A stretch of 64,000 bases of DNA. Source: an uncultured Clostridia bacterium (GTDB taxonomy: Bacteria > Bacillota > Dehalobacteriia > UBA4068). Shown one piece after another: positions 1 through 64,000 of this stretch. The notes beneath the pieces are model-generated. The model worked only from the letters and a program-made list of their open reading frames with translations, had not been told where the DNA came from and ran no database searches. The DNA lies in NCBI GenBank assembly GCA_944393575.1, contig CALYAP010000030.1, positions 180 through 64,179 on the forward strand, read 5' to 3'. The position numbers and the translations under genes are program-made. Each line of letters opens with the position of its first letter. Positions within the stretch are counted from its first letter, which is position 1.

Positions 1-1391
1 GTCGGCCCGGAATCGCCCACCCAGTCTTGGGCAAAATCAGTAAACAGTGTATATTCACGGATGAAGTTCATCGGTAGTTCGCCGGTAGGGCCATTTCTAT
101 GCTTAGCAATAATAATCTCCACATAGTCTCCGGATTTATTCTTCTTTAACTGGGCCTCTTCATCCATTTCCTCTTCATTTTCTGAGCTGCGGGGACGATG
201 CAAAAGCAGTACCACGTCAGCATCCTGCTCCAAGGCGCCTGATTCACGTAAATGGCTGAGGTTAGGTTTTTCATTTTTCTGCTCCACCATACGTGATAAT
301 TGGGATAAAGCCAGCACTGGAACATCCAGCTCTTTGGCCATAGCCTTGAGCGAGCGGGAGATCTCCGCCACTTCCAGCTGACGGTTCTCGATCTTGCGTC
401 CAGGAGCCGACTGCATCAGCTGGATATAGTCGATGACGATCAGATCCAGCCCTTTATCCATCTTCAGTTTCCGGCACTGGCTTCTGATCTCCGAGATATT
501 GATTTTCATCGTATCATTGATATACATCTCAGCGCCGGAAAGCTCGTTAACTGCTTTCGCCAGGCGGCGCAGATCCTGTTTAGAGGCCATGCCTTTCCTT
601 ACCAAACTGTGGTTGACCCGTGCCTGTGTACAGAGTATCCTCTGCACTAACTGTTCCTTCGGCATCTCCAGAGAAAATACCGCGACAGTCTTACCCGCCT
701 CAACAGTAGCCCTTTGGGCGATATTGATACCCATAGAGGTTTTACCAACGCCAGGGCGGGCAGCTAAAAGCACCAGATCGCCTTTTTGCAAGCCCGATAG
801 ATAATGCTTATCCAAATCCGGAAAAGTAGGCACACCGGTGACGCCCTTGGAGGCCTTGATCTGGCTCATCACATCAAAAACAGGCTGAGTGAGATCACGC
901 AGTGCATAAAGGTTCTCACTGCGTCTTCCCTGTCCAACATCAAAGATCGCTCTTTCAGCCAAATCTTGCATCTCAGCAGCATTATAGCTGCCGTCATAGG
1001 TGCTGGCAATGATCTCATTGGCAGCAGCCAACAATGCTCGCATCTGGGACTTTTCGCGGATAATATTGGCATAATAGCCCGCTGAAGCTGGAGCCGGTAC
1101 GCTATCCAAAAGACCGGAAATATAGGAGATACCGCCGATACGCTCCAAATCGCCATTGACTTTCAGCATATCGCCAACGGTAACCGGATCACAGGGCTGA
1201 TTTTCATCTACCAGTCTGGCAATACTCTCATAAATAAGCCGGTGGCTTTCAGAATAGAAATCCTGCGGAGCAATGATTCCCCGGACATTATTAGCAGCCG
1301 AAGCATCCATCAGACAAGCGCCTAACAGCGCACGTTCAGCCTCCAGACTCTGCGGCGGCAGTTTTCTTAATCCATCACCGTTTTGATTCAT
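1..1391 (-). CDS. dnaB: Replicative DNA helicase DnaB (C-terminus runs off the window edge)
   Basis: Reverse translation starts MNQNGDGLRKLPPQSLEAERALLGACLMD at the ATG at 1391. The window edge reads ...EIIIAKHRNGPTGE, a typical DnaB C-terminal motif. The gene sits downstream of rplI as in Bacillus. Confidence 0.9.
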   Translation of the reverse strand, partial: MNQNGDGLRKLPPQSLEAERALLGACLMDASAANNVRGIIAPQDFYSESHRLIYESIARLVDENQPCDPVTVGDMLKVNGDLERIGGISYISGLLDSVPAPASAGYYANIIREKSQMRALLAAANEIIASTYDGSYNAAEMQDLAERAIFDVGQGRRSENLYALRDLTQPVFDVMSQIKASKGVTGVPTFPDLDKHYLSGLQKGDLVLLAARPGVGKTSMGINIAQRATVEAGKTVAVFSLEMPKEQLVQRILCTQARVNHSLVRKGMASKQDLRRLAKAVNELSGAEMYINDTMKINISEIRSQCRKLKMDKGLDLIVIDYIQLMQSAPGRKIENRQLEVAEISRSLKAMAKELDVPVLALSQLSRMVEQKNEKPNLSHLRESGALEQDADVVLLLHRPRSSENEEEMDEEAQLKKNKSGDYVEIIIAKHRNGPTGELPMNFIREYTLFTDFAQDWVGDSGP

Positions 1392-1827
1392 CGCAAACCT
1401 CTACTGTTACTGTCGCTTGAACCTGCGGATACAATTTCAGCTGTACCTGATGCTGACCTAAATTTTTAATCTGTTCCAATGGTTCAATTTTCTTCTTATC
1501 AATCTTATAACCCATATCAGCCAGGGCAGCAGCGATATCACCATTAGTTACTGAGCCGAATAGCTTACCACCATCGCCGGCCTTGGCATAAACGATGATT
1601 TTTTTATCGGCTAATTCAGCAGCCTGCTTCTGAGCAGTAGCCAGCTCTTTAGCCGCGCGGTCCTGCTGCAATTTAATCTCATGGTTACGGCTATTGATAT
1701 TGCCGGCATTAGCCGGTACTGCTAAGCCCTTAACAAACAGAAAATTACGGGCATAACCGTCGGCAACTTCTTTAACATCGCCTTTGCGGCCCAAAGATTT
1801 CACATCTTGAACTAAAATAACTTTCAT
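1375..1827 (-). CDS. rplI: 50S ribosomal protein L9
   Basis: MKVILVQDVKSLGRKGDVKEVADGYARNFL is a classic L9 N-terminus. A GAGGAGG RBS precedes the ATG at 1827. Confidence 0.9.
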   Translation of the reverse strand: MKVILVQDVKSLGRKGDVKEVADGYARNFLFVKGLAVPANAGNINSRNHEIKLQQDRAAKELATAQKQAAELADKKIIVYAKAGDGGKLFGSVTNGDIAAALADMGYKIDKKKIEPLEQIKNLGQHQVQLKLYPQVQATVTVEVCDESKR

Positions 1828-1896
1828 CAATATTCCCCTCCTCAAATTAGCGTACTTAATATATCTTCACACCCTTAGCTTACTATAAAAGCCAAG

Positions 1897-3339
1897 TCAG
1901 CGTTTCAATTTCTCCATAGCCTTTTTCAAGCGGCCGCGGAAATCAATGATCGGTTCAAAAACAGCCAGCACCATCAGCAAGAAGAAGGTGGCCTGGAAGA
2001 AGAAGATCATCATCAAAACCAGCAGCGTTTTCAACATAGGCGAGTAAATAGGCTGTTTAAAGAGCCAAACCACAAAAGCCAAACCACAAACAAGCAGTAC
2101 CGGACAAAAAACATAGAGGATATTCCACCCTAAGGTATTCATCCAGGAAATTTCAAAGTAATTACCAGCCAAGGTAAAGGCTAGTCCAGCGATTACTCCC
2201 CAGGAAAACTTCCAATCCATCCGCCATTCACTAAAAGGCGGCACTTTGGGAATATCATAACGCAAGTGACGCAGGATCTTCGCACTTACACCATATCCCA
2301 CAGCAGCCATAATCATCGAGCCAATAATCAGCAGCGCTGGAATCAAACGAATCATCCAATCAGTCATTTCCTGGATAAAGGCATCCATAGTCATACCGCC
2401 GGGGATAAAAGCGTCCAGGCCGCTGCCGCTGAACATAGAAAAGTATTCATGAGCAAACTGGGTCATCTCTTCAGTCATCGCTGAAAAAGGCAGTCCAGAG
2501 ATAAAGAGCGACAACATCAAGCCCACTAGAGTGCCGCAAGCAGCGATGACGATAGCAAAGCCCATGGTAAAAAGCGGACCTTTTTGTTTACGGAAGCAAT
2601 ACCCTAAGAAAATGCCCAAAATGCCATACTCGATCATCATGATCACCGCATTAGGCAGGCCGAAGAAAATAGCAGCCAGAGCAAAGAGGGCGATAGCGCC
2701 AATCAGGCCCGTTTTGACTCCATTACGAAAGACCAGTACTGCTAAAGGCAGAGGGAATAATAACAGGCCAATGATATTGGCCACTGGAACATAAAAACCG
2801 ATCAGGGCCAAAACCAATGAAATGGCGACCATCATGGCGCATTCCATCAAACTGCGGGCAGTAATATTATTGGCCTGTGGTATTTCGCGATAAACCGGTT
2901 GTGGTTGCGGAGGCACAACCCTTGCCGGAGCAGAATATCCCTTATCGCCATCGTCTCGACGTGCGGAAAGCGGCAAAGAAACTTCCTCGTCTTCTTCTTC
3001 CTGCTGCTCTTCGATAATGGGATCCTTTTTACTTAGTCTTCGATAGTCTTCCCTAGCAGCTGATAAAGGCAGAGAGATATCATCGTCATCATCTTCGCTA
3101 TCAGTTGAGTCTGAAGTAGCGGCTGGTTCTTTTTCTTGAGCAGATAGATACTCCTCCCTCTCCCGCCTTGCTGAAAGAGGCAAAGAAACTTCCTCGTCGT
3201 CCTGAGTACCCCGGCAAACAACGTTCTCCTCATCAGCTGTTTCCCCATCAGGAGGCAATGCAGCTTGCTCTTCTGCAGATGAAGCTGTGTCAGAGAGCTC
3301 TGGAGTGTCGGCTATTGGTTGTTTTCTTTCTTCGTCCAT
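1897..3339 (-). CDS. YybS-like (DUF2232) polytopic membrane protein with an acidic, repeat-containing N-terminal extension
   Basis: The C-terminal ~320 aa are multi-TM and hydrophobic. The position directly upstream of rplI-dnaB matches yybS in Bacillus. The N-terminal ~150 aa are D/E-rich. Confidence 0.6.
   Translation of the reverse strand: MDEERKQPIADTPELSDTASSAEEQAALPPDGETADEENVVCRGTQDDEEVSLPLSARREREEYLSAQEKEPAATSDSTDSEDDDDDISLPLSAAREDYRRLSKKDPIIEEQQEEEDEEVSLPLSARRDDGDKGYSAPARVVPPQPQPVYREIPQANNITARSLMECAMMVAISLVLALIGFYVPVANIIGLLLFPLPLAVLVFRNGVKTGLIGAIALFALAAIFFGLPNAVIMMIEYGILGIFLGYCFRKQKGPLFTMGFAIVIAACGTLVGLMLSLFISGLPFSAMTEEMTQFAHEYFSMFSGSGLDAFIPGGMTMDAFIQEMTDWMIRLIPALLIIGSMIMAAVGYGVSAKILRHLRYDIPKVPPFSEWRMDWKFSWGVIAGLAFTLAGNYFEISWMNTLGWNILYVFCPVLLVCGLAFVVWLFKQPIYSPMLKTLLVLMMIFFFQATFFLLMVLAVFEPIIDFRGRLKKAMEKLKR
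2950..3201 (-). repeat. Three in-frame copies of an acidic-run plus [VI]SLPLSA[RA]R motif inside the YybS-like gene
   Basis: Protein copies are DDEEVSLPLSARRE, DDDDISLPLSAARE and EDEEVSLPLSARRD. At DNA level ggcaaagaaacttcctcgtc occurs at about 2971 and about 3179. Confidence 0.7.
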
Positions 3340-3437
3340 CTGGGCCCTCCAACAAAAATCTCATTAACATATCATATTTCGCTGCCCAGATAATAAATCC
3401 CTTTATCGTAAGGCAAGCCAGCTGCTGTTATCAAGTA

Positions 3438-4286
3438 TCAACAAGCACAAACCAAACCGCAGATATTGGCGTAAGTTGAAGAAAGCCCCTTCATGGGCAC
3501 GATGATGATATCCTTATATTTTCTAAGAGCAGCAATCATTTCTTTAAGCTTTGTTGCCTGAGCCAAGGCCCGACAATGAGCGATAACTAGAGTGCGTCCT
3601 TCAGTCAACAAGGGGGTCTCGATAAAACACCGCGCCAGTAAGCCCAAAGCCTTAGTATAAGAACGCGCTTTATGCTCCAAACAAATACTACCATTTCCAT
3701 CATCGCCAAGAATCGGCTTGATATTCAGCAGCATAGCCAGTTTACCTTTAAGTAAGCTCATCCGGCCATTTTTGACTAAAACCTCAATATTATCCAGGAG
3801 AAAATAAAGCTTATCATGATCGCGAAAATCCTCGGCAGCAGCAGCTATCTCCTCAAAGCCCATTCCTGCATCTATGCATTGGCGGATCTTGATGGCGATA
3901 GTAGTCTCCCCAGCACTGGCAGCCAATGAATCGATCACCTGCACCTTGAGCTCAGGATATTTTTCAGCCGCCATTTGCTTAGCAATCATTGCAGAATTAT
4001 AGGAGCCGCTGAGACGTGAAGAAAGGGTGATAATAAAAACCCCCTCTTCCGCATGCTGCATAGCATCTAAATAAGCTGCCGGAGAAGGCGCTGCTGATTT
4101 AGGCACTTCGCTGCCCTGCGCTAGAATATCTAAGAACTGCTCCATATCAAGCTGCTCATCATCGACAAATACTTGCTCACCAATAGAAACGCTCAAAGGC
4201 ACACTTACTACCTGAAGCCACTCATTTAACTCCGGACTATAATCCAAAGAGCTATCGCCGATGATCACAAACCTGCTTTTAGTCAT
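3438..4286 (-). CDS. DegV family (FakB-like) fatty-acid-binding protein
   Basis: 282 aa. The N-terminus FVIIGDSSLDYSPEL and the overall length fit DegV. Confidence 0.8.
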   Translation of the reverse strand: MTKSRFVIIGDSSLDYSPELNEWLQVVSVPLSVSIGEQVFVDDEQLDMEQFLDILAQGSEVPKSAAPSPAAYLDAMQHAEEGVFIITLSSRLSGSYNSAMIAKQMAAEKYPELKVQVIDSLAASAGETTIAIKIRQCIDAGMGFEEIAAAAEDFRDHDKLYFLLDNIEVLVKNGRMSLLKGKLAMLLNIKPILGDDGNGSICLEHKARSYTKALGLLARCFIETPLLTEGRTLVIAHCRALAQATKLKEMIAALRKYKDIIIVPMKGLSSTYANICGLVCAC

Positions 4287-4433
4287 TATCGTTCCTCCAT
4301 ATATTTTAGTACAGCATTAACTGCCCCAAAACACCTCTTATCCGCTTCTTATATACTTATCGTGGTATCTAATTATAACTGCTATAGACGATCAGCAAAC
4401 TCTCTACTCTATTATACCGCTTATTGCGTGTAG

Positions 4434-4470
4434 GAAAAAAGAAAACGGGCAGGGCTTGAGCCAACCCGTT
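4434..4470 (-). terminator. Intrinsic terminator after the U32 peptidase gene
   Basis: On the minus strand, AACGGG..CCCGTT hairpin followed by TTTCTTTTTT. Confidence 0.6.
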
Positions 4471-4476
4471 AGAAAA

Positions 4477-5712
4477 TTATTTTACCGGACGGCGGACTAT
4501 CAATGGAGGTTTCAGCCCTGGCAGTCCAGGGTTGGGGATCTGGATTAGCTGTCGGGGGTGACGAGCAGCACTAAGCGGCACACCGTCTTCATCAAATATC
4601 TTAACCGCCGTTAAAGGGATATTTTTACCATCAGGACAAATGATCTCCAGCTGATCTCCAACTGCAATATGATTGCGTTGCTCCAACAGCAGCATTGAAT
4701 CGCTAATCTCTTTGATAATAGCAGTAAAATCATACTCCCTGATATATCCACCATCATCATAACGCATTGATGAGGAGGCAGCCTGCCCTTCCGCAAAAGC
4801 AGCCGTATATTCACGATGGCTAATTTTAGCCAGCTCTTGATGCCACTGTGGATCGCAAGAATAATGATTAGGGTCAGCAGCATAAGCATCGATAGCTGCG
4901 CGATAGATGCGGACAGCATTAGCCACATAATAGGCGCTCTTATTGCGTCCTTCGATCTTTAGGGAAGCAAACTGCCCTGAACAAAGCTGAGGGATATAAT
5001 CGATCAAGCATAGATCCCGGCTATTCATGATATAGCTGCCACGGTCATCCTCTTCTATAGGGAAAAATTCTCCCGGCCGTTTTTCTTCCATCAGCGCATA
5101 ATGATAGCGGCAAGGGTGACTGCAATTACCCTGGTTCGCAGAACGTCCCGTCATAAAACTGCTCAATAGACAGCGGCCAGAATAGGAAATACACATAGCT
5201 CCATGGATAAAAATCTCTGTTTCAACACCAGCTTGGATGCTAATTTTACCAGCCTCAGCCAAAGAAAGCTCCCGGGCTAAAATGATTCGGGAAGCACCCT
5301 GTTCGCGCCAAAAACGGGCGCTCAACCAATTAGTTGTATTGGCCTGTGTACTGATATGGAGCGGTACCTGCGGGGCATATTGACGGGCCAAAGTCAAAAC
5401 CGCCGGGTCAGAAATAATCATTGCATCTGGCTCCAAAGCTGCTAACTGGGATAAATACTCAGGCAGAGCTTCCAGATCACCCTCGCGCATAAAAGAATTG
5501 ACCGCCAAATAAAGCTTTTTCCCCAAGCGGTGCGCCAGATGGATAGCATCTCCTATCTGCTCCAGGCTAAAACCTGCATTAAGGCGCAGGGAATAATCCC
5601 CTGCGCCAATATAGGCAGCATCTGCGCCATAAAGATATGCAAAAAGCAATTTTTCCGGATCTCCGGCAGGAGCAAGTAGCTCTGGTTTGAACAAATTATT
5701 GGTCTCCCTCAT
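4477..5712 (-). CDS. Peptidase U32 family protein (YrrN/YrrO, TrhP-like)
   Basis: KPELLAPAGD start motif, Cys-rich middle region, and neighbour of mltG as in Bacillus. The start is ambiguous: ATG at 5712, or TTG at 5694 behind a GAGGGAG RBS. Confidence 0.8.
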   Translation of the reverse strand: MRETNNLFKPELLAPAGDPEKLLFAYLYGADAAYIGAGDYSLRLNAGFSLEQIGDAIHLAHRLGKKLYLAVNSFMREGDLEALPEYLSQLAALEPDAMIISDPAVLTLARQYAPQVPLHISTQANTTNWLSARFWREQGASRIILARELSLAEAGKISIQAGVETEIFIHGAMCISYSGRCLLSSFMTGRSANQGNCSHPCRYHYALMEEKRPGEFFPIEEDDRGSYIMNSRDLCLIDYIPQLCSGQFASLKIEGRNKSAYYVANAVRIYRAAIDAYAADPNHYSCDPQWHQELAKISHREYTAAFAEGQAASSSMRYDDGGYIREYDFTAIIKEISDSMLLLEQRNHIAVGDQLEIICPDGKNIPLTAVKIFDEDGVPLSAARHPRQLIQIPNPGLPGLKPPLIVRRPVK

Positions 5713-6721
5713 GATATTCATTATGCTCATCAAAGGTTTCACTGAAACGATGAGAACCGTCAGTCTTGGCCCGGAAATAGAGATAATCTGATTCCGTAGG
5801 ATTCAAAGCTGCATCTATCGAGGCTTTACCAGGGCAGGCAATTGGTCCTGGCGGCAAACCTGGATTTTGATAAGTATTATACGGATTATCAATATTCAGA
5901 TCTGAATAGGTCAAAACTTCTTTAGGCTCTCCCAGGATAAACTGGATAGTAGCGCATGATTCCAAATTCATCGGGGTTGAAAGATTAAGGCGATTATAGA
6001 ATACGCCGGCAATGATCGGACGGTCTTCATCCACCTTGGCCTCTTTTTCAACGATAGAGGCCATAGTGATGACTTCATAAACACTCTTACCCTGTTCGTC
6101 TGCTTGCTCATCAAAACCATTGCTCTCCCATACGGTGACGAACTGGTCCAACAGCATATCGAAAATATCTTCCTCTGTCCAGGTAGGATCTATCTGATAG
6201 GTATCTGGGAAAAGGAAGCCCTCCAAACGTGTGGCAGGAGCCTGTTCTGTTCCTTGGGCAGGGATAAAATCATACTCTGAGAAATCGCCCTCTGCGGCAT
6301 AAGTCAAATAATTATCTACTGTACCCAAGCCTTTTTCAGCCAAGAGCTCAGCAGTCTCTCTAACGGTCAACCCCTCCGGAATAGTTACCGTCAATTCTCC
6401 ATCTGTGCTAACTCCGCCTAAAATCAGCATCTCACAGACATCTCTGACGCTATATTCACCAGCAGGAAATGTGTAACGGCCTGCCTTGAGACTACTATCA
6501 ATACCATTACTTTGGGCAAAGATGCGGAAATAGGTGCTATTTTTGATCACCCCTGCCTCCTGCAAGGTCTGCGCTATCGCAGCGGTACCGCTGCCTTCTT
6601 CAATAATTACCTCAGTATCACTCTCTATAGTCATGTCAGCACTGACAACATTAACCACAATAATAACGGCGAGGGTCAAAACCGCCAAGATGGCTACAAT
6701 AATAATTAAGGCCTTTTTCAT
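5696..6721 (-). CDS. mltG: Endolytic murein transglycosylase MltG (YceG-like)
   Basis: 341 aa with an N-terminal TM helix. YceG motifs are present (LASIVEKEA-like MASIVEKEA, NPYNTYQNPGLPPGPI). Confidence 0.85.
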   Translation of the reverse strand: MKKALIIIVAILAVLTLAVIIVVNVVSADMTIESDTEVIIEEGSGTAAIAQTLQEAGVIKNSTYFRIFAQSNGIDSSLKAGRYTFPAGEYSVRDVCEMLILGGVSTDGELTVTIPEGLTVRETAELLAEKGLGTVDNYLTYAAEGDFSEYDFIPAQGTEQAPATRLEGFLFPDTYQIDPTWTEEDIFDMLLDQFVTVWESNGFDEQADEQGKSVYEVITMASIVEKEAKVDEDRPIIAGVFYNRLNLSTPMNLESCATIQFILGEPKEVLTYSDLNIDNPYNTYQNPGLPPGPIACPGKASIDAALNPTESDYLYFRAKTDGSHRFSETFDEHNEYHEGDQ

Positions 6722-6849
6722 CGGTCGCTCTCCTTTCTGCGGCCTATTATATCATATCTAAACTCATTCGACAATCTTATCACCAGAAAATCACTTCCAG
6801 CTTCTGTCATTAGCATAGCCATAGAGCTAAGTAATTAAACCATTGATGA

Positions 6850-6890
6850 TAAAAATCAACGGGCTGCATCTGAAAAGATGTCAGCCCGTT
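6850..6890 (-). terminator. Intrinsic terminator after rpsR
   Basis: Minus strand ACGGGCTG..CAGCCCGT hairpin followed by TTGATTTTTAT. Confidence 0.65.
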
Positions 6891-6917
6891 GGTCAAAGCT
6901 ATCATTGAAATGACAAA

Positions 6918-7202
6918 CTATTCATTGGTATAGGGCAATAAAGCCACTATACGGGCCCGCTTAATGGCCTCAGTCAGCTCACGCTGATGTTTAGCGCAAT
7001 TGCCGGAAATTCGGCGGGGCAGGATCTTACCGCGCTCAGTGATATATTTGCGGAGCTTAGCAGTATCCTTGTAGTCGATATATTCTGCTTTATCTACACA
7101 GAAGCTGCAAACACGGCGGCGTCCGCGGCGGTTATTTCTGCCACCACGGCCGGAGTAATCACGATCTCCGCGTTCCGCACGGTTGTTCTTATATTCAGCC
7201 AT
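6918..7202 (-). CDS. rpsR: 30S ribosomal protein S18 (with a ~15 aa Arg/Gly-rich N-terminal extension)
   Basis: The motif [15 protein letters not shown]...[34 protein letters not shown] is diagnostic. Confidence 0.95.
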
Positions 7203-7225
7203 GATAATTCCTCCGTTTCACAATA

Positions 7226-7642
7226 CTAGAAGGGCAAATCGTCATCGCCGACCATGTCGGCATCATTGCCCGCAGCAAAAGGGCTGCTTTCAACGGGAGG
7301 AGCCTCCCGGTAGCTGCCACTATCTTTGGGGGAAAGGAACCGAACATCATCGGCAATAACTTCAGCAGCTTTTCTTCTGGTGCCGTCTTTGGCCTCATAG
7401 CTTCTAATCTGCAGGCTACCATCAACCGCGCACAGCTTACCCTTGCTTAGGTAATTGGCACAGTTTTCGGCCTGCTGCCGCCAGACGACAACATCAATAA
7501 AATCGGTCTCCCTTTCGCCCTCAGCGTTTTTATATCTACGATCTACAGCAAGGGTAAAGGAAGCCACTGCTATGCCGTTTTTCGTATAGCGTAATTCCGG
7601 ATCCTGCGTGAGTCTACCTATTAATACGATGCGGTTTAGCAT
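7226..7642 (-). CDS. ssb: Single-stranded DNA-binding protein
   Basis: MLNRIVLIGRLTQDPELRYT start, acidic DDDLPF tail, located between rpsF and rpsR. Confidence 0.95.
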   Translation of the reverse strand: MLNRIVLIGRLTQDPELRYTKNGIAVASFTLAVDRRYKNAEGERETDFIDVVVWRQQAENCANYLSKGKLCAVDGSLQIRSYEAKDGTRRKAAEVIADDVRFLSPKDSGSYREAPPVESSPFAAGNDADMVGDDDLPF

Positions 7643-7664
7643 GGGGTTTCCTCCTTATGCCCTC

Positions 7665-7952
7665 TTATTCTCCGATTCTGACGACCAAATAACGCATGAT
7701 CTCATCAGCGATCTTAAAGTTACGTTCCAGTTCGCGGGGCAATTCCGGCATGCCTTTGATTTTCATCAAGACATAATAACCTTCACGCAGCTTTTGGATC
7801 TCATAGGCGAGTCTTCTTTTTCCCCAAGGCTCGACCTCGACAATCTCACCGCCATTGGCCTGGACCAGCGCTTTATACTTTTCGATGATTTGCGTATATT
7901 GCTCTTCTTCCAAATTCGGTTTAACAATATACATGACCTCGTAATCGCGCAA
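7665..7952 (-). CDS. rpsF: 30S ribosomal protein S6
   Basis: RDYEVMYIVKPNLEEEQ. The likely start is TTG at 7952, 8 nt after a GGAGGAGG RBS. The ORF track extends to 7961. Confidence 0.9.
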   Translation of the reverse strand: MRDYEVMYIVKPNLEEEQYTQIIEKYKALVQANGGEIVEVEPWGKRRLAYEIQKLREGYYVLMKIKGMPELPRELERNFKIADEIMRYLVVRIGE

Positions 7953-8058
7953 TCCTGACACCTCCTCCCTTTGGACTAACGGCCTTGCCTAGCTGGTAAA
8001 ACAATCATTAGACAAGGCAGGGTTGTATGACAACTATCGTATTATACCATAAAGATAT

Positions 8059-9177
8059 TTATTTAGCAAGATTTTTTTCACCCAGGTCAATCACACCAGT
8101 CTCGGCAAAAACACTCAATGATTGTTGGGCCGACACTGCTACCCAGCCCTCATTATCTTTGGCTAATACTTCCAGAGCAGAAATCGCTCGCTGATCGCCG
8201 ATCATACCCAAAGATTTTGCAACTGCGGCACGCACATGCCAATCTTTATCAGTAGCACTAATCAACAGCGGTTTAATACTATCTGTATTTTTGCTGGTGC
8301 CTAGGGCAGTAGCAGCAGCAACTCTCACAGCAGGATTAGGATGCGCCAAACAGGCCGCCACATTAGCAACCGGATAGCCGGATTCTGTTTTGGCAATGGT
8401 TTCCAGCACCCTTACTTTATGTTTATCATTGACCTTGGGCAGCAAATACGCTAATAATTTGGCGCTCTGTGGGCCCATGGAAGCCATTACTTCAGCGACC
8501 CGGGCCGGCAAAAAATGCTCCGGCCACATCAATGCTGCGGTCAATAGTGGCAAGCTTTTGGGCTCCTGCATCGCAGACAGCAGACGTGTCCCGGCAAGCT
8601 GGATCGATTCATCGCTGCTGGCCAGCATTTCCACAAAATCCTTGAGAGCGTCGGTATCAGGAAATCTGGCCCATGCTTCCAGTAAGACACTCTGAGGATA
8701 CTCTTCACGGTTGAGGCGCCGGCTGTAGCGTTCCATCAACCGTTCCTCCTTAACTAGAGTTTTCAATTGTTCCTGGACTGCCGGCTGGCATTTATCATAG
8801 GCAGCGGCAATATCTGCTAAAGCTTGCGGACCTTTGTTCTTAATCTGTTCCACCAGTTTCAGGTCAAGCTCTTCTTCTGCAGAAATCAGCTTGTCCTGCA
8901 TCGTCAAATATTCAGCCTCTATCTCAGCGGTGTCCTCTTCTATCGGCAAAAAGGTCACTGGTTCCTGCGGAACATCAGCTGGTTGTTCCTGATTTTTCCG
9001 CTTTGACCGCACCCCCAGAAAAATGATCAAAGCAATGATAATTACCGCCACTGCCGCCACGATCGACCAGAATAAAACCGTATTAGCAGAAATAAAAGCC
9101 AATAACCTATCCCATATGGTAGTCTGATTAGCTCCAGCAGTAGCTATTGCACTCAAAAAGTTATTAGGAATAGTCAT
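8059..9177 (-). CDS. Membrane-anchored HEAT-repeat protein
   Basis: One N-terminal TM helix. The C-terminal half shows HEAT/PBS-lyase-like repeats (NPAVRVAAATALG, DWHVRAAVAKSLG). Confidence 0.55.
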   Translation of the reverse strand: MTIPNNFLSAIATAGANQTTIWDRLLAFISANTVLFWSIVAAVAVIIIALIIFLGVRSKRKNQEQPADVPQEPVTFLPIEEDTAEIEAEYLTMQDKLISAEEELDLKLVEQIKNKGPQALADIAAAYDKCQPAVQEQLKTLVKEERLMERYSRRLNREEYPQSVLLEAWARFPDTDALKDFVEMLASSDESIQLAGTRLLSAMQEPKSLPLLTAALMWPEHFLPARVAEVMASMGPQSAKLLAYLLPKVNDKHKVRVLETIAKTESGYPVANVAACLAHPNPAVRVAAATALGTSKNTDSIKPLLISATDKDWHVRAAVAKSLGMIGDQRAISALEVLAKDNEGWVAVSAQQSLSVFAETGVIDLGEKNLAK

Positions 9178-9205
9178 TGCTATCCTCCTTAATCAGCCAA
9201 CTGCC

Positions 9206-9772
9206 TTAAAGCAAGGCAGCTAAATATTCCATAAAAGGCAATAAAACCGTTGATGTTGCCAAAAAATTCGCCACACTCTCGCCAAAGCCCATATCAATAC
9301 AGGCTGGCAGAACAATATCCGTTACAATAATAATCAATGCAATCATCAGCACCAGGGCAATGAAAGCGCCTAAAGCGCTATTGAGCTTACCCAACAAACC
9401 CCGGCCAAAAATACTGGTCACAGCATAGGCAATTTTCCGTACCGCCCAGTTGACCACAATAAAAATGATAATAAAGACAACTATCTCCAGCAGCCAGTTA
9501 GCAGCACTGGAAGTATCGATAAACAAGGAGAGAAAAGATAATAGCTGATCCCCTCCGCTGGCTGCTTCTCCCGCCTCGGCAGTCCCGCCAAAAGGCGGCA
9601 GTGCATCAACCAGACTGGTAGCTATCAATGCTGAAAAAGCACGTGCAGCATAATAGGCCAGGACTAAAGAGCCTACCTTAGCTACTACATTGATCGTTCC
9701 CCAGCGCCATCCATAGAGGATCGCTAAAATCAGCAGCGCTGCTAATACTAAATCTGCAACAGTGATACCCAT
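9206..9772 (-). CDS. CvpA family membrane protein
   Basis: 188 aa, 4-5 TM helices, N-terminal DLVLAALLILAILYGWRWG typical of CvpA. Confidence 0.7.
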   Translation of the reverse strand: MGITVADLVLAALLILAILYGWRWGTINVVAKVGSLVLAYYAARAFSALIATSLVDALPPFGGTAEAGEAASGGDQLLSFLSLFIDTSSAANWLLEIVVFIIIFIVVNWAVRKIAYAVTSIFGRGLLGKLNSALGAFIALVLMIALIIIVTDIVLPACIDMGFGESVANFLATSTVLLPFMEYLAALL

Positions 9773-9871
9773 GGGAATGATTATACACCCTTTATTTGCT
9801 TCATTTCAAGCTTTGGTAACAAATTCAATCTCTAGCTAGCCCAGTAGAAAACAGTGATAAACCCTCTTTTT

Positions 9872-10585
9872 CTATACCGACTGGGCATTGATCGCCGCAG
9901 CCATATAGCCGGCGCCAAAGCCATTATCAATATTGACTACCGCCATACCAGTAGCGCAGCTATTCAGCATCGACAACAATGCCGATAGTCCACCGAATCC
10001 AGAGCCATAACCAACACTAGTCGGAACCGCTATTACCGGAGTGGAGGTCAGTCCACCGATCACCGAAGGCAAGGCGCCCTCCATACCAGCCGCCGCAACT
10101 ACGGCATTAGCTTCATTGAGTACTTCTTCCTGAGCTAGTAGCCGGTGGATACCAGCGACCCCTACATCATATACGCGGCGAACATTAGCGCCCATCAGCT
10201 CGGCGGTCAAAGCAGCTTCCTCTGCTACCGGCAGATCAGAGGTTCCGGCGCAGAAAACCGCCACTAGACCAATGCCTGTTTCCGGCTTATGGTCATAGAT
10301 AATGCGAGCTGTCTCATCATACTGCAGTTCTGGCATCTGCTCTTGAACCTGCTGATACTTCTCTGCAGAACAACGAGTAGCAAAAATAGGGCTACGCCTG
10401 CCTTGAGCGTCGGGTTCGTTTTTATCCAACAGTCGTTGAAAGATCGCTACGATCTGATCTGCGGTCTTTCCCTCGCCATAAATTACCTCCGGCCAGCCGC
10501 AACGCCGCTTACGGTCATAATCAGGACGGGCATAAGGCGTTGCTTCATGATCTATTCTATCATTCAAGTCTATTTTATCGTTCAT
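9872..10585 (-). CDS. larB: LarB-like (PurE-fold) nickel-pincer cofactor biosynthesis carboxylase/hydrolase
   Basis: AGTSDLPVAEEA...AGMEGALPSVIGGL...VIAVPTSVGYG motifs. Confidence 0.75.
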   Translation of the reverse strand: MNDKIDLNDRIDHEATPYARPDYDRKRRCGWPEVIYGEGKTADQIVAIFQRLLDKNEPDAQGRRSPIFATRCSAEKYQQVQEQMPELQYDETARIIYDHKPETGIGLVAVFCAGTSDLPVAEEAALTAELMGANVRRVYDVGVAGIHRLLAQEEVLNEANAVVAAAGMEGALPSVIGGLTSTPVIAVPTSVGYGSGFGGLSALLSMLNSCATGMAVVNIDNGFGAGYMAAAINAQSV

Positions 10586-10700
10586 ACCATCACCTCATTA
10601 TAAATAATAAATACTATACCCTTGTCCATTTGTCCTTTTGGGATTATAATATTAACCAACTAAGATTCATCAACTAAGAAATAGCGAAGGGAGAAAAGCA

Positions 10701-11795
10701 ATGGCTTTATCATGCGGTATCATCGGACTGCCGATGACCGGCAAAACAACCTTTTTTAATCTGCTGACCGGCGAGGAGGCTGAAACCAGCGATTTCTTCA
10801 CCGGCAAAACATCAACTAATACTGGCCATGCGGTAATCCCCGATGAAAGAGTAGATTACCTCTCCGCCATGTTCAAACCCAAGAAAACCACTTATGCCAG
10901 CGTAGAGGTTATCGATGTCCCAGGGTTAGTCCGCGGCTCCAGCCAGGGACAGGGCAGCGGTAATGAATTTCTGGCCTCCGTCCGCAATACTGACCTGCTG
11001 GCACATATTGTCCGGGCCTTTGCCAATGATGAGATTCTCCATGCGGAAGAAAGCATCGATATCATGCGCGATATTGCCACTATTGATTCGGAGCTGCTCT
11101 TTGCCGACCTGCAAATGATCGACACCCGCCTCTCCCGCATCAATAATGGCCATAAAAAGAAATTGGAACATCCACTGGAAGAAGAGACGTTGAAAAAATG
11201 TCAGGATTTCCTGATGGAAGAAAAACCACTCAAACTGCTGGAACTCTCCGAAGAAGAAAAGGAATCAGTCAAGCATATTCCCTTCCTGACCGATAAACCC
11301 ATGTTGATCGTTATCAATATCGATGAGGATCAGCTGGCAGCAGATGACTATCCACAAAAAGAACAGGTGGTCGCCTACTGCGCGGACCAAGGGTATGAGC
11401 TACTGGCTGTCTGCGCCAAAACCGAACAGGAAATCGCCCAATTGCCGGCAGAAGACCGGCAAATGTTCATGGATGAACTGGGAATCACTGAGCCGGGAGT
11501 TTCCCGTATTGCCAAGGCTATCTATGCACAGCTGGGATTGATCTCCTTTTTGACCGCCGGTGAAGATGAAGTCAAAGCCTGGACCATTCAGCGAGACCTG
11601 CCTGCCAAAAAGGCTGCCGGCAAAATCCACTCCGATATCGAGAGAGGTTTTATTCGAGCAGAAACAGTGGCCTTTGACGATCTTAAAGAATGCGGATCAA
11701 TGGCAGCAGCCCGCGACAAAGGTTGCTTCCGATTGGAGGGCAAAGATTATCCAGTACAAGACGGCGATATCATCAATTTCCGTTTCAACGTCTAA
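10701..11795 (+). CDS. ychF: Redox-regulated ATPase YchF
   Basis: GIIGLPMTGKTTFFN P-loop, TGS-like C-terminus IHSDIERGFIRAE...DGDIINFRFNV. Confidence 0.95.
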   Translation: MALSCGIIGLPMTGKTTFFNLLTGEEAETSDFFTGKTSTNTGHAVIPDERVDYLSAMFKPKKTTYASVEVIDVPGLVRGSSQGQGSGNEFLASVRNTDLLAHIVRAFANDEILHAEESIDIMRDIATIDSELLFADLQMIDTRLSRINNGHKKKLEHPLEEETLKKCQDFLMEEKPLKLLELSEEEKESVKHIPFLTDKPMLIVINIDEDQLAADDYPQKEQVVAYCADQGYELLAVCAKTEQEIAQLPAEDRQMFMDELGITEPGVSRIAKAIYAQLGLISFLTAGEDEVKAWTIQRDLPAKKAAGKIHSDIERGFIRAETVAFDDLKECGSMAAARDKGCFRLEGKDYPVQDGDIINFRFNV

Positions 11796-11927
11796 AAGAT
11801 GCCAGCCAAATTTTTAGTAGGCAAATAAAAGCCAAGCGAAGCTTAAGATATCAACTTCTGTTACAAGCAAATGCTCAAACTTCTTGGTCACCAACAAGCT
11901 GATAAAACATGCGCTTGCTAAATACTC

Positions 11928-11965
11928 AAAGACCTGTATGCTAATTAACATACAGGTCTTTATAA
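11928..11965. terminator. Bidirectional terminator between ychF and ispE
   Basis: AAAGACCTGTATG / CATACAGGTCTTT 13-bp perfect stem flanked by A and T runs. Confidence 0.7.
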
Positions 11966-12119
11966 TTACTCAAGAATATTTTACCGGAGCCTAGTTTAGC
12001 TAAGGGTCAGTGCTTTCTAGCAAAGAATAACCTCATCTATCACCAATTTATTCTCACTGCCATTACCGCAGCACATAAAATAATACTGATTACATCATGC
12101 TGTCATGCTATTATGACCG

Positions 12120-13013
12120 CTATTTTATAACAGTCTCATCTACTATGCCGTGGGTTAAACTATGAGCCTTTCGGCCGGCAATCCCCTGTTTTTGCAAAGC
12201 GGCCAAGGCAGCATTCTCTCGCTCGCAATCTCCATCACTGAGGGCAAAGACACAGCTGCCGCTGCCGCTCATCAATGGGAATAGCCCGTGAGAGCTCAAA
12301 ATCTCTTTCGCAACTGCTATCTCTGGACACAGCGACATTGCTGCCGGCTCCAACATATTAGCCATTTGGGCAGATATCATTGCTATATCTCCACTTTGCA
12401 AAGCTTTAAGCAAACCAGAGAAATCCAGAACAACAGCGCCAGGAGACAAACGGTCAAAGGCTGCAAACACCATTGCTGTCGACAATGATGCCGGAGGAAT
12501 AGCAATCAATAATGGATATTCCTGAGCTTGAGAGCAGGGCAAAACATCCTCACCTGCGCCCCTAATCTCTGCCAAACCTCCATAAAGAAAGAATGGGATA
12601 TCAGCTCCCAAAGTAAAACCCAGTGTTGCCAATTCTGCTACAGAGAGTTCCAAAGCAAACAACTTATTTACTCCCAGCAAAACAGCTGCGGCATCGGCAG
12701 ATCCTCCACCGAGACCACCTCCAGCAGGAATATCTTTAACAATATTGATAGACAAATGGTTATCTAGTGAATAAGTATTGCGCAACAAATCCCAAGCACG
12801 CCAGGCTAGATTACCCACAAGGGCACAATCCACAGGCGGAGAACACTGACAAGAATCACTATCAGCAATAGCCAGTTCCACCTGGTCATAAAGGCTAACT
12901 GTCTGCATCAAGCTCCGCAGCTGATGATAACCGTCCGCCCGTTTACCCACAACCTCAAGTGACCAGTTGATTTTTGCCGGAACGGATAAGCGTATTCTCT
13001 TACCATCTATCAT
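12120..13013 (-). CDS. ispE: 4-diphosphocytidyl-2-C-methyl-D-erythritol kinase
   Basis: PAKINWSLEVVGKRADGYH start and GHMP kinase motif PAGGGLGGGSADAAA. Confidence 0.9.
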   Translation of the reverse strand: MIDGKRIRLSVPAKINWSLEVVGKRADGYHQLRSLMQTVSLYDQVELAIADSDSCQCSPPVDCALVGNLAWRAWDLLRNTYSLDNHLSINIVKDIPAGGGLGGGSADAAAVLLGVNKLFALELSVAELATLGFTLGADIPFFLYGGLAEIRGAGEDVLPCSQAQEYPLLIAIPPASLSTAMVFAAFDRLSPGAVVLDFSGLLKALQSGDIAMISAQMANMLEPAAMSLCPEIAVAKEILSSHGLFPLMSGSGSCVFALSDGDCERENAALAALQKQGIAGRKAHSLTHGIVDETVIK

Positions 13014-13017
13014 GCCT

Positions 13018-14733
13018 TTACCCTAAAAGTTCTTTTTTGAGCTGCATAAAACGTTCATCGAAATAATAGGCGCCTTGTACCTGTGGAGTTGGTTCGCCAA
13101 ACGGCTTAACGCTCAAGGCCAGCAGCGGCGGCGCCTGGATACGTTTAGCAGTACCAACCACCCGGTACATTCGCCACCAATATTCAATATCAGCGATCAA
13201 AGATGCTGCATCGGCAAAGAGTTGTCTCACCAACCCAGGGGCGCAACCGATCTCCTCTTCCAGCCTGCCATTACGATAAGCCAACAAGGTGTCGGCAGGA
13301 GTTTGCCCCCCCTCTACCCATGATTTGAGCAGATAATCATGATAGGCATAAATCAAAGGATCGCCCAGTCCCTTAGTCACGTCCTGGTTGGGAGAAAGCT
13401 CCGCGGAGGGCCGAATCGCAGCAATTTGGTCTAAAGGTGCATCGGGGAAAAGACCCTGAAAATGATGTGATGCTGCATAAACCTGATATTTCCATAAATC
13501 AGCCTGCGCAGCAAAAGCACCAGCCAGATCGCCATAAAAAGTAGCATAACCAACACTCAGCTCCGCCTTATTGCCATTGCAGGTGAAGATAGCTCCTAAC
13601 CCAGCTGCGGCAGCAGCGAGGATACGTGCCCGCTCGCGTGCCATCACATTTTCCTTCACACTATCAGTGAGCTGCACATAGGTCTTCTTTTCACCAGGGG
13701 CAGTAAAAGCATCTTCAGCAAAGCTGTCATAAAACAAAGCTAAACCTGCTTCGATCGGCATAGTCATGAAATTCAGACCCAATCCCTCGGCCATACCCTG
13801 GGCCAAGGATTTAGTCGCAGTACTATTAAAGCGGCTAGGCATAGAAATCAAATAAACATTATCCGCACCTAAGGCCTGCCGGTACACACAAGCAGCCAAA
13901 GCAGAATCAATACCGCCAGAGATGCCGATCACCGCCCGTGAAGCATTGATAGAAGCACAGAATTCCCCTGCACCGGCAACTAAAGCATCAGCCAATAAAG
14001 CATCGCCGGTAGGGGCCGCAATACACTCCCCACCATTGATATGCCATAAATAAAGCCCCTCCGCAAAAGCAGCTCCAGCAGCAATCACCTGCTGATCAGC
14101 ATTATAAAAGGAGCTGCAACCAGCAAAAAGATAATTGGCCTTGCCCAGGCTTACTAAGCCAATACTACCCATCTGGATAACAGGCAGCTTGGTCTGGGGC
14201 AGCGGGGCCTTAGCATCTCCAATGATCAAAGGCTGAGGAGAAAGTGCGATCGCCAGTTCAGCATCTGTATCCGGCAAAGGCTGCTCCCGCCAATCGCCAA
14301 GCAAAAGCAGAACCTTTCGTTCTTTGCCGTCAATAGGTAGACTGATGGTCTGAGTTGATGAAATAGCTGGTGCAGGCAGAATCGTGCTGGCAAAATAATT
14401 AGCTGCTCCTAAGGCAGGAACAGCTGCCAGCTGGCTATTTACGGCCAAAAAGATCCGGCTTTCAGTAACGCCATTTTCACGGTGCAGATTGCCGAATATC
14501 ACTTGGATATCAGCGGCAGCAGCGGCTATTGCCTGCGCCGCAGCAGCACAATCTGCAATCAAACCCTCATCATTTACCAATTCATCAGCCAAATATCCGC
14601 ATAACGCAAACTCCGGGAAGATAATCGTCTCTGCGCCGGCGATACGGGCACGCTGAATCAGCTCCAGCATTTGTTGTTTATTTTTTCGCGGATCAGCCAA
14701 GGCTACCCGCATTTGAGCAATAGCAATAGTCAT
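13018..14733 (-). CDS. nadE: Glutamine-dependent NAD+ synthetase
   Basis: N-terminal CN-hydrolase-like domain plus a C-terminal SGGIDSAL PP-loop. 571 aa. Confidence 0.85.
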   Translation of the reverse strand: MTIAIAQMRVALADPRKNKQQMLELIQRARIAGAETIIFPEFALCGYLADELVNDEGLIADCAAAAQAIAAAAADIQVIFGNLHRENGVTESRIFLAVNSQLAAVPALGAANYFASTILPAPAISSTQTISLPIDGKERKVLLLLGDWREQPLPDTDAELAIALSPQPLIIGDAKAPLPQTKLPVIQMGSIGLVSLGKANYLFAGCSSFYNADQQVIAAGAAFAEGLYLWHINGGECIAAPTGDALLADALVAGAGEFCASINASRAVIGISGGIDSALAACVYRQALGADNVYLISMPSRFNSTATKSLAQGMAEGLGLNFMTMPIEAGLALFYDSFAEDAFTAPGEKKTYVQLTDSVKENVMARERARILAAAAAGLGAIFTCNGNKAELSVGYATFYGDLAGAFAAQADLWKYQVYAASHHFQGLFPDAPLDQIAAIRPSAELSPNQDVTKGLGDPLIYAYHDYLLKSWVEGGQTPADTLLAYRNGRLEEEIGCAPGLVRQLFADAASLIADIEYWWRMYRVVGTAKRIQAPPLLALSVKPFGEPTPQVQGAYYFDERFMQLKKELLG

Positions 14734-14737
14734 TTTC

Positions 14738-15550
14738 TCAACTCCCTACCAGCTTAATTATCTCATCAATATACTGATTAGCACATTCTTCTCCCCAGAT
14801 ACGGCATTGAGCAATGCCTTCTGTATTAAGCGAATCCACATGATGCGGGATCGGACGGAGAATAATATCACCATCAATCTCCTGATAACTCGAGGTGGCA
14901 ATATCCAAAGAGCGGTTGACAATATCAAGAATATTCGTCGGTTCAGACATATCCGGGGCATAAAGGCTGATGGCGATAACAATATCCGCACCCATAGCCC
15001 GCACCACATCACCAGGACAATTATCAAGGATATACCCGTCTACCAGCAGCATATCGCCCATTTTAACCGGAGTAAAAACGCCGGGAATAGCAGAGCTGGC
15101 CCGTACTGCCAGAGCAGTATCCCCACGGTCAAAAAGGATTTTTTTCCGGCTCATCAAATCCACCGCAACAATCTTCAAAGGGATATCCATCTCTTCGATC
15201 CGTTTTCCTTTGGTGCAGGTACGGATCAGATCAGTATATTTATCCGCAGGGATAAGCCCCTTACGGTTAGGACGCACCTTCAAAGTAGAATCGATATCAT
15301 ACTCATTAAAGAGAAAATCAAGCATTTTCCAGTCATATCCAGAAGCATAAAGGGCAGCCACAGCTGCACCGATAGAAGTGCCGGCGACCATATCGATAGG
15401 GATATTATGTTCGGTAAGGACTTTTAGGATACCAACGTGAGCAGAGCCCTTTAAGCCACCGCCGCCAAAAGCGACGCCAACCTTTTTTCGCTGCTTATGC
15501 TGCCGTGCTTCCTTCCCGTCCCCCGGATGTTTTTTCCCTATTCCGAGCAT
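14738..15550 (-). CDS. Patatin-like phospholipase
   Basis: GVAFGGGGLKG oxyanion motif and GTSIG nucleophile elbow. Confidence 0.8.
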   Translation of the reverse strand: MLGIGKKHPGDGKEARQHKQRKKVGVAFGGGGLKGSAHVGILKVLTEHNIPIDMVAGTSIGAAVAALYASGYDWKMLDFLFNEYDIDSTLKVRPNRKGLIPADKYTDLIRTCTKGKRIEEMDIPLKIVAVDLMSRKKILFDRGDTALAVRASSAIPGVFTPVKMGDMLLVDGYILDNCPGDVVRAMGADIVIAISLYAPDMSEPTNILDIVNRSLDIATSSYQEIDGDIILRPIPHHVDSLNTEGIAQCRIWGEECANQYIDEIIKLVGS

Positions 15551-15660
15551 AGTTCACCTCAAAGCTGTTCTGCCCTTAGTTTATCCTCAGGATATTATTA
15601 ATATTAAAAACCTAATAAAACTTTATAACGATATTATCGGCTTATAGTTAAACCCTAGGA

Positions 15661-16839
15661 TTAAAACTCCACTTTGCCAAGGACTTTTTTCATTCTGGCA
15701 ATAGCTTCTGCCATCCGGTTTTCCTCGGTGGTCAGAGTAGCTCTGAAAAAGCCTTCGCCAGCAGGTCCATAACCAGCACCAGGAGTAATAACGACCTCGG
15801 CCTTGTCCAAAATAAACTCGGCAAAGGAGCCGGAGGTATAGCCCTTAGGTACAGGAGCCCAAACATAGAAGGTGCCTTTCGGATAGGCCAAATCCCAACC
15901 CATCTCATTGAGTCCGCCAACCAGGATATCACGGCGGGCAGCGTACTTAGCGCGGGAAGCGCTGACGATCTCCTCCGGATGATTCAAACCAGCTATACCA
16001 GCATATTGGATCGCCTGGAAAACGCCGCTGTCAACATTGGATTTATAAGTAGTCAAAGCCTTGACTGCTACAGAATTACCCACGACAAAACCAATACGCC
16101 AGCCAGTCATGTTGAAAGGCTTAGAGCAAGAGCCAAATTCAACTGCCACATCTTTAGCACCCGGCACTTCAAAAATGCTCGGAGCAACATAGCCGTCATA
16201 AGTCATCTCAGAATAAGCGCTATCATGACAGATTAGGATATCATGTTTTTTGGCAAAAGCCACCGCCTCTTCAAAGAATGCTAAGTCAGCCACTGCACCG
16301 GTAGGATTATTCGGATAATTGAGCCACATCAGTTTGGCCCGGTCTGCGATACCGTCGGGAATAAGGTCAAACTGAGGCAGGAATCCGTGCTCAGGGTCTA
16401 AACGCATCGGATAGCTGAAACCACCAGCCATCATTGTAGCTGTAGCGTAAACCGGATAAGCTGGGTCTGGGATCAGGTTGATGTCGCCTGGGTCAACGAA
16501 GCAATAGTTGATATTAGCAATACCTTCTTTGGAACCAATCAGCGTGCAGACTTCATTGTTAGGGTCAATATCATTGATACCAAAGCGTCTGGCATAAAAT
16601 TCAGCCACTGCTTTACGGAAGGACAGCATTCCCTGAGAAGATGGGTACTGGTGATTGACCGGATCATGGGCAGTACGGCACAGTTCTTCGATGATATTAT
16701 CCGGAGTGGGCAGATCAGGATCGCCAATACCTAGGCTGATGATATCCTTGCCCGCCTGCTTGGCTTCATCAATCTTTCTTTCGATATCTGCAAACAGATA
16801 TGGTGGTATTTGTTGGACTCTCTTGGCAAGCTCTTTCAT
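15661..16839 (-). CDS. dapL: Class I/II aminotransferase, probably LL-diaminopimelate aminotransferase (DapL2-type)
   Basis: [12 protein letters not shown]...[13 protein letters not shown] start and [15 protein letters not shown]-lysine motif. The gene lies immediately downstream of dapF in the same orientation. Confidence 0.65.
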
Positions 16840-16891
16840 GCGTTCAAACCTCCACTTTTTATTTTCTATGTAATCAATTTATCATTAACAA

Positions 16892-17722
16892 CTACAGTTT
16901 ATAGTCGCCTTCAGCCACTAAGGTAGCAGGGCCAGTCATATAAATATGCTCATCTGCAGCCCACTCTACATCAAGTGAACCATGGCGTAAGATCACCTCG
17001 GCATGGCGGCCAATATAGCCATTAAGACTAGCAGCCACCATTGCAGCACAAGCTCCTGTACCGCAGGCCAAAGTCTCTCCACAAGCACGTTCCCATACCC
17101 GCATCTGCAGCCTCTCCTGATCCAGCACTTTGATAAACTCAACATTAGTTTTTTGGGGAAAGGCAGGGTGCGTTTCTACCAGCGGGCCAATCTCCCGTAC
17201 TGGGAAGCTATCGGTATCATCAACAAAGATGACGCAATGGGGATTGCCCATTGATACCAAGGTCACCGCATAGGTCTGATCACCAACTAACAAAGGCTGG
17301 CTCACTACCTGAGTGCCGCTAAAATGAGCCGGTATCTGCTCCGGGGCCAATCTGGGTTTATCCATATCGACACGGACGATTCCCTTTTGTTCATCAACGA
17401 TCGACGGCTTAGCTATGCCGTTAACCAGCTCAAAGATGAAGTCATTATCAGTAGTGATCCCTTCTTGTTTAGCAAAAAGGGCTGCACAGCGCAGGCCATT
17501 ACCACAGCTCTCTGCCTGAGAGCCATCATCATTATAGATCAAGAAACGTGCTGTAGCATCTTGATCCGCCGGGCATAACACGATCAATCCATCTGCACCG
17601 ATGCCTAAATGACGATCGCAGACAGCGATAGCCAGCCGATTAAGATCATCCGGCAGTTTTTCCTTAAAGCCGTTTACCATCACAAAGTCATTTCCTAAAC
17701 CATGCATTTTGGCAAAACGCAT
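16892..17722 (-). CDS. dapF: Diaminopimelate epimerase
   Basis: MRFAKMHGLGNDFVMV start, plus the two catalytic Cys contexts (ESCGNGLRC and ACGTGACA). RBS AAAGGAGG before the ATG at 17722. Confidence 0.9.
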   Translation of the reverse strand: MRFAKMHGLGNDFVMVNGFKEKLPDDLNRLAIAVCDRHLGIGADGLIVLCPADQDATARFLIYNDDGSQAESCGNGLRCAALFAKQEGITTDNDFIFELVNGIAKPSIVDEQKGIVRVDMDKPRLAPEQIPAHFSGTQVVSQPLLVGDQTYAVTLVSMGNPHCVIFVDDTDSFPVREIGPLVETHPAFPQKTNVEFIKVLDQERLQMRVWERACGETLACGTGACAAMVAASLNGYIGRHAEVILRHGSLDVEWAADEHIYMTGPATLVAEGDYKL

Positions 17723-17774
17723 CAGCAAGCCTCCTTTCACTACCACAGCGAACCTGTTTGACAGCAAATGCTAG

Positions 17775-19100
17775 TTAAAATTTGTTGAGGTACCTTTCCA
17801 TTTCCCAATCAGTTACTTGAATACGGTAGTCATCCCATTCCTGCAATTTGTTTTCAATAAAGCAGTTGAAAATATGGTCTCCCAGAGTATCGCGCATCAG
17901 CTCGCTTTTACGCATTATTTCAATAGCCTCAGCCAAAGAACTGGGCAGCAACTCTAAGTTATAGTCGTTGCGCTGAGCCTCGCTCATATGGAAAATATTT
18001 AATTCCACGGGATCAGGCGGAGTGAGCTGCTTTTTAATGCCATCTAAACCAGCTCTGATCATCGCGGCAAAAGCAAGGTAAGGATTGCAGGCCGGATCCG
18101 GAGAACGCAATTCCATTCTGGTTGAATTACCACGTTTAGCAGGCACACGGACTAAGGGCGAACGATTTTTGCCTGCCCAGGCAACATATACCGGAGCTTC
18201 ATAGCCAGACACCAGACGTTTGTAGGAATTGACCGTGCAATTAGTGATAGCGGTAAGCGCTCTGGCATGGCGCAGCAAACCTGCTAAATACTGGTAAGCA
18301 GTAGTAGAAAGCCCATTTACTCCGTTGGGATCATAAAAAGCGTTCTTGCCGTCTTTAGTCAAAGACTGGTTGACATGCATACCAGAGCCAGCGATACCAA
18401 ACACCGGTTTAGGCATAAAGGTGGCATGAAGCCCATGACGCTGGGCAACCCGCCGTACTACATATTTAAAGATCTGGACATAGTCGGCTGTTTTCAAAGC
18501 GTCCATATATTTAAAATCGATCTCATGCTGTCCCGGCGCTACCTCGTGATGCGAAGCCTCGATCTCAAAGCCGATCGACTCCAGATAAAGCACCATATCA
18601 CGGCGAGCGGCCTCACCAAGATCAACTGGAGCCAGATCAAAATAGGACGCCTGGTCATTGGTCTCCAAAGTAGGACGACCCTTTTCATCCGTATGGAAAA
18701 GGAAAAATTCTGCCTCAGGTCCCATATTAACAGTAAAGCCCATTTCCGCAGCCTCGGCGATCGCCCGTCTTAAAACATACCGCGGGTCGCCGACAAATGG
18801 TTCGCCGGAATCAGTATAGATATCACAGATCATCCGGGCAGTATGATTATCAAAACCAGTGCTGGGTACTATGCTCCAAGTATTATAATCGGGATAAAGA
18901 TACATATCGCTTTCTTCGATACGGACAAAGCCATCGATCGAAGAGCCATCAAACATCAGCTCATTATCAAGAGCTTTTTCTAACTGAGATACTGTGATCG
19001 CAACATTTTTCATCACGCCAAGGATATCGGTGAACTGTAAGCGAATAAATTCAACCTTGGCGTCTTTGGCCATAGCAATAATATCTTCCCGTTTCAGCAT
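17775..19100 (-). CDS. glnA: Glutamine synthetase type I
   Basis: [33 protein letters not shown] motifs. GGTGGGG RBS before the ATG at 19100. Confidence 0.95.
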
Positions 19101-19417
19101 ATCAACCCCACCTTTTTTAATAAAATACATTGAATATCAATATTTTTGCCATAATTAAATTCCGGAAAAATATTGTTTTTCATCCATTTACAATTACTTA
19201 TTATACAAAAGGGATGAAAAATAAAAAATTCTCTAAACTACTATTATTCTCCGCTATATCCCGCTTTCCTGTTATGGGGCAGCGATATTTCCCTGGATAT
19301 TTTCATTTTCTTTCTAATTTTGCCTATCAAGAAAATAGCATAAATCATCATCAATACGCCATATAAATATGGCTTAGCCCAACAATATATTTGCATATGC
19401 CCCAAAAGGAGGCTCAA

Positions 19418-19984
19418 ATGTTCTTTGGCTCTTTAGTATTGATTGGTCTTTCTCTGGCCATGGACGCATCAGCTATCGCAATCAGCAATGGTATCGTCTA
19501 TGAAGGAGGAGCAAAACAGTCGGTTATCACTGCTCTGACCTTTGGGTTAGCACAAGCGATAATGCCCGTATTAGGGTATCTGGCTGGTACCGGACTGGCT
19601 GATATCATCAGTAGCATCGACCACTGGCTAGCATTTATCCTTCTGGCAGGAATCGGCGGCAAAATGCTTTACGAGGGGATCCGCGAGCTTAAAAGCGAAG
19701 AACTCCCCAAGGGCGACAAAAAACTCCCCGTCAAAACATTGATCATGCAAGCCATTGCTACCAGCATCGATGCCCTAGTTATCGGCGTCAGCTTTGCTGC
19801 CTTAGGCGTCAATATTATCCAGGCTTCCTTAATCATCGGTATCGTCACCTTTATCTGTTGTATGATCTGCTCTGTCTTGGGCAACCGTTTCGGACGTTAT
19901 ATCCGCAAATATGCCACTATTTTTGGTGGCATCCTGCTGATTATCATCGGCATCAAGACACTTATCGAGCATCTGGCCGGCTAA
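19418..19984 (+). CDS. mntP: Manganese efflux pump MntP
   Basis: LSLAMDASAIAISNG and ATSIDALVIGVSFA duplicated DUF204 motifs. AAGGAGG RBS before the ATG at 19418. Confidence 0.85.
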   Translation: MFFGSLVLIGLSLAMDASAIAISNGIVYEGGAKQSVITALTFGLAQAIMPVLGYLAGTGLADIISSIDHWLAFILLAGIGGKMLYEGIRELKSEELPKGDKKLPVKTLIMQAIATSIDALVIGVSFAALGVNIIQASLIIGIVTFICCMICSVLGNRFGRYIRKYATIFGGILLIIIGIKTLIEHLAG

Positions 19985-20122
19985 GCGCTAGCCAGCCTAG
20001 CACCTGTATAACAAAATCAACCGATAAACAGCAGATAAGATGAAGTAATTTTCAGGAAAAACTTGTATATTTATTAATATAAGGTTAAAATATAGGTTAG
20101 AACTTTTGGGGAGGATAAAATA

Positions 20123-21808
20123 ATGACGCGGAATTTTGACGAACTGCCAGCCAATCATTTTATCAATGCTATTATCAACGAAGATATCGCTTCCGGGCGT
20201 TTTGACCGTAAAATCCATACCCGGTTTCCACCCGAACCCAACGGTTACCTGCATATCGGACATGCTAAAGCGATCTTCATTGATTTTTCTACAGCAGAAG
20301 AATATGGCGGGCTGTGCAATTTGCGCATGGATGACACTAACCCCACCAAAGAAGATGTCGAATTCGTCGACGCCATCAAAGATGATATTCATTGGCTCGG
20401 ATATGACTGGGGCGACCGCTTCTTCTATGCCTCCGATTATTTCGAGCAAATGTACCAATATGCAGTTGACCTGATTAAAAAGGGTCTAGCCTATGTCTGT
20501 GAACTTTCTCCCGATGAATTCAAAAGTATGCGCGGCGATCTTTCCCACCCAGCGACCAGCCCTTATCGGGACAGGCCTATTGAGGAAAATCTTGATCTGT
20601 TTGCCAGAATGCGGGCTGGAGAATTTGACAACGGAGCAATGACGCTGCGCGCCAAGATCGACCTGGCCTCGCCAAACTTCAATATGCGCGATCCGGTCAT
20701 CTACCGCATCAACCATATGCCCCATCACCGCACTGGCGATAAGTGGTGCATCTATCCAATGTATGATTTCGCTCACCCCCTGGAAGATGCCATTGAAGGC
20801 ATTACCCATTCCCTGTGCTCTTTAGAGTTTGAGGATCACCGTCCGCTCTATGACTGGGTCATCGCCAACTGCGATGTTCCCTGCAAGAGCCGTCAGATTG
20901 AGTTCGCCCGGCTCAATATCACCTACACAGTAATGAGCAAGCGTAAACTGCGCCGGCTGGTTGAAGGAGGATTCGTCCGCGGCTGGGACGATCCCCGGAT
21001 GCCTACCCTGGCAGGGATGCGGCGTAGAGGCTATCCTGCTGCTGCTATCCGCAATTTCTGTACCATGATCGGTGTGTCTAAGGCTAATTCCACGGTTGAA
21101 GTCGGCCAACTGGAATACTGCGTCAGAGAAAACCTCAATATCAATGCTGACCGGGCGATGGCCATCCTCGATCCGCTAAAGATCGTCATCACCAATTATC
21201 CAGAAGGCCAGACCGAGACTATGCTGGCAGAGAACAATCCAGCTACTGAGGGACGCGGTGAACGGGAAATCTCCTTCTCCCGTGAAATATATATTGAAAA
21301 AAGTGACTTCATGGAAGAGCCAGTCAAGGGCTTCCGCCGTTTGATCCCCGGTGGTGAAGTTCGACTCAAATATGCTTATATCATTCGCTGCGATGAAGTA
21401 ATAAAAGACGCTGATGGCAATATAGTAGAGCTGCATTGCAGCTATGATCCTGCTACCAGAAGTGGCAATGATACCAGCGGCAAGAAGGTCAAAGGCACTA
21501 TCCAATGGGTAGATGCAGCAACCGCTGTACCGGCTGAAATCCGTCTCTATGACCATCTCTTTACCAAGAGTAATCCAGATGACCTAGAAGAAGGCGAAGA
21601 TTTCACTGATTTTATCAACCCCGAAAGCCTGGTTATCCCGGAACATTCGCTGGTAGAAGCATCATTAGCCGCAGCAGAGATTGGCGTTCCTTATCAATTC
21701 ATGCGCACCGGTTACTTCGCCAAAGATATTGATAGCACTGACGACCATCTCGTCTTCAACCGCATCGTTTCCTTAAAAGATAGCTGGGGGAAAAAGCAGA
21801 ACAAATAA
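20123..21808 (+). CDS. glnS: Glutamine--tRNA ligase
   Basis: [17 protein letters not shown] (HIGH) and VMSKRKL (KMSKS) motifs. 561 aa. Confidence 0.95.
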
Positions 21809-21915
21809 ACTTTTCCGCATCGTAAATCCACCCATTTTAATAAAATATTAAGCTTTTATGCCTTTGTTTTTAACTATCCGCATGATATAATTTTCTTGTA
21901 AGGGGGTGGATTATC

Positions 21916-22128
21916 ATGGCTGCCGGTAAAAAACTCTACCGCTCCACCAGCAATCGGATGATTGCCGGCGTTTGCGGAGGCATAGCCGAATACTTTAATG
22001 TTGATCCCACCATTATCCGCTTAGCATATGTGATCTTATCAGTATTCACTGTTGCCTTTCCGGGGATCATTGTCTACATCATCGCCTCTTTGATCATCCC
22101 GCAGGATCCAGGATACACTGATATTTAA
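21916..22128 (+). CDS. PspC domain-containing small membrane protein
   Basis: KLYRSTSNRMIAGVCGGIAEYFNVDPTIIRLAYV is the PspC signature. Confidence 0.75.
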   Translation: MAAGKKLYRSTSNRMIAGVCGGIAEYFNVDPTIIRLAYVILSVFTVAFPGIIVYIIASLIIPQDPGYTDI

Positions 22129-22148
22129 ACTTACTGAGCACTAAACAT

Positions 22149-22179
22149 AAACGCCCGCATCAGCGGGCGTTTTTCTTTT
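22149..22179 (+). terminator. Terminator after the pspC-domain gene (overlaps the 3' end of the convergent ligase gene)
   Basis: AACGCCCGC atca GCGGGCGTT followed by TTTTCTTTT. Confidence 0.6.
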
Positions 22180-23530
22180 GTCTTAGCGATTGTTCGAGCA
22201 GCCCCCAGAAAATCCAGAACAGAGGAGCAGTAATACAAAGGCTAAAGCTGAAAAAGATCTGGACACAATAGCATAGCACCGCTGCACCGCAAATCAAAAC
22301 AGCAACGTCACGCGAGTTTTTCAGCCAGCTAACAAAAGAAATGCCTAAAGCTAGTACGTAGAGAACTAGCGATGGGATACCGGTATTGGCGGCAATATTG
22401 AGATAATCATTATGCGCCATATCTACCTTAGTGCGGTAGCCAGTGGGAATACCATCTACCTCACGGGTGAAATACAGGTCCAGGCGTTCGCCAATAGTAT
22501 CAGGGCCTCCCCCTAGGATCGGCCGGTCTTGGATCAGCTGAAGGGTTTCTTTCCAAATAGCGATTCGTCCAGAGCCCAAGCTATCATCAGCCTTCCCCTG
22601 CACAAAGGCTGCAGCTTCGCCAACAAGACCCACATGATCCCCCTCATACTGCCAGAGCCAAAGCAGCAAAGCAGCCAGCAAAATGATGATTAATATCACA
22701 TATATCCACCGTGCCCTGCGGCTGGGCAAAAAGAGCGGTAAGATCACCAGGATCCCCACTGCTAAAGCGACCATTCCAGCAGCTACCCCTGAACGGAACA
22801 TGATTATCGCAGCGATAACGGCAGCCGCTAGCAAGGCATAAGAACGCCGGTCAGTATGCTGACGAATAAAATAGCAGATAAAAGCAGGTATCACTAAACA
22901 TAAAAAAGCGCTTAGCAAACCAGTATTGCCAATAGTGCCTAAGAACTGACCGCTATATAAGACATTGCCATCAAAATAATCATAATTATTAGGGTAAAGT
23001 GATAGCGGATTGCCGCCATGTAGCTGCAATAAAGACAAAATAATATTGAGACAGACCGGTATCAGCAAAACATAGAGATACCATGATTTAAAGCGACCGA
23101 ATGATGAAACGGCTATAAAGATAGCCAGGTAAATAAGCATAGTCAACAGGCCTTCATAGCGCCCCTCTCCCCACCATACCAAATACGGATAAGGAGAAGC
23201 CAGCGCTGAAAGCACCATTAGAAGAGCATAGCCCAAAAGCAATCTCTGTACTGGCGAAAGCTTTTGCCATAGACCCGGCAGGCTACACAGCGAAAGCCTG
23301 ATCTCCTGCCGCCGGATCCGCACCAACCACCAGATCAAGAGGGAAAAGAAATAAAGGCCACTGGCCACCAACAAAAAGAGATATTTACTCCAGGTGATAT
23401 TAGCATAGCCATTCACCCCAAAGAAACAGGGGAAAAGGCCAAACATTACCACAATGAAACAGCTGGTGATAGCCTGCGCCGTATCATCAACAAAAGACCG
23501 CTTAATCGTTAAAAGCCATCGTTTTATCAT
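22160..23530 (-). CDS. O-antigen ligase (Wzy_C) family polytopic membrane protein
   Basis: 456 aa with more than 10 TM helices and a periplasmic loop containing AHNDYLNIAANTG. Confidence 0.7.
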   Translation of the reverse strand: MIKRWLLTIKRSFVDDTAQAITSCFIVVMFGLFPCFFGVNGYANITWSKYLFLLVASGLYFFSLLIWWLVRIRRQEIRLSLCSLPGLWQKLSPVQRLLLGYALLMVLSALASPYPYLVWWGEGRYEGLLTMLIYLAIFIAVSSFGRFKSWYLYVLLIPVCLNIILSLLQLHGGNPLSLYPNNYDYFDGNVLYSGQFLGTIGNTGLLSAFLCLVIPAFICYFIRQHTDRRSYALLAAAVIAAIIMFRSGVAAGMVALAVGILVILPLFLPSRRARWIYVILIIILLAALLLWLWQYEGDHVGLVGEAAAFVQGKADDSLGSGRIAIWKETLQLIQDRPILGGGPDTIGERLDLYFTREVDGIPTGYRTKVDMAHNDYLNIAANTGIPSLVLYVLALGISFVSWLKNSRDVAVLICGAAVLCYCVQIFFSFSLCITAPLFWIFWGLLEQSLRQKKNAR

Positions 23531-23579
23531 AAACTACCATATCTAAGCTATTATAGCGAACACTATTGCTAATCATAAA

Positions 23580-24287
23580 TCAATCATTGGTCTGATCACC
23601 ATCGCCAGAAACAGGTATGGCCTCACCAAGCAAAGCCGGTTCCGGCAAAAAGATACATTGAATAAAATCCTTGCACCGCGCTGCTACTTCCCGCAGTTCC
23701 CGATAGGTCTGGCCGGCATAAGCGATATCATCAGCGGCTACGCCATATGCCTCCACTCCCAAACGCTCGGCTATATACAAAGCGCGCGGCAAATGATATT
23801 GTTGAGAAACAATAATTATCCGCTCTGCCTGGAAAATATCCCTGGCCCGGTAGAGACTATCATAAGTAGAAAAGCCAGCATGATCCATGAAAACATCAGA
23901 GGAAGCAACCCCCATCTCTAGGGCAAAATTCTTCATCACATTGACCTCGTCATAGCCTTTAGTGCCATGGTCGCCGCTCATCAATAATTTAGGGGCAACA
24001 CCGCTCTGATAAAGCTCGATCCCCTTCAGCAACCGGTCACGCAACATCAGACTGGGCTCTCCATCATCCTGCACTCCAGCGCCTAAAACTAAGATACAAT
24101 CAGCCTGAAGCTCAGCAGCATCTGCCGGGGAGATGATCCGCTCTCCGGCGTTCAGTACCACGGCATTAATTATCAATACCGCAGCTATGACAAGAACCAG
24201 AATGAATCCTATCAGCAAGAGGATCTTTCTGCCCCGCCTTTTCTTCTCCCCGGATTTAGCTGGTGTAATTAAAGATTGGTCCATCAC
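23580..24287 (-). CDS. SanA/YdcF (DUF218) family protein
   Basis: N-terminal TM helix, then DCILVLGAGV...LLMSGDHG...YDEVNVM...IIIVSQQYHLPRALYIA. Confidence 0.8.
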   Translation of the reverse strand: MMDQSLITPAKSGEKKRRGRKILLLIGFILVLVIAAVLIINAVVLNAGERIISPADAAELQADCILVLGAGVQDDGEPSLMLRDRLLKGIELYQSGVAPKLLMSGDHGTKGYDEVNVMKNFALEMGVASSDVFMDHAGFSTYDSLYRARDIFQAERIIIVSQQYHLPRALYIAERLGVEAYGVAADDIAYAGQTYRELREVAARCKDFIQCIFLPEPALLGEAIPVSGDGDQTND

Positions 24288-24425
24288 ACAAACTCCTTAG
24301 CGACAAAATCGGCATAAATAATTGCTATAGTTCTTGATAGCGACTACTGATCCCTTTTTATACTTGTTACCATCTTTTATAAATAAAGAATTGACTATTA
24401 ATGGGACAGAAGATATAATTTTGTT

Positions 24426-25574
24426 ATGAAAAAGAAACTGACTATAATATTAATAATGATATGTCTATTCATCATTAGCAATGGCTGCGGGCTGCTCAAC
24501 CATGATGAAACAGCCACAGAGAGTTTCGATGCTTCCCGAAGTGTGCAAATGATGCTGGCAGTACAGCAAGAATGTCTGCGGATACCAACGATCATCAACT
24601 CCATGACTGTTGAAGAAAAGGTAGCACAGCTGTTTATCGCCCGTTTTCCAGCTAGCGAACCGCTAACTATAGCTGCCGACTATCAGCCTGGTGGGTTTAT
24701 TTTCTTTGCAGCAGACTTTAGTGACCGCGAGCCGGCGTCTTTTCTCTCCCTAGCACAACAATGCAATGATGTGGCCAAATTGCCTCTGCTGATGGGAGTT
24801 GATGAAGAAGGCGGTACGGTCAATCGCATCAGCCGCTACAGCCAATACCGCGATTACCCCTTCTCCTCACCGCAAGAGCTCTACGATGAAGGCGGTTTGG
24901 AAGCAGTACGCGCAGATACCGTAGAAAAGTGCCAACTGCTAAAAAGCTTGGGGCTGAATCTCAACTTCGCACCAGTATGCGATATCTCCACCAACGCTAA
25001 CGATTATATTTATTACCGCACCACCGGTCGGGGTGCGGCGGAAACTGCCGACTATGTTACCTGTGTGGTAGAGACAATGAATCAGGAGCAGGTTGGTTCG
25101 GTATTAAAACATTTTCCCGGCTATGGCAATAATAGCGACACCCATAGCGGCTTAGCCTATGATAACAGAAGCTATGAAAGCTTCCAGAATAATGACTTCT
25201 TGCCCTTCCAAGCGGGCATAGAGGCCGGTGCCTCCATGGTATTAGTATCGCATAATATCGTAGCCTGCATGGATGAAGATATGCCAGCTTCTCTCTCGCC
25301 AGCAGTACACCGGATTCTCCGTGAGGAGCTTGGTTTTAAGGGAGTGATCATCACTGATGATCTAGTAATGGGTGCTATCAAGCAATATACTGGCAGTACC
25401 TCTCCGGCAGTAGCAGCAGTCGAGGCAGGTAATGATATGCTATGCAGCAGCGATTTTCTCACCCATTACAATCAACTGCTGGAAGCAGTTAATAACGGGA
25501 CTATCAGTGAACGTAGACTGGATCAATCGATATACCGCATCATTTGTCTTAAAGAGGAACTGGGATTGATGTAA
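24426..25574 (+). CDS. Glycoside hydrolase family 3 N-terminal domain lipoprotein (NagZ-like beta-N-acetylhexosaminidase)
   Basis: Lipobox-like ISNGC signal, GVDEEGGTVNR, KHFPGYG and GVIITDDL motifs. Confidence 0.8.
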   Translation: MKKKLTIILIMICLFIISNGCGLLNHDETATESFDASRSVQMMLAVQQECLRIPTIINSMTVEEKVAQLFIARFPASEPLTIAADYQPGGFIFFAADFSDREPASFLSLAQQCNDVAKLPLLMGVDEEGGTVNRISRYSQYRDYPFSSPQELYDEGGLEAVRADTVEKCQLLKSLGLNLNFAPVCDISTNANDYIYYRTTGRGAAETADYVTCVVETMNQEQVGSVLKHFPGYGNNSDTHSGLAYDNRSYESFQNNDFLPFQAGIEAGASMVLVSHNIVACMDEDMPASLSPAVHRILREELGFKGVIITDDLVMGAIKQYTGSTSPAVAAVEAGNDMLCSSDFLTHYNQLLEAVNNGTISERRLDQSIYRIICLKEELGLM

Positions 25575-25604
25575 GCTATTAGCCTCACTCTGCTTTGGTA
25601 AATC

Positions 25605-25634
25605 AAGACCCCATGAGCTAGCTCATGGGGTCTT
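25605..25634. terminator. Bidirectional terminator between the GH3 gene and pyrG
   Basis: AAGACCCCATGAGC / GCTCATGGGGTCTT perfect 14-bp stem. Confidence 0.75.
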
Positions 25635-25655
25635 ATAATAAATAAATCACAGACA

Positions 25656-27245
25656 TTATGCCAAAGCTGCTTGAACCAGTGCAGCAAATAAGGGATGAGC
25701 ACGGTTAGGTCTGCTTTTGAATTCTGGATGGAACTGGACGCCAATAAAGAAGCGGCAGGAAGGGTTTTCCACTGTCTCTACGATATTTCCATCAGGGGAA
25801 ACACCGGAAATCAGCAGACCCTGTTCCTCCATCAACTGCCGGTAATCATTATTGAATTCATAGCGGTGACGGTGGCGCTCATGGATCAGCGGCTGACCAT
25901 AGGCCTTTTCCATCAGGCTACCTGGCTTCACTTCACAAGGATAGCTGCCTAAGCGCATAGTGCCTCCCTTATCGATCTCTTCATTTTGCCCGGGCATAAA
26001 ATCGATCACTTTATGCTCTCCTTGAGGAGCGAATTCCCCAGAGTGTGCGTCTGCTATACCGCAGACATGACGAGCAAACTCGATCACTGCGATCTGCATC
26101 CCCAGGCAGATACCCAAATAAGGTTTATCATGCTCTCGGGCATAACGTGCCGCTAAGATCATCCCCTCAATACCGCGGTCACCAAAACCTCCCGGAACCA
26201 AAATACCATCGCAAGCAGCCAGTTGTTGTTGATAATTATCCTCTGTTAAGTACTCAGAATCAATCCAATCAATATCCACCACTGCGCCATTAGCATATCC
26301 ACCATGCTTAAGGGCCTCCATCACTGATAGATAGGCATCATGAAACTGCACATACTTGCCAACAATAGCGATGCGTGTATGACGTGGACGGTTAGCGATC
26401 CGCTCCAGCATCTGCTGCCAATCACTCAGATCAGCTGCTGGAGTATTCAACCCCAGCTCACGGCAAACAACATCAGAAAAGTGCTGTTCTTCAAGCATTA
26501 TCGGCACCTGATAAAGCACCGGAACAGTAGTGTTCTCAAACACACAGTCTGGTTTCACATTACAAAAGAGCGAGATCTTTTCTTTGATCCCTTCCTGAAT
26601 AGGCTCTGAAGCCCGCATAATGATAATATCCGGAGAGATGCCCATCCCCTGCAATTCCCGAACCGAATGCTGGGTGGGTTTTGATTTATGTTCGCCGGAA
26701 CTGCTAATATAGGGAACCAAAGTCACATGGATAAATAAACAATCCTGCGGCTGCTCCAAAGCCATCTGGCGGATAGCCTCGATAAAGGGCTGCCCCTCAA
26801 TATCGCCAATGGTGCCGCCAACCTCAGTGATAACGACATCGGCCTGAGTAGCAGAACCGACATTATGGATAAAGCTTTTGATCTCATCGGTAATATGGGG
26901 GATAATCTGCACTGTAGCGCCCAGATATTCACCGCGGCGCTCTTTATTGAGCACATTCCAGTAGACGCGGCCAGAAGTCAGTGAAGAATATTTGTTCAAC
27001 TCCTCATCGATAAACCGTTCATAATGCCCTAGGTCAAGATCTGTCTCGGCTCCATCATCAGTAACAAACACCTCGCCATGCTGATACGGGCTCATGGTGC
27101 CTGGGTCAACATTGATATAGGGGTCGAGCTTTTGTGCAGCTATCTTCAGCCCCCGCTGTTTTAGCAAACGGCCTAGAGATGCTGCTGTAATGCCTTTTCC
27201 CAGTCCGGAAACAACTCCGCCGGTAACAAAGATGTATTTGGTCAT
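25656..27245 (-). CDS. pyrG: CTP synthase
   Basis: [19 protein letters not shown] start. GATase motifs GICLGMQ and VQFHPEF. Confidence 0.97.
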
Positions 27246-27265
27246 ATCTGCACCCTCCCCTAATC

Positions 27266-27320
27266 ATAAAAAAAGTGTTTGGTATTCCAGTCGCCCACAT
27301 CCCACGACCCAAACCAAACA
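27266..27320 (-). promoter_or_regulatory. Terminator-like attenuator hairpin in the pyrG 5' leader
   Basis: Minus strand GTTTGGT...(inner GTCG/CGAC)...ACCAAAC followed by ACTTTTTTTAT. It lies between the predicted promoter and the pyrG RBS. Confidence 0.45.
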
Positions 27321-27354
27321 GCTTAAATTATATGAATATTAAAATAACGGTAAA

Positions 27355-27383
27355 ATTATACGCTGCGAGAATGAGGCTGTCAA
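27355..27383 (-). promoter_or_regulatory. SigmaA-type promoter for pyrG
   Basis: Minus strand TTGACA, 17 nt spacer, TATAAT. Confidence 0.6.
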
Positions 27384-27464
27384 GAGTTTTGATAAGAAAA
27401 TTTTTGCTCGCTAGGAGAAATATTTGCAGCAATCATCCAGCTTTGAACTTCAGCAAATCCAAAC

Positions 27465-27514
27465 AAAAAGGAACTCTGGCTTTAGCATGGCAGCATTTAG
27501 CTGAGTTCCTTTTT
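27465..27514 (-). terminator. Probable terminator after thrC
   Basis: AAAAAGGAACTC ... GAGTTCCTTTTT inverted repeat with a long loop. Confidence 0.45.
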
Positions 27515-27587
27515 ATCATAATCATAGTTATATAGAACCATAAGGTCTATCGGCCTAGTAAGAATCTACGGAAGTGATAATATCTCG

Positions 27588-29063
27588 CTAGTCCAGTCCC
27601 AAATGGGCAATGACCGCAGCCTCCATATCATCTTTAGCACAGACCTGCTGATGACGGATAGGCAGTTCGCCTAAAATGGCCAGATTAGGAGGGATAGGCA
27701 TACCACTCAGCTGATTGAGATAGGCCGGCAGCTCTAATTCTCCTTTATCCTGGGGCAGTTTACCCAGAGCATCCAAGACGGCCGCAGGGAATTTATATGG
27801 GCTGGCAGTAGACACCAGCAGCAGCACCGACGCATCATCATCACGTAACTGCTCGGCTACCTGATAGGCCACTGCGCTATGCGGGTCAAGCAGATAATCA
27901 TAGCGCTCAAAAACGCGTTTGATTGCCGCTTTGCAGCTATCTTCATCGGCATAACCGCCGCGCATTTTCGCCGCAAACTTCTCACGCAGGCTATCGCTGA
28001 TAGTAAAAACGCCCTCATCACGCAACTGTTCAAAAACTGCAGCGGTATACTCGCTATCATTGCCACTGATATCAAAAATAAAGCGCTCGAAATTGCTGGA
28101 AATAAGAATATCCATGGAAGGACTGATCGTTTTATGAAAAGGACGACGACGGTCATAAACCCCTTTTTCTAAAGCATCAGTGAGGACATTATTGCAGTTA
28201 GAAGCACAAATAAACTGATGTACCGGCAGACCCATTTTCATCGCATACCAACCTGCAAGGATATCACCAAAATTGCCGGTAGGGACAGCGATATCGATCT
28301 CCTCGCCAAAGGCGATCCTCTGCTTAGCCACTAGCTGTCCATAGCCATAAAAATAATACACGATCTGGGGCAAGAGGCGTCCCCAGTTGATGGAATTAGC
28401 AGAAGAAAAATATTTACCCTGGGCCGCCATTTTCACTGCTAAATCTTTATCGCCAAAAATCATTTTGACCCCATTCTGACAATCATCGAAATTTCCCTGC
28501 ACCCCGATCACGCAGGTATTATTACCGGCAGTGGTATTCATCTGCAGCTCCTGAATAGCACTGACTCCTTCTTTAGGATAAAAAACGGTTATCTGGGTAT
28601 GGGGAACATCACGAAATCCCTCCAAAGCAGCAGTACCTGTGTCACCGGAAGTCGCTACCAGAATAATGATTTCTTTATTCCCGCCAGTCTTGGCCAGAGA
28701 TTTGACTAACAAACGAGGGAGCACCTGCAGTGCCATATCCTTAAAGGCAGAGGTAGGCCCATGCCAGAGCTCCAGGATCTCCGTATTATCTAAGCTGACA
28801 GTACCCACGGCTCCGTCGGGGAAACTGGTAGTGCTATAAGCCTCGTCAACCACCTGAGCTATTTCATCAGCAGTAAAATCAGTCAGATAAAGGGCGAAGA
28901 TATCCTTAGCCAAACGGCAATAATCAAGATCAGCTAGATTTTGGGGAAAATAAGTGGGTATTGACGCAGGAACAAACAGTCCGCCATCTTCCGCTATGCC
29001 CTGAACTATGGCCGCCGCCGCACTAACGGCAGCGCTCTTTCCTCTAGTGCTAATGTATTCCAT
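27588..29063 (-). CDS. thrC: Threonine synthase
   Basis: MEYISTRGK start, PTSAFKDMALQ PLP-lysine motif. The start ATG overlaps the trmB stop (TAATG). Confidence 0.95.
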   Translation of the reverse strand: MEYISTRGKSAAVSAAAAIVQGIAEDGGLFVPASIPTYFPQNLADLDYCRLAKDIFALYLTDFTADEIAQVVDEAYSTTSFPDGAVGTVSLDNTEILELWHGPTSAFKDMALQVLPRLLVKSLAKTGGNKEIIILVATSGDTGTAALEGFRDVPHTQITVFYPKEGVSAIQELQMNTTAGNNTCVIGVQGNFDDCQNGVKMIFGDKDLAVKMAAQGKYFSSANSINWGRLLPQIVYYFYGYGQLVAKQRIAFGEEIDIAVPTGNFGDILAGWYAMKMGLPVHQFICASNCNNVLTDALEKGVYDRRRPFHKTISPSMDILISSNFERFIFDISGNDSEYTAAVFEQLRDEGVFTISDSLREKFAAKMRGGYADEDSCKAAIKRVFERYDYLLDPHSAVAYQVAEQLRDDDASVLLLVSTASPYKFPAAVLDALGKLPQDKGELELPAYLNQLSGMPIPPNLAILGELPIRHQQVCAKDDMEAAVIAHLGLD

Positions 29064-29701
29064 TATTTTCTTCCTTTCTTCCATTCACCGCAGCAGATCG
29101 GTTGGCCATACCTGCGGTACCTGGTCTCATATTCGCTGATAATGCCGGACTCTTCCAGGGGAAGATCATGAGATAAAGCCACTGGCTCCCAGCCATTATC
29201 GGCAAAACGCGCTACCGACCAATCAAACAACTGCGGATTATCGGTCTTGAACCTCAGAGTGCCCTCATCATCTAAAATATGCTGATACTTGTGCAAGTAA
29301 TCATCCCATGTGAGACGGCGTTTGGCATGCCTATTTTTCGGCCACGGGTCTGGGAAATTAAGATAGATTCGCTCCACCTCTCCTTTGGCAAAGACCTGGT
29401 CAAGCATCTTGGCATTCAGCCATAAAATACGTATATTAGGCGGCAGCTCTTGATAACGCTGCAGCGCCTGCATGATTACTTCCTCACAGAGCTCTAGACC
29501 GATAAAATTGATCTGAGGATAAGCAGCTGCCGATGCCATAAGGAAACGGCCCCGACCCATACCGATTTCCAGATGGAGGGGGCTTTCATTGGCAAACAAC
29601 TGCTGCCAATGCCCTGACATTGCCAGCGCATCTTGTTCCAGAATTACCTGTTCATTACTGGCGACAAACTCTGCCGCCCCTTCGATATGGCGTAGTCTCA
29701 T
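29063..29701 (-). CDS. trmB: tRNA (guanine46-N7)-methyltransferase
   Basis: LEIGMGRGRFL SAM motif and YLNFPDPWPKNRHAKRRL. Confidence 0.9.
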   Translation of the reverse strand: MRLRHIEGAAEFVASNEQVILEQDALAMSGHWQQLFANESPLHLEIGMGRGRFLMASAAAYPQINFIGLELCEEVIMQALQRYQELPPNIRILWLNAKMLDQVFAKGEVERIYLNFPDPWPKNRHAKRRLTWDDYLHKYQHILDDEGTLRFKTDNPQLFDWSVARFADNGWEPVALSHDLPLEESGIISEYETRYRRYGQPICCGEWKKGRK

Positions 29702-29704
29702 CGC

Positions 29705-30040
29705 CTATTTCCACAGCGCGTCTACTTTTTCATCCAGTTCAGACTCACTCATGCCTTCCTTGGTCAGACGGAGCTTGATCGCATTTTCCCAAAAGGCGGA
29801 TTTTTCACCCATTTTAGTGAACTTCTTGCGGTTTTCATCTTTGCGCATAGCTCTGGCCTTGGCATTATTGCCCATAATCATAGTAATGCCCTTTGCCTGT
29901 ACTAACTGATCAGTGGTCATATCCTGATAATTTTTCATCAGGTAATCCATTACTGACTGATAATAGGACTGGAATTCCGGGAAAGGAAGTTCATCCTCCA
30001 TCTTGATGAATTCACCCATCTTAGCAACTAATTCTTCCAT
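29705..30040 (-). CDS. Hypothetical small helical protein (111 aa)
   Basis: Clean ORF, tightly coupled upstream of trmB. I recognise no family. Confidence 0.5.
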   Translation of the reverse strand: MEELVAKMGEFIKMEDELPFPEFQSYYQSVMDYLMKNYQDMTTDQLVQAKGITMIMGNNAKARAMRKDENRKKFTKMGEKSAFWENAIKLRLTKEGMSESELDEKVDALWK

Positions 30041-30061
30041 GTATACTCCTCCACATATTTT

Positions 30062-30415
30062 TAGCTGAGCAAGCCTATAAGCCGGGTTCTGTCGTGGATG
30101 AACATCTGTCTGGCCTCATTGTTGCCAATGAGTTCTAGCAACCTCTGCGAGAAACTAAACGGGCCGCTTTCCAGCTTCTCTGTACGGTCTTGCTCCGGAT
30201 GGGGTTTACCTAGCCAGCCGGTCTCCCGGCTGCTGGTGCGCTCTTACCGCACCGTTGCACCCTTACCGCCAAAAATGGCGGCGGTTTATTTCTGTGGCAC
30301 TATCCTTAAGGTCGCCCTCACCGGCCGTTAGCCGGCATCCTGCCCTATGGAGCCCGGACTTTCCTCAGACAAGGGCTTTCGCCCAGAGCCTGCGTTCATC
30401 CAGCTTACTCAGCAT
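30062..30415 (-). ncRNA. rnpB: RNase P RNA (bacterial type)
   Basis: The reverse complement contains GAGGAAAGUCCGGGCUCCAUAGGGCAG, GGUAAGGGUGCAACGGUGCGGUAAGAGCGCACC and ACAGAACCCGGCUUAU. The 5' end (GCUGAGUAAGC) and 3' end (GCUUGCUCAGC) pair to form P1. Confidence 0.9.
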
Positions 30416-30501
30416 CATAACCTAATAACTATATTACACTTTTAGCCAATATGCAAGCTGTAGACGGTCAATCAGCTAACATTGTTGTTTAAGATAACGA
30501 T

Positions 30502-31209
30502 TTAGTCCTCAACAAAAAGGGTCCGTCCGCAATTTTCACAGACTGTCTTTTGGCCTAAAGTAGTACGTTTAAAGGTGATTGGCGGAACAATAGTGTGGCA
30601 GCCACTGCAAACATGATCGGCATTGAGCATCGCCACCGGGGTGCCGCCGCATTTATTTTTCACACTTTCATACCAAGCTAATTCATCGGCGGGAATCGTA
30701 GCCTCAAGCTCTTTTCTCTGCTGCTCCAACTGCTCGAGGTGTTGTTTGGCCTCAGCCTGTAACTGCTGAACCTGGCTTTTAAGACGGGTGAAATCCTCAT
30801 AATCATGAGCCATCTGTCTTTTTAGCTCAAGGATAGTGGCATTCTTCTGCTCCCGCTCTCCCATATAAAGGGACTCCAGGCTCTGTAATTCATGGAGTTT
30901 TTCCGTCAGGGCGGCTATCTGCGACTCTCTGGCGGAGAGCTCTCTGGTATTGACTACTGAGCCATCGTAGATCGCTGCATTTTCAGCAGAAATTTTCTCT
31001 TCCAGCTCAGCAAGCTGCGCAGGAAATACAGCTAATTGCTCATTTAAGGCTGCCAAATCTTGTTCCAGCTGCAAATAGTTTTCCTTTTGGTGAGCAAAAT
31101 CAGCCTTTACTTTACGCAGCTGCTGAAATTCGGCAGATTGCCGTTGTTTATCGAGCTCTTTCTTCTCTTCCATTTCGATCAACTGAAGTTGATATAGTTG
31201 TTTAAGCAT
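30502..31209 (-). CDS. Coiled-coil protein with C-terminal C4 zinc ribbon (COG1579/DUF164-like)
   Basis: Long heptad-rich region, then CSGCH...CENCGR. GGTGGAGGG RBS before the ATG at 31209. Confidence 0.7.
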   Translation of the reverse strand: MLKQLYQLQLIEMEEKKELDKQRQSAEFQQLRKVKADFAHQKENYLQLEQDLAALNEQLAVFPAQLAELEEKISAENAAIYDGSVVNTRELSARESQIAALTEKLHELQSLESLYMGEREQKNATILELKRQMAHDYEDFTRLKSQVQQLQAEAKQHLEQLEQQRKELEATIPADELAWYESVKNKCGGTPVAMLNADHVCSGCHTIVPPITFKRTTLGQKTVCENCGRTLFVED

Positions 31210-31222
31210 TTGTCCCTCCACC

Positions 31223-31930
31223 TTACTTATCATCCACAGTGGCCCGAGCCAGTAGATCAATAATCCGTTTCCTTTCTTGCTGCAAAGATTGTTGACGCCG
31301 CCTAATCTCCCCACTGTCATGTTGCGCTAACTTGGCGACCAGCTGCTCGATATCTTCAAGACGCAATTGCAGATAGTCTATCCATAGTTGCGGATGTTCC
31401 GCTATCAGGCACGGTCCAAAGTCAATTTCATCTTGACTCAGCTTCATCTGGCCATGCTCTGCGGCTAATGCCGTATAATAGATACCGCTATCCAAAGCCA
31501 TTGTTTCCTTAACTATCGACCATCTATGGTCCGCCAGCCAGCAACGCACCGCAGGCAGGTCTTTTTGCGGCTGAAGTACCAAGCGGTCTGCCGCCGTTAA
31601 TATAGCCGGAGCAGCAGCAAGTATATCAATCATCAACCGTCCGCCCATACCTGCTATTATTATTGTCGCCGCTTCTCCTGGATTTAATACCTCTAACCCC
31701 TCGCCGAGACGAACCTTTATTTTATCTTCCAGAGCCAGTCTCTTAACTAAAGATGCGGCATTGCGGTAAGGACCATCAGCCCTATCGCTAGCGATAACAT
31801 GTTCACAAATATTATTTTGGACAAGAAAAACCGGCAAGTAATTATGGTCTGTTCCGATATCAGCAGCAGTTTTTCCTGGCAGAACCAAGTCAGCTACTGC
31901 TTTGAGACGGTCATCCAGTTTTACCAGCAC
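31223..31930 (-). CDS. trmK: tRNA (adenine22-N1)-methyltransferase TrmK
   Basis: LDDRLKAVADLV..ADIGTDHNYLPVFLV and IIAGMGG motifs. Confidence 0.8.
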   Translation of the reverse strand: MLVKLDDRLKAVADLVLPGKTAADIGTDHNYLPVFLVQNNICEHVIASDRADGPYRNAASLVKRLALEDKIKVRLGEGLEVLNPGEAATIIIAGMGGRLMIDILAAAPAILTAADRLVLQPQKDLPAVRCWLADHRWSIVKETMALDSGIYYTALAAEHGQMKLSQDEIDFGPCLIAEHPQLWIDYLQLRLEDIEQLVAKLAQHDSGEIRRRQQSLQQERKRIIDLLARATVDDK

Positions 31931-32225
31931 AGGTTTTCCTCCAAAAATATCCGATATTTTTTATTTCTACTTTTCTGTCCTATACCCTGCCCCGAAATAG
32001 CCAAAAAAGAAAAAAGCTTGTCCCTTAAAACCTCTACTAAACCGAGACAAACGCATCTGACAAAGTTTTTTACAATCTCCTTATCAACCTATAAAAACAC
32101 TTGGTACAACGATATCAGAGAACCACTATCATCAAAGACACTTACTTAAGCATAGTAAAATAATTTTTGTTAAACAATTATAAATTAATTTAAGAAAATT
32201 TTTTGTAAAAAATTTTTCTTAGCTA

Positions 32226-32254
32226 TTGACAAAGCAAAAAACTGGTGATAAAAT
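32226..32254 (+). promoter_or_regulatory. SigmaA-type promoter of T-box unit A
   Basis: TTGACA (32226-32231), 17 nt spacer, TAAAAT (32249-32254). Confidence 0.65.
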
Positions 32255-32278
32255 GCAGTCCATAATTGAATATCACCA

Positions 32279-32546
32279 AAGGCAATGACGAAGACGGTCG
32301 AGCAGTTATGTTCGCAGAGAGTCGGCGGTTGGTGTAAGCCGATAACAACACTTCTCAAGTACCCATCACTTCCGAGCCGGGGATCCGAACGCTTATCTCA
32401 TAAGTTAGTAGACGTCCTCCGTGAAGCTGCGTTAAGGCGATGGGCTTGTTGGAGCCCTTTGAGGTGGCGCGAAAGCGCAATTTGAGTGGTACCGCGGGTA
32501 TGTTTATTCTCGTCTCAAAGATTTTTCTTTGAGACGATTTTTTATT
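32279..32546 (+). promoter_or_regulatory. T-box riboswitch leader, predicted specifier AUC (Ile)
   Basis: Stem I base has the K-turn context GGCAAUGACGAAG / CUUCCGAGCC. AG bulge AGAGAG and distal loop GGUUGGUGUAA are present. The T-box sequence AAUUUGAGUGGUACCGCGG is at 32479-32497. Terminator UCGUCUCAAAG...CUUUGAGACGA plus a U-run is at 32509-32546. AUC at 32365-32367 is followed by A and then the CUUC base stem. Confidence 0.85.
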
Positions 32547-32579
32547 ATTGGATATCAATAGTCTAAAGGAGGTTATCTC

Positions 32580-34841
32580 ATGTCCCCATGTAATGGAATG
32601 CTGCTGGAAGTTGCTTCACGCATCAGGGAAATGCGGGAAATCGCCGGATACACTCCGGAATTCATGGCAGAACAAACTGAAGTGTCTTTGGAAGATTATC
32701 TCAAATACGAAACTGGTTCTAGCGATCTTCCATTCACCTTTATTCATAAATGCGCACTGGTGTTTGATGTTGATATTACCGACTTGATGTCCGGACATAG
32801 TGCTAGGTTATCATCATATACTGTTACCCGCAAAGACGGCGGACAAATCACAGCCCGTGAGCCCGGCATCATCATCAAAAATCTGGCTCCACTCTTCCGC
32901 AATAAGATAGCTGAGCCTTTCTGGGTACGCTATTCCTATGATGAGAAACAACAACATAAACCAATCCATTTAACTACCCATGCTGGGCAGGAATTTGATC
33001 TGGTGCTAAGCGGCCAGCTCAAAGTTCAGGTGGGTGACAATATTGAAGTACTGCAGGAAGGCGACTGCATCTACTACAATAGCGCCACCCCTCACGGGAT
33101 GATCGCTATCGGCGGCAAGGACTGCATCTTCTGTGCAGTAGTCCTACCTGGCAAAGATAACGAAGAAGATAACCTAGGCGAAACTATCATGGCCACCAAA
33201 AAGATGGATCATCTCATCTATGAAAACTTCATCACTGTCGAAGAAGATGACATCGGAGCTTTGCAAAAGATCAGCTTCCATGATACAGATAAGTTCAATT
33301 TTGCTTTTGATATCGTTGATGAGATGGCTAAGAAACAACCGAACAAACTGGCCATGCTTCATCTGGACCGTGATAAAAATGAACGCCGCTTCACTTTCGA
33401 GGATATCAGCAGAGCCTCTTCCCGAGCCGCTAACTACTTCAAAGCTCTGGGCATCAAAAAGGGCGACCGCGTGATGCTGGTGCTCAGACGCAACTATCAA
33501 TTCTGGATAGCTATTTTAGGCTTACATAAGCTAGGTGCTATCGCTATCCCCGCCACTGACCAGCTGCAGAAAAAGGATTTTGAATACCGCTTTGAAGCTG
33601 CTGGAGTAAGCGCTATCGTCTGCACCTCTTTTGGCCACGTCTCCGAACAAGCAGAGTTAGCAATGGAAACCTGTCCTAATGTCAAAATCAAGATCATGGC
33701 TAATGGCGCCAAAGAAGGCTGGCATGATTTCGATAATGAATATATGATGTACCGCAGCACCTTTAAGCGCACCGAAGATAGCGCTGGCGGTGACGACCCG
33801 ATGCTGATGCTATTCACATCTGGTACTACTGGTTATCCTAAAATCGCTGCCCATAGCTACAAATATCCACTGGGACACTTCATCACCGCCAAGTATTGGC
33901 ATTGCGTCGACCCAGACGGGATCCATTTCACCATCTCTGATACTGGTTGGGGTAAAGCGCTCTGGGGTAAACTCTATGGCCAATGGCTCTGCGAAGCAGC
34001 TACTTTCACTTACGATTTTGACCGTTTTGACGCCCATGACCTGCTGCCGCTTTTTGCCAAATATCATATCACTACCTTCTGCGCGCCGCCGACCATGTAC
34101 CGCTTCATGATCAAAGAAGATATTTCCAAGTATGACCTCTCCTCTATCAAGCATGCAACCACTGCTGGTGAGGCGCTCAATCCTGAGGTTTTCCACCAGT
34201 TCAAAAAGGCTACCGGACTTTCGGTAATGGAAGGCTTTGGCCAAACAGAAACAACCTTAGTCTTAGGCAATTTCATTGGCGATACTCCCAAAATCGGCTC
34301 GATGGGCAAACCCAGCCCGCTCTATGAAGTGGAGCTGCTCAATAATGAAGGCCATCCGACTAAAGAAGGCGAGGTCGGTGAAATCTGCATCCGTACTGCC
34401 GAAAAAACACCAATCGGTCTCTATCTTGGCTACTACCGGGATGAAGAAGGCACTAAAGGCTCCTGGCACGATGGGTATTATCATACCGGTGATACGGCTT
34501 GGAAAGATGAGGACGGCTACTACTGGTATGTAGGCCGTGTTGACGACCTGATCAAATCCTCTGGTTACCGCATCGGCCCCTTTGAGATCGAGAGTGTTAT
34601 CATGGAGCTGCCCTATGTGCTGGAGTGTGCAGTTTCTCCGGCCCCAGACGCAATCCGCGGCCAAGTAGTCAAAGCCAGCATCGTTCTGACCAAGGGTACG
34701 GAACCCAGCGAAAACCTCAAAAAAGAGATCCAGACCTATGTCAAACAGCGCACCGCTCCTTATAAATACCCCAGAATCGTGGTCTTCCGTGATGATTTGC
34801 CCAAAACAATCAGCGGTAAAATCATCCGCCACCAGCTCTAA
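32580..34841 (+). CDS. Fusion protein: XRE-type HTH, cupin, then medium-chain-type acyl-CoA synthetase (AMP-forming)
   Basis: The N-terminal ~190 aa carry an HTH (IREMREIAGYTPEFMAEQTEVS) and a cupin (THAGQEFDLVLSGQLKVQVGD...EGDCIYYNSATPHG). The C-terminal part carries ANL motifs FTSGTTGYPK, YHTGD, GRVDDLIKSSGYRIGPFEIES and PKTISGKI. AAGGAGG RBS. Confidence 0.85.
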   Translation: MSPCNGMLLEVASRIREMREIAGYTPEFMAEQTEVSLEDYLKYETGSSDLPFTFIHKCALVFDVDITDLMSGHSARLSSYTVTRKDGGQITAREPGIIIKNLAPLFRNKIAEPFWVRYSYDEKQQHKPIHLTTHAGQEFDLVLSGQLKVQVGDNIEVLQEGDCIYYNSATPHGMIAIGGKDCIFCAVVLPGKDNEEDNLGETIMATKKMDHLIYENFITVEEDDIGALQKISFHDTDKFNFAFDIVDEMAKKQPNKLAMLHLDRDKNERRFTFEDISRASSRAANYFKALGIKKGDRVMLVLRRNYQFWIAILGLHKLGAIAIPATDQLQKKDFEYRFEAAGVSAIVCTSFGHVSEQAELAMETCPNVKIKIMANGAKEGWHDFDNEYMMYRSTFKRTEDSAGGDDPMLMLFTSGTTGYPKIAAHSYKYPLGHFITAKYWHCVDPDGIHFTISDTGWGKALWGKLYGQWLCEAATFTYDFDRFDAHDLLPLFAKYHITTFCAPPTMYRFMIKEDISKYDLSSIKHATTAGEALNPEVFHQFKKATGLSVMEGFGQTETTLVLGNFIGDTPKIGSMGKPSPLYEVELLNNEGHPTKEGEVGEICIRTAEKTPIGLYLGYYRDEEGTKGSWHDGYYHTGDTAWKDEDGYYWYVGRVDDLIKSSGYRIGPFEIESVIMELPYVLECAVSPAPDAIRGQVVKASIVLTKGTEPSENLKKEIQTYVKQRTAPYKYPRIVVFRDDLPKTISGKIIRHQL

Positions 34842-34868
34842 AGCAAAACACCTTTATATCCCCCAACT

Positions 34869-34903
34869 AAAACTGGACCAGGCAAAAGCCATGGTCCAGT
34901 TTT
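34869..34903. terminator. Bidirectional terminator between acyl-CoA synthetase A and the serpin gene
   Basis: AAAACTGGACC ... GGTCCAGTTTT. Confidence 0.75.
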
Positions 34904-34954
34904 AGCTTACACAGATCAAGAATAACACCTGCAGTAATTATTGATATATACGCA

Positions 34955-36241
34955 TTAGGCAACCGGGTTATTACAAATACCGACAAAGAGGATCATGCCG
35001 TTGCTGGCAGTGACCGCATAGATAAAGGGACGGTTCAAAATCATCTCCGCCCGTCCTTCAGGCATAGCAGCTCCGGCATAATCAATCTGGGTGAAAGCTG
35101 AGGCTTCGACGCCATTTTCATCGATAGCAATATGCGTCTCTTGATTAATACCACTAATAAAGGCCATCGCATCAGTGATTCCTGAGAAATCCGCATCCGT
35201 GTTAAAAGCAGCATTGATTCCTAGCGAGTGTAGCATATCAGCTAGGTTAGCACTAAAACCAAAGCTAAATTTGGGTATCTGCCAGATCACCTCGCCGCTG
35301 ACGCCTTCACCACCAGTGAGGACCTCCTGCAAAACATCTGGAGAAGATACCAATGATGCTACATCAACGCCCTCATCAGGTAGCACAAAAATCATACTGC
35401 CCGAGTTCTTTAAAGCCAGCTGAGAGCGGGTATAATTATTTCCCCGCACATAAGAGCTGGAGGCAAAAGTCTGGTTCATAAAATCGCATTCTACTGAACT
35501 ACTATCAGCTAGATAAAAGGTATCCGCAGCAGTTTCACTAGCATCAAAGCGGTCGATCCACTGATCATAAAAATAAACAGTATTAAGAATAGATAAGAGC
35601 TGCTCAGCATCAGTAGTGATCTGTGGAGTCAGCGTACCGTTAGTATCTTCAGTTATCCAAGCAGCCATGGCCTCACCAGCTGCCTGTTCAGCAAAATCCA
35701 CACTATAGGCACTGGCATAAAAATTACTTGTTGCCCCATCTAAAAAACTATCCTTGAAGGTGATTTCTTGGCCATTAACTTCATTATCTAACCATAGAGA
35801 AGTAGCGATCTTTAGCTGTGAAACTTCATTATCCGTATAGAGCAGCCGGTAAAGATTGCCGCACTGCTCCGCCAAGGTGTCGGCATCAGCTACCCCGAGT
35901 AAGTCTAGCAACTCCTGTTGAGTTTGCCCCTCGGCCCCACTGGCTGCCACTGCCAGGGCATAATAAAGACTGAGCGGCGAATAGTTGACATTTGTATCAG
36001 CATTATCATTTAATAAGGAAGAAGCAGTTTGATAGGCAAAATCATCAAAAGCATTAGCAAAACTATCGGTAATCTGGTTAGCTTCCCTAATAGCATATTT
36101 GGCTTCATAATCATCAAACCCTACCGCCTCTGGGTATTCCACCCCGCGCACCAGGCTATCCGCTGTAGCAGTCTGATTATCACAGGCAGCCAAAGCTAGC
36201 AAGGCAACAGCAGCGCATAAGGCCAGCAAAAATTTTTTCAT
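34955..36241 (-). CDS. Serpin family lipoprotein
   Basis: Signal peptide with lipobox LAAC. Serpin-length body. Hinge and reactive-centre loop ENGVEASAFTQIDYAGAAMPE are followed by NRPFIY. Confidence 0.8.
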   Translation of the reverse strand: MKKFLLALCAAVALLALAACDNQTATADSLVRGVEYPEAVGFDDYEAKYAIREANQITDSFANAFDDFAYQTASSLLNDNADTNVNYSPLSLYYALAVAASGAEGQTQQELLDLLGVADADTLAEQCGNLYRLLYTDNEVSQLKIATSLWLDNEVNGQEITFKDSFLDGATSNFYASAYSVDFAEQAAGEAMAAWITEDTNGTLTPQITTDAEQLLSILNTVYFYDQWIDRFDASETAADTFYLADSSSVECDFMNQTFASSSYVRGNNYTRSQLALKNSGSMIFVLPDEGVDVASLVSSPDVLQEVLTGGEGVSGEVIWQIPKFSFGFSANLADMLHSLGINAAFNTDADFSGITDAMAFISGINQETHIAIDENGVEASAFTQIDYAGAAMPEGRAEMILNRPFIYAVTASNGMILFVGICNNPVA

Positions 36242-36310
36242 TACTATGAGCCCTCCTTAATAAAGCTTTTAACTTTTAATAAAACTTCTAACTCCGAAAT
36301 AGCCCAATAT

Positions 36311-36610
36311 TTAATCTCTGATACCCTCGGCAATACAATTGCCAAAAAGGTAAAAGCAAAAAGCCGTTACCCCAGGGAATGCATCTTCAGGGAGAAAATT
36401 CCCCTCCAGTTCAATAGTATAGCCTAGTCCGCGGTAGGTACCGGAGCCACCATCATCAGCAGTTAATGATGCTGTGGCGAAAAGCGGCCGTTCAAAATCA
36501 TGGCGCACCCGCCAATAATCAACTACTACGGTAGCTGCCCATAAAACAATAACTGCCATTACAGTGATGACTAAAGCTGTCAATGCTTTCTTTTTTCTAA
36601 TCGCTTTCAC
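36311..36610 (-). CDS. Small membrane-anchored hypothetical protein
   Basis: One TM helix (ALTALVITVMAVIVLWAATVVV) followed by ~65 aa. The start is uncertain: an AGGAGG RBS at about 36612-36620 abuts the GTG at 36610. Confidence 0.4.
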   Translation of the reverse strand: MKAIRKKKALTALVITVMAVIVLWAATVVVDYWRVRHDFERPLFATASLTADDGGSGTYRGLGYTIELEGNFLPEDAFPGVTAFCFYLFGNCIAEGIRD

Positions 36611-36759
36611 CTCCTGAATAGACCCATGAGCAAAAGCTATCTGCAGGCCAAACAATTAATATTACTCTGGGAAAGGACAAACAGTTACCAGTATCTGTTT
36701 ATAAAATAAGACGCAGGGAAAAACAATTATGTTCCCAGGTAAAATTTTTGAAAAAACAT

Positions 36760-36788
36760 TTGACAGCGTCCAAAAGCCATGCTATAAT
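36760..36788 (+). promoter_or_regulatory. SigmaA-type promoter of T-box unit B
   Basis: TTGACA (36760-36765), 17 nt spacer, TATAAT (36783-36788). Confidence 0.7.
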
Positions 36789-36810
36789 ACATACTAATTT
36801 CATAAGAATA

Positions 36811-37068
36811 AAGGCAATGACGAAGAGGGTCGGGATTTTAGTAGTTACAGAGAGTTGGCGGTTGGTGCGAGCCAATAATGAACGGATTCCAATGGCTTGT
36901 CACTTCCGAGCCGGGGTGCAGAAAGCAAATGCAAGTAGAGCCTCCCGTGAAGCTGCGTTAAGGCGATGGGCTTGTTAGAGTCCTTTGAGTGGTGCGAAAG
37001 CGCAATTTGAGTGGTACCGCGGGTATGTTTATTCTCGTCTCAAAGATTTTCTTTGAGACGATTTTTTA
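36811..37068 (+). promoter_or_regulatory. T-box riboswitch leader, predicted specifier GUC (Val)
   Basis: Same architecture as unit A: GGCAAUGACGAAG / CUUCCGAGCC base, AGAGAG bulge, GGUUGGUGCGA distal loop, AAUUUGAGUGGUACCGCGG T-box sequence, and terminator plus U-run at about 37033-37068. GUC at 36899-36901 is followed by A and then CUUC. Confidence 0.85.
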
Positions 37069-37095
37069 TTTTACTTAAAAGGAGAAACGAGAGCA

Positions 37096-39399
37096 ATGAA
37101 CCAGTCCAACGAATTATTCTCTAAGCTGCATGAAGTGGCTGCCCGAATTCGCGAATTGCGGGAGATAGCTGGCTATACGCCAGAATTCATGGCAGAGCAG
37201 ACTGGCGTATCAGTTGGTGAATACCAAGAATGCGAAAGTGGCGAACAAGACCTCAACTTCGCTTTTATCTATCGCTGCGCCCAGGCTTTGAGCGTTGATG
37301 TTACTGATATCATCGAAGGCGCTAGCCCTAAACTTACATCATACACCCTGACCAGAAAAGGCGAAGGCCAGCGCATCGAAAAAGCACATGGGATGATCTA
37401 TTATAATCTGGCGGCAATGTTCAAAAACAGGATCGCTGAGCCACTGCTGGTCACAGCAGTCTATGATGAGGAAGCCCAGCATAAAGAAATCGAGATTACT
37501 ACTCATGCCGGACAAGAATGCGATATTATTGTCAAAGGACAGCTCAAGGTGCAAGTTGGCGATCATACAGAAATCCTCCAGGAAGGAGACTGCATCTACT
37601 ACAATAGCTCTACTCCACATGGCATGATCGCCGTTGGCGGAAAAGATTGCCTGTTCTATGCTATCGTTCTTAATCCTACTGGCGAGCCGATCCCAGGTAT
37701 CTCTGCTGGTCCACAGGAAGGAGATTTTCTGCCGGAGATCAAAGGCAAAGGACATCCTTGCCAAGCGCATCGGATCTATGAAAACTTCATCACGGTCAAA
37801 GAAAGCGAGATTGGCGCTCTTGAAGAGATCAGCTTCCATGATGATGAGCATTTCAATTTTGCCTTTGATATTGTCGATGAACTGGCCAAGAAAAAACCGA
37901 ACAAACTGGCTATGCTTCATCTGGACCGTGATAAGAATGAACGCCGCTTCACCTTTGAAGATATGAGCAGGGCTTCTTCCCGTGCCGCCAACTACTTCAA
38001 AGCGCTGGGCATCAAAAAAGGCGACCGTGTGATGCTGGTGCTCAAGCGGAATTATCAGTTCTGGTTCGCTGTTCTGGGCTTGCATAAGCTAGGTGCTATC
38101 GCTATCCCCGCCACTGATCAGCTGCAGAAAAAGGATTTCGAATACCGCTTTGAAGCCGCTGGAGTAAGCGCTATCATCTGCACTGCCTATGGTAGCTCCT
38201 CCGAGCAGGCAGAACTAGCAATGGAAACCTGCCCTAATGTCAAAATCAAGATCATGACCAATGGAGCCAAAGAAGGCTGGCATGATTTCGATAATGAATA
38301 TATGATGTACCGCAGCACCTTTAAACGCACCGAAGATAGCGCTGGCGGCGACGACCTGATGCTGATGTTCTTTACCTCTGGCACTACCGGATACCCCAAG
38401 ATGGCTGCACATAGCTTTAAATATCCGCTGGGGCATTTTATCACCGCTAAATATTGGCATTGTGTCGACCCGGAGGGGCTTCACCTGACCATCTCCGATA
38501 CTGGTTGGGCCAAAGCAATGTGGGGCAAGCTCTATGGCCAATGGCTCTGCGAAGCAGCGATCTTTGTTTATGACTTTGACCGTTTCGACGCCCATGACCT
38601 GCTGCCGCTTTTCGCTAAGCATCATATCACTACCTTCTGCGCTCCGCCGACCATGTACCGCTTCATGATTAAGGAGGATATCGCCAAGTATGACCTCTCC
38701 TCCATCAAGCATGCTACCACTGCTGGCGAAGCGCTTAACCCAGAGGTTTTCCACCAGTTCAAAAAAGTTACTGGACTCTCAATCATGGAAGGCTTTGGTC
38801 AAAGTGAAACCACTGTGGTCTTAGGCAATCTCATTGGCGATACTCCCAAAATCGGCTCGATGGGCAAGCCCAGCCCGCTCTATGAAGTAGAGCTGCTCGA
38901 TAACGAAGGGAATCCAACCAAAGTCGGCGAAGTTGGTGAAATCTGCATTCGTACTGCCGAAGGTGCACCACGCGGACTATTCAGAGGCTATTACCGTGAT
39001 GAAGAAAAAACTAATGACGCCTGGCATGATGGTTATTATCATACTGGCGATACGGCCTGGAAAGATGAAGATGGCTACTACTGGTATGTAGGCCGTGTTG
39101 ATGACCTAATTAAATCTTCCGGATACCGCATTGGCCCCTTTGAGATCGAGAGTGTGATGATGGAACTGCCCTACATTTTGGAGTGTGCAGTTTCTCCGGC
39201 CCCAGACGAAATCCGCGGCCAAGTGGTCAAAGCCAGCATCGTTCTTACTAAAGGGACGGAGCCCAGCGAAAACCTTAAAAAAGAGATCCAGACCTATGTC
39301 AAACAGCGCACCGCTCCTTATAAATACCCCAGGATCGTGGTCTTCCGTGACGAATTACCAAAAACACCCAGCGGCAAAATCATGCGTAACAAGCTATAA
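37096..39399 (+). CDS. Fusion protein: XRE-type HTH, cupin, then medium-chain-type acyl-CoA synthetase (paralog B)
   Basis: Same motifs as paralog A. It has a ~14 aa longer linker (PTGEPIPGISAGPQEGDFLPEIKGKGHPCQAHR). Confidence 0.85.
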   Translation: MNQSNELFSKLHEVAARIRELREIAGYTPEFMAEQTGVSVGEYQECESGEQDLNFAFIYRCAQALSVDVTDIIEGASPKLTSYTLTRKGEGQRIEKAHGMIYYNLAAMFKNRIAEPLLVTAVYDEEAQHKEIEITTHAGQECDIIVKGQLKVQVGDHTEILQEGDCIYYNSSTPHGMIAVGGKDCLFYAIVLNPTGEPIPGISAGPQEGDFLPEIKGKGHPCQAHRIYENFITVKESEIGALEEISFHDDEHFNFAFDIVDELAKKKPNKLAMLHLDRDKNERRFTFEDMSRASSRAANYFKALGIKKGDRVMLVLKRNYQFWFAVLGLHKLGAIAIPATDQLQKKDFEYRFEAAGVSAIICTAYGSSSEQAELAMETCPNVKIKIMTNGAKEGWHDFDNEYMMYRSTFKRTEDSAGGDDLMLMFFTSGTTGYPKMAAHSFKYPLGHFITAKYWHCVDPEGLHLTISDTGWAKAMWGKLYGQWLCEAAIFVYDFDRFDAHDLLPLFAKHHITTFCAPPTMYRFMIKEDIAKYDLSSIKHATTAGEALNPEVFHQFKKVTGLSIMEGFGQSETTVVLGNLIGDTPKIGSMGKPSPLYEVELLDNEGNPTKVGEVGEICIRTAEGAPRGLFRGYYRDEEKTNDAWHDGYYHTGDTAWKDEDGYYWYVGRVDDLIKSSGYRIGPFEIESVMMELPYILECAVSPAPDEIRGQVVKASIVLTKGTEPSENLKKEIQTYVKQRTAPYKYPRIVVFRDELPKTPSGKIMRNKL

Positions 39400-39423
39400 G
39401 CTATAAACCGTAAGTACGGATCC

Positions 39424-39476
39424 CTCATAAAAATGATCCCTCCTCGCCAAAAGGCAGGAGGGATCATTTTTATGAG
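39424..39476. terminator. Bidirectional terminator between acyl-CoA synthetase B and the OFOR operon
   Basis: 21-bp perfect inverted repeat CTCATAAAAATGATCCCTCCT / AGGAGGGATCATTTTTATGAG. Confidence 0.8.
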
Positions 39477-39541
39477 TTGTTTTCTATTTAACTCAAACCA
39501 TTCTACTTATTAAGCTGTTTCATTAAACTTTGAAAATCAAT

Positions 39542-40090
39542 CTATTTCATTACCATACCAGCAGCCTCAGCGCCTTTACGCAAAGCCTCACGGTTAACCG
39601 GAATCAGATGTTTCTTTCTTTCGCCTAATTTATGCTGCAAGGCATCAATGATGCTTTCTTCGCTAACGCATTTGGTAGCAGCGACATAAGCGCCCAGCAT
39701 AGCAATATTGGCAACTTTAGGCTGTCCAAGTTCAACGGCAATCTCAGTACAAGGGATATAGAATGCATCTAAATCATCCCGGGTAGTTTTTCTGGAAATA
39801 ATCGAGCTATTAATAAATAGTTTGCCCTGAGGAATGATAGCCTGTTCAAACTTATCTAAAGAAGGAGCATTCATCGCAATCAAAGAGGTAGGATGCTCAA
39901 TAATCGGGGATGCTACCGGCTTATCAGAAATAGTGACTGAGCAGTTAGCCGTACCGCCGCGCATCTCCGGGCCATAAGAAGGCAACCACGCAACATTATG
40001 TCCTTCGAACAAGGCAGCCTGAGCCAGCAGTTGTCCCATCAATAAAACGCCTTGCCCGCCAAAACCAGCAAAAATATCTCTCTCCAGCAT
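39542..40090 (-). CDS. 2-oxoacid:ferredoxin oxidoreductase, gamma subunit
   Basis: 182 aa. FAGFGGQGVLLMGQLLA start is typical of the POR/KOR/VOR gamma subunit. Confidence 0.85.
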   Translation of the reverse strand: MLERDIFAGFGGQGVLLMGQLLAQAALFEGHNVAWLPSYGPEMRGGTANCSVTISDKPVASPIIEHPTSLIAMNAPSLDKFEQAIIPQGKLFINSSIISRKTTRDDLDAFYIPCTEIAVELGQPKVANIAMLGAYVAATKCVSEESIIDALQHKLGERKKHLIPVNREALRKGAEAAGMVMK

Positions 40091-40092
40091 CG

Positions 40093-40827
40093 CTATACCT
40101 CCTTAAAAACGCCCAAAGGATAATAGGGGATCATCTCATCCTCCAGCCATTGCATCGCTTCGATAGGTGATTTGCCCCAGTTGGTCGGGCAGGTAGAGAG
40201 CACCTCTACCATAGAAAAGCCCTTGCGTTCCATCTGCGTCTCAAAAGCTTTGCGAATAGCTTTCTTGGTCTTGATAATATTAGCATTATTATTGACAGCG
40301 GTACGTTCGATATAAGCGGAGCCTTCAATAGTAGCGAGCAGCTCAGCCATGCGAATCGGCTCACCGCAAAGATCCTTATCCCTACCCTTAGGGCTAGTAG
40401 TGGTACGTTGACCAACCAAAGTGGTCGGCGCCATCTGACCGCCGGTCATACCATAAATGGCATTATTGATAAAGATAGTGGTGATCTTCTCTCCCCTATG
40501 AGCTGCGTGAACGATCTCTGCAGTACCGATAGAGGCCAGGTCGCCATCACCTTGATAAGTAAAAACACAGTTATTGGGGAAAACCCGTTTAGCACCAGTG
40601 GCGACTGCCGGAGCACGTCCATGTGCTGCTTCATACATATCACAATTAAAATAATTATAAGCAAATACTGCGCAACCGACCGGTGCAACGCCAACGGTAT
40701 GGTCGAGAAGATCCATTTCCTCAAGGACTTCTGCTACCAGACGGTGCACTATCCCATGGCCGCAGCCAGGGCAATAATGATTAGGAACATCAATCAGTCC
40801 CTTAGTTCTAGCGAAAACCTTGGTCAT
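40093..40827 (-). CDS. 2-oxoacid:ferredoxin oxidoreductase, beta (TPP-binding) subunit
   Basis: CPGCGHG..., GDGDLASIG and NNAIYGMTGGQ motifs. Confidence 0.9.
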   Translation of the reverse strand: MTKVFARTKGLIDVPNHYCPGCGHGIVHRLVAEVLEEMDLLDHTVGVAPVGCAVFAYNYFNCDMYEAAHGRAPAVATGAKRVFPNNCVFTYQGDGDLASIGTAEIVHAAHRGEKITTIFINNAIYGMTGGQMAPTTLVGQRTTTSPKGRDKDLCGEPIRMAELLATIEGSAYIERTAVNNNANIIKTKKAIRKAFETQMERKGFSMVEVLSTCPTNWGKSPIEAMQWLEDEMIPYYPLGVFKEV

Positions 40828-40829
40828 TG

Positions 40830-41906
40830 TTATTCCTCCCTCAGCGCTTTAACTTTGGCAATGATTTCCTCAACAGTGGCGATCTTGCTTCCGGGATAAC
40901 CCAGGAAAGCAACCTCCTTTAGACCATTGACTGCTAGACGGGCGTCTTCGACCATCTGACCAGCACTGATCTCTACAGCCAAGGCTTTCTTGACTGAAGG
41001 CTGAGCCACTGCATCCAATACCGCCTGAGAAGGGAACGGCCATAAGGTGATCGGACGAACCATGCCAACCTTAATCCCCTCCTCTGCTAATTCATCAATA
41101 GCAGAACGGCAAACGCGGGAGATGGTGCCATAGGCGATCAGGATAACTTCTGCATCCTCAATATTATAATACTCATATCTAACTTCATTTTGCTCAATAA
41201 TACGATAACGTGCCTGCAAGCGCTCATGCAGAGCTTCCAGAGCTTCATCTTCGATATAAAGGGAATTGATAATTGCTCTTGGCCGTCCGCATCCTTCATG
41301 CCAGCCAGTAGCAGCCCAAGGCTTCTCAACTTTTATTTCCTCGTCGCTCTTAAATTCAGGCATAGTGACTGGCTCCATCATCTGACCGATCAAGCCATCG
41401 GCCAAGATCATCACTGGAGTGCGGTATTTATCAGCGATATCAAAAGCACCATAAACGATATCGATAGCCTCTTGGACAGAATCCGGACCAAAAACGATCA
41501 GCTTATAATCGCCATGACCGCCGCCTTTGACTGATTGGAAATAGTCACCCTGGGAAGCCTGAATACCACCAATGCCCGGGCCACCGCGCATTACATTCAC
41601 GATCACGCAAGGCAGCTCCGCACCAGCAATGGTAGAGATACCTTCCTGTTTTAAGCTGATTCCCGGGCTAGAGCTGGAAGTCATAACTCTAGCGCCGGCA
41701 CCTGCGGCGCCGTATACCATATTAGAAGCTGCGATCTCCGACTCCGCCTGGAGAAAAACACCACCGATCTCCGGCAAACGGGCGGACATATATTCAGGAA
41801 TATCATTCTGCGGGGTGATTGGGTAGCCGAAGAAATAGCGGCAACCTCCGCGCAGTGCTGCCTCAGCAATAGCTTCGCAGCCTTTCATCAATTGTTTAGT
41901 CGTCAT
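40830..41906 (-). CDS. 2-oxoacid:ferredoxin oxidoreductase, alpha subunit
   Basis: 358 aa. GCEAIAEAALRGGCRYFFGYPITPQ start. Confidence 0.9.
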   Translation of the reverse strand: MTTKQLMKGCEAIAEAALRGGCRYFFGYPITPQNDIPEYMSARLPEIGGVFLQAESEIAASNMVYGAAGAGARVMTSSSSPGISLKQEGISTIAGAELPCVIVNVMRGGPGIGGIQASQGDYFQSVKGGGHGDYKLIVFGPDSVQEAIDIVYGAFDIADKYRTPVMILADGLIGQMMEPVTMPEFKSDEEIKVEKPWAATGWHEGCGRPRAIINSLYIEDEALEALHERLQARYRIIEQNEVRYEYYNIEDAEVILIAYGTISRVCRSAIDELAEEGIKVGMVRPITLWPFPSQAVLDAVAQPSVKKALAVEISAGQMVEDARLAVNGLKEVAFLGYPGSKIATVEEIIAKVKALREE

Positions 41907-41919
41907 CTATGTAGCCCTC

Positions 41920-42126
41920 CTATTTATCGATCTCTATTGCCACATCAGGACAAGTACGGGCACAGGCAGCACAGGCGATGCAAGCATCCTGGTCTACGAT
42001 ACGTACTGGCTGATAACCTTTGGAATTAAGTTTCGTCTCTTCCAAAGTTAGCAGGTTTTTGGGACAAGCACGAACGCACAGTCCACAACCTTTACAGATC
42101 TCGGTATATATTGTTAATTTAGCCAT
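41920..42126 (-). CDS. 2-oxoacid:ferredoxin oxidoreductase, delta subunit (2x[4Fe-4S] ferredoxin)
   Basis: 68 aa with two CxxCxxCxxxCP motifs. Confidence 0.85.
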   Translation of the reverse strand: MAKLTIYTEICKGCGLCVRACPKNLLTLEETKLNSKGYQPVRIVDQDACIACAACARTCPDVAIEIDK

Positions 42127-42145
42127 TTACTCTAACCTCCATCTT

Positions 42146-42853
42146 TTAAACTCCGTATTTAACGAATCTATCCCAGTCGCGGTGCATCTTAGTATGGATG
42201 AACACCGGTTCACCAATATAATCCTGTTTTAAATCCCGCTCCTGTGCCAGCTGCAAAAAACCGCTTAGCGGCTGCTCTTCTCCACTGGTCATAACTACCG
42301 GTACTCCAGTTTGGGCAGCAACTTCCTTAACTATATAATAGGAATGGAGGAGATCCTCCGCCGTGCTTTCATAGCTCATGTTCCCATTATTAATTAAGCC
42401 GTTGATTCTGAGTCTCGCACTCTCCTCAATGGCTCTCATCATAGCTATTATCTTGTCCGGGGTTGCCGACATTGGTCGGTGCGGGTTAATAACAAGCCAT
42501 ATACGCAATCGAGGTGGTGGAACTTTATCAAAGTAGCCTTTATACTGGCCTAGCGCACGCGCTCCTAGACCATCGCCGCCGACGTCAAAAATAACGCTGC
42601 CAGATCCGGCAGTAAAGGCGGAATAAATCTCGGGGTTGATGGTAATTATCTCAACATTGCTCATCGCATAGTTAGGGATAATTAGTCGTACGCCAGCCTT
42701 GTCTAGAGCTAGCTTTCTTTCCGAGGCCCGAAAATAGGGGTTGATCACATCTAGGTCGATGAGAGTAGTCGGATTACCAGCTGCTGCAGCATCCATAGCA
42801 AAATGCATTGCCAGTTCAGTCTTGCCACTGCCAAAGTTGCCAAGGAAAATCAT
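42146..42853 (-). CDS. P-loop NTPase (MinD/CooC-like SIMIBI fold) of unknown function, first gene of the OFOR operon
   Basis: MIFLGNFGSGKTE Walker A at the N-terminus and an IDLD..NP motif. The ATG at 42853 follows AGGAAA. The ORF track extends to the GTG at 42892. A candidate promoter GTGACA, 17 nt, TATAAT lies on the minus strand upstream (about 42905-42945). Confidence 0.55.
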   Translation of the reverse strand: MIFLGNFGSGKTELAMHFAMDAAAAGNPTTLIDLDVINPYFRASERKLALDKAGVRLIIPNYAMSNVEIITINPEIYSAFTAGSGSVIFDVGGDGLGARALGQYKGYFDKVPPPRLRIWLVINPHRPMSATPDKIIAMMRAIEESARLRINGLINNGNMSYESTAEDLLHSYYIVKEVAAQTGVPVVMTSGEEQPLSGFLQLAQERDLKQDYIGEPVFIHTKMHRDWDRFVKYGV

Positions 42854-42999
42854 ATATTCTTTTTCCTGGGCTTTATCCGACACAAATCTCACTTTCCTCT
42901 CAAATTTGAATAGAATATATTATAGCACAGTTATTGAGAATTGTCACTATTTTATTTAGGAAATTTATTACTTTTTTGCAACAAAAAAGCATGATTATT

Positions 43000-43037
43000 C
43001 AGAATAAAACAAAAACATCTCCAGCATAATGGAGATG
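43000..43037 (-). terminator. Terminator-like hairpin about 420 bp downstream of tgt
   Basis: Minus strand CATCTCCA ttatgc TGGAGATG followed by TTTTTGTTTT. Confidence 0.5.
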
Positions 43038-43203
43038 CAGATATCTAAACTGAGCCAAAGGCTAACTACGGCAAAAACATACCATATCTAGAGCTAACCA
43101 ATCATATCAGCAGGATTATTGTGCTAAAAAACAATGGTGACTATGGCTAAACTATATAGTAAAATAACAATATAAAAACAAATGCTGATTAGGAGACAAA
43201 GGT

Positions 43204-43455
43204 ATGTTAGAATTCAAATTTGATACGCAACTGTTGATCGAAGGAGAACATCTAGATGAAGATGCTATCAGCGCCTATTTCCGCAAAAACTTTCAGGGAG
43301 ATTGTCTTCTAGCCGTTGGTGACGAAGAGCTGATCAAAATCCATTTTCACACCAATGAACCATGGCAGGTGCTGGAATATTGCGCTTCTTTAGGCGAGAT
43401 TTACGATATCGTGATCGAAAATATGGAACGTCAATCGCAGGGTCTTCCCGGATAG
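43204..43455 (+). CDS. Stand-alone 83-aa ORF resembling the C-terminal domain of FakA/YloV (DAK2-fusion fatty acid kinase); possible gene remnant
   Basis: GDCLLAVGDEELIKIHFHTNEPWQVLEYCASLGEIYDIVIENMERQ resembles the conserved ...vKvHvHT..P..vl......G.l..i.i.NM..Q end of YloV-type proteins. AGGAGA RBS. Confidence 0.45.
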   Translation: MLEFKFDTQLLIEGEHLDEDAISAYFRKNFQGDCLLAVGDEELIKIHFHTNEPWQVLEYCASLGEIYDIVIENMERQSQGLPG

Positions 43456-43459
43456 GGGC

Positions 43460-44737
<1,278 letters not shown>

Positions 44738-44866
44738 TTATCCAACACTTTTTATCGTTAAAGTCACCTTGCTTTTATCAACTTCATTTTCAACAAAAAT
44801 TTTATCATTAGGAATACCAGCAAAATGCTTTTATCCGGCAAGCTTTTTCTTATTTCCTGGGCAATA

Positions 44867-44900
44867 AAAAGACCCTCTGCCATGTGACAGAGGGTCTTTT
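44867..44900. terminator. Terminator after the flavodoxin gene
   Basis: AAAAGACCCTCTG ... CAGAGGGTCTTTT. Confidence 0.75.
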
Positions 44901-44924
44901 ATATTATTCATTAGATATGTAGCG

Positions 44925-45347
44925 CTAAGCTAAAGCTTTACCTAAAGCGATGCAAGCGGCATTTGCTTCATCATCCGGAGTTTCATTGCAGATAACACAA
45001 TCACAGGCTAGAACCGCGCCATCTTTGCGGCAGGTCTCTTCCCAGTCGCGCATCCACTCTCCATCACCCCAGCCATAAGAGCCAAAAAGGGCGATTTTCT
45101 TGTTCTCCAGCTTAGGCTCGCAGCTCACGAACATCGGCTCAAACTCGTCTTCTTCCAAAACCTCAGCCCCCATGGAAGGGCAGCCAAAACCTACTGCATC
45201 AAACTGATCCATCATATCGGCAGCAAATTCAGCAGCGGTAAACAGCGCCACCTCAGCGCCAGCGGCCTCAGCGCCTTCCACTACTTTGTGAGCCATGGCC
45301 TCGGTATTGCCAGTACCGCTCCAATAAACTACAGCTATTTTACCCAT
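44925..45347 (-). CDS. Short-chain flavodoxin
   Basis: MGKIAVVYWSGTGNTEAMA FMN-phosphate loop. 140 aa. Confidence 0.85.
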   Translation of the reverse strand: MGKIAVVYWSGTGNTEAMAHKVVEGAEAAGAEVALFTAAEFAADMMDQFDAVGFGCPSMGAEVLEEDEFEPMFVSCEPKLENKKIALFGSYGWGDGEWMRDWEETCRKDGAVLACDCVICNETPDDEANAACIALGKALA

Positions 45348-45377
45348 AAATTAAACCTCTTTCTTGATCTATTTATG

Positions 45378-45929
45378 TTAAGCAGCTACCGTGAGCTGCA
45401 AAACAGTTCTTCCTTCACTCCATAAACGACTATAAACATCCTTGCATTTTTTGAATTTAGCAAAAAGCTTGCTAGCAGCGCGCGCATCGCCATATACTTT
45501 CCAGCAGCCAGCCAGCTTGCAATTTCTGCCTTCATTTTCGATAAAACCAACTACATCACCCAGCGGATAATCGAGAAACAGGCCGATTTCATGAGGAAAC
45601 TTATCCCCTACACCAAAACGCTCTTTCAGCCGCAGCAGTGCGTATTCGACATCAGTAGATGCATAGCCATACTGAGCTAAAAATGCCGCAACACCTGGCT
45701 TGCATAAATCATTTTGCAACCGTCCCCTACGGTAAACGTAGATCAACGCTGTTTGCTGATAGCGGTGGAGTAGGAGCAGAGAGATACCTTTTTTGCCAAG
45801 CTGGCAATTCCATTTATTGAACTGTTTATCAAAGTTTTTTTCCGAGGAAAAATTCAGACTAAAAAGATTGGCCGTTTTGAGTGAAGCCAGCGTTGGCGCG
45901 CAATGTTCGATCAGATATCTCTCTAGCAA
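45378..45929 (-). CDS. DUF3793 family protein
   Basis: LIEHCAPTLASLKTANLF start and PHEIGLFLDYPLGDV motif. Confidence 0.75.
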   Translation of the reverse strand: MLERYLIEHCAPTLASLKTANLFSLNFSSEKNFDKQFNKWNCQLGKKGISLLLLHRYQQTALIYVYRRGRLQNDLCKPGVAAFLAQYGYASTDVEYALLRLKERFGVGDKFPHEIGLFLDYPLGDVVGFIENEGRNCKLAGCWKVYGDARAASKLFAKFKKCKDVYSRLWSEGRTVLQLTVAA

Positions 45930-46122
45930 GCTCGTATACTCCCTTCGTGAAGAATCCCTCTATTGGCTGCAGCATAAATAGTTTAGTATTCAGGCACTAC
46001 CATTGACTATTATGCGCTTTAGGGGTTTGTATTATTAGCAGCAAGATGCTTTTAGGTTGGGAAAGAGTTGCTTTAGCTGCTAACAATAACTCGATATTAT
46101 TACTCAGTGTTCCAATCGCCCG

Positions 46123-46187
46123 GTTAGCTTAAACTAACTTAACGTCAAAAAAATAATGCACGGTCGCTTTAGTTAGTTTAAACTAAC
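46123..46187. repeat. Two copies of a 16-bp palindrome, centres 49 bp apart
   Basis: GTTAGCTTAAACTAAC (46123-46138, one mismatch) and GTTAGTTTAAACTAAC (46172-46187, perfect). Both are extended by flanking CG/CCG. Confidence 0.7.
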
Positions 46188-46335
46188 CGTAAACATCATA
46201 GCATGCTATTCCTACTCTGTCAAGTAAAAATTAGAAAAATTTTTTCTTGATTAATGCATTAAAAAATTGGATAATAATAATCAGTGATATTTTACCAAAA
46301 GACTTGTTTTTTGCTTATTAATATGTTAAGTTAAC

Positions 46336-46354
46336 AATAATGATTCTCAATAGT
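46336..46354. promoter_or_regulatory. Fur/PerR-like box upstream of ferritin
   Basis: AATAATGATTCTCAATAGT matches about 14/19 positions of GATAATGATTATCATTATC. It lies ~45 nt upstream of the ferritin start codon. Confidence 0.4.
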
Positions 46355-46398
46355 AGTTTTCTACGAGATAATAATTTTTAGAAAAGGAGTTGTTTACC

Positions 46399-46911
46399 AT
46401 GTTGGACAAAAAAGTAGCTGATTTAATCAATACCCAGGTTAATAAAGAATTCTATTCTGCTTATCTGTATCTTGATTTTGCCAACTTCTATGTAGAACAG
46501 GGCCTCAACGGTTTTGCTAATTGGTATCAGGTACAAGCCCAAGAAGAGCGCGATCATGCTATGCTTTTCGTTAAATACCTGCAGAACAATGATGCAAAGG
46601 TCACTTATGAGGCTATCGATAAACCCAATATTGAATTGAAAAACAATATGGATCCACTTCAAGCAGGTCTCAAACATGAACAATATGTAACCAGCCTGAT
46701 CAACAACATCTATGATGCTGCTTATGCGGTTAAAGATTTCCGCAGCATGCAATTTTTAGATTGGTTCGTTAAAGAACAGGGCGAAGAGGAAACCAATGCC
46801 ACCGATATGATCAAAAAGATGGAAATTTTCGGTTCTGATCCTAAAGGACTCTACCTGCTCGATCAAGAATTGGCTGGCCGCACTTATAGCGCTCCTTCCC
46901 TGGTTCTGTAA
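46399..46911 (+). CDS. ftnA: Non-heme ferritin
   Basis: INTQVNKEFYSAYLYLDFANF...QAQEERDHA ferroxidase-centre motifs. AAAGGAG RBS before the ATG at 46399. Confidence 0.9.
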   Translation: MLDKKVADLINTQVNKEFYSAYLYLDFANFYVEQGLNGFANWYQVQAQEERDHAMLFVKYLQNNDAKVTYEAIDKPNIELKNNMDPLQAGLKHEQYVTSLINNIYDAAYAVKDFRSMQFLDWFVKEQGEEETNATDMIKKMEIFGSDPKGLYLLDQELAGRTYSAPSLVL

Positions 46912-46930
46912 ATTCACAACCCAAACAACT

Positions 46931-46966
46931 AAAAGACTGCCTTCCTCCTGGAAGGCAGTCTTTTTA
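46931..46966 (+). terminator. Terminator after ferritin
   Basis: GACTGCCTTCC tcct GGAAGGCAGTC followed by TTTTT. Confidence 0.8.
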
Positions 46967-47069
46967 TTCTCAGCATAACTCGCTTCTATTTACCGTCAGC
47001 GCAAACAACAAGAGAGCAAAAGAACCGCTGCTTGATAACGACAATAATCGGTAAATAGGACCTGAATCA

Positions 47070-48092
47070 CTAAACAATCAGCATCGCATCGCCAAAGCTA
47101 TAAAAACGGTATCTCTCTTTGATAGCAGTCTGATATGCGTTGAGAACATTCTCCCGACCACCCATAGCAGAAACTAACATAATCAAAGTACTCTTAGGCA
47201 AATGGAAATTGGTGATCATCCCATCGACCAGTTTAAAATGATAACCGGGGTAAATATATTTTTGTGTCCAGCCTTCTTCGGCTTTCATATTACCGTCTTC
47301 ATCCGCTACTGTTTCCAAAGTCCGTACGGCTGTAGTACCGACAGCGATAATCCTTCCTCCGGCAGCACGGGCAGCATTGATCGCCTCAGCGGCCTCGGCG
47401 GAAACACGGTAAAATTCACTATGCATGGTATGGCCTTCGACTGTATCAGACTTAACCGGACGGAAAGTACCCAAACCAACATGCAGCATGATCTTGGTAA
47501 AGAGAACACCCTGCTCGCTCAAAGCAGCCATCAGCTCCGGCGTAAAATGCAATCCGGCAGTCGGTGCAGCGGCTGATCCCCGCTCGCGGGCATAAACAGG
47601 CTGATAGCGGTCCTGATCCTGAAGCGGTTTTTTGATATAGGGCGGGAGGGGCATGGTACCGAGCCGATCCAACACAGCATAGAAATCGCCATCAGGGAAA
47701 AAACGGATCAACCGTGTGCCTTCATCACTGAAATCTTCTACTTCCGCGGTCAGTTCCGGTAAAGCAAAATGCAATTTCACCCCCGGCAAAGCTTTTCGTC
47801 CTGGCCGTACCAGGCATTGCCACAAATTCAGCTCTACCTGCTTGAGTAATAACAGCTCAATGGTAGCGCCGCTTTCTTTGGTAGCGAACAACCGGGCGGG
47901 CAGCACTTTGGTATCATTGATCACCAACATATCTCCAGGATGCAGCTCCTGTCCCAGTTGATTGAAGACGCTATGGCGCAGAGCGCCAGTGGTTTTATCC
48001 ATAATGAGGAGCCGCGAGGCATCTCGCGGCTCGATTGGGTCTTGGGCGATCAATTCTTCAGGTAATTGATAATCAAAGTCTTCTACTCTCAT
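47070..48092 (-). CDS. queA: S-adenosylmethionine:tRNA ribosyltransferase-isomerase
   Basis: MRVEDFDYQLPEELIAQDPIEPRDASRLL start and SFGDAMLI end. Confidence 0.95.
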   Translation of the reverse strand: MRVEDFDYQLPEELIAQDPIEPRDASRLLIMDKTTGALRHSVFNQLGQELHPGDMLVINDTKVLPARLFATKESGATIELLLLKQVELNLWQCLVRPGRKALPGVKLHFALPELTAEVEDFSDEGTRLIRFFPDGDFYAVLDRLGTMPLPPYIKKPLQDQDRYQPVYARERGSAAAPTAGLHFTPELMAALSEQGVLFTKIMLHVGLGTFRPVKSDTVEGHTMHSEFYRVSAEAAEAINAARAAGGRIIAVGTTAVRTLETVADEDGNMKAEEGWTQKYIYPGYHFKLVDGMITNFHLPKSTLIMLVSAMGGRENVLNAYQTAIKERYRFYSFGDAMLIV

Positions 48093-48130
48093 AACAGATC
48101 CTTGGCCTCATTATCTCTCATAATATTTGA

Positions 48131-49543
48131 CTAATAAGCTTTAACCAGCTCTATTCCATTATCACTACAAAAATAGTGTTCAATGATCTCATCCCAGGTA
48201 TAGCCGTCATCGCCCATAGCAATGGCGCCAAATTGGCTTAAGCCCACGCCATGACCATACCCGCGGCCACTGATTACTATAGTATCGCCTGTTCCGCCAG
48301 TCTTGTCAAGCTCACTGGTAATGCCATTGCCGCCGATCACATATAGCGAGGAATTGCTACCATTGACTTTCATAGTCCCACCGGAACTGCCAACAGCATA
48401 GACATCATTGAGATCAGAAAAATTGATGGCCTGTCCATCAGCACCCTTGATATATGCAGCTGATGAGCCAGAGCTGTTATCAGCAATAGTGATCAAAGTA
48501 CTCTTCAAATTCAACAGACTACGAATACTATCCTTGGTAGCTGTCACACTACCCCTGGTGCCGCTGATCGTCACCGTCATCGCCCGGCCGGAGACACTGG
48601 TCACGCCGTTAAGCGTAGTAGAATAGCTGATCCCCGTATAAGTTCCGATATCAGTATCACCATAAGAGTTAGCCAAAGACACTAACTCCTCCGGAGTATA
48701 TTCAACTGTCCACGAATAAGTAGAAGCCCCATAGCTGCTATAATTGCCAGCCAAAGCATCATGAGGAGAAGGAACCCCTTTGATCGGCACCTCATCGCTG
48801 ACCCAGACATTCTCAATATTCTCAGTATGGCCACCCATATTAGAACTATAATAAGTCTGCACAGCCTCGCCCTGATACTCCAAAATCATCCCGCAGGTTT
48901 CGTCCACAGCATCAATGATTTTTTGCGTCTCAGCACTCTTACCGCCATAGACCTGGGAAGAAGTGGTGTTTGTCATATCATAATAAGTATTGCTGGAGCT
49001 ATAGCTGGATAAAGCATAAGAACGTGCAGCTACTGCCTGGGCCATGGTTGCCTCATCATTATAACCATAACCAAGCTCCCTACCAACTACTCCATAGAGA
49101 TAAAGCTCGATATTGATCTGGTTGATCGCATAATAGTAACTGCCACTATGCATAGCCTTAAAGCAACCGCGGTAAGAGGTGCCATTATAAATAAAATAAT
49201 CATCAGAGCTATACGGTACAGCCATAAAGGGGGAGGAAGAGGTATATACTTCACCATTCACCTCGCATCTATAGCTGCGTGAACTATCAGCATAAAAAGT
49301 CACACTACCGGAGCTGATCTCGGCATAAACATCATCGGGATCATTCGCATCAACTATCTCATAATCACCATCACCAATAGTGATAGTATAAGAGCGAGCA
49401 GAGCTAGAACCGTTAAGCAGTACCCGCACTTCTACACCGTCTAAACGGTCATAGCGCTCAGTTTTTGCTTCAGCCGGACTAGCACAGATCATCAAAGTGA
49501 ACACCGTAAGGATAGCGAGCCAAAATTTACTTGCCTTTTTCAT
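48131..49543 (-). CDS. SpoIID/LytB domain-containing secreted protein
   Basis: Signal peptide. VAARSYAL, YSSNMGGHTEN and GRGYGHGVGLSQFGA motifs. Confidence 0.7.
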   Translation of the reverse strand: MKKASKFWLAILTVFTLMICASPAEAKTERYDRLDGVEVRVLLNGSSSARSYTITIGDGDYEIVDANDPDDVYAEISSGSVTFYADSSRSYRCEVNGEVYTSSSPFMAVPYSSDDYFIYNGTSYRGCFKAMHSGSYYYAINQINIELYLYGVVGRELGYGYNDEATMAQAVAARSYALSSYSSSNTYYDMTNTTSSQVYGGKSAETQKIIDAVDETCGMILEYQGEAVQTYYSSNMGGHTENIENVWVSDEVPIKGVPSPHDALAGNYSSYGASTYSWTVEYTPEELVSLANSYGDTDIGTYTGISYSTTLNGVTSVSGRAMTVTISGTRGSVTATKDSIRSLLNLKSTLITIADNSSGSSAAYIKGADGQAINFSDLNDVYAVGSSGGTMKVNGSNSSLYVIGGNGITSELDKTGGTGDTIVISGRGYGHGVGLSQFGAIAMGDDGYTWDEIIEHYFCSDNGIELVKAY

Positions 49544-50103
49544 GAGTCAGCTCCTTTACTAATAGCCTTTTTCTTCTTTTGATAACGTTCCTTTTCACTA
49601 TAAATACAACCGCAATACTTCTGCATATAGAGGCCCATCGCCCTAGCCTCTTCCTGCCCTTGGCGAAAACCGCCCCGCAAATCAAGATAAACGAACTCTA
49701 AGCCCTTAGCAGCTGCTATTTTTTCTCCTGTTTCGCGGATCAGCTGATGGTTTTGATAAGGACTGATCAACAGCGTAGTAGAAAAATGTTCAAACCCATT
49801 GTTGAGAGCAAACTCAGCCGCTGCCAAGAGCCGGCTTTGATAACAATAAGCACAACGTTGTTCCGGGGCAGGAGCTACCTGTCTCAGCCATTCTTCCAAA
49901 GGATAATCTTTAACTGCCAAATAAGGCAATCCCCGGCGCTCCATCAGCTCAATAAAAGATAGTCGCCTGGCTTTGTGCTCCTGATAAGGATGGATATTGG
50001 GATTATAAAAATAACCAAACGGCTGATAACCGTGCTCCTCAAACTGCGGTAGAGACCCTACCGCGCAGGGACCACAGCAACAATGCAGTAATAGCTTCAT
50101 CAA
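49540..50103 (-). CDS. queH: Epoxyqueuosine reductase QueH (DUF208)
   Basis: [11 protein letters not shown] start and CxxC/YCGC cysteine contexts. Overlaps the ruvB stop. Confidence 0.85.
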
Positions 50104-51125
50104 AAAAGACTCCCCTCATCATCAGCAACGCCAGGGTGGGCTAAGCCAAAATAATCCCAAGCTAATTGAGTAGCAACGCGCCCGCGGGGCGTCCGCTGCA
50201 GGAAACCGATCTTCATCAAATAAGGTTCGCATACCTCTTCGATAGTATTGATACTCTCAGAGATAGTAGCGGCAATAGTATCTGGTCCCACTGGTCCGCC
50301 GCCGTATTTCTCCATGATAGCCAGCATCACCTTGCGGTCCACTTGATCAAGGCCGCGTTCATCGATACCTAAACGGTTCAGACCATCAGCAGCAATCTCC
50401 TTGGTGATGACGCCGTTGCCTTTGACTTCAGCAAAATCGCGCAGGCGGCGCAGCAAACGGTTAGCAATACGCGGGGTGCCCCTGCTGCGGCGGCTGATTT
50501 CCAACGCACCTTCTTCATCAAGCGGCACATCAAAAATTTTGGCAGAACGACGGATGATGTGCAGAAGATCCTTTTCATCATAATATTCCAGACGACAAAT
50601 AACACCGAAACGATCACGTAGCGGAGCTGCCAACATTCCAGCGCGGGTAGTCGCGCCGATCAAGGTAAATGGCGGCAGAGCGAAACGAATACTCTTGGCA
50701 CCAGGGCCCTTACCCGTCATAATATCGATGCAATAGTCCTCCATAGCTGGATAAAGCACTTCTTCTACCGCACGGTTGATCCGATGGATCTCGTCGATAA
50801 AAAGAATATCTCGCTCCTCCAAGGAAGAAATGATCGCCGCCAGATCGCCGGCACGGGTGATAGCCGGACCAGAAGTGATGCGCAGATTGACCCCCAGTTC
50901 ATTAGCTATCACAGAGGCCAAAGTGGTCTTACCCAGTCCAGGAGGGCCGTACAGCAAAACATGGTCCAGTGCTTCTCCCCGTCCAAGAGCAGCTTTGACA
51001 AATACTTCCAGGTTTTCTTTGACCTGGTCCTGTCCTGTATATTCATGAAAGTAACGGGGGCGGATAACGGTTTCTTCCCCGTCCTCCCAGAGATGTTCCG
51101 GTACGATCAAGCGTTCTTCGTCCAT
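50100..51125 (-). CDS. ruvB: Holliday junction branch migration helicase RuvB
   Basis: [22 protein letters not shown] and GATTRAG motifs. Confidence 0.97.
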
Positions 51126-51141
51126 GATTATCCTCGCTTTA

Positions 51142-51744
51142 TTATGACTGCATGATGATCTTCATCGCTTCACGCAAAAGCTCTTCCGCTGTAGCGTCAG
51201 GAGCCAAGGCAGCCTGCGCCTTCATGGCAAAAGCGCGCGATTCAGTAGCGCTATAGCCTAACTGCTTCAGGGCAGCCAGCAAATCTGTATTCAACACCAC
51301 CTCAGCAGCAGTCTGTTCAGCCACCGCCTCTTCTCCGGCCAAGATGGAGAATTTATCCTTCAGCTCTAAAATAATCCGCTCAGCAGTTTTTTTGCCTACA
51401 CCGCTAACAGTGGTAAAAGGCTTGCTATCTTTAGCGGCAATGGCGGCTACCACCCGCTGTACGGAAAGCTGGTCGACGATAGCTAAAGCTGTTTTAGCCC
51501 CAACACCAGAGACAGAAAGCAGCAGGCGAAATGCTGTCAGCTGGTCTTTATCAGTGAATCCATAAAGCTGCCAATTATCCTCACGAATCTGTAAATGGGT
51601 GTATAAGAGGATTTCCTCGCCGATGGCAGGCGCCGGTTGGAGCCTGGCAAAAGGGGCGAAAACCTCTAAGCCTATACCACCTAAATCAATAACTAATGCA
51701 TCTCCGGTAAGATCAGCTACCTTGCCGCGCACAAAAGAGATCAT
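51142..51744 (-). CDS. ruvA: Holliday junction DNA helicase RuvA
   Basis: MISFVRGKV start and two HhH motifs ([21 protein letters not shown]). Confidence 0.9.
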
Positions 51745-52238
51745 GATATTTCTCCTCTTAATTTCCGCCCCCGATAATAATGGGCATGGGTGATGGCGAT
51801 GGCCAAAGCATCGGCAGCGTCATCATTCTTTGGCGGGGCGTCCATCTTCAACAAGTGACAAACCATATATTGAATCTGCTGCTTTTCAGCCCGGCCATAA
51901 CCAGTCAGCGCTTGTTTGACTTCCAATGGAGTATATTCGCTAATTGGCAGCTGGCGTTGAGCACAGGCCAGCAGCAAAACACCGCGCGCTTGTCCTACCG
52001 GAACAGCGGTAGTGGTATTTTTATTGAAAAACAGCTGTTCTATAGCCACTTGATCTGGCTGGGAACGATCCAGCAGGCTGTTTAACGCATCATAGAGCAT
52101 ACATAAACGTTCATGAGCCGGCCGCCCTGCTGGAGTACGCAGGGCACCAAATTCTTCCAACTGATATGCACCTTTATCTGCATTGATCAGCCCATAGCCG
52201 GTAATGGCTGTACCTGGATCCAATCCCAAAATTTTCAC
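51741..52238 (-). CDS. ruvC: Crossover junction endodeoxyribonuclease RuvC
   Basis: KILGLDPGTAITGYG. The likely start is GTG at 52238, behind an AAGGAGAG RBS. The ORF track extends to 52262. Confidence 0.9.
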   Translation of the reverse strand: MKILGLDPGTAITGYGLINADKGAYQLEEFGALRTPAGRPAHERLCMLYDALNSLLDRSQPDQVAIEQLFFNKNTTTAVPVGQARGVLLLACAQRQLPISEYTPLEVKQALTGYGRAEKQQIQYMVCHLLKMDAPPKNDDAADALAIAITHAHYYRGRKLRGEIS

Positions 52239-52453
52239 TGAGCTCTCCTTAAAACGATCCACATTATTTATCTCATCTGGCTAGGGAAAGCCAATTAGCG
52301 ATAGCGTTTGTAAAACAACCACTTAAACAATATTAAATTCTATTATTATAGTAAATTTCCTGCCCAGAGAGCTAGGGCTGCTAATGGGAATAATACTTTT
52401 TCAGACATTTTTCATCATCCGGTTGCGTAACTTTATCCAAGGAGGCGATTGTA

Positions 52454-53228
52454 ATGCGTGTATTTTTTTGCAACGGCAACAAACTCAAATTAGGTCTTGC
52501 TCTAATCTGTTTACTGGTCTTTGGTATCATCGCAACAGCACTTTGGCCACAGGGGATTCTTTCCGCCGCATCAGAGCAGCAAAGATTGGTGCCAATCTAC
52601 GAAGTGGAAACAGATAAACCATTAGTAGCCATCAGCTTTGATGCCAGCTGGGGAGCAGAACATACTGAAGATATCCTCGATACCCTTGATGAATATGGGG
52701 TTAAAGGTACCTTCTTCCTGGTCAATATTTGGCTCGAAGATTATCCGGAGATGGCGGCCCAGATCGCCGAAAGGGGACATGAAATCGGCCTGCATTCCAC
52801 CACCCATCCCCATTTTACTGAGCTATCAGAAGAGCAGATTCTCTCTGAACTATCGGATAACTATGCCATGATCCAGGAAGTCACCGGCTATACCCCTACG
52901 CTCTTTAGGCCGCCCTTTGGTGACTATAATAACCAGGTAGTGGAATTAGTCAATGCCAGCGGCTATGATTGCATCCAGTGGAGCGTGGATAAGATGGTCT
53001 GAAAAAAAGTACCGTCAGCATATAATAATTACCATCATCACAGAAATTATCTTTCAGGTGCTTCCCATGCAACCAAGCGATCTCCCCATCATTCAAATAA
53101 TGCCTCAGCAATCAGCCACTCCAGAGACAAAGCTACGCCTGGCCTTGTTGCTTTCTGCCAGTCTGGAGCATTTTTTGAGCCAGGAGACCAGTATCTCGTC
53201 TTCCCCTATTCCCCAAAAGGAGCAATGA
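52454..53228 (+). pseudogene. NodB-type polysaccharide deacetylase (PdaB-like), apparently disrupted near 52986-53002
   Basis: NodB motifs FDASWG, HSTTHPH and RPPFG are present. The ORF stops at IQWSVDKMV*, inside the expected DxxDW motif. The +1 frame stays open from 52953 to 53228. Confidence 0.5.
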
Positions 53229-53232
53229 TAGT

Positions 53233-54753
53233 ATGGATGCCATCTATGCCCGTCAATCAATAGACAAAAAAGACAGTATTTCCATCGAGACACAGATCGA
53301 GCTCTGCAAGCGGGAAGGTGGTGCGGATAAGCCCTATCTGGTCTATAGCGATAAGGGGTATAGCGGCAAAGACCTGCAGCGACCGGATTTCCAAAAAATG
53401 CTATCTGCAGTACGCGAACGGCAGATCTCCCGCATCATCATCTACCGTCTGGACCGCCTGAGCCGCTCGCTGCTTGATTTCGCCTCCTTGATCGAATTAT
53501 TCCGCAGCTATGGGGTGGCCTTTGTCTCTACTCAAGAGAAATTCGATACTGAAACGCCGATGGGGATGGCCATGCTCAATATCGCCATGGTTTTCGCCCA
53601 ACTGGAACGGGAGACCATTCAGGCGCGAGTGAGAGATAACTATTACAGCCGTGCCAAAACAGGTTCTTGGCTAGGAGGCAGAGCCCCTTTTGGCTTCAGC
53701 AAAGATACTATTGTCATGCCAGACGGGCAGCACAGCTATAAAACCTTACAGGAAGATAAGAGTCAGTCAGTCATTTTGCAAAAACTCTTTCATATGTATG
53801 GAAGGGAAATGCTCTCCCTCTCAGCTATCGCCAACCAGCTCAACCAAGAACAGATTCCCTCTCCCGAAGGCTCAGTCTGGGATAGCAGCAAAATCAGCCG
53901 TATCCTGCGTAATCCCGTCTATGTCAAAGCATCTCCAGCTATTTATCAATATTATCAGCGTAAGGGCTGTCAGATCACCAATGATATCACGGATTTTGTC
54001 ATGGATAACGCCTGTTTTCTCTATGGCAAAAGGGAGGAAAATGCCCGTAAATTCAGTGATGTCAAAGATCATTATCTATCCTTGGCAATGCATCAAGGAT
54101 TGATAGATGCAGAGCTTTTTCTTAAATGCCAGCAATTACTTGATGCTAATATCCGCTTTGGTTCGCGGCATGGCAGTTACCGCAGTTGGTTGATAGGATT
54201 ACTGCGTTGTGGACATTGTGGTGCTACGATGCGAGTCAACGCCTCGCGGGGAGGTAAATACCTCTACTTCACCTGCCAGAACAAAAGTCGGGGACTCTGT
54301 CAGGGAAAAAGCTATTGTGCTGCTGTGCCGACGATAGAGGAGGCAGTCAAACAGCAGCTATTTCAACAAATACAGCCATTAGCAACTATCCAGGTACCGG
54401 GACAGCCCACTTGCCAACAAGAAATAAAGCAAGCGCAAGCACGATTAGCAGCTATCGAGGAGCAAATTGCGCGCTTGATCGATATGGCTTTGCAGGGAGG
54501 AGAGCTGACCGGCAAATACTTGGAGAAACGCTTATGTGGCTTAGAAAAAGAGAAAAACCAAGCAAAACGAGCAATACTTAAACTGCAAAGCCAGTCCAAC
54601 CAACCTGTTTTACCGCCACAGCCAAAAGATCTGCCACGTTTATGGGAACAACTCAATACCGGGCAGCGCCATGAAATAGCCAAAATTTTTATCAAAAAAT
54701 TGCTGCTAGACGAGAGAGGACTGAGCATATACTGGCAATATAATCTACAATAA
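53233..54753 (+). CDS. Large serine recombinase
   Basis: N-terminal resolvase catalytic motif AIYARQSIDKKDSISIETQ, recombinase domain, zinc ribbon CGHCGATM...FTCQNK..LC and a C-terminal coiled coil. 506 aa. Confidence 0.85.
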   Translation: MDAIYARQSIDKKDSISIETQIELCKREGGADKPYLVYSDKGYSGKDLQRPDFQKMLSAVRERQISRIIIYRLDRLSRSLLDFASLIELFRSYGVAFVSTQEKFDTETPMGMAMLNIAMVFAQLERETIQARVRDNYYSRAKTGSWLGGRAPFGFSKDTIVMPDGQHSYKTLQEDKSQSVILQKLFHMYGREMLSLSAIANQLNQEQIPSPEGSVWDSSKISRILRNPVYVKASPAIYQYYQRKGCQITNDITDFVMDNACFLYGKREENARKFSDVKDHYLSLAMHQGLIDAELFLKCQQLLDANIRFGSRHGSYRSWLIGLLRCGHCGATMRVNASRGGKYLYFTCQNKSRGLCQGKSYCAAVPTIEEAVKQQLFQQIQPLATIQVPGQPTCQQEIKQAQARLAAIEEQIARLIDMALQGGELTGKYLEKRLCGLEKEKNQAKRAILKLQSQSNQPVLPPQPKDLPRLWEQLNTGQRHEIAKIFIKKLLLDERGLSIYWQYNLQ

Positions 54754-54810
54754 AAAACCGCCCCATAGATGGAACGGCAGTTTAACTTAATATCCTCCTC
54801 AATCCAAACA

Positions 54811-56070
54811 TCAATGCAGCCAGGTATAAAACCCGGTCAATCCCAAGGCTGACATAAACAGCACACCGAGGATAGCAGTGATAAAAAGACGGATAAAATA
54901 ACGGTTCTTCTCTTCGGCATTCGGTTTATACATAGTAACAAAAGCTGCTAAGGCCAAGGCCCCACCAGTAGATGCCGGCGAAATGCCGGCTATCTGCGAC
55001 CCGATACTCAGGGCTAAGATCAGTGAAAGCGGCGTCACCCCACCGCCTAAGGTCTCGACAATACCCGGTACTGCAGGCACCATCGTGGGGATAACCACCC
55101 CGGAAGTAGAAGCAAAAAAGCCCATGGTCCCACTGGAGAGAGACATCAGCGATGGCGCAGTATAAGGGGTCATAATCGAAGCCAAGGCAGAAGAGAGCTT
55201 ATCGATACCGCCCAGTTCAATGATAACGTTCATCAGAACACCGGTACCGCAAATCATGACCAGGGTGCCCCAATTGATCTCTTTAAGGATCTGGCGTTCA
55301 TCACACATACCCATGATATTGAGGATAGCAGCAATAAGAAAAGATGCTAAACCGACATTGATCCCGAAAATGAGTACCAGCAGGATCATGATCACGATAC
55401 CAGCAATGGTAATCCATTGCTGACGAGTCAGCGGAGGTACCTCTTTTAGGCTCAATGGTGCAGATAGAGCTTTAGCCTTAAAGAGCCCCGTCGCAAAATA
55501 ATAAATAATGGCAAAAAGCAAAAAGGCTAACAAAACGGTAAACATATAAGGAATGCCGATCCCAGTATAGCCTTCTTCTGCTGCTAATTCCAGCGCCACA
55601 ATTCCTGTAGGGGCTATGGGAGACATGCCGCCACCAGCAGCCCCCATAAAACAACAAACAGTAAAGGATAACGGATCAAGGCCTAATTCCTTGGCTAAAG
55701 CTGTGGAAAGCATCACCATCAGGGCCAAAACAGGAATGGTGCCCGGTCCGGCCATGGCTAATAAGGCTCCTGCTACTACCATTATCACAGGGATCAAATT
55801 AATATGCCGTCCAGCCAGCCCAATCGTTTTTCTGGCTACAGCCTCCAAGGTGCCATTGCTTCTGGCAATAGCAAAAAGATAAGAAACGCCCAGCAGTATC
55901 ATGAACAGATTGGAATTAAAGCCATTGATGATATCGCTATCAGAAATACCGCCAAGACGCCCCAAGATCAGGGCCATAGCAATAGCGATAAGTCCAATAT
56001 TACGCTTTAGCAAAAAGCCGATGGCGATACATGCCACTAAAAAAAGCAGCGATATAATAGAGAGATCCAT
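54811..56070 (-). CDS. Ion-transporter-superfamily permease (ArsB/NhaD/CitMHS-like), substrate unknown
   Basis: 419 aa with ~12 TM helices and two-fold internal symmetry in hydrophobicity. Confidence 0.5.
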   Translation of the reverse strand: MDLSIISLLFLVACIAIGFLLKRNIGLIAIAMALILGRLGGISDSDIINGFNSNLFMILLGVSYLFAIARSNGTLEAVARKTIGLAGRHINLIPVIMVVAGALLAMAGPGTIPVLALMVMLSTALAKELGLDPLSFTVCCFMGAAGGGMSPIAPTGIVALELAAEEGYTGIGIPYMFTVLLAFLLFAIIYYFATGLFKAKALSAPLSLKEVPPLTRQQWITIAGIVIMILLVLIFGINVGLASFLIAAILNIMGMCDERQILKEINWGTLVMICGTGVLMNVIIELGGIDKLSSALASIMTPYTAPSLMSLSSGTMGFFASTSGVVIPTMVPAVPGIVETLGGGVTPLSLILALSIGSQIAGISPASTGGALALAAFVTMYKPNAEEKNRYFIRLFITAILGVLFMSALGLTGFYTWLH

Positions 56071-56435
56071 GGCTCTTCCCTTTCTGTATGAGATAATACC
56101 TAATAATAAAAATAATGATCATCAAGAGTTGATATCAGCAATAAATGTCATTACCCGACAAAGCAAGACTTTATTCACTTCTATAGTCTATTGCAAAATC
56201 CTTTCCCCGATGATAATATACCAACTGCTTTCAAGAATAATTGCCACTTTAGTAGTGATCAGTGAATCAGTGACTTTTAGACAAATTTTTGCCAATGGTG
56301 GCTGATAAAAATATTCTTTCTGGCTATACTATACACTTCCGCAACTCTTGACAAACCACAATCTACAGTCATCAAAGAGCTTTTTTATTCTTCATCATAC
56401 TACAACTAGAAAACGGCTAAAAACACAAAAAATGA

Positions 56436-56464
56436 TTGAATATTTTTCCCGAGTGATGTATAAT
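56436..56464 (+). promoter_or_regulatory. SigmaA-type promoter for argG (the -35 overlaps a weak ARG-box-like TGAAT half-site)
   Basis: TTGAAT, 17 nt spacer, TATAAT. Confidence 0.6.
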
Positions 56465-56538
56465 TATCAATAGCAAAGGGGTATCCCTTTAATATTAATA
56501 TCTGTCCATTGTTGATCATATAAGGGAGGTTATGTCTT

Positions 56539-57789
56539 ATGAAAAAAGATTATAAAAAAGTAGCCTTAGCCTACAGCGGTGGTTTGGATACTTCGATCAT
56601 CATTTCTTGGCTAAAAGAGAACTATGGCTGTGAAGTAATCGCAGTCTGTGGCGATGTCGGCCAGGGTGATGATATGGAAGCAGTCAAAGCCAAAGCCCTG
56701 AAACTGGGGGCATCTAAATGCTATATTGGCGACCTGACTGCTGAATTCGTCAAAGATTATATCTTCCCCACCCTCAAAGCAGACGCTGTCTATGAAGGCA
56801 AATATCTTCTGGGGACATCCATGGCCCGGCCGTTGATCGCCAAATATCTGGTAGATGTTGCCTTGAAAGAAAACTGCGATGCTATCTGTCACGGCTGCAC
56901 CGGTAAAGGCAATGACCAGGTACGTTTTGAGCTGACCATCAAGGCCCTGGCGCCACAGATACCAATCATCGCTCCTTGGAGAGAATGGGATCTCACCAGC
57001 CGCGATGAGGAGATCGATTATGCAGAGGCTCATGGCATCCCACTTCCTACCTCCAGAGATAAGAGCTACAGCATGGATAAAAACATCTGGCATCTTTCCC
57101 ATGAGGGTTTGGATCTGGAAGACCCCTGGAATGAATATAAAAATGAGATGCTGATGGTCTGCGTGGCTCCTGAAGATGCTCCGGATCAGCCACAGTATGT
57201 GGAAATCGAATTCGTTAAGGGTGAACCAGTAGCTGTTGACGGCGTCAAAATGGATCCGGTCGCTTTGTTGACTAAACTCAATGAATACGGCGCTGCACAT
57301 GGCATCGGTATTGACAGTATGGTTGAAAACCGTTTGGTCGGCATGAAGAGCCGCGGTGTTTATGAAACTCCTGGCGGCACCATCCTCTATACCGCCCATA
57401 AAGCTCTGGAAAGCATCACTATCGATAAAGAAACCAGCCATTATAAAGAAACCGTTGCTCTTAAATATGCTGATTTGGTTTATAATGGCCAATGGTTGCT
57501 GCCGCTCAAAGAGGCTCTGGACGCTTTTGTTGATGTTACCCAGCAATATGTCACTGGTACAGTGAGAGTAAAATTATTTAAAGGCTCCTGCACTGATGTG
57601 GGAATGAAGAGCCCCTACAGCCTCTACAATGAAGATCTGGCCACCTTCAGTACTGATCATGTTTATGATCAGAAGGATGCTGCTGGCTTCATCAACCTCT
57701 TTGGCCTGCCGCTTAAGGTAATGGGTCTGACTCGCGGCGCTGCCAAAGCTGATTCTTGCGACTGCGGTTGTGTTTGTGAGAAAAAATAA
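56539..57789 (+). CDS. argG: Argininosuccinate synthase
   Basis: [15 protein letters not shown]-loop and [13 protein letters not shown] motifs. Confidence 0.97.
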
Positions 57790-57829
57790 TTTTTTAAACT
57801 AATGGTTGGCAATCCAACTATGTTAGACA

Positions 57830-57866
57830 AAAGAGTGAGATAGCTTAGCTATCTCACTCTTTTTCT
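57830..57866 (+). terminator. Terminator after argG
   Basis: GAGTGAGATAGCT / AGCTATCTCACTC stem followed by TTTTT. Confidence 0.8.
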
Positions 57867-58010
57867 CATCTTTACAGTTATTACAGGCAAATAATAAATG
57901 GCACCAGCTTTTGCTGATATATATAACTACAGATATATTCCCATAACGAAGTCAGCACTAAACTGATTGAGGCTGCCGTTCATCACTAAAGCTCAGTCCA
58001 GAAAGCATGA

Positions 58011-58331
58011 TTATGCCTCTGAAGTTATTTTCAAGCCAATGATACCGATCAATATCAAGGCAATGAAAAGAACCCGTAGAGCGGTAAACGGCTCCTTAAA
58101 CATGAGGATACCTACGATAACTGTTCCCACAGCGCCAATACCAGTCCAAATAGCATAAGCAGTACCCAATGGTAATGTTTTAGTCGCCTGCGCTAATAAC
58201 ACAAAGCTGGCGATCATACCGATAATGGTCAATATGGTAAATTTCCAGACACTGAAACCATGAGAGAATTTTAAGCAGGTAGCCCAAAAAATCTCTAACA
58301 AGCCTGCTCCGACCAAATATATCCATGCCAT
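58011..58331 (-). CDS. sugE: SMR family transporter, Gdx/SugE subtype (guanidinium exporter-like)
   Basis: 106 aa, 4 TM helices. MAWIYLVGAGLLEIFWATCLKFSHGF carries the conserved Glu and the WA..LK.S.GF signature. Confidence 0.85.
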   Translation of the reverse strand: MAWIYLVGAGLLEIFWATCLKFSHGFSVWKFTILTIIGMIASFVLLAQATKTLPLGTAYAIWTGIGAVGTVIVGILMFKEPFTALRVLFIALILIGIIGLKITSEA

Positions 58332-58351
58332 AAGAATACCCCCTTTATAAT

Positions 58352-58375
58352 AAAAAATGCATCTATCGATGCATC
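58352..58375 (-). terminator. Intrinsic terminator inside the Gdx leader, about 20 nt upstream of the start codon
   Basis: Minus strand ATGCATC gata GATGCAT followed by TTTTTT, then the AAAGGGGG RBS. Confidence 0.6.
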
Positions 58376-58594
58376 TTCAAAGGCCTAACGATGCAAAGAT
58401 AAATGCCTTCTGTTTACTCGGCAGCAAACATTGCCTTCATCTTAGCACATTATTATCGCTGCGGCAATAGCCTTAATAGTGGTCTTATGTATATTTGCAA
58501 TGCTCATCAAGAATTTTGGCTAAATAGGCTGTCTCATTAACAATGATTCGTAAACAAAAATGTTACAGATCATTATCAGCAAGGATGATCATGA

Positions 58595-59644
58595 TTACTG
58601 CCATGCCGAGACCGTTTTTTGACACCAGTACGTTTCCTGGGAAAGACGGCTCTCTTCTCCACAGACCCAACGCAGGGAACCGCGTGGCAGCAAAGTATCG
58701 CTCTGTAAAGTCAACAACGGATAAGCAGCAGTTAACTGCTGCAAAGATGCGCGCTTATGCCCCCAGATCAAAGGCAAATCCACAGGCGGGAAATAAAGAG
58801 TTGCTGCTTTTGCGGTATCATAATCTGCCAATAAGTCAATGATCTGCGCCTTTTTCACCGCTTCTAGCACTAATCCCCCAAAAGCAGGATGATAAGGTCC
58901 AGCGACTAAAGCAGACTCCACATCAGCAGAGGGATTGATCCCCATACGGATGATAGTCAGCCCTTTGGCCCGGGCAGCGATAGCCATATCACGGCAGCAA
59001 CTAACCGCCTCCGCAAGGCTCTGAGGCATATAATCTCCCTGCTGATACCAAGCAGCCAAGGCAGTATCAGCCAATACTAAAGTAGGATAAATACGCAGCA
59101 GCTCTGCTCCCAGCTCCGCACTACGGAGGACTGCCTCACGGGCCAATCGGGGCGTGTCTTCCGGGAGGCCGGTCATTAGCTGCACCCCTAAACGCAGCCC
59201 TGCTTCACGAACGGTCAGACAAGCCTTTTCCGCTGTTTGCGGCTGATACCCTCTGCCTGCTGCGGCGAGGACTTTGCTATTAAAGCTCTGTACACCTAAC
59301 TCAACGGTTGTCACACCTGCTTCTTGCAAAAAAGAACAGGTAGCAGCATCGACAGCATCGGGTCTGGTAGAAATACGGATGCCGCCAATGCGCCCGGCTG
59401 CTATGGCCGGAGCAGCAGCTTGTAGATAATACAGCTGGCGGCTGCGTGGCAAGCAAGTAAAGCTGCCGCCATAAAAGGCGATTTCTGCTTGGGGATCAGT
59501 AGGGAAAGCAGCTAAAGCAACAGTTATCTCTTCAGCTGAAGGCGAAGCCACATGACCGCTGATCGCCACCTGATCGCAATAAACACAATGATATGGGCAC
59601 CCCTCCATGGGGATAAAAAATGGAAGTATCCGCTGTTTAGCCAT
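58595..59644 (-). CDS. Radical SAM protein (Elp3/HemN-like fold), function unknown
   Basis: CPYHCVYCD CxxxCxxC motif near the N-terminus, then GGSFT and ELGVQS motifs. Confidence 0.7.
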   Translation of the reverse strand: MAKQRILPFFIPMEGCPYHCVYCDQVAISGHVASPSAEEITVALAAFPTDPQAEIAFYGGSFTCLPRSRQLYYLQAAAPAIAAGRIGGIRISTRPDAVDAATCSFLQEAGVTTVELGVQSFNSKVLAAAGRGYQPQTAEKACLTVREAGLRLGVQLMTGLPEDTPRLAREAVLRSAELGAELLRIYPTLVLADTALAAWYQQGDYMPQSLAEAVSCCRDMAIAARAKGLTIIRMGINPSADVESALVAGPYHPAFGGLVLEAVKKAQIIDLLADYDTAKAATLYFPPVDLPLIWGHKRASLQQLTAAYPLLTLQSDTLLPRGSLRWVCGEESRLSQETYWCQKTVSAWQ

Positions 59645-59679
59645 TTTATTCGGTCCTTATTTCTAAAGTGGCGGCAAAA

Positions 59680-60372
59680 TCATAGTAGCCATAGTTTGAG
59701 CAGATAAAGAATTATTAGATGGGCGCAATAAAAAATATAGAAAAACCATCTATTGCCGCGGCCAGGCTGACCATTATATAAACTGATTGGCAGCAGAGAA
59801 ACCAAAGCGAAGATCTGGCTCATCCTCAGCAGATCGATCGGCCAAGCATAAGCAAGCGTCAGCAGCAGCCAGGCCAGCGCCATTGCTGGTAATTTATCAA
59901 AAAAGAGCCAAGCTGTATAGATAAGCGCTATGCCATACCAAACATAATCGACACTGATCCAATCACCGAGCAGGCAAAACAGAACACCAACCAGGAGGCA
60001 GGCAGCTTGTCCGCCAGCACCTTCTAAACGTTGACGCAGTTCATCACCAATACGGATAGCGATCAACCCCAAGGCCAGCGTAGCAAAAATATTTAGATAA
60101 TTTGGCGAAACAATACGGGCGAAGAACCACTGGAAACCTGCGGCAAAGAGTACCAACCGCAATAAGTAGCGCAAATAATTAGAAGTATGGCGATAGCCGT
60201 TAGCCAGCATAAAGGCAAAGATCGGAAAAGCCAGCCGGCCAATATCACGCAGAACAACCGAGCTGGGATAGAACAACAGCCCAATATGATCGATGAGCAT
60301 GAATAGGCAGGCTAAATATTTCAGCGCATTTGCGCTTAATCCTACTTTACCCCAATGTTCTTTCACTATCAA
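59680..60372 (-). CDS. TraX family membrane protein
   Basis: LSANALKYLACLFMLIDHIG is the TraX N-terminal signature. Polytopic. Confidence 0.75.
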   Translation of the reverse strand: MIVKEHWGKVGLSANALKYLACLFMLIDHIGLLFYPSSVVLRDIGRLAFPIFAFMLANGYRHTSNYLRYLLRLVLFAAGFQWFFARIVSPNYLNIFATLALGLIAIRIGDELRQRLEGAGGQAACLLVGVLFCLLGDWISVDYVWYGIALIYTAWLFFDKLPAMALAWLLLTLAYAWPIDLLRMSQIFALVSLLPISLYNGQPGRGNRWFFYIFYCAHLIILYLLKLWLL

Positions 60373-60379
60373 CAGCCCC

Positions 60380-61261
60380 TTATGCCTTCAAGCTTTGCAC
60401 CAAAGCGGCAATATGCGCTGGAGTAGTGCCACAGCAGCCACCCAAGATGCGTGCACCAGCAGCATAACAAGACTGCATCTGCTGGGCGAATTCCGCCGGG
60501 CTCAAGGGATAGACAGCCTGCTTGCCTTCACGCTTAGGCTTACCAGCATTAGGCTGGAGCAAAAGCGGCAAGGAACAAGCCTCATGCATCGAAGTCACAA
60601 TCTGTGCATATTGTTCCGGAGTCAGGTCCCCGCAATTAGCACCAACTGCGGCAGCGCCATTGGCCTCAGCTTTAGCAGCAATATCAGCAGCAGTATTACC
60701 CATCAGGGTGCAGCCTCCCCGTTTCAAGGAGGAGAAGGTCAGCGAGAGCAAAACCGGGATCTGCGGCGCCGCATCCTGGCATGCCTGCAGGATGATCAAA
60801 GCCTCGTTGATATCGATCACGGTCTCGATAATGAAAGCATCAATAGCATATTCGGCCATTTGTTCTGCCTGAAGCCGGTAGGCACGGTAATATTCTTCCT
60901 TATCACCAGTACCAAAGGGAGCCAGCATCTCACCGCTGGGACCTAAATCAGCTAAAAGGTAGTGCTTCCCGTCAGCAGCCCGCAGGGCTATTTCCATCGC
61001 TGCCCGCAAGGAACGTTCAGTCTCCTCTGGCGTTAGCTTTTGTTTGGCTGCATAAATACCATTAAGCGAAAAAGTATTAGTAATAATAGCATCGCTGCCT
61101 GCTTCCAGATACAGCCGGTGGGCTTTCTCAACGACCTGAGGATAAAGCAGATTATTTTCACTGCTTTTCATCGAGCCGCCCAATTGTTGTAACAAGCTGC
61201 CCATTCCACCATCAAGGATCAAGGTCTCGCCTGCTTTAATCCTAGCCAGAAAATCATGCAT
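60380..61261 (-). CDS. Homocysteine S-methyltransferase domain protein
   Basis: LILDGGMGSLL start. Zinc-ligand contexts GANCG and GGCCGTTPAHI. Confidence 0.8.
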   Translation of the reverse strand: MHDFLARIKAGETLILDGGMGSLLQQLGGSMKSSENNLLYPQVVEKAHRLYLEAGSDAIITNTFSLNGIYAAKQKLTPEETERSLRAAMEIALRAADGKHYLLADLGPSGEMLAPFGTGDKEEYYRAYRLQAEQMAEYAIDAFIIETVIDINEALIILQACQDAAPQIPVLLSLTFSSLKRGGCTLMGNTAADIAAKAEANGAAAVGANCGDLTPEQYAQIVTSMHEACSLPLLLQPNAGKPKREGKQAVYPLSPAEFAQQMQSCYAAGARILGGCCGTTPAHIAALVQSLKA

Positions 61262-61344
61262 TGTAATTAAACTCCCTTTATTAAAAGATAATTTATCATA
61301 GCATATTTGGGGTTATTTTTCACCTCCAGTAAGTATTTTTCATT

Positions 61345-61371
61345 AAAAAAGCAGGCGCAATGCCTGCTTTT
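61345..61371 (-). terminator. Terminator after the M23 peptidase gene
   Basis: Minus strand AAAAGCAGGC attgc GCCTGC followed by TTTTTT. Confidence 0.7.
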
Positions 61372-61401
61372 GTCTCAGCTGTTGTTAAATAATAGCATTC
61401 T

Positions 61402-62064
61402 TTATTCAAAAAGGTATTCCAGCGGATTTACTTCCGTACCGTTGAGCAACAAGCTAAAGGTCAATTCGCCATCAGCTGTGGTACCGATGAGATCCCCAGT
61501 ATTGACCTGGTCGCCCACGGAGACATCAACATCTGATAAGCCCTGATAGACACTGGTAAATCCGCCGCTATGCGTTATCTCCATCACCATACCGTCGGTT
61601 CCCTCATCTAGTGAGGCAATGCTTCCGGCAGCTGCTGCCTTGACTGACTGCCCGGCATTGCCCTGGATCAGAATACCTTGTTTGGTAGCAAAGCCGCCTG
61701 CTTCTACAGCAATATCAGTGACCACTATGCCAGAGGCCGGAGCAGTAAAATCCGGCTGAGCGCTGTCATCCGAAGGAAAAACATTCTGCACAGCGGTAGC
61801 ATTAGGATCATCAAGTGGTTCGGTGGTGTCCTGTTGGCTCTCCCCGCTAAAGTCTATCCAGCTTGATGATGCCGCTACCCCTTCCCCTGCCACATAACGC
61901 GCTGAATCCCCCAAAAAATTATCAGCCTGTATCGATGCTGCTATGATCAGGAATAAGACCAAAGAAAGAGAAATCTGACCTAAAAGACGGGTCTTGATAC
62001 GATGCGCGCGTGGCTGGTCATCCATACGGCGACGACTACGAAGATAATCATTTATACTACCCAT
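61402..62064 (-). CDS. Membrane-anchored M23/LytM domain protein (SpoIIQ-like context next to spoIIID)
   Basis: N-terminal TM helix. The C-terminal domain ends GDQVNTGDLIGT....LLLNGTEVNPLEY, typical of M23 folds. Confidence 0.65.
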   Translation of the reverse strand: MGSINDYLRSRRRMDDQPRAHRIKTRLLGQISLSLVLFLIIAASIQADNFLGDSARYVAGEGVAASSSWIDFSGESQQDTTEPLDDPNATAVQNVFPSDDSAQPDFTAPASGIVVTDIAVEAGGFATKQGILIQGNAGQSVKAAAAGSIASLDEGTDGMVMEITHSGGFTSVYQGLSDVDVSVGDQVNTGDLIGTTADGELTFSLLLNGTEVNPLEYLFE

Positions 62065-62128
62065 ATCTATACCTCCCTGGAGGCTGGTTTTACGTATCTA
62101 TATGCCGCGGGACAAGTTTTTATGATAG

Positions 62129-62389
62129 CTAATCCTCTCCCCGCATTCCCAAATATTTGCGCTTGGTCGCTTCTCCTCCGCGCAAATGCCGCTCAGCCTT
62201 ATTATTATCCAAAATATGCCGTACTTTAGCGGCTACCACATCATTGAGCAACGGTAGCCGCTCGGTAACATCCTTATGTACTGTTGATTTACTAACCCCG
62301 AAAACTGAAGCAGTCTGCCTCACTGTGGCAGAACTTTCAATGATATAATTGCTGATCTCCATGACCCTTCTTTGAATGTATTCCTGCAT
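62129..62389 (-). CDS. spoIIID: Sporulation transcriptional regulator SpoIIID
   Basis: TVRQTASVFGVSKSTVHKDVTERL...HLRGGEATKRKY closely matches the SpoIIID pattern. Confidence 0.9.
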   Translation of the reverse strand: MQEYIQRRVMEISNYIIESSATVRQTASVFGVSKSTVHKDVTERLPLLNDVVAAKVRHILDNNKAERHLRGGEATKRKYLGMRGED

Positions 62390-62688
62390 ATCTCCGCCTC
62401 CCGAACAGGCTTATATGCCATAATATATGGTGCATGCGGTCAAAAAAGAACCTTCCGCATAGCAACAAGGAGTAAAGAAAAGGTGACCTATCTGACCAGA
62501 GATAAGGCTACCTAAAGCTAAGCCGATGATACTCTGCTAGGGCTAATTTATGCAGGCAAAAAGACAAATATAACCCCTGCCTTAGGATATAAAATAATCT
62601 TTTCCATCTTAAAGTGGCAGTTTTTCACCGCAAATAGATGATAAAATGGTATTGTCACCGGCATAGGCTAAACAACTTAATAACAAAG

Positions 62689-62719
62689 AAAAAGAGAACG
62701 AAATTCCGTTCTCTTTTTT
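62689..62719. terminator. Orphan symmetric terminator-like hairpin in a long intergenic region
   Basis: AAAAA GAGAACG aaattc CGTTCTC TTTTTT. Confidence 0.5.
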
Positions 62720-62877
62720 GTGCTTATGGTGATAAATATGACCCTAATTGGGGCTATTCATATTTCGACGATCCACGAGATCAAGTGCGCATTATGCAAG
62801 GGGAGTATTAAGGGAAATAAATATCTGCCACTTATTTACTAGCTGTTCCAATACAAATCCAGATAAGCGGCAACAGC

Positions 62878-62939
62878 AAGAAGCTTTCTTTATTTAATGA
62901 AGAAAGCTTCTTGACAAATAACGCCGCTCATTATATCAT
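62878..62939 (+). promoter_or_regulatory. SigmaA-type promoter whose -35 is overlapped by a perfect 13-bp inverted repeat
   Basis: AAGAAGCTTTCTT (62878-62890) and AAGAAAGCTTCTT (62900-62912). TTGACA (62911-62916), 17 nt spacer, TATCAT (62934-62939). Confidence 0.55.
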
Positions 62940-63035
62940 GTTTTATAAACCTCTCGCCAAGCTGATTTCATCAGCTGACTTTAGAGAGTATTTTTTGTTT
63001 GAGCCGGCTGTTATAGACAAAGGGAGGCGTTAATT

Positions 63036-63629
63036 TTGAAGTATTCTATCATCACTATCGGCAGAGAGTATGGCTCTGGTGGCAGGATCATTGCCAAACA
63101 AGTGGCAGAAACACTGGGAATAGCCTTTTATGATAAAGAACTGATTCATCTGGCTGCCCAAAAAACCGGGCTCTCAGAAGAATATATCTCTTCTTCAGCC
63201 ACCCATCATAAAGCCAATAAATTTTTCTATAATCTGATTTTTAGCAGTGATAATCTCCCGGTCAGCGATCAGCTATATATAGCTGAAACAGATATCATCA
63301 AAAAAGTATCCGATGATGGGCCTTGCGTGATTGTTGGCCGCTGTGCCGACTATATTCTACGAGAACGCCAAGATTGTTTGAAAATCTTTATCCATGCTCC
63401 GCTGGAAGAACGCATTGCCCGGGCCAAAAATGATTATGGCATAAGTGAAGATATCGAAAATTTTGTTCAAAAAACAGATAAAGAACGCTCTGCCCACTAT
63501 GATTACTTTACCAATCAAGAGTGGGGGAAAGCACAAAATTATCATATGACAATCAATAGTACCGTTGGTTTAGATATGGCAGTTAAACTGATTATCGCAG
63601 CTGCCACTGGTGGAGAGGTGAACAAATGA
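63036..63629 (+). CDS. Cytidylate kinase-like family protein
   Basis: IITIGREYGSGGRIIAKQVAE start. TTG start behind an AGGGAGG RBS. Confidence 0.75.
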   Translation: MKYSIITIGREYGSGGRIIAKQVAETLGIAFYDKELIHLAAQKTGLSEEYISSSATHHKANKFFYNLIFSSDNLPVSDQLYIAETDIIKKVSDDGPCVIVGRCADYILRERQDCLKIFIHAPLEERIARAKNDYGISEDIENFVQKTDKERSAHYDYFTNQEWGKAQNYHMTINSTVGLDMAVKLIIAAATGGEVNK

Positions 63630-64000
63630 GTAACGAGGTAACATCAACAGAACAGCTGGCGCCCATGCCAGAGAATAAAATGGGCGTTATGCCGGTCAAC
63701 AAACTTTTGCTTTCGATGTCCGTGCCAATGATGATCTCCATGTTAGTACAGGCACTCTATAACATCGTTGACAGTATTTTCGTGGCACAGATCAGTGAAA
63801 ATGCTTTTACCGCCCTATCTCTGGCATTCCCGGCGCAAACTTTAATGATCGCTGTTGCTACCGGTACCGGTGTTGGTATTAACGCCCTGCTATCCAAAAG
63901 TCTGGGCGAAAAAAACTTTGAACGTGCCAATAAAACCGCACGTAATGGTATCTTCCTAGCGATTTGCGGTTTTGTTGTGTTTGCTATTTTAGGTATCTTT
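63626..64000 (+). CDS. MATE family efflux transporter (N-terminal part; continues beyond the window)
   Basis: LLLSMSVPMMISMLVQALYNIVDSIFVAQ is the typical MATE N-terminus. The ATG overlaps the upstream stop (ATGA). Confidence 0.85.
   Translation, partial: MSNEVTSTEQLAPMPENKMGVMPVNKLLLSMSVPMMISMLVQALYNIVDSIFVAQISENAFTALSLAFPAQTLMIAVATGTGVGINALLSKSLGEKNFERANKTARNGIFLAICGFVVFAILGIF

Follow-up and report, generated by a model that had tools for sequence, protein, structure and literature searches.

The locus lies within a window of 64 kb, the whole stretch of DNA that was analysed. It consists of two plus-strand units, each with a promoter, a T-box leader and a gene for an acyl-CoA synthetase (acs1 and acs2), and of a minus-strand operon that encodes a P-loop NTPase (orf248) and a 2-oxoacid:ferredoxin oxidoreductase (OFOR). 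The features are reported in table 1. The region starts at the −35 box of the acs1-unit promoter (position 32226) and ends at the likely ATG start codon of orf248 (42853), for which a GTG at 42892 is also possible.

Table 1. Genes and regulatory features of the T-box/synthetase/OFOR locus.
Feature	Position	Strand	Description
Promoter of Ile-T-box/acs1 unit	32226..32254	+	sigma70-type; TTGACA, 17 nt spacer, TAAAAT, extended −10 TG
T-box leader 1	32276..32546	+	specifier ATC (Ile); spans antiterminator/terminator; full-length RF00230 match
acs1	32580..34841	+	HTH(XRE)–cupin–AMP-forming acyl-CoA synthetase, Ile-type; 753 aa; predicted 2-methylbutyrate-CoA ligase
Promoter of Val-T-box/acs2 unit	36760..36788	+	sigma70-type; TTGACA, 17 nt spacer, TATAAT
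T-box leader 2	36808..37070	+	specifier GTC (Val); terminator included; full-length RF00230 match
acs2	37096..39399	+	HTH(XRE)–cupin–AMP-forming acyl-CoA synthetase, Val-type; 767 aa; predicted isobutyrate-CoA ligase
OFOR gamma	39542..40090	−	POR domain
OFOR beta	40093..40827	−	TPP-binding domain
OFOR alpha	40830..41906	−	POR_N + PFOR_II; NCBI subfamily name 'VorB'
OFOR delta	41920..42126	−	68 aa; two [4Fe-4S] motifs
orf248	42146..42853	−	P-loop NTPase of the SIMIBI class, conserved; heads the OFOR operon
OFOR-operon promoter	42919..42947	−	sigma70-type; 11/12 consensus matches; no T-box after it

T-box leaders and the OFOR operon

The initial annotation had predicted Ile- and Val-specific T-boxes before two acyl-CoA synthetase genes, lying tail-to-tail with a four-subunit delta-alpha-beta-gamma OFOR operon, and all of these elements were recovered. 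Permissive cmscan searches gave matches to RF00230 at 32276–32520 (+; 80.2 bits, E = 7.8e-17) for leader 1 and at 36808–37045 (+; 89.3 bits, E = 3.6e-19) for leader 2. Both scores are lower than the Rfam gathering score of 93, so that a default scan misses both leaders. The specifier triplets were read in the model register. The two leaders are 86% identical and their specifiers differ by one base. Their terminators are 12-bp hairpins followed by a T-run (32510–32537 and 37035–37061). The promoters of the acs2 and acs1 units, with 12/12 and 11/12 consensus matches, are the best and second-best promoter-like sites between 32100 and 43500. According to nhmmer and motif scans, there are only two T-boxes in the window.

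All four OFOR subunit genes were identified by their domain content; the last of them ends at 39542 (−), facing the end of acs2 at 39399 (+). The alpha subunit matches NF005507 (524 bits, cutoff 399), a model that also fits the block-linked alpha subunits of loci L060 and L006, and the nearest solved structure is 1yd7. Some of its homologues carry the name 2-oxoglutarate ferredoxin oxidoreductase, others VorB. The latter is an annotation-level subfamily name, and the substrate specificity of an OFOR cannot be read from its sequence; delta-alpha-beta-gamma OFORs of gut anaerobes have also been assigned to 2-oxoglutarate (PMC11304471).

The gene at the head of the operon, orf248, had been overlooked previously. 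A homologue is located directly 5′ of OFOR delta in 47 of the 67 loci with enough sequence. Walker A and other motifs are invariant in this family, which has no conserved Cys, and the structural model (pLDDT 86) has an SRP54/HypB/NifH/MinD-like fold (TM about 0.5). The protein probably helps to assemble or activate the OFOR.

A terminator (43038–43015) follows tgt and precedes the OFOR-operon promoter. The locus had been proposed to be an Ile/Val-starvation-inducible module. Such control is predicted for the two synthetases, each preceded by a T-box, and not for the OFOR operon of the window, which has its own promoter. Judged from T-box placement, the activation step is the only one demonstrably under predicted starvation control within the window, because the OFOR operon is without a T-box and ilvE is absent. 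When E. coli IlvE/D/A/C/I/H and LeuA/B/C/D were used as tblastn queries, nothing in the 64-kb window matched at E ≤ 1e-4, in agreement with the earlier statement that no ilv or leu genes are visible there. The absence of ilvE, although this gene is block-linked in most relatives, is a correction to the initial annotation.

Two classes of fused acyl-CoA synthetases

The proteins encoded by acs1 and acs2 are 80% identical. Both are three-part fusions of an HTH domain, a cupin domain and a ligase, with matches to HTH_3/19/31 and Cupin_2 in the N-terminal part and to AMP-binding and AMP-binding_C in the catalytic part. This fusion is a further feature that had been overlooked. The solved structure nearest to the catalytic domain (PDB 3ETC, E = 1.6e-193) is that of MacsMa, the medium-chain acyl-CoA synthetase of the archaeon Methanosarcina acetivorans. 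The preferred substrate of MacsMa is 2-methylbutyrate (PMC10455477), so the preference that the initial annotation gave for MACS-type enzymes is correct. The top NCBIfam model is MbcS, the Staphylococcus aureus methylbutyryl-CoA synthetase, which acts selectively on 2-methylbutyrate and isobutyrate (PMC10026030); the synthetases reach 440 bits, far under the equivalog cutoff of 850.

By sequence, the Ile-linked and Val-linked synthetases are distinct classes, with 72–73% identity within each class and 65% between them. There are 15 class-discriminating residues. The Ile-class residue is found at 12 of these positions in acs1 and the Val-class residue at 14 of them in acs2. Only one clean discriminator is situated in the catalytic domain: Gly in 42/42 Ile-type and Ala in 74/75 Val-type enzymes. 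It aligns with Acs Val310, a residue of the acetate pocket, and is thus predicted to be an acyl-pocket position. Although the catalytic domains of acs1 and acs2 are 82–96% identical, the difference is kept (Gly in acs1, Ala472 in acs2). Ala is bulkier than Gly, which fits a predicted substrate smaller by one carbon. At another position, where Acs has Trp414, all Ile-type and Val-type synthetases have Gly. MacsMa shares this replacement and the alternative Trp in the motif W-x-K-x-x-W, and the alignment shows that it resembles the Ile-type enzymes in carrying Gly at the discriminating position. It differs in being without the HTH–cupin module of about 245 residues and in having no known T-box control, and the window has two specialized paralogues (Gly versus Ala).

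An HTH_3 family regulator, 1Y9Q, aligns with the first 195 residues from end to end. One-component regulators that combine XRE-type HTH and cupin domains are similar to this module, which is here covalently fused to an enzyme; regulators of the PuuR type are presumably a further likeness. Since 13 of the 15 discriminating residues sit there, the module probably serves as a ligand sensor that differs between the classes. The same concentration of residues, together with the 1Y9Q-like XRE-type HTH and cupin, would also suit proteins acting mainly as transcription regulators, in which the HTH–cupin part binds DNA and the ligase domain serves as a sensor, as in BirA, with no flux through it. We regard this as very unlikely: the catalytic motifs of ANL enzymes and the residues of the pocket are all conserved in more than 100 sequences of 65–73% identity, no operator-like repeat common to the three window promoters was found by eye, and the consensus of the recognition-helix region is acidic (VEEY..CE.G), which would be unusual for DNA contact. 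A dual role as enzyme and regulator is possible.

Conservation of the locus in related genomes

The locus was compared with those of 80 other species-level genomes, most of them MAGs from the gut of ruminants and other herbivores. Leaders homologous to the window T-boxes are present at 78 of 80 related loci. The specifier is ATC (Ile) in all 43 leaders of the upstream paralogue. The downstream paralogue has a Val specifier, and among 75 Val leaders there are 66 with GTA, eight with GTC and one with GTG; the third position alone varies, and synonymously.

In most of the related genomes, the Val T-box is followed by the synthetase, the P-loop protein, OFOR delta-alpha-beta-gamma and ilvE, forming one tight operon with median intergenic gaps of 14–100 nt. 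The complete set of orf248 and the four OFOR genes is found at 36 of the 51 loci having at least 5 kb downstream. The gene ilvE (NF009897, 487 bits, cutoff 307) belongs to the block at 35 of 39 gamma-containing loci, directly 3′ of gamma in 28 and elsewhere in the block in seven. In this common arrangement OFOR and ilvE stand behind the Val T-box only, although the Ile branch would need both too, also when Ile alone is short. Close relatives of the window likewise have an OFOR operon without a T-box. At locus L030, one T-box with a Leu specifier heads a Val-type synthetase, OFOR, ilvE and a leuA-like gene, an arrangement that fits 2-oxoisovalerate as a leucine precursor.

The co-occurrence of T-box, synthetase and OFOR, which the initial annotation had proposed to check across genomes, was found in three differing gene orders. 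Because the linkage persists across these orders, the adjacency of synthetase and OFOR is, on comparative grounds, evidently not accidental. Some features would suit mere coincidence, with the OFOR being a general 2-oxoglutarate or pyruvate enzyme and the synthetases working on their own, for instance in the detoxification or assimilation of short-chain acids. These are the varied names of the alpha homologues, the convergent and separately promoted OFOR operon of the window and about 15 species with a solo T-box–synthetase unit and no OFOR within 10 kb. Such coincidence is nevertheless very unlikely, given the tight Val-T-box operons closing with ilvE; moreover, the rare P-loop gene that heads the block-linked OFORs also stands first in the OFOR operon of the window, whose alpha subunit belongs to the same NCBIfam subfamily as theirs.

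A putative route from branched acids to isoleucine and valine

We consider it likely that the locus is a T-box-switched module for salvage or alternative biosynthesis, making Ile and Val from 2-methylbutyrate and isobutyrate, a reading for which the comparison of genomes gives strong support. In leader 1, uncharged tRNA-Ile would bind the ATC specifier by base-pairing and stabilize the antiterminator, allowing transcription of acs1, whose product would convert 2-methylbutyrate into 2-methylbutyryl-CoA with consumption of ATP and release of AMP and PPi. Uncharged tRNA-Val would act likewise at leader 2 (GTC), and acs2 would form isobutyryl-CoA from isobutyrate. With reduced ferredoxin and CO2, the four-subunit OFOR would carboxylate both thioesters to 2-oxo-3-methylvalerate and 2-oxoisovalerate, and a branched-chain aminotransferase would yield Ile and Val. 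The latter enzyme would be IlvE, encoded in the operon of most related species and presumably elsewhere in the genome to which the window belongs. 2-Oxoisovalerate could also enter leucine synthesis via LeuA. The present analysis establishes the enzyme families and the synthetase/P-loop/OFOR/ilvE linkage, as well as the T-boxes with their specifiers and the pocket residue that separates the two classes. We infer which substrates are used, that the OFOR runs reductively and that starvation induces the module. On the basis of established T-box and ANL-enzyme biochemistry, two features speak for an anabolic direction, namely control by uncharged tRNA and the use of a ligase that forms AMP and is effectively irreversible.

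The synthetases could instead turn exogenous 2-methylbutyrate and isobutyrate into the acyl-CoA primers from which anteiso and iso fatty acids are built, with the T-boxes reading a lack of branched-chain amino acids as a sign that primers are scarce and with OFOR and IlvE working oxidatively, from amino acid to acyl-CoA, as another primer route. OFORs are reversible enzymes, and locus L084 has a gene for an acyl carrier protein immediately 5′ of orf247 and OFOR. The role shown for MbcS, the top model, is the supply of branched-chain fatty acid primers (PMC10026030), and a catabolic cluster of Blautia hydrogenotrophica combines an aminotransferase with a 2-keto acid oxidoreductase (PMC2903421). 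That cluster, however, includes a phosphate acyltransferase and a kinase, not an AMP-forming ligase (PMC2903421). Oxidative IlvE and OFOR induced by uncharged tRNA-Val would drain the scarce amino acid, and the Ile- and Val-specific control of separate paralogues, like the Leu-specific control of the block with a leuA-like gene, follows amino-acid rather than lipid logic. We therefore judge this primer scheme unlikely, although the two uses are compatible and one acyl-CoA pool could serve both. MbcS itself acts on the same two acids as those predicted for acs1 and acs2; it differs in being one enzyme for both, feeding fatty-acid primers, with no HTH–cupin fusion, OFOR or ilvE linkage, or T-box.

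Rumen bacteria and methanogens convert isobutyrate, 2-methylbutyrate and isovalerate to Val, Ile and Leu by the same three-step chemistry that is proposed here for the amino-acid route: the acid is activated, a VOR-type OFOR carboxylates the thioester in a ferredoxin-dependent step, and the oxo acid is transaminated. In rumen organisms, the formation of isoleucine from 2-methylbutyrate by reductive carboxylation is accepted physiology (PMC2812497), and the habitat is that of most related loci. That work (Allison and co-workers; the anabolic VOR of methanogens) is physiological and enzymological; a gene-level module, its regulation or paralogue specialization was not found in the searched literature. 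If the proposal is correct, 2-methylbutyrate and isobutyrate, fermentation acids abundant in gut and rumen, become sources of Ile and Val, and the locus supplies long-sought genes for the conversion of branched acids to amino acids.

The regulatory logic had been thought undescribed. A literature search found no published description of a T-box/synthetase/OFOR module, and acyl-CoA ligases and OFORs are absent as a T-box target class from the regulon catalogues of Wels 2008 and of Sun 2013 with its supplements. The window leaders share their riboswitch class and mechanism with the branched-chain amino acid T-boxes of Firmicutes (ileS, valS, leuS, ilv-leu operons and brnQ): a Stem I specifier codon, the UGGN bulge of the antiterminator and then an intrinsic terminator. 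The logic is also common to both: the amino acid whose tRNA is uncharged is the one whose supply is switched on. The Firmicutes T-boxes target tRNA synthetases, canonical biosynthetic genes and transporters, whereas those of the window precede acyl-CoA ligases, and in most related species the targets include the OFOR–ilvE operon, forming the putative reductive-carboxylation route.

T-box leaders, synthetases and oxidoreductase of the window

Two T-box leaders were found in the window, one before each of the genes acs1 and acs2, which code for AMP-forming acyl-CoA synthetases. The layout proposed in the initial annotation, with two T-boxes, two synthetase genes and a convergent operon for a four-subunit 2-oxoacid:ferredoxin oxidoreductase (OFOR), was confirmed, coordinates included. 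The features are listed in the table.

Features of the window considered in this analysis
Feature	Position	Strand	Evidence or remark
RNase P RNA, bacterial class A	30062-30411	-	Rfam, 298 bits
Sigma70-like promoter before leader 1	32226-32254	+	among the two best of the region
T-box leader 1	32276-32520	+	RF00230, 80.2 bits, E 7.8e-17; specifier ATC (Ile)
acs1, AMP-forming acyl-CoA synthetase, 753 aa	32580-34841	+	domain search
Serpin, 428 aa, lipoprotein-like N-terminus	34955-36241	-	between the synthetase units
Orphan ORF, 114 aa	36311-36655	-	between the synthetase units; no family match
Sigma70-like promoter before leader 2	36760-36788	+	among the two best of the region
T-box leader 2	36808-37045	+	RF00230, 89.3 bits, E 3.6e-19; specifier GTC (Val)
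acs2, AMP-forming acyl-CoA synthetase, 767 aa	37096-39399	+	domain search
OFOR gamma (POR)	39542-40090	-	domain/family search
OFOR beta (TPP-binding)	40093-40827	-	domain/family search
OFOR alpha (POR_N + PFOR_II)	40830-41906	-	domain/family search
OFOR delta (two [4Fe-4S])	41920-42126	-	domain/family search
orf248, P-loop NTPase	42146-42853 (42892 if GTG start)	-	directly upstream of delta
Promoter-like site of the OFOR operon, strong	42947-42919	-	downstream of the terminator following tgt
tgt	43460-44734	-	adjoins the OFOR operon

The leaders were detected by a permissive covariance-model scan of positions 31900-37200; in the default Rfam scan, the RNase P RNA is the only match of the window above its gathering threshold. 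Each leader covers model positions 1-219 of the 219 of RF00230 (Stem I, Stem II region, Stem III and antiterminator), with a score below the Rfam gathering cutoff of 93 bits, which is a curation threshold and not a structural feature. In both leaders the specifier triplet precedes the helix that closes the K-turn, in the conserved Stem I register defined by the covariance model. The conserved T-box sequence with the UGGN bulge, AGUGGUACCGCG, is present, and each leader ends in a 12-bp terminator stem followed by a T-run, the terminator and antiterminator being mutually exclusive. The two leaders are 86% identical and their specifiers differ by one base; their 3' halves are nearly identical. 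No tRNA gene was found within the window.

The proteins encoded by acs1 and acs2 are 80% identical. In both, the domains AMP-binding (PF00501, E 1e-62 to 1e-65) and AMP-binding_C (PF13193, about 1e-20) follow an N-terminal module of about 245 residues, composed of an XRE-type helix-turn-helix (HTH) and a Cupin_2 domain, that aligns end to end with the HTH_3 family regulator 1Y9Q. The ANL core motifs are invariant throughout this fusion family. Among solved structures, the catalytic domain is nearest to 3ETC (E 1.6e-193), the Methanosarcina acetivorans acyl-CoA synthetase MacsMa, whose preferred substrate is 2-methylbutyrate (PMC10455477). Compared with acetyl-CoA synthetase (Acs), the acyl pocket of MacsMa has Gly in place of Trp416 and is formed by an alternative tryptophan, Trp259 (PMC10455477). 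Judged by this criterion for MACS-type enzymes, taken from the same paper, the window synthetases resemble MacsMa: they have Gly568 at the position of Acs Trp414 and an alternative Trp in a W-x-K-x-x-W segment. In the alignment of the fusion synthetases, the segment DTGW(G/A)KA(L/M)WGK is conserved. Their best curated family model is that of the Staphylococcus aureus methylbutyryl-CoA synthetase MbcS, with 440 and 444 bits, below the equivalog cutoff of 850; on these scores they are to be regarded as relatives of MbcS and not as MbcS equivalogs. MbcS is selective for 2-methylbutyrate and isobutyrate, and acts poorly on isovalerate, acetate and propionate (PMC10026030). The serpin and the 114-aa ORF that separate the two synthetase units are outside the system. 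Related loci carry neither of them at that site, where L082, a locus from a close relative, has an ABC transporter.

The OFOR subunits are encoded separately in one operon, in the order delta-alpha-beta-gamma (42126-39542, minus strand), convergent with acs2. The alpha subunit belongs to NCBIfam NF005507 ('VorB') with 524 bits (cutoff 399), as do the alpha subunits of two related loci, L060 and L006 (529 and 534 bits), but this is a subfamily-level name and no proof of the OFOR substrate, and the annotation names of alpha relatives conflict (VorB versus 2-oxoglutarate enzyme). Neither an nhmmer search with the two window leaders nor a scan for the T-box core motif revealed a third T-box before the window OFOR operon; the OFOR operons of the close relatives L082 and L084 likewise showed no T-box. 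In the window, T-box control is demonstrable only for the two ligases.

Conservation of the block in related genomes

The HTH-cupin-ligase fusion represents a large Clostridia family, annotated only as 'AMP-binding protein' and with no characterized member. One scan of GTDB species representatives gave 80 loci, mostly from metagenome-assembled genomes of ruminant, other herbivore and human guts; the taxa are Acutalibacteraceae, Oscillospiraceae, Christensenellaceae, Ruminococcus, Saccharofermentans and Faecousia. Comparison by tblastn with the window proteins revealed a recurrent co-directional block composed of synthetase A, synthetase B, a homolog of orf248 (the P-loop gene heading the window OFOR operon) and OFOR delta-alpha-beta-gamma, with median intergenic gaps of 14-100 nt. 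The P-loop gene directly follows the last synthetase in 47 of the 67 loci with at least 1.5 kb of downstream sequence, and the complete set of orf248 and OFOR genes is present in 36 of the 51 loci with at least 5 kb. The association of T-box, synthetase and OFOR, on which the initial annotation had built its hypothesis, is recurrent. Fifteen species have a solo T-box-ligase only, and no conserved neighbours were found for these approximately 15 solo genes.

With a profile established from the two window leaders, a T-box was found before nearly every synthetase gene in 78 of the 80 loci; in the two exceptions (L052 and L076), the first synthetase gene is truncated by the contig end. Because homologous leaders precede the orthologous genes so regularly, we consider the window leaders to be genuine T-boxes despite their sub-cutoff scores. 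Leaders of this type would be overlooked by standard annotation at Rfam thresholds. The specifier of the upstream paralog is ATC in all 43 leaders. For the downstream paralog and most solo genes it is GTA (66), GTC (8) or GTG (1), and one solo gene has CTG. The third position of the Val leaders therefore varies while the amino acid is constant, which is the behaviour expected of a functional specifier codon. At two loci (L045:9444-9461 and L052:1840-1868), no T-box separates the Ile-type gene from the Val-type synthetase gene that directly follows it, and the Ile leader would control the pair.

The order of the genes is not the same everywhere. L082 has the layout of the window (tgt, orf245 and delta-alpha-beta-gamma, convergent with a synthetase behind a Val(GTC) T-box). 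In L084 all the genes are co-directional: leuA, an acyl carrier protein (ACP) gene, orf247, delta-alpha-beta-gamma, an Ile(ATC)-T-box synthetase and a Val(GTC)-T-box synthetase. The linkage has been kept through three rearrangements, which argues for functional coupling. In L082 (216-8868), tgt lies within a conserved ruvCAB-queH-spoIID-queA-...-tgt stretch, and a similar run of minus-strand ORFs is present in the window, whose arrangement is shown to be common to its clade.

The gene located right after OFOR gamma in L060 codes for a branched-chain amino acid aminotransferase (NF009897, 487 bits, cutoff 307). Among the 39 loci containing gamma, this gene, ilvE, is immediately downstream in 28 and elsewhere in the block in seven (35/39). 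In most species, therefore, a Val T-box heads an operon for activation, the OFOR step and transamination, so that the three-step route postulated in the initial annotation is encoded there as one unit, ilvE included. The ligase and OFOR genes are in the window, but ilvE and a leuA-like gene are absent from it; as had been noticed from the sequence alone, it lacks ilv and leu genes of any kind. The genes ilvB/H/C/D/A and leuB/C/D were found neither in the window nor in 1.27 Mb of related loci.

OFORs of the same architecture are also assigned to 2-oxoglutarate, and the window enzyme might be an unrelated neighbour of the synthetases; this fits poorly with the conserved operon, and we consider it highly improbable. 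What supports the predicted activity of the OFOR on 2-oxoisovalerate and 2-oxo-3-methylvalerate, and its predicted reversal with reduced ferredoxin and CO2, is genomic context, the operon shared with a putative branched-acid ligase and ilvE in most related loci.

Two synthetase classes and a conserved P-loop protein

Alignment of 42 Ile-linked and 75 Val-linked synthetases separates two classes, with identities of 72-73% inside a class and 65% across classes. There are 15 discriminating positions, defined as those at which each class is at least 85% uniform and the residue differs between classes, and 13 of them lie inside the HTH-cupin module. The cleanest discriminator of the catalytic domain is found in the motif DTGW(G/A)K, with Gly in 42/42 Ile-type and Ala in 74/75 Val-type enzymes. 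This site aligns with Val310 of enterobacterial Acs, and the position of Acs Trp414 is occupied by Gly in all the enzymes aligned. The pocket assignment is based on alignment to E. coli Acs and on the Acs pocket residues, Val310 being reportedly one of the four residues of the acetate pocket (work of Gulick, 2003, and Ingram-Smith, 2006). MacsMa has Gly at the discriminating site, as in the Ile-type enzymes.

The predicted difference of one methyl group in the pocket wall would match the one-carbon gap between the predicted substrates, 2-methylbutyrate and isobutyrate, and we hypothesize that Gly versus Ala is a one-residue explanation for the choice between C5 and C4 substrates. The predicted kinetic preference for one or other of these acids receives indirect support from the nearest characterized relatives and from the Gly/Ala discriminator.

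The two window synthetases are mosaic in their similarity, with 44-64% identity in the first 250 residues and 82-96% over the catalytic domain, which suggests that the catalytic domains were recently homogenized. Despite this near identity, Gly is kept in acs1 and Ala in acs2. Of the 15 discriminating positions, 12 in acs1 carry the residue of the Ile class and 14 in acs2 that of the Val class. This pattern suggests gene conversion between the window paralogs, sparing the class-specific N-terminal module and the Gly/Ala residue of the putative pocket.

In all the gene orders observed, the P-loop gene comes first in the OFOR operon. Its 55 orthologs, typically of about 220 aa and named 'hypothetical protein' or 'ParA family protein' in databases, share an invariant Walker A motif GxxGSGKT. 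Other motifs are D46-x-D48-(I/V)-NPYFR, D103-x-GGD-xx-GA and N168-N169-x-N171 (window numbering), and no Cys column is more than 51% conserved among the orthologs. The AlphaFold model of orf248 is confident (pLDDT 86, pTM 0.85) and matches the G-domains of SRP54/FtsY, ATPase-type HypB, NifH and MinD with probability 1.0, at a TM-score of only about 0.5. From its motifs and predicted fold, orf248 can be classified as a divergent SIMIBI-class NTPase; many members of this class insert cofactors in a nucleotide-dependent manner. The lack of conserved cysteines rules out an ATP-driven reductase of the NifH type and an Fe-S carrier of the Mrp/NBP35 type.

These two components could add two layers to the system for which there is no precedent, namely a class-specific sensor (the HTH-cupin module) and a dedicated OFOR factor (the SIMIBI NTPase); that both exist together seems to us rather doubtful. 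The clustering of discriminating residues in the N-terminal module and the place of the P-loop gene are compatible with either layer. If the first were true, the ligand of the HTH-cupin module would be Ile or Val, as the end product of its class, or else the corresponding keto or branched acid; the module would either gate the ligase allosterically or make it a BirA-like enzyme-repressor, uniting transcriptional control at the tRNA level and control at the metabolite level within one polypeptide. If the second were true, a cysteine-free SIMIBI NTPase would be needed for the assembly of a VOR-type OFOR or, alternatively, would drive the OFOR towards carboxylation, which is thermodynamically uphill. 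An operator-like repeat common to the three window promoters would have hinted at an HTH function; inspection by eye showed none.

Isoacid physiology, direction of the proposed pathway and leucine-linked operons

Since the 1960s, many fibre-degrading anaerobes of the rumen and gut have been known to need, or benefit from, the isoacids isobutyrate, 2-methylbutyrate and isovalerate, which serve them as precursors of Val, Ile and Leu; isoacids are also marketed as feed additives for ruminants. T-boxes, ANL ligases and OFORs are known, and so is the physiology by which isoacids are assimilated. In the open-access literature searched, we found no description of the assembled module (an absence of evidence), of its Ile/Val (and nearby Leu) specifier logic, of the paralog specialization with its predicted Gly/Ala pocket switch, of the HTH-cupin fusion or of the dedicated P-loop gene. 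Neither CoA ligases nor OFORs appear among the targets in the open T-box catalogues, and for the dominant uncultured Clostridia the literature searched defines neither the genes of isoacid assimilation nor how they are regulated. The window and its more than 80 relatives would provide a recognizable gene set (T-box, fusion ligase, P-loop protein, OFOR and ilvE) with a regulatory logic that senses which amino acid is limiting, and a marker to predict which gut organisms respond to isoacid supply. The T-box regulon would be extended to a ferredoxin-dependent, CO2-fixing salvage route, a physiological question 60 years old would become directly testable, and two uncharacterized conserved components, the HTH-cupin module and the SIMIBI NTPase, are brought out.

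The AMP-forming ligase and the predicted induction by uncharged cognate tRNA argue for the direction of synthesis, from branched acid to amino acid. Reductive carboxylation of 2-methylbutyrate is an accepted isoleucine route in rumen organisms (PMC2812497). The same enzymes could operate in reverse, in degradation of branched-chain amino acids; the catabolic cluster of Blautia hydrogenotrophica is composed of an aminotransferase, a 2-keto acid oxidoreductase, a phosphate acyltransferase and a fatty-acid kinase (PMC2903421). Reversal might also supply lipid primers, a use that the ACP gene beside the P-loop gene and OFOR in L084 keeps alive; it is compatible with salvage, the uses not being exclusive, and appears unlikely to us. 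Salvage towards the amino acids has its own weak point: where the block has its common arrangement, it is the Val T-box that precedes the OFOR and ilvE, so that the scheme gives no account of supply to the Ile branch when Ile alone is limiting.

At least 14 related loci have T-boxes with a Leu specifier (CTC or CTG) beside the module, for example L060:16864-21828 (also L005, L008, L013, L016, L024, L031, L034, L036, L043, L055, L074, L080 and others). The three-gene operon behind them is unusual. It begins with a divergent leuA-like gene, whose product has HMGL and LeuA_dimer domains and scores about 280 bits where the isopropylmalate synthase model has its cutoff at 532; then comes a gene for a protein of 841 aa in which a xylose-isomerase-like TIM barrel is fused to an AMP-forming ligase, and finally one for an Amidohydro_2 protein. 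No leuBCD genes were found near these operons, possibly the leucine branch of the system. In L030 (9680-20550), a single Leu (CTG) T-box precedes a Val-type synthetase gene, the P-loop gene, OFOR, ilvE, the leuA-like gene and the TIM-barrel/ligase fusion. This looks like a switch of specifier by which isobutyrate assimilation would come under leucine control, and the arrangement fits 2-oxoisovalerate as a leucine precursor and, with it, synthesis. In L084 (6991-9747), a bona fide 2-isopropylmalate synthase gene (696 bits, cutoff 532) and the ACP gene are located just upstream of the P-loop gene and OFOR.

Follow-up and report, generated by a model that had tools for sequence, protein, structure and literature searches.

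The analysed DNA, a 64,000-nucleotide stretch of an uncultured Clostridia genome (hereafter the window), contains a T-box leader with an isoleucine specifier in front of a gene for a protein that fuses an HTH domain and a cupin to an ANL-family acyl-CoA synthetase. We consider it probable that the unit as a whole serves isoleucine supply: a switch responding to tRNA-Ile would control the activation of 2-methylbutyrate, which would feed reductive carboxylation by a VorB-type 2-oxoacid:ferredoxin oxidoreductase (VOR) on the way to the amino acid. The features on which this reading is built are listed in Table 1.

Table 1. Features of the two T-box units and the neighbouring oxidoreductase genes in window coordinates (RNA elements, promoters and tRNA pairings are predicted)
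Feature	Position	Strand	Description
Promoter, leader 1	32226-32254	+	TTGACA, 17 nt, TAAAAT, extended -10 TG; hexamers 11/12
Leader 1, complete putative Ile T-box	32276-32546	+	stems I, II, IIA/B, III, antiterminator/terminator; full-length RF00230 match
Stem I	32279-32378	+	87.8 bits with the covariance model R1 built here
Stem I K-turn base	GGC 32281-32283 with GCC 32376-32378; GAAG 32290-32293 with CUUC 32369-32372	+
Stem I K-turn GA parts	UGA 32286-32288; GAG 32374-32376	+	flank the GGC/GCC and GAAG/CUUC helices
AG bulge AGAGAG	32316-32321	+	nearly invariant in 68 relatives
Distal stem-loop	32322-32342	+	part of stem I
Distal loop GGUUGGUGUAA	32327-32337	+	nearly invariant in 68 relatives
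Specifier	32365-32368	+	AUC 32365-32367, then A 32368; predicted reader tRNA-Ile, anticodon GAU
T-box sequence AAUUUGAGUGGUACCGCGG	32479-32497	+
Antiterminator	32481-32519	+	UUUGAG 32481-32486, 7-nt bulge, GCGGG/CUCGU helix, CUCAAA 32514-32519; from folding
Antiterminator bulge UGGUACC	32487-32493	+	UGGU 32487-32490, predicted to pair with the tRNA 3' ACCA end
Intrinsic terminator	32510-32546	+	12-bp stem 32510-32537 and U-run; -23.4 kcal/mol, z = -5.55
Regulated gene 1	32580-34841	+	753 aa, HTH (XRE type), cupin, ANL acyl-CoA synthetase; Ile-type, Gly458 in DTGW-G-K
Promoter, leader 2	36760-36788	+	TTGACA, 17 nt, TATAAT; hexamers 12/12
Leader 2, second T-box leader	36808-37070	+	RF00230 89.3 bits, E = 4.4e-18; R1 89.4 bits
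Leader 2 specifier	36899-36901	+	GUC (Val), then A 36902
Leader 2 UGGU	37012-37015	+
Leader 2 terminator	37035-37061	+	followed by U-run
Regulated gene 2	37096-39399	+	767-aa paralog, same HTH-cupin-ANL architecture; Val-type, Ala at the 458 equivalent
VorB-type 2-oxoacid:ferredoxin oxidoreductase, four subunits	39542-42126	-
VOR gamma	39542-40090	-	Pfam; generic family model, below equivalog cutoff
VOR beta	40093-40827	-	Pfam; generic family model, below equivalog cutoff
VOR alpha	40830-41906	-	NCBIfam VorB subfamily NF005507, 524 bits (cutoff 399)
VOR delta	41920-42126	-	68 aa, 2x[4Fe-4S]
P-loop NTPase	42146-42892	-	weak CbiA/ParA-like match; accompanies the VOR genes

The elements that the earlier note had described for 32279-32546 are all present, and comparison with the Rfam T-box model RF00230, which that note had proposed, gives an end-to-end match (model positions 1-219 of 219 at 32276-32520, 80.2 bits; E = 8.8e-18 in a local search and 9.4e-16 over the whole window). 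The sequence thereby confirms leader 1 as a canonical transcription-attenuating T-box, with a predicted RNA mechanism that is canonical as well. The score lies below the RF00230 gathering score of 93 bits, which is an operational curated threshold and not a structural feature; the leader is still counted as a T-box since the matches are full-length, the E values range from 1e-16 to 1e-18, and six of the 11 uncut orthologous leaders exceed the threshold. The K-turn base of stem I is formed by pairing of GGCAAUGACGAAG (32281-32293) with CUUCCGAGCC (32369-32378). The T-box core reads GAGUGGUACC, which a strict G[GA]TGG... pattern does not match; a relaxed pattern was used. The 5' strand of the terminator overlaps the 3' strand of the antiterminator, so that the two folds are predicted to be mutually exclusive, and an AGGAGG ribosome-binding site is found 7 nt upstream of the ATG at 32580. 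The putative promoter is a near-consensus one of the sigma-70 type, and equivalent promoters occur upstream of nearly all related leaders. Relative to the consensus, the specifier loop carries a 4-nt insertion in the RF00230 alignment, where GGUC takes the place of AGUA and AAG that of GAA; the usual S-turn motif (AGUA/GAA) is not evident there.

The specifier register was also analyzed with a second covariance model, R1, which covers stem I and was built from relatives independently of Rfam. It replaced the rule that a purine follows the codon, which overlooked about half of the Ile leaders, as these carry a C at that place. RF00230 and R1 agree on the AUC register proposed earlier: in both alignments AUC-A lies directly 5' of the CUUC helix, and neither model puts another triplet in the specifier slot, the outcome that the earlier note had named as refuting. 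Among 128 aligned leaders from 80 related genomic loci, the specifier column reads ATC in 61, GTA in 40, GTC in 8, CTC in 11, CTG in 5 and another triplet in 3, i.e. an Ile, Val or Leu codon in 125 of 128. ATC is invariant in the 61 orthologous leaders and the bases flanking it vary on either side; shifting the frame by -1 gives CAU, UAU or GAU, and shifting it by +1 gives UCA or UCC for the Ile class but UAG or UAA for most leaders of the Val class. The covariation called for in the earlier note is found as well, with compensatory changes at 18 of the 19 stem I pairs: 94.1% of the cells are paired versus 71.6% in shuffles, and the covariation score of 0.662 compares with 0.230 for shuffles and no more than 0.19 for slid registers. 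In the helix that directly follows the specifier, pairing reaches 99.8% and each of the four pairs shows compensatory changes; the K-turn helices GGC/GCC and GAAG/CUUC are 98-99.8% paired, again with compensatory changes (128 leaders in each case).

The antiterminator bulge is less informative about the identity of the tRNA. Every one of the 125 leaders whose core could be recognised reads UGGU (a strict terminator was detected in 110 of these), and the motif is common to the Ile, Val and Leu classes, so that pairing with discriminator A73, noted earlier as fitting tRNA-Ile, agrees with this tRNA without being diagnostic for it. No tRNA gene is found within the 64-kb window; the single relevant one in 60 related loci, a tRNA-Val(GAC), has an A73 discriminator matching UGGU. 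We are highly confident that leader 1 is a T-box that would respond to tRNA-Ile.

The second T-box leader, with a valine specifier (36808-37070), and the neighbouring VOR genes were absent from the earlier note, and it is because of them that the finding becomes interpretable. Leader 2 likewise scores below the gathering score of RF00230 (89.3 vs. 93 bits). The tandem arrangement recurs in 29 loci, always in the order Ile T-box, first ANL gene, Val T-box, second ANL gene. When 94 downstream proteins were placed in a tree, one clade contained 52 proteins with Ile and one with Val leaders, the other 38 with Val and one with Ile leaders; the specifier tracks the enzyme clade. Eleven residues separate the Ile-type from the Val-type proteins, ten of them in the HTH-cupin module (positions 8-114), some within predicted HTH helices. 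We considered that the Val copy might have arisen by recent duplication from the Ile copy and one A-to-G change in the specifier, but rejected this origin, as copy 2 carries Val-type residues at 10 of these 11 sites and is closer to Val-type orthologs. The strong likeness of the two copies is therefore attributed to patchy gene conversion, which homogenised the ANL domains and which the HTH-cupin module escaped. The window therefore constitutes a natural experiment, in which two units were homogenised except where specificity appears to sit.

The assignment of the target to the ANL family, made in the earlier note, is borne out by Pfam matches of the gene 1 protein to PF00501 (211 bits) and PF13193 (75 bits), and the ANL motifs TSGTTGYPK, YHTGD, SGYRIGPFEIE and PKTxSGK are intact and invariant or highly conserved in the family alignment. 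Its best PDB match is 3ETC, the medium-chain acyl-CoA synthetase MacsMa of the archaeon Methanosarcina acetivorans (641 bits, E = 1.5e-191). In MacsMa, Trp259, the alternate Trp of the acyl pocket, is critical for acyl substrate binding, and the preferred substrate is 2-methylbutyrate (PMC10455477). W462 of the window protein aligns with residue 282 of the 3ETC chain, i.e. native Trp259, using a chain-to-native offset of 23 obtained from the YHTGD motif numbered 431-435. Four residues N-terminal of this position lies Gly458, the sole ANL-domain residue that discriminates the two types (Gly in the Ile type, Ala in the Val type, 100% in each class); MacsMa has Gly there. The smaller residue would thus go with the acid that has one additional carbon, 2-methylbutyrate versus isobutyrate. 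Taken together, the homology to MacsMa and to the methylbutyryl-CoA synthetase MbcS, the Gly/Ala458 switch and the specifiers (guilt by regulation) make gene 1 a likely candidate for a 2-methylbutyrate-activating enzyme. MacsMa itself, the closest solved relative, shares the DxGWGK...W motif, the Trp259 equivalent and the Gly of the Ile type, whereas it lacks the N-terminal HTH-cupin module; we know of no T-box control of this enzyme, nor is any expected, as T-boxes are bacterial.

In 42 of the 63 informative loci of related genomes, the ANL genes are followed on the same strand by genes for the P-loop protein and for the subunits delta, alpha, beta and gamma, the P-loop homolog lying directly 3' of the ANL gene at a median gap of 25 nt. 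Within the window itself the VOR genes lie in inverted orientation behind a promoter of their own and lack a T-box, so that their co-regulation with the ANL genes is at most putative here. A survey of the neighbours in related loci gave no aminotransferase linked to the ANL/VOR system. The window also contains flavodoxin, DUF3793, TGT, TrmK, ThrC and aminotransferase genes; as their neighbourhood is not conserved among the relatives, they were left out of the system.

These observations suggest the following scheme. Transcription would start from the promoter at 32226-32254, and stem I would dock tRNA-Ile(GAU) on AUC. With uncharged tRNA-Ile, the free ACCA 3' end would pair with UGGU and stabilise the antiterminator; with charged tRNA-Ile, the terminator would form and transcription would end before gene 1. 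The product of gene 1, most likely a MacsMa-like short branched-chain acyl-CoA synthetase, would convert 2-methylbutyrate to 2-methylbutyryl-CoA, from which the VorB-type enzyme would form 2-oxo-3-methylvalerate by reductive carboxylation; a transamination would complete the route to isoleucine. The paralogous unit (36808-39399) would likewise lead from isobutyrate to valine under the GUC T-box. What the sequences show directly is the anatomy of the T-box, the register of its specifier, the conservation of that specifier and its co-variation with the enzyme clade, and the synteny with VOR; which acids are activated, in which direction VOR runs and what the system is for are inferred from these data, and isoleucine synthesis through VOR is a purpose that we favour with modest confidence. 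That anaerobes form Ile and Leu from branched volatile fatty acids is documented (PMC10658910). The earlier note had placed the target outside the usual T-box classes. It is indeed no aminoacyl-tRNA synthetase, classical ilv/leu gene or transporter; as it is probably a biosynthetic enzyme of the salvage type, the T-box would obey the normal logic of these switches and not form an exception.

Homology to MbcS points to another use of the same T-box and enzyme. In Staphylococcus aureus, MbcS converts branched carboxylic acids into branched acyl-CoA primers and is up when CodY signalling of branched-chain amino acid (BCAA) sufficiency is lost (PMC13584741; also PMC10026030 and PMC11167679). By analogy, the ANL protein might scavenge exogenous 2-methylbutyrate, and its paralog isobutyrate, as a source of acyl-CoA primers for the branched fatty acids of the membrane, so that scarce Ile and Val are left for proteins, and induction under Ile limitation would suit such a role. 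Among the NCBIfam models, MbcS (NF047394) indeed matches the ANL domain best, but its 440 bits remain below the equivalog cutoff of 850, so that the gene 1 protein is related to MbcS without being a member of the equivalog or an ortholog; moreover, mbcS is reported as confined to staphylococci, where its control is indirect via CodY, without a T-box (PMC13584741). MbcS also has no VOR link, and primers need no ferredoxin oxidoreductase, yet VorB-type genes follow the ANL gene in two thirds of the informative loci (42/63). Distinct Ile, Val and Leu switches suit amino-acid supply more than primer supply. VOR enzymes run oxidatively too; oxidation of BCAA-derived keto acids would, however, be counterproductive in BCAA starvation. 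We therefore consider primer scavenging unlikely as the main role, the two roles not being mutually exclusive.

The N-terminal module raises a different question. It matches HTH_19, HTH_3, HTH_31 and Cupin_2 in Pfam; a sequence search of this module against the PDB yielded no match, and the best structural match in a fold search is 1Y9Q, an HTH_3-cupin transcriptional regulator. These matches, the location of 10 of the 11 discriminating residues within the module and its escape from gene conversion would all suit a fusion protein that is mainly a regulator (a trigger enzyme), its HTH-cupin part binding DNA or ligand to control other BCAA genes and its ANL domain acting as sensor, or one that uses another Ile-related acid as substrate. 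Such a role seems quite improbable given that every catalytic motif of the ANL domain is intact and strongly conserved, that the enzymes HppE, HEPD and MPnS have the same HTH-cupin fold (fold search) and no regulatory role, and that a search upstream of the related leaders found no conserved operator, just a AATTGAATA-like motif in a minority of cases and some A/T-rich elements close to -35, which is too little for a claim of autoregulation. Finally, a decayed or non-functional T-box, or a specifier other than Ile (such as CCC, CAU or UCA), could be suspected from the sub-threshold Rfam score, the 4-nt insertion in the specifier loop and the C after the codon in half of the Ile-type relatives, but is very improbable and appears largely refuted by the invariance of ATC alone among frames that vary across orthologs, the covariation of the register-setting helix, the orthologous leaders above the gathering score, and the intact promoter and terminator.

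The preferred reading, a tRNA-Ile switch on the activation of 2-methylbutyrate, can be compared with known systems. All structural modules of the transcriptional T-boxes of Firmicutes (RF00230; leaders of ileS, valS and leuS) are shared: the K-turn base, the codon set off by a single base from the closing helix, the AG bulge and distal loop on which the tRNA elbow rests, stems II, IIA/B and III, the UGGN bulge of the antiterminator and the competing terminator. The specifiers AUC, GUA/GUC and CUC/CUG are Ile, Val and Leu codons of the kind typical of aminoacyl-tRNA synthetase leaders. Unlike in the classical leaders, about half of the class scores below the threshold, the S-turn is not evident and a pyrimidine follows the specifier in half of the Ile class; unlike in the ileS, valS and leuS T-boxes, the target is the HTH-cupin-acyl-CoA synthetase fusion. 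The proposed route from acid to acyl-CoA, then via a ferredoxin oxidoreductase to the 2-oxoacid and the amino acid, is identical to the reductive carboxylation of branched acids known from anaerobes of rumen and gut as well as from methanogens, the classical physiology of which is reportedly due to Allison, Robinson and Bryant. Methanogens use 2-methylbutyrate and isovalerate (cited in PMC10658910). Whereas this physiology is tied neither to the present gene family nor to T-boxes in the literature searched, genes and amino-acid specificity are derived here from the specifiers. The literature searched, which covered earlier T-box surveys in part, contains no link of T-boxes with acyl-CoA synthetases or branched fatty acids, in line with the earlier note, which knew of no T-box described in front of such a gene, and the supplements of two regulon surveys list no such target. 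The target class and the multi-T-box system thus appear to be undescribed in that literature.

That rumen and gut Clostridia need, or are stimulated by, branched-chain volatile fatty acids, which they carboxylate to BCAA, has been known for about sixty years; to our knowledge, the genes of the activation step and their control have remained poorly defined. The HTH-cupin-ANL family comprises thousands of proteins, with relatives in at least 599 species-representative genomes, currently named "AMP-binding protein", "acetyl-CoA synthetase" or "XRE family regulator"; among cultured bacteria, Sporobacter termitidis DSM 10068 has a homolog. The Ile, Val or Leu codon of the leader provides a built-in label of the amino acid served by each enzyme, and the specifiers give a testable functional annotation that ties this widespread family to the VorB-type oxidoreductase. 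As about half of the leaders in this class fall under the Rfam gathering threshold, pipelines working at that threshold would overlook them. More tentatively, and with less confidence than for the individual unit, the specifiers may reveal the substrates of the whole family as the missing acid-activating step of the classical route in rumen and gut (isobutyrate, 2-methylbutyrate and isovalerate for Val, Ile and Leu), each arm being possibly gated by a T-box and by a type-specific metal-cupin/HTH protein sensor, through feedback inhibition or autoregulation. The findings would extend the T-box regulon to the scavenging of fermentation acids, with a bearing on cross-feeding in gut and rumen and on feed supplementation with branched volatile fatty acids, and suggest that gut and rumen bacteria use such switches to rebuild BCAA from fermentation acids when BCAA are scarce.

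Leader 1, the Ile T-box in front of the ANL1 gene, is a member of the known T-box family with the canonical mechanism. Every T-box element that the earlier note had listed at 32279–32546 was found in the sequence, and the Rfam model RF00230 matches residues 32276–32520 over its full length (1–219 of 219) with 80.2 bits (E = 8.8e-18 in a 601-nt search, 9.4e-16 in the whole window). This score lies below the curated gathering score of 93 bits and the leader was retrieved with an E-value threshold instead; at default gathering thresholds the RNase P RNA is the sole Rfam match in the window. The proposed AUC specifier at 32365–32367 is upheld, as the Rfam alignment sets AUC and the following A right before the CUUC of the basal helix, the canonical specifier position. 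Folding gives an antiterminator composed of UUUGAG, the 7-nt bulge UGGUACC, GCGGG...CUCGU and CUCAAA, whose 3' strand doubles as the 5' strand of the terminator. Leader 1 also has an inverted repeat (GGTGATA 32244–32250, TATCACC 32271–32277) that extends over the -10 box and the leader's 5' end; this repeat surfaced as a spurious mir-36 match and has no counterpart in leader 2.

The Rfam scan also reveals a further full-length T-box that the first reading had missed, leader 2 (36808–37045, 89.3 bits, E 4.4e-18). It is equipped with a separate consensus promoter (12/12) and a separate terminator, carries GUC (Val) in the specifier column (36899–36901) and stands before the gene of a 767-aa paralog, ANL2. 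Both regulated proteins share the same Pfam architecture: HTH (XRE type), Cupin_2, AMP-binding and AMP-binding_C. The alpha subunit of the nearby 2-oxoacid:ferredoxin oxidoreductase (VOR) scores 524 bits, versus a cutoff of 399, with the NCBIfam VorB subfamily, 3-methyl-2-oxobutanoate dehydrogenase (ferredoxin). The VOR block of the window is inverted and has a promoter to itself, and the Rfam scan of the window detected no T-box before it. The adjoining P-loop NTPase (42146–42892, minus strand) gives only weak CbiA/ParA-like matches and has homologs in 47 loci; its position between the ANL and VOR genes is conserved, and it may serve the VOR as an Fe-S or assembly factor. The two T-box units are separated by a bacterial serpin gene on the opposite strand (34955–36241, minus; Pfam Serpin, 236 bits); its signal sequence is lipoprotein-like. 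A large serine recombinase (53233–54753, plus; Resolvase, Recombinase and Zn_ribbon_recom domains) may mark a mobile element integrated downstream of ruvB and the queuosine genes.

Coordinates of features in the window and in one related locus; identities are between the DNA of the two window units
Feature	Position	Strand	Detail
RNase P RNA, bacterial class A	30062–30411	-	Rfam, 297.8 bits
Leader 1 promoter	32226–32254		TTGACA, 17 nt, TAAAAT, TG extension
Stem I			~70% identity
T-box 3' half	32434–32553		~90% identity
Leader 1 terminator	32510–32546		12-bp stem and U-run
Ribosome-binding AGGAGG	7 nt 5' of ATG at 32580
N-terminal module coding regions	32580–33200 and 37096–37740
HTH-cupin coding region	32609–33236		55–67% identity
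ANL domain	33296–34841		85–98% identity
Four-subunit VOR and P-loop NTPase	39542–42892	-	convergent with second gene
Leu-specifier unit	L065:1322–5522	-

The HTH-cupin-ANL fusion family is very large: a search yielded 8000 candidates at E ≤ 1e-20, and the best 120 of these are all ~70% identical with the same four domains. The best matches belong to Oscillospiraceae, Christensenellaceae, Anaerovoracaceae, Sporobacter and numerous MAGs from gut and rumen, and current database names are "AMP-binding protein", "acetyl-CoA synthetase" or "XRE family regulator with cupin sensor". One genome per species was scanned, giving at least 599 encoding stretches; 80 loci with flanks were retained, in nearly all of which a T-box core motif lies ~100–150 nt 5' of the homolog. 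A stem I alignment built from 68 confidently parsed sequences displays compensatory changes at 18 of 19 pairs, and the covariance model made from it retrieves 128 stem I elements across the 80 loci and the window. In the alignment of these 128 leaders, 94.1% of cells are paired versus 71.6% in shuffles, and the covariation score is 0.662 versus 0.230 in shuffles and at most 0.19 with partners slid by 1–3 columns. The helix directly 3' of the specifier is 99.8% paired, all four pairs showing compensatory changes. Covariation among related leaders, which had been suggested as a check, thus strongly supports stem I and fixes the specifier register independently of Rfam, at the same place. In a sample of 14 loci, 16 T-boxes are recognised by the Rfam model as well; six of the 11 uncut leaders score above the gathering score and five below, as do both window leaders, and those under 93 bits still reach E = 1e-14 to 1e-18. 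Annotation at the gathering threshold would overlook about half of this leader class, the members above it presumably being already in T-box databases, uncommented.

The specifier column of the 128 aligned leaders holds ATC (Ile) in 61, GTA and GTC (Val) in 40 and 8, CTC and CTG (Leu) in 11 and 5, and other triplets in 3. The surrounding bases vary (the triplet preceding ATC is CCC, CCT, CTT, ACA, TCG etc.), and the alternative -1 and +1 frames show no conservation. The base 3' of AUC is A in 31 and C in 30 of the 61 Ile-type leaders (L001–L080 and the window); a pyrimidine at this normally conserved purine position is unusual among T-boxes. UGGU occurs in 125 of 125 leaders with a recognisable T-box core, and 110 of the 125 have a perfect terminator with T-run in a strict test. 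A tRNA-Val(GAC) gene in one related locus has an A73 discriminator and encoded CCA. Concerning the arrangement, Ile T-box-ANL1 is followed by Val T-box-ANL2 in 29 loci, always in this order; the Ile unit stands alone in 25 and the Val unit in 15, both counts being upper bounds because many contigs end early, and 5 loci have a second ANL gene without its own T-box. A neighbor-joining tree of 94 downstream proteins separates one clade (52 Ile, 1 Val) from another (38 Val, 1 Ile). A AATTGAATA-like motif lies between the -10 box and stem I in 17 of the 125 leaders versus 0.26% of background windows, and many Ile-type promoters have, just 5' of the -35 box, an A/T-rich T-run/A-run resembling an UP element or CodY box. 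A third T-box class, with two examples only (L010:8325–8426, L066:3008–3109), stands directly before P-loop/VOR genes; read in the canonical register, its specifier loop, GCAUCUG[C/A]AU, yields no meaningful codon, and AUC overlaps CUG in it.

The best solved relative of the ANL domain is 3ETC (E 1.5e-191, 641 bits), MacsMa of Methanosarcina acetivorans, whose preferred acyl substrate is 2-methylbutyrate (PMC10455477). Among NCBIfam models the top match is MbcS (methylbutyryl-CoA synthetase of S. aureus); at 440 bits it falls short of the equivalog cutoff of 850, so that the ANL protein is a relative of MbcS and not an ortholog. Eleven columns are conserved inside each type and differ between Ile-type and Val-type proteins (those downstream of Ile and Val specifiers), ten in the N-terminal HTH-cupin module (positions 8–114) and one in the ANL domain. 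The latter is position 458 (DTGW-[G/A]-K), where every Ile-type protein has Gly and every Val-type protein Ala (100% each); this position is reportedly homologous to an acetate-pocket residue of acetyl-CoA synthetase (Ingram-Smith 2006). It aligns to native Gly255 of MacsMa (3ETC chain-to-native offset of 23, from the YHTGD motif numbered 431–435), four residues before Trp259, which sits in the acyl pocket and is critical for substrate binding (PMC10455477). MacsMa, with its C5-acid preference, has Gly at this position like the Ile-type proteins. The extra methyl of Ala458 and a substrate one carbon shorter are as would be predicted for a switch from 2-methylbutyrate to isobutyrate.

The AlphaFold model of residues 1–207 (mean pLDDT 84, confident) consists of an HTH domain and a cupin barrel. 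The best matches in a fold search are the HTH_3-cupin regulator 1Y9Q and the enzymes HppE, HEPD and MPnS, in which the same two-domain architecture is a metal-dependent enzyme and not a DNA-binding protein. Residues H134, E138 and H172 do not vary within the family and, judging from cupin motifs, fit a 2-His-1-carboxylate metal site. The type-specific residues are concentrated almost entirely in this module, which therefore probably recognises something Ile- versus Val-specific, be it the amino acid, the acid or a distinct operator; sensor, regulator and catalyst are all candidate roles. The two window proteins are 79.5% identical, versus roughly 58–69% for most pairs in other loci, and the DNA identity of their units (32200–34841 versus 36730–39399) is mosaic. 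Of the 11 discriminating sites, copy 1 retains the Ile-type residue at 9 and copy 2 the Val-type residue at 10, the Gly/Ala458 difference being kept. This mosaic, together with the retained type-specific residues, points to patchy gene conversion that homogenised the generic parts; the specifier loop, the N-terminal module and residue 458 appear to have been preserved by selection.

Leu-specifier (CUC/CUG) T-boxes stand before a ~470-aa LeuA-like protein (HMGL-like and LeuA_dimer) that scores under the NCBIfam LeuA cutoffs and whose N-terminus, ITDMTLRKAAE..., is without the usual RDGEQ motif; the next gene encodes a protein of 836 aa in which a xylose-isomerase-like TIM barrel is fused to an ANL domain. 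Besides L065, such units occur in L017, L022, L027, L034, L036, L045, L050, L052, L061, L062, L064, L067 and L068. They may form a leucine/isovalerate arm of the same system, an arm absent from the window.

Linkage to the VOR was analyzed in the 63 informative loci that extend 900 nt or more beyond the last ANL gene. A P-loop gene follows ANL on the same strand in 42 of them, with a median gap of 25 nt, and the VOR subunit genes come next in the order delta, alpha, beta, gamma. From this gene order, Ile T-box, ANL1, Val T-box, ANL2, P-loop and VOR are likely to constitute one operon in those relatives, not in the window. In the proposed mechanism, tRNA-Ile(GAU) would dock on AUC and the distal platform; as only an uncharged 3' end would pair with UGGU and hold the antiterminator, transcription would occur when isoleucyl-tRNA charging drops. 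ANL1 would turn 2-methylbutyrate into its CoA thioester; the VOR, running towards carboxylation with reduced ferredoxin, would convert this to 2-oxo-3-methylvalerate, and a transaminase would finish isoleucine; the Val unit would follow the same route with isobutyrate as the acid. Branched volatile fatty acids reportedly figured as precursors of branched-chain amino acids in the classical rumen work of Allison and colleagues. Their use by anaerobes for the synthesis of isoleucine and leucine is documented (PMC10658910). The main rival is a supply of lipid primers in the manner of MbcS, which agrees with the T-box logic but leaves the VOR linkage unexplained; both roles may coexist.

No T-box tied to acyl-CoA synthetases, branched fatty acids or VOR was found in the literature searched, including the surveys of Wels 2008, Sun 2013 and TBDB 2020 with their supplements; an earlier mention in other surveys may exist. 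The MbcS literature examined contains no mention of a T-box. Relative to that literature, novelty lies in the class of target, in the conserved arrangement of several T-boxes and in the pathway assignment that they would imply.

Follow-up and report, generated by a model that had tools for sequence, protein, structure and literature searches.

Introduction

The closest described counterpart of the RNA analysed here is the T-box leader (Rfam RF00230; Bacillus subtilis tyrS and glyQS types), whose usual target genes encode tRNA synthetases, classical biosynthetic enzymes or transporters. Duplication of T-boxes with a change of amino-acid specificity is known in Firmicutes (Vitreschak et al. 2008, summarised in PMC3766115); as far as that summary describes them, paralogous leaders change the specifier and keep UGGU. 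There is also a precedent for letting the specifier guide functional annotation (Wels et al. 2008; PMC2494555). On the enzyme side, the nearest relatives are two acyl-CoA synthetases. MacsMa of Methanosarcina acetivorans (PDB 3ETC) has 2-methylbutyrate as its preferred substrate (PMC10455477), and MbcS of Staphylococcus aureus accepts both 2-methylbutyrate and isobutyrate, with hardly any activation of isovalerate (PMC10026030). MbcS serves lipid synthesis and lacks an N-terminal module, and no T-box control of it is described (PMC10026030, PMC13584741).

The use of branched volatile acids by anaerobes for isoleucine and leucine synthesis is established physiology (PMC10658910; PMC7356843). 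These branched-chain "isoacids" are required or used by many anaerobes of the rumen and gut, and the genes that activate them for amino-acid synthesis, together with their control, are poorly assigned. A literature search on T-boxes in connection with CoA ligases, VOR, PaaK or reductive carboxylation, the coverage of which did not extend to key T-box reviews, returned nothing relevant, and it yielded no assignment of the genes described here, or of tRNA-sensing control, to the reductive-carboxylation pathway. In two genome-wide surveys of T-boxes and RNA regulons, no CoA ligase gene, ferredoxin oxidoreductase gene or phenylacetate gene is mentioned. Here, we describe two tandem T-box leaders in a 64,000-nt window (the whole stretch of DNA analysed), each preceding an acyl-CoA synthetase fusion instead of one of the usual targets.

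Results

A complete T-box leader scoring below the family threshold

The second of the two leaders (leader 2) and its sister (leader 1) comprise the following elements, all on the forward strand:

36760..36788, +: sigma-70-type promoter of leader 2 (TTGACA, 17-nt spacer, TG-TATAAT; 12/12 consensus matches)
36808-37071, +: leader 2, a complete T-box leader (Rfam RF00230, promoter, stem I, antiterminator/terminator pair)
36814..36911, +: stem I (Rfam alignment; match to stem I model R1, 132 bits)
36827..36898, +: helix S, beside the codon (anchored pair counts; covariation on alignment A4)
36899..36902, +: specifier codon GUC (Val) and A36902 (Rfam and R1 alignments)
36912..37004, +: stem II, IIA/B and stem III region (Rfam alignment)
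37005..37044, +: T-box sequence and antiterminator, with the UGGU bulge at 37012-37015 (Rfam alignment)
37035..37072, +: intrinsic terminator (12-bp stem 37035-37061, then a T-run)
32276..32548, +: leader 1 (Ile), with AUC at 32365-32367, A32368, and T-box and terminator as in leader 2

Leader 2 aligned to the whole RF00230 model (1-219) at 36808-37045 on the forward strand, with 89.3 bits and an E-value of 1.4e-19, and leader 1 aligned at 32276-32520 with 80.2 bits and an E-value of 2.9e-17, its AUC falling in the same register as the GUC of leader 2. Both scores lie below the RF00230 gathering score of 93 bits, and a default Rfam scan of the whole window consequently reported RNase P RNA only and no T-box, whereas a search in E-value mode recovered both leaders. 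With E-values of this size and full-length matches, the similarity is well beyond chance. The sub-threshold scores are probably attributable to the replacement of the S-turn by a short helix and to insertions. No tRNA genes were found in the 64,000-nt window.

Outside the specifier loop, the anatomy of leader 2 resembles that of described T-boxes. At the base of stem I, the pairs G36814-C36911 and C36815-G36910 are followed by a K-turn-like element (AAUGAC/CGA); GAAG 36822-36825 pairs with CUUC 36903-36906 to close the codon side, and a further helix is formed by GGGAUU 36832-36837 and GAUUCC 36885-36890. The AGAGA bulge occupies 36849-36853, and a distal helix (36854-36859/36871-36876) carries the distal loop GGUUGGUGCGA at 36860-36870, so that the K-turn base (UGA...GA), the AG bulge and the distal loop that forms the tRNA elbow platform are all present. 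The order of codon, one nucleotide and closing helix is conserved as well, as are stems II, IIA/B and III, a T-box with the UGGN bulge, and competing antiterminator and terminator. The T-box sequence AAUUUGAGUGGUACCGCGGG is located at 37005-37023, within the antiterminator, whose 3′ arm overlaps the 5′ arm of the terminator; AGUGGUACCGCG was found in nearly all ligase leaders surveyed. Minimum-free-energy folding of stem I alone gave an uninformative z-score of about +1, and the structure was taken from comparative data instead. Across 141 distinct leaders, the stem I helices around the codon were paired in 92.7% of cells, with double changes in 17/18 pairs, and 0/500 shuffles attained the observed value.

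A short covarying helix in place of the S-turn

We looked for the canonical S-turn (loop E, with 5′-strand AGUA opposite 3′-strand GAA) and found it to be absent from the ligase leaders, whereas Phe leaders in the same loci keep AGUA/GAA. Instead, the ligase leaders have a helix of 4-5 bp abutting the codon. In leader 2, the 5′ strand AGGGUC and the 3′ strand AAUGGCUU of the specifier region form this helix, in which GGCUU, directly 5′ of the codon, pairs with A-GGGUC through G36827.U36898, G36828.U36897, G36829-C36896, U36830.G36895 and C36831-G36894. In anchored counts, pairing reached 28/29, 29/29, 28/29 and 23/29 for the Ile class; for the Val class, the strongest four among the five pairs ranged over 36-42 of 46. 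Pair types exchanged among U-A, C-G, A-U and G-U. On A4, a gap-free alignment of 75 distinct constructs, double changes occurred in 5/5 pairs, and the covariation was 0.435 compared with 0.237 after shuffling (0/500), falling to 0.19 or less in slid registers. The helix that fixes the codon register was 99.5-100% paired, with compensatory changes.

The sequence-only reading had placed the codon in an open 12-nt 3′ strand of the specifier loop. The pairing of helix S contradicts this: the 4-5 nt just 5′ of the codon are paired with the 5′ strand, and the codon and one nucleotide are thus not part of such a strand. Instead, they are predicted to form a small 3′ bulge between two helices. Given the lack of an S-turn, codon presentation would differ from that in solved stem I structures.

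The specifier column follows the amino acid across relatives

To survey relatives, one genome per GTDB species was scanned, giving at least 588 relatives, of which the best 80 loci were studied. These loci come from Clostridia MAGs of gut, rumen and digester origin (Oscillospiraceae, Acutalibacteraceae, Christensenellaceae and others). Within these best 80 loci, a T-box motif lies about 90 nt 5′ of almost every homologue, and the tandem two-unit arrangement recurs in many. A loose T-box regular expression also matched within coding regions; these matches were false and were dropped after the covariance-model search. That search used a stem I model (R1) built from the two window leaders and identified 151 stem I elements.

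Among the Ile-clade ligase leaders, the specifier was AUC in 50/50 cases, and in the 63 Val-clade leaders it was always GUN (about 40 GUA, 22 GUC and 1 GUG). No Leu specifier was found on any of the 113 ligase leaders. In the same loci, leaders of LeuA-like genes read CUC in nearly all cases; the two exceptions, both weakly aligned, read CUG, and just one of them is linked to a LeuA-like ORF. In five loci, the leader of a PaaK-like gene (N-terminus of a phenylacetate-CoA ligase) reads UUC. The presence of CUC on LeuA-like and UUC on PaaK genes indicates that this column reports the cognate amino acid. The base preceding GUN in the 63 Val-clade leaders may be U, A, G or C (CAGUC, CGGUA, CCGUA, AUGUC), so that no alternative frame conserves a single amino acid. 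The nucleotide 3′ of the codon is A in the window leaders and C in 33/50 Ile-type relatives, indicating that the purine rule is relaxed. The T-box bulge was UGGU in all leaders surveyed. Bacterial tRNA-Val, -Ile, -Leu and -Phe carry A73, which fits UGGU throughout.

The position and letters of the codon (GUC 36899-36901 followed by A36902) had been given exactly in the sequence-only reading, as judged by both the Rfam alignment and the stem I model, and its central proposal, a Val-specifier T-box leader paralogous to an Ile leader with UGGU retained, is borne out by the division into GUN and AUC leaders by protein clade. This comparative variation across orthologous loci strongly supports the Val assignment of the leader 2 specifier, as predicted from sequence.

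Two old lineages, probably homogenised locally

Alignment of the two leaders base by base gave 71% identity in stem I, 55% in stem II, which is thus class-specific, 81% in the IIA/B-III region and 97% over the segment running from T-box to terminator. The two share the stem I base, the AGAGA bulge, the distal loop GGCGGUUGGUG, the T-box sequence and the terminator, and the earlier remark that their downstream halves are almost identical proved accurate. The claim that they differ at exactly the specifier did not hold, as 6 of the 12 quoted nucleotides differ, and so does about 29% of stem I. Nor are the leaders duplicates retuned by a single purine change, since each stem I is nearer to its orthologues (85-86%) than to its neighbour.

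The segment from T-box to terminator shows the reverse pattern, reaching at most 84% identity to any orthologue. At the DNA level, the window pair forms a mosaic, with 93% identity in the 3′ half of the leader and 80-98% in the AMP-binding domain, compared with about 70% in stem I and 55-67% in the HTH-cupin part. The two window proteins are 80% identical, whereas in other genomes the identity between Ile and Val paralogues is 60-70%. The N-terminal domains of the window proteins follow their own clades; their catalytic domains share 89-92% identity, compared with at most 76% (N-terminal part) against orthologues. A recent duplication with single-base retuning was rejected on the protein tree, the stem I identities and the domain identities. 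The simplest reading of these sequences is that two old lineages underwent local gene conversion in this genome, which would have spared precisely the modules that carry class identity, namely stem I and the HTH-cupin domain. Because the lineages are old and locally homogenised, the comparison of the two leaders within the genome, which had been offered as internal support for the codon, is weak evidence; that support is carried by the cross-genome survey.

Both controlled genes encode HTH-cupin-acyl-CoA synthetase fusions

The genes downstream of the two leaders are as follows:

37096..39399, +: controlled gene, 767 aa, Val clade; XRE-HTH, cupin and acyl-CoA synthetase of MACS/MbcS type (Pfam); monocistronic
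32580..34841, +: sister gene, 753 aa, Ile clade; same architecture; monocistronic

The AMP-binding and AMP-binding_C domains were identified by Pfam with E-values of 6e-65 and 1.5e-20. The catalytic part of the 767-aa protein (residues 249-764) matched MacsMa with an E-value of 1.6e-193 over 516 aligned residues, and the adenylate-forming motifs A3, A5, A7 and A8 and the A10 lysine are intact (TSGTTG427, GQSET568, YHTGD648, GRVDD666, SGK759). The best NCBIfam match of both paralogues is MbcS (NF047394), at 443.8 and 440 bits against an equivalog cut-off of 850 bits, making MbcS their nearest named family and not one to which they are assigned. For the N-terminal 245 residues, the best PDB match is the HTH-cupin regulator 1Y9Q. 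MacsMa, an archaeal enzyme with the same catalytic motifs, lacks the HTH-cupin module carried by both window ligases.

In a neighbour-joining tree of 113 full-length ligases, AUC-led and GUN-led proteins were separated in 112/113 cases. Specifier class thus tracks protein clade, which backs the earlier suggestion of sub-functionalisation by amino-acid signal. Ten alignment columns are fixed differently between the two classes: the 767-aa paralogue has the Val-type residue at 10/10 and the 753-aa paralogue the Ile-type residue at 9/10, the tenth being a conservative Y-to-F change. Nine of the ten columns lie within the HTH-cupin module. The remaining one is Gly in the Ile class, as in MacsMa, and Ala in the Val class (SDTGW[G/A]K); in sequence register, it precedes the counterpart of MacsMa Trp259 by four residues, and Trp259 is reported to be critical for acyl-substrate binding (PMC10455477). 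This position may line the acyl pocket, and it is suggestive that the larger acid goes with the smaller residue. When genomes are compared, the catalytic domain barely separates the classes (68% vs 66%), so that the division of labour may be mainly regulatory; for differing substrate preferences of the paralogues, Gly/Ala would be the one consistent residue. Operator-like inverted repeats common to both ligase promoters were searched for, and only AT-rich palindromes were present, none of them shared by the two.

Many Val-type ligases in other genomes are followed by VOR and ilvE genes

Neighbouring genes were annotated over about 27.6-44.7 kb of the window, and the search for ilvE was confined to this region. 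Next to the 767-aa gene lies a convergent cluster (Pfam, NCBIfam):

39542..42892, -: whole cluster
42146-42892, -: P-loop (CbiA/ParA-like) ATPase (Pfam)
41920-42126, -: ferredoxin-like (4Fe-4S) delta subunit (Pfam)
40830-41906, -: VorB-type alpha subunit (NCBIfam NF005507, 524.2 bits vs a cut-off of 399)
40093-40827, -: beta (TPP) subunit of a 2-oxoacid:ferredoxin oxidoreductase (Pfam)
39542-40090, -: gamma (POR) subunit of a 2-oxoacid:ferredoxin oxidoreductase (Pfam)

With its alpha subunit above the VorB cut-off and the beta, gamma and delta genes adjoining, the cluster is predicted to encode a 2-oxoisovalerate-type ferredoxin oxidoreductase (VOR). It is inverted and convergent with the ligase in the window and in loci L001 and L055, and is not co-transcribed with it in the window; no T-box was found upstream of the window cluster (42000-43600).

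In other genomes, the two units are commonly joined. At 35/62 Val-type ligase genes, the P-loop ATPase follows on the same strand together with the first VOR gene or more, and all four VOR subunits do so at 30/62. The order P-loop ATPase, vorD, vorA, vorB, vorC, ilvE is complete in 22/62; a further 8/62 run to the gamma subunit, and another 5/62 stop at the end of the locus. In 6/62, ilvE follows the Val-type ligase directly. VorB and IlvE both score above their own NCBIfam cut-offs. The 22 complete loci would place every step from isobutyrate to valine (ligase, VOR and transamination) behind a single Val T-box. The Ile-type ligase usually lies just upstream of the Val-type unit with its own AUC leader, and Christensenellaceae-like loci have a Phe leader and a PaaK gene after ilvE. 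This gene set (ligase, VorDABC, IlvE) matches that of reductive carboxylation in rumen and gut anaerobes and methanogens (VOR/IOR), and PaaK with its Phe leader matches the corresponding route for aromatic acids. The Leu leader on the LeuA-like gene fits leucine formation from 2-oxoisovalerate rather than via a ligase.

Discussion

Taken together, the results make it probable that leader 2 is a transcription-attenuating tRNA-Val T-box controlling an isobutyrate-activating ligase that feeds VOR and IlvE for valine synthesis; we are more confident of the RNA and its Val assignment than of the substrate and the direction of flux. As deduced from the leader's anatomy, transcription would start at the strong promoter at 36760-36788, and stem I would offer GUC to the tRNA-Val anticodon. 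When tRNA-Val is uncharged, its NCCA end (A73) would pair with the UGGU bulge and stabilise the antiterminator, allowing the polymerase to pass the terminator (37035-37072) and enter the 767-aa gene. With charged tRNA-Val, this pairing would not form, and transcription would stop. The 767-aa product is predicted to activate isobutyrate to isobutyryl-CoA, the neighbouring VOR to carboxylate this reductively to 2-oxoisovalerate, and a branched-chain aminotransferase to convert the latter to valine. The sister unit (AUC leader and 753-aa paralogue) would lead from 2-methylbutyrate to isoleucine by the same steps. The substrate range of MbcS, which covers 2-methylbutyrate and isobutyrate and hardly isovalerate, fits the finding that the 113 ligases have Ile or Val leaders and that none has a Leu leader.

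Other explanations of the RNA and of its target must be weighed against this reading. The specifier might be read in another register, or one tRNA might serve both leaders, as the window CUUGUCA also contains CUU and UUG (Leu) and UGU (Cys) and the specifier region is non-canonical, without an S-turn. Only the GUC/GUA/GUG frame, however, keeps one amino acid over the 63 orthologous leaders, the almost invariably paired register-fixing helix anchors that frame by compensatory changes, and the same column gives the appropriate codons for LeuA-like genes (with the exception of the two weakly aligned CUG leaders) and PaaK; we give this explanation almost no credence. Nearly as hard to sustain is the idea that the protein is mainly a DNA-binding regulator with the AMP-binding domain as its ligand sensor, such that the T-box controls a transcription factor. 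The complete N-terminal XRE-HTH and cupin module, its match to 1Y9Q and the concentration of nine of the ten class-diagnostic residues within it speak for a regulator, but all adenylate-forming motifs, the A10 lysine included, are intact, and the similarity to a characterised enzyme, 3ETC, extends along the catalytic part. The two roles are compatible with each other, and we regard a mainly regulatory protein as very unlikely.

Somewhat more weight, although still little, attaches to a Val T-box whose ligase supplies branched acyl-CoA primers for lipids, or serves acid catabolism or detoxification, rather than valine synthesis. The nearest named family, MbcS, functions in branched-chain fatty-acid synthesis, and it is upregulated when branched-chain amino acids are perceived as low (PMC10026030, PMC13584741); in the window the ligase is monocistronic, with VOR outside T-box control. 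Against this stands the co-orientation of the Val-type ligase with VOR behind one Val T-box in 35 of the 62 other genomes, in 22 of them onward to ilvE, an operon whose gene content fits a route from the acid via acyl-CoA and 2-oxoacid to the amino acid. Switching on in response to uncharged tRNA follows a logic of supply and not of consumption, and the Phe T-box on PaaK beside ilvE repeats the pattern for an aromatic acid. A role in valine synthesis remains the reading that we prefer.

Possible, but held tentatively, is an extension of the valine-synthesis reading in which the salvage pathway is governed by a two-input switch, combining the T-box (uncharged tRNA-Val or -Ile) with the XRE-HTH/cupin module as a class-specific sensor. 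This module, which holds nine of the ten class-specific residues and escaped the homogenisation, would sense the amino acid, the 2-oxoacid or the branched acid, and it could bind DNA (at its own promoter or that of VOR) or control the ligase allosterically. If so, the paralogues would differ mainly in regulation and not in catalysis, and the S-turn-less stem I would represent a structurally distinct way of presenting the codon to the tRNA.

Functionally, the RNA belongs to the known T-box family, and specificity switching after duplication is already known (PMC3766115). What appears to be new is the class of enzyme and the pathway under control, the HTH-cupin module fused to the ligase, and the specifier region without an S-turn. 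Compared with the Firmicutes duplications, to the extent that the summary cited above covers them, the switch described here is of ancient origin and follows two orthologous protein clades through families of Clostridia; in this genome, it is overlain by homogenisation that left only stem I/II and the N-terminal domain untouched.

These findings extend the T-box regulon to a new enzyme class, in a leader subfamily that the Rfam T-box threshold misses. The more than 100 natural stem I variants without an S-turn provide material for structural work, and the window offers a clean case of specificity modules (stem I and the N-terminal domain) resisting gene conversion. In these loci, the RNA labels the genes, with Ile and Val codons on sister ligases, Leu on leuA and Phe on phenylacetate-CoA ligase, providing a testable gene-to-substrate map of amino-acid synthesis by reductive carboxylation in the abundant uncultured Oscillospirales and Christensenellales. 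With these two sister enzymes, gut Clostridia can probably re-form valine and isoleucine starting from branched short-chain fatty acids.

Mosaic identity of the two ligase units

Comparison of the two units, each comprising a T-box leader and a ligase gene, revealed tracts of 80-98% DNA identity (window 32434-32548 versus 36960-37072, and 33296-34795 versus 37854-39353), flanked by tracts of only 55-70%. Judged from the sequences, such a mosaic of high and low identity is a pattern typical of intragenomic gene conversion. Both ligases carry a complete regulator module fused to the enzyme, which occupies their N-terminal ~245 aa:

32580-33300, XRE-HTH + cupin module of the Ile-unit ligase
37096-37830, XRE-HTH + cupin module of the Val-unit ligase

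In the two window ligases, the catalytic domain has been homogenised while this module has been spared, and 9 of the 10 residues separating the Ile from the Val clade (named after T-box specifier class) fall within it. Two genes lie between the paralogous units, and none of the 80 related loci carries a counterpart of either:

34955-36241 (-), gene for a bacterial serpin (Pfam Serpin, E 1e-69)
36311-36655 (-), 114-aa ORF with no family match

Specifier region of the ligase leaders

The S-turn of canonical T-box specifier loops (AGUA/GAA, loop E) is absent from the specifier region of the window leader (36826-36902) and of all ligase leaders in the related loci (L001-L080), and the codon is abutted in these leaders by a covarying helix of 4-5 bp. 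A purine usually follows a T-box specifier codon; the codon is directly followed by C in 33 of the 50 Ile-type leaders.

Genomic surroundings

RNase P RNA was the only Rfam family to pass its gathering score in the window, and no tRNA genes were found across the whole 64 kb. The region is flanked by thrC and tgt, and in 52 of the 80 loci the cluster encoding the 2-oxoisovalerate-type oxidoreductase (VOR) is headed by a P-loop ATPase, with a possible role in maturing the oxidoreductase or as an Fe-S carrier for it.

27588-29084 (-), threonine synthase (thrC)
30062-30411 (-), RNase P RNA, bacterial class A (Rfam, 297.8 bits)
42146-42892 (-), CbiA/ParA/Mrp-like P-loop ATPase, weak family matches only (also, e.g., L008 8304-8975 (+))
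43460-44734 (-), tRNA-guanine transglycosylase (tgt)

Phe and Leu T-boxes in related loci

In many loci the ligase pair is linked, divergently or downstream, to a short LeuA-like gene with a CUC (Leu) T-box, whose product (HMGL-like + LeuA_dimer, ~465 aa) falls under the leuA equivalog cut-offs. Five loci carry canonical T-boxes with an S-turn and a UUC (Phe) specifier, positioned directly after ilvE and 5' of a phenylacetate-CoA ligase (PaaK) gene, of which the N-terminus alone is seen, as the locus ends cut the genes.

L008 1135-2858 (-) and L032 8388-10054 (+), examples of the LeuA-like gene with CUC T-box
L066 13716-14292, L067 13805-14283, L069 13803-14280, L070 13701-14292 and L071 9887-10342, Phe (UUC) T-boxes

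Because the Phe T-box precedes PaaK directly after ilvE, this arrangement suggests that the logic of the ligase locus is repeated for the conversion of phenylacetate to phenylalanine.
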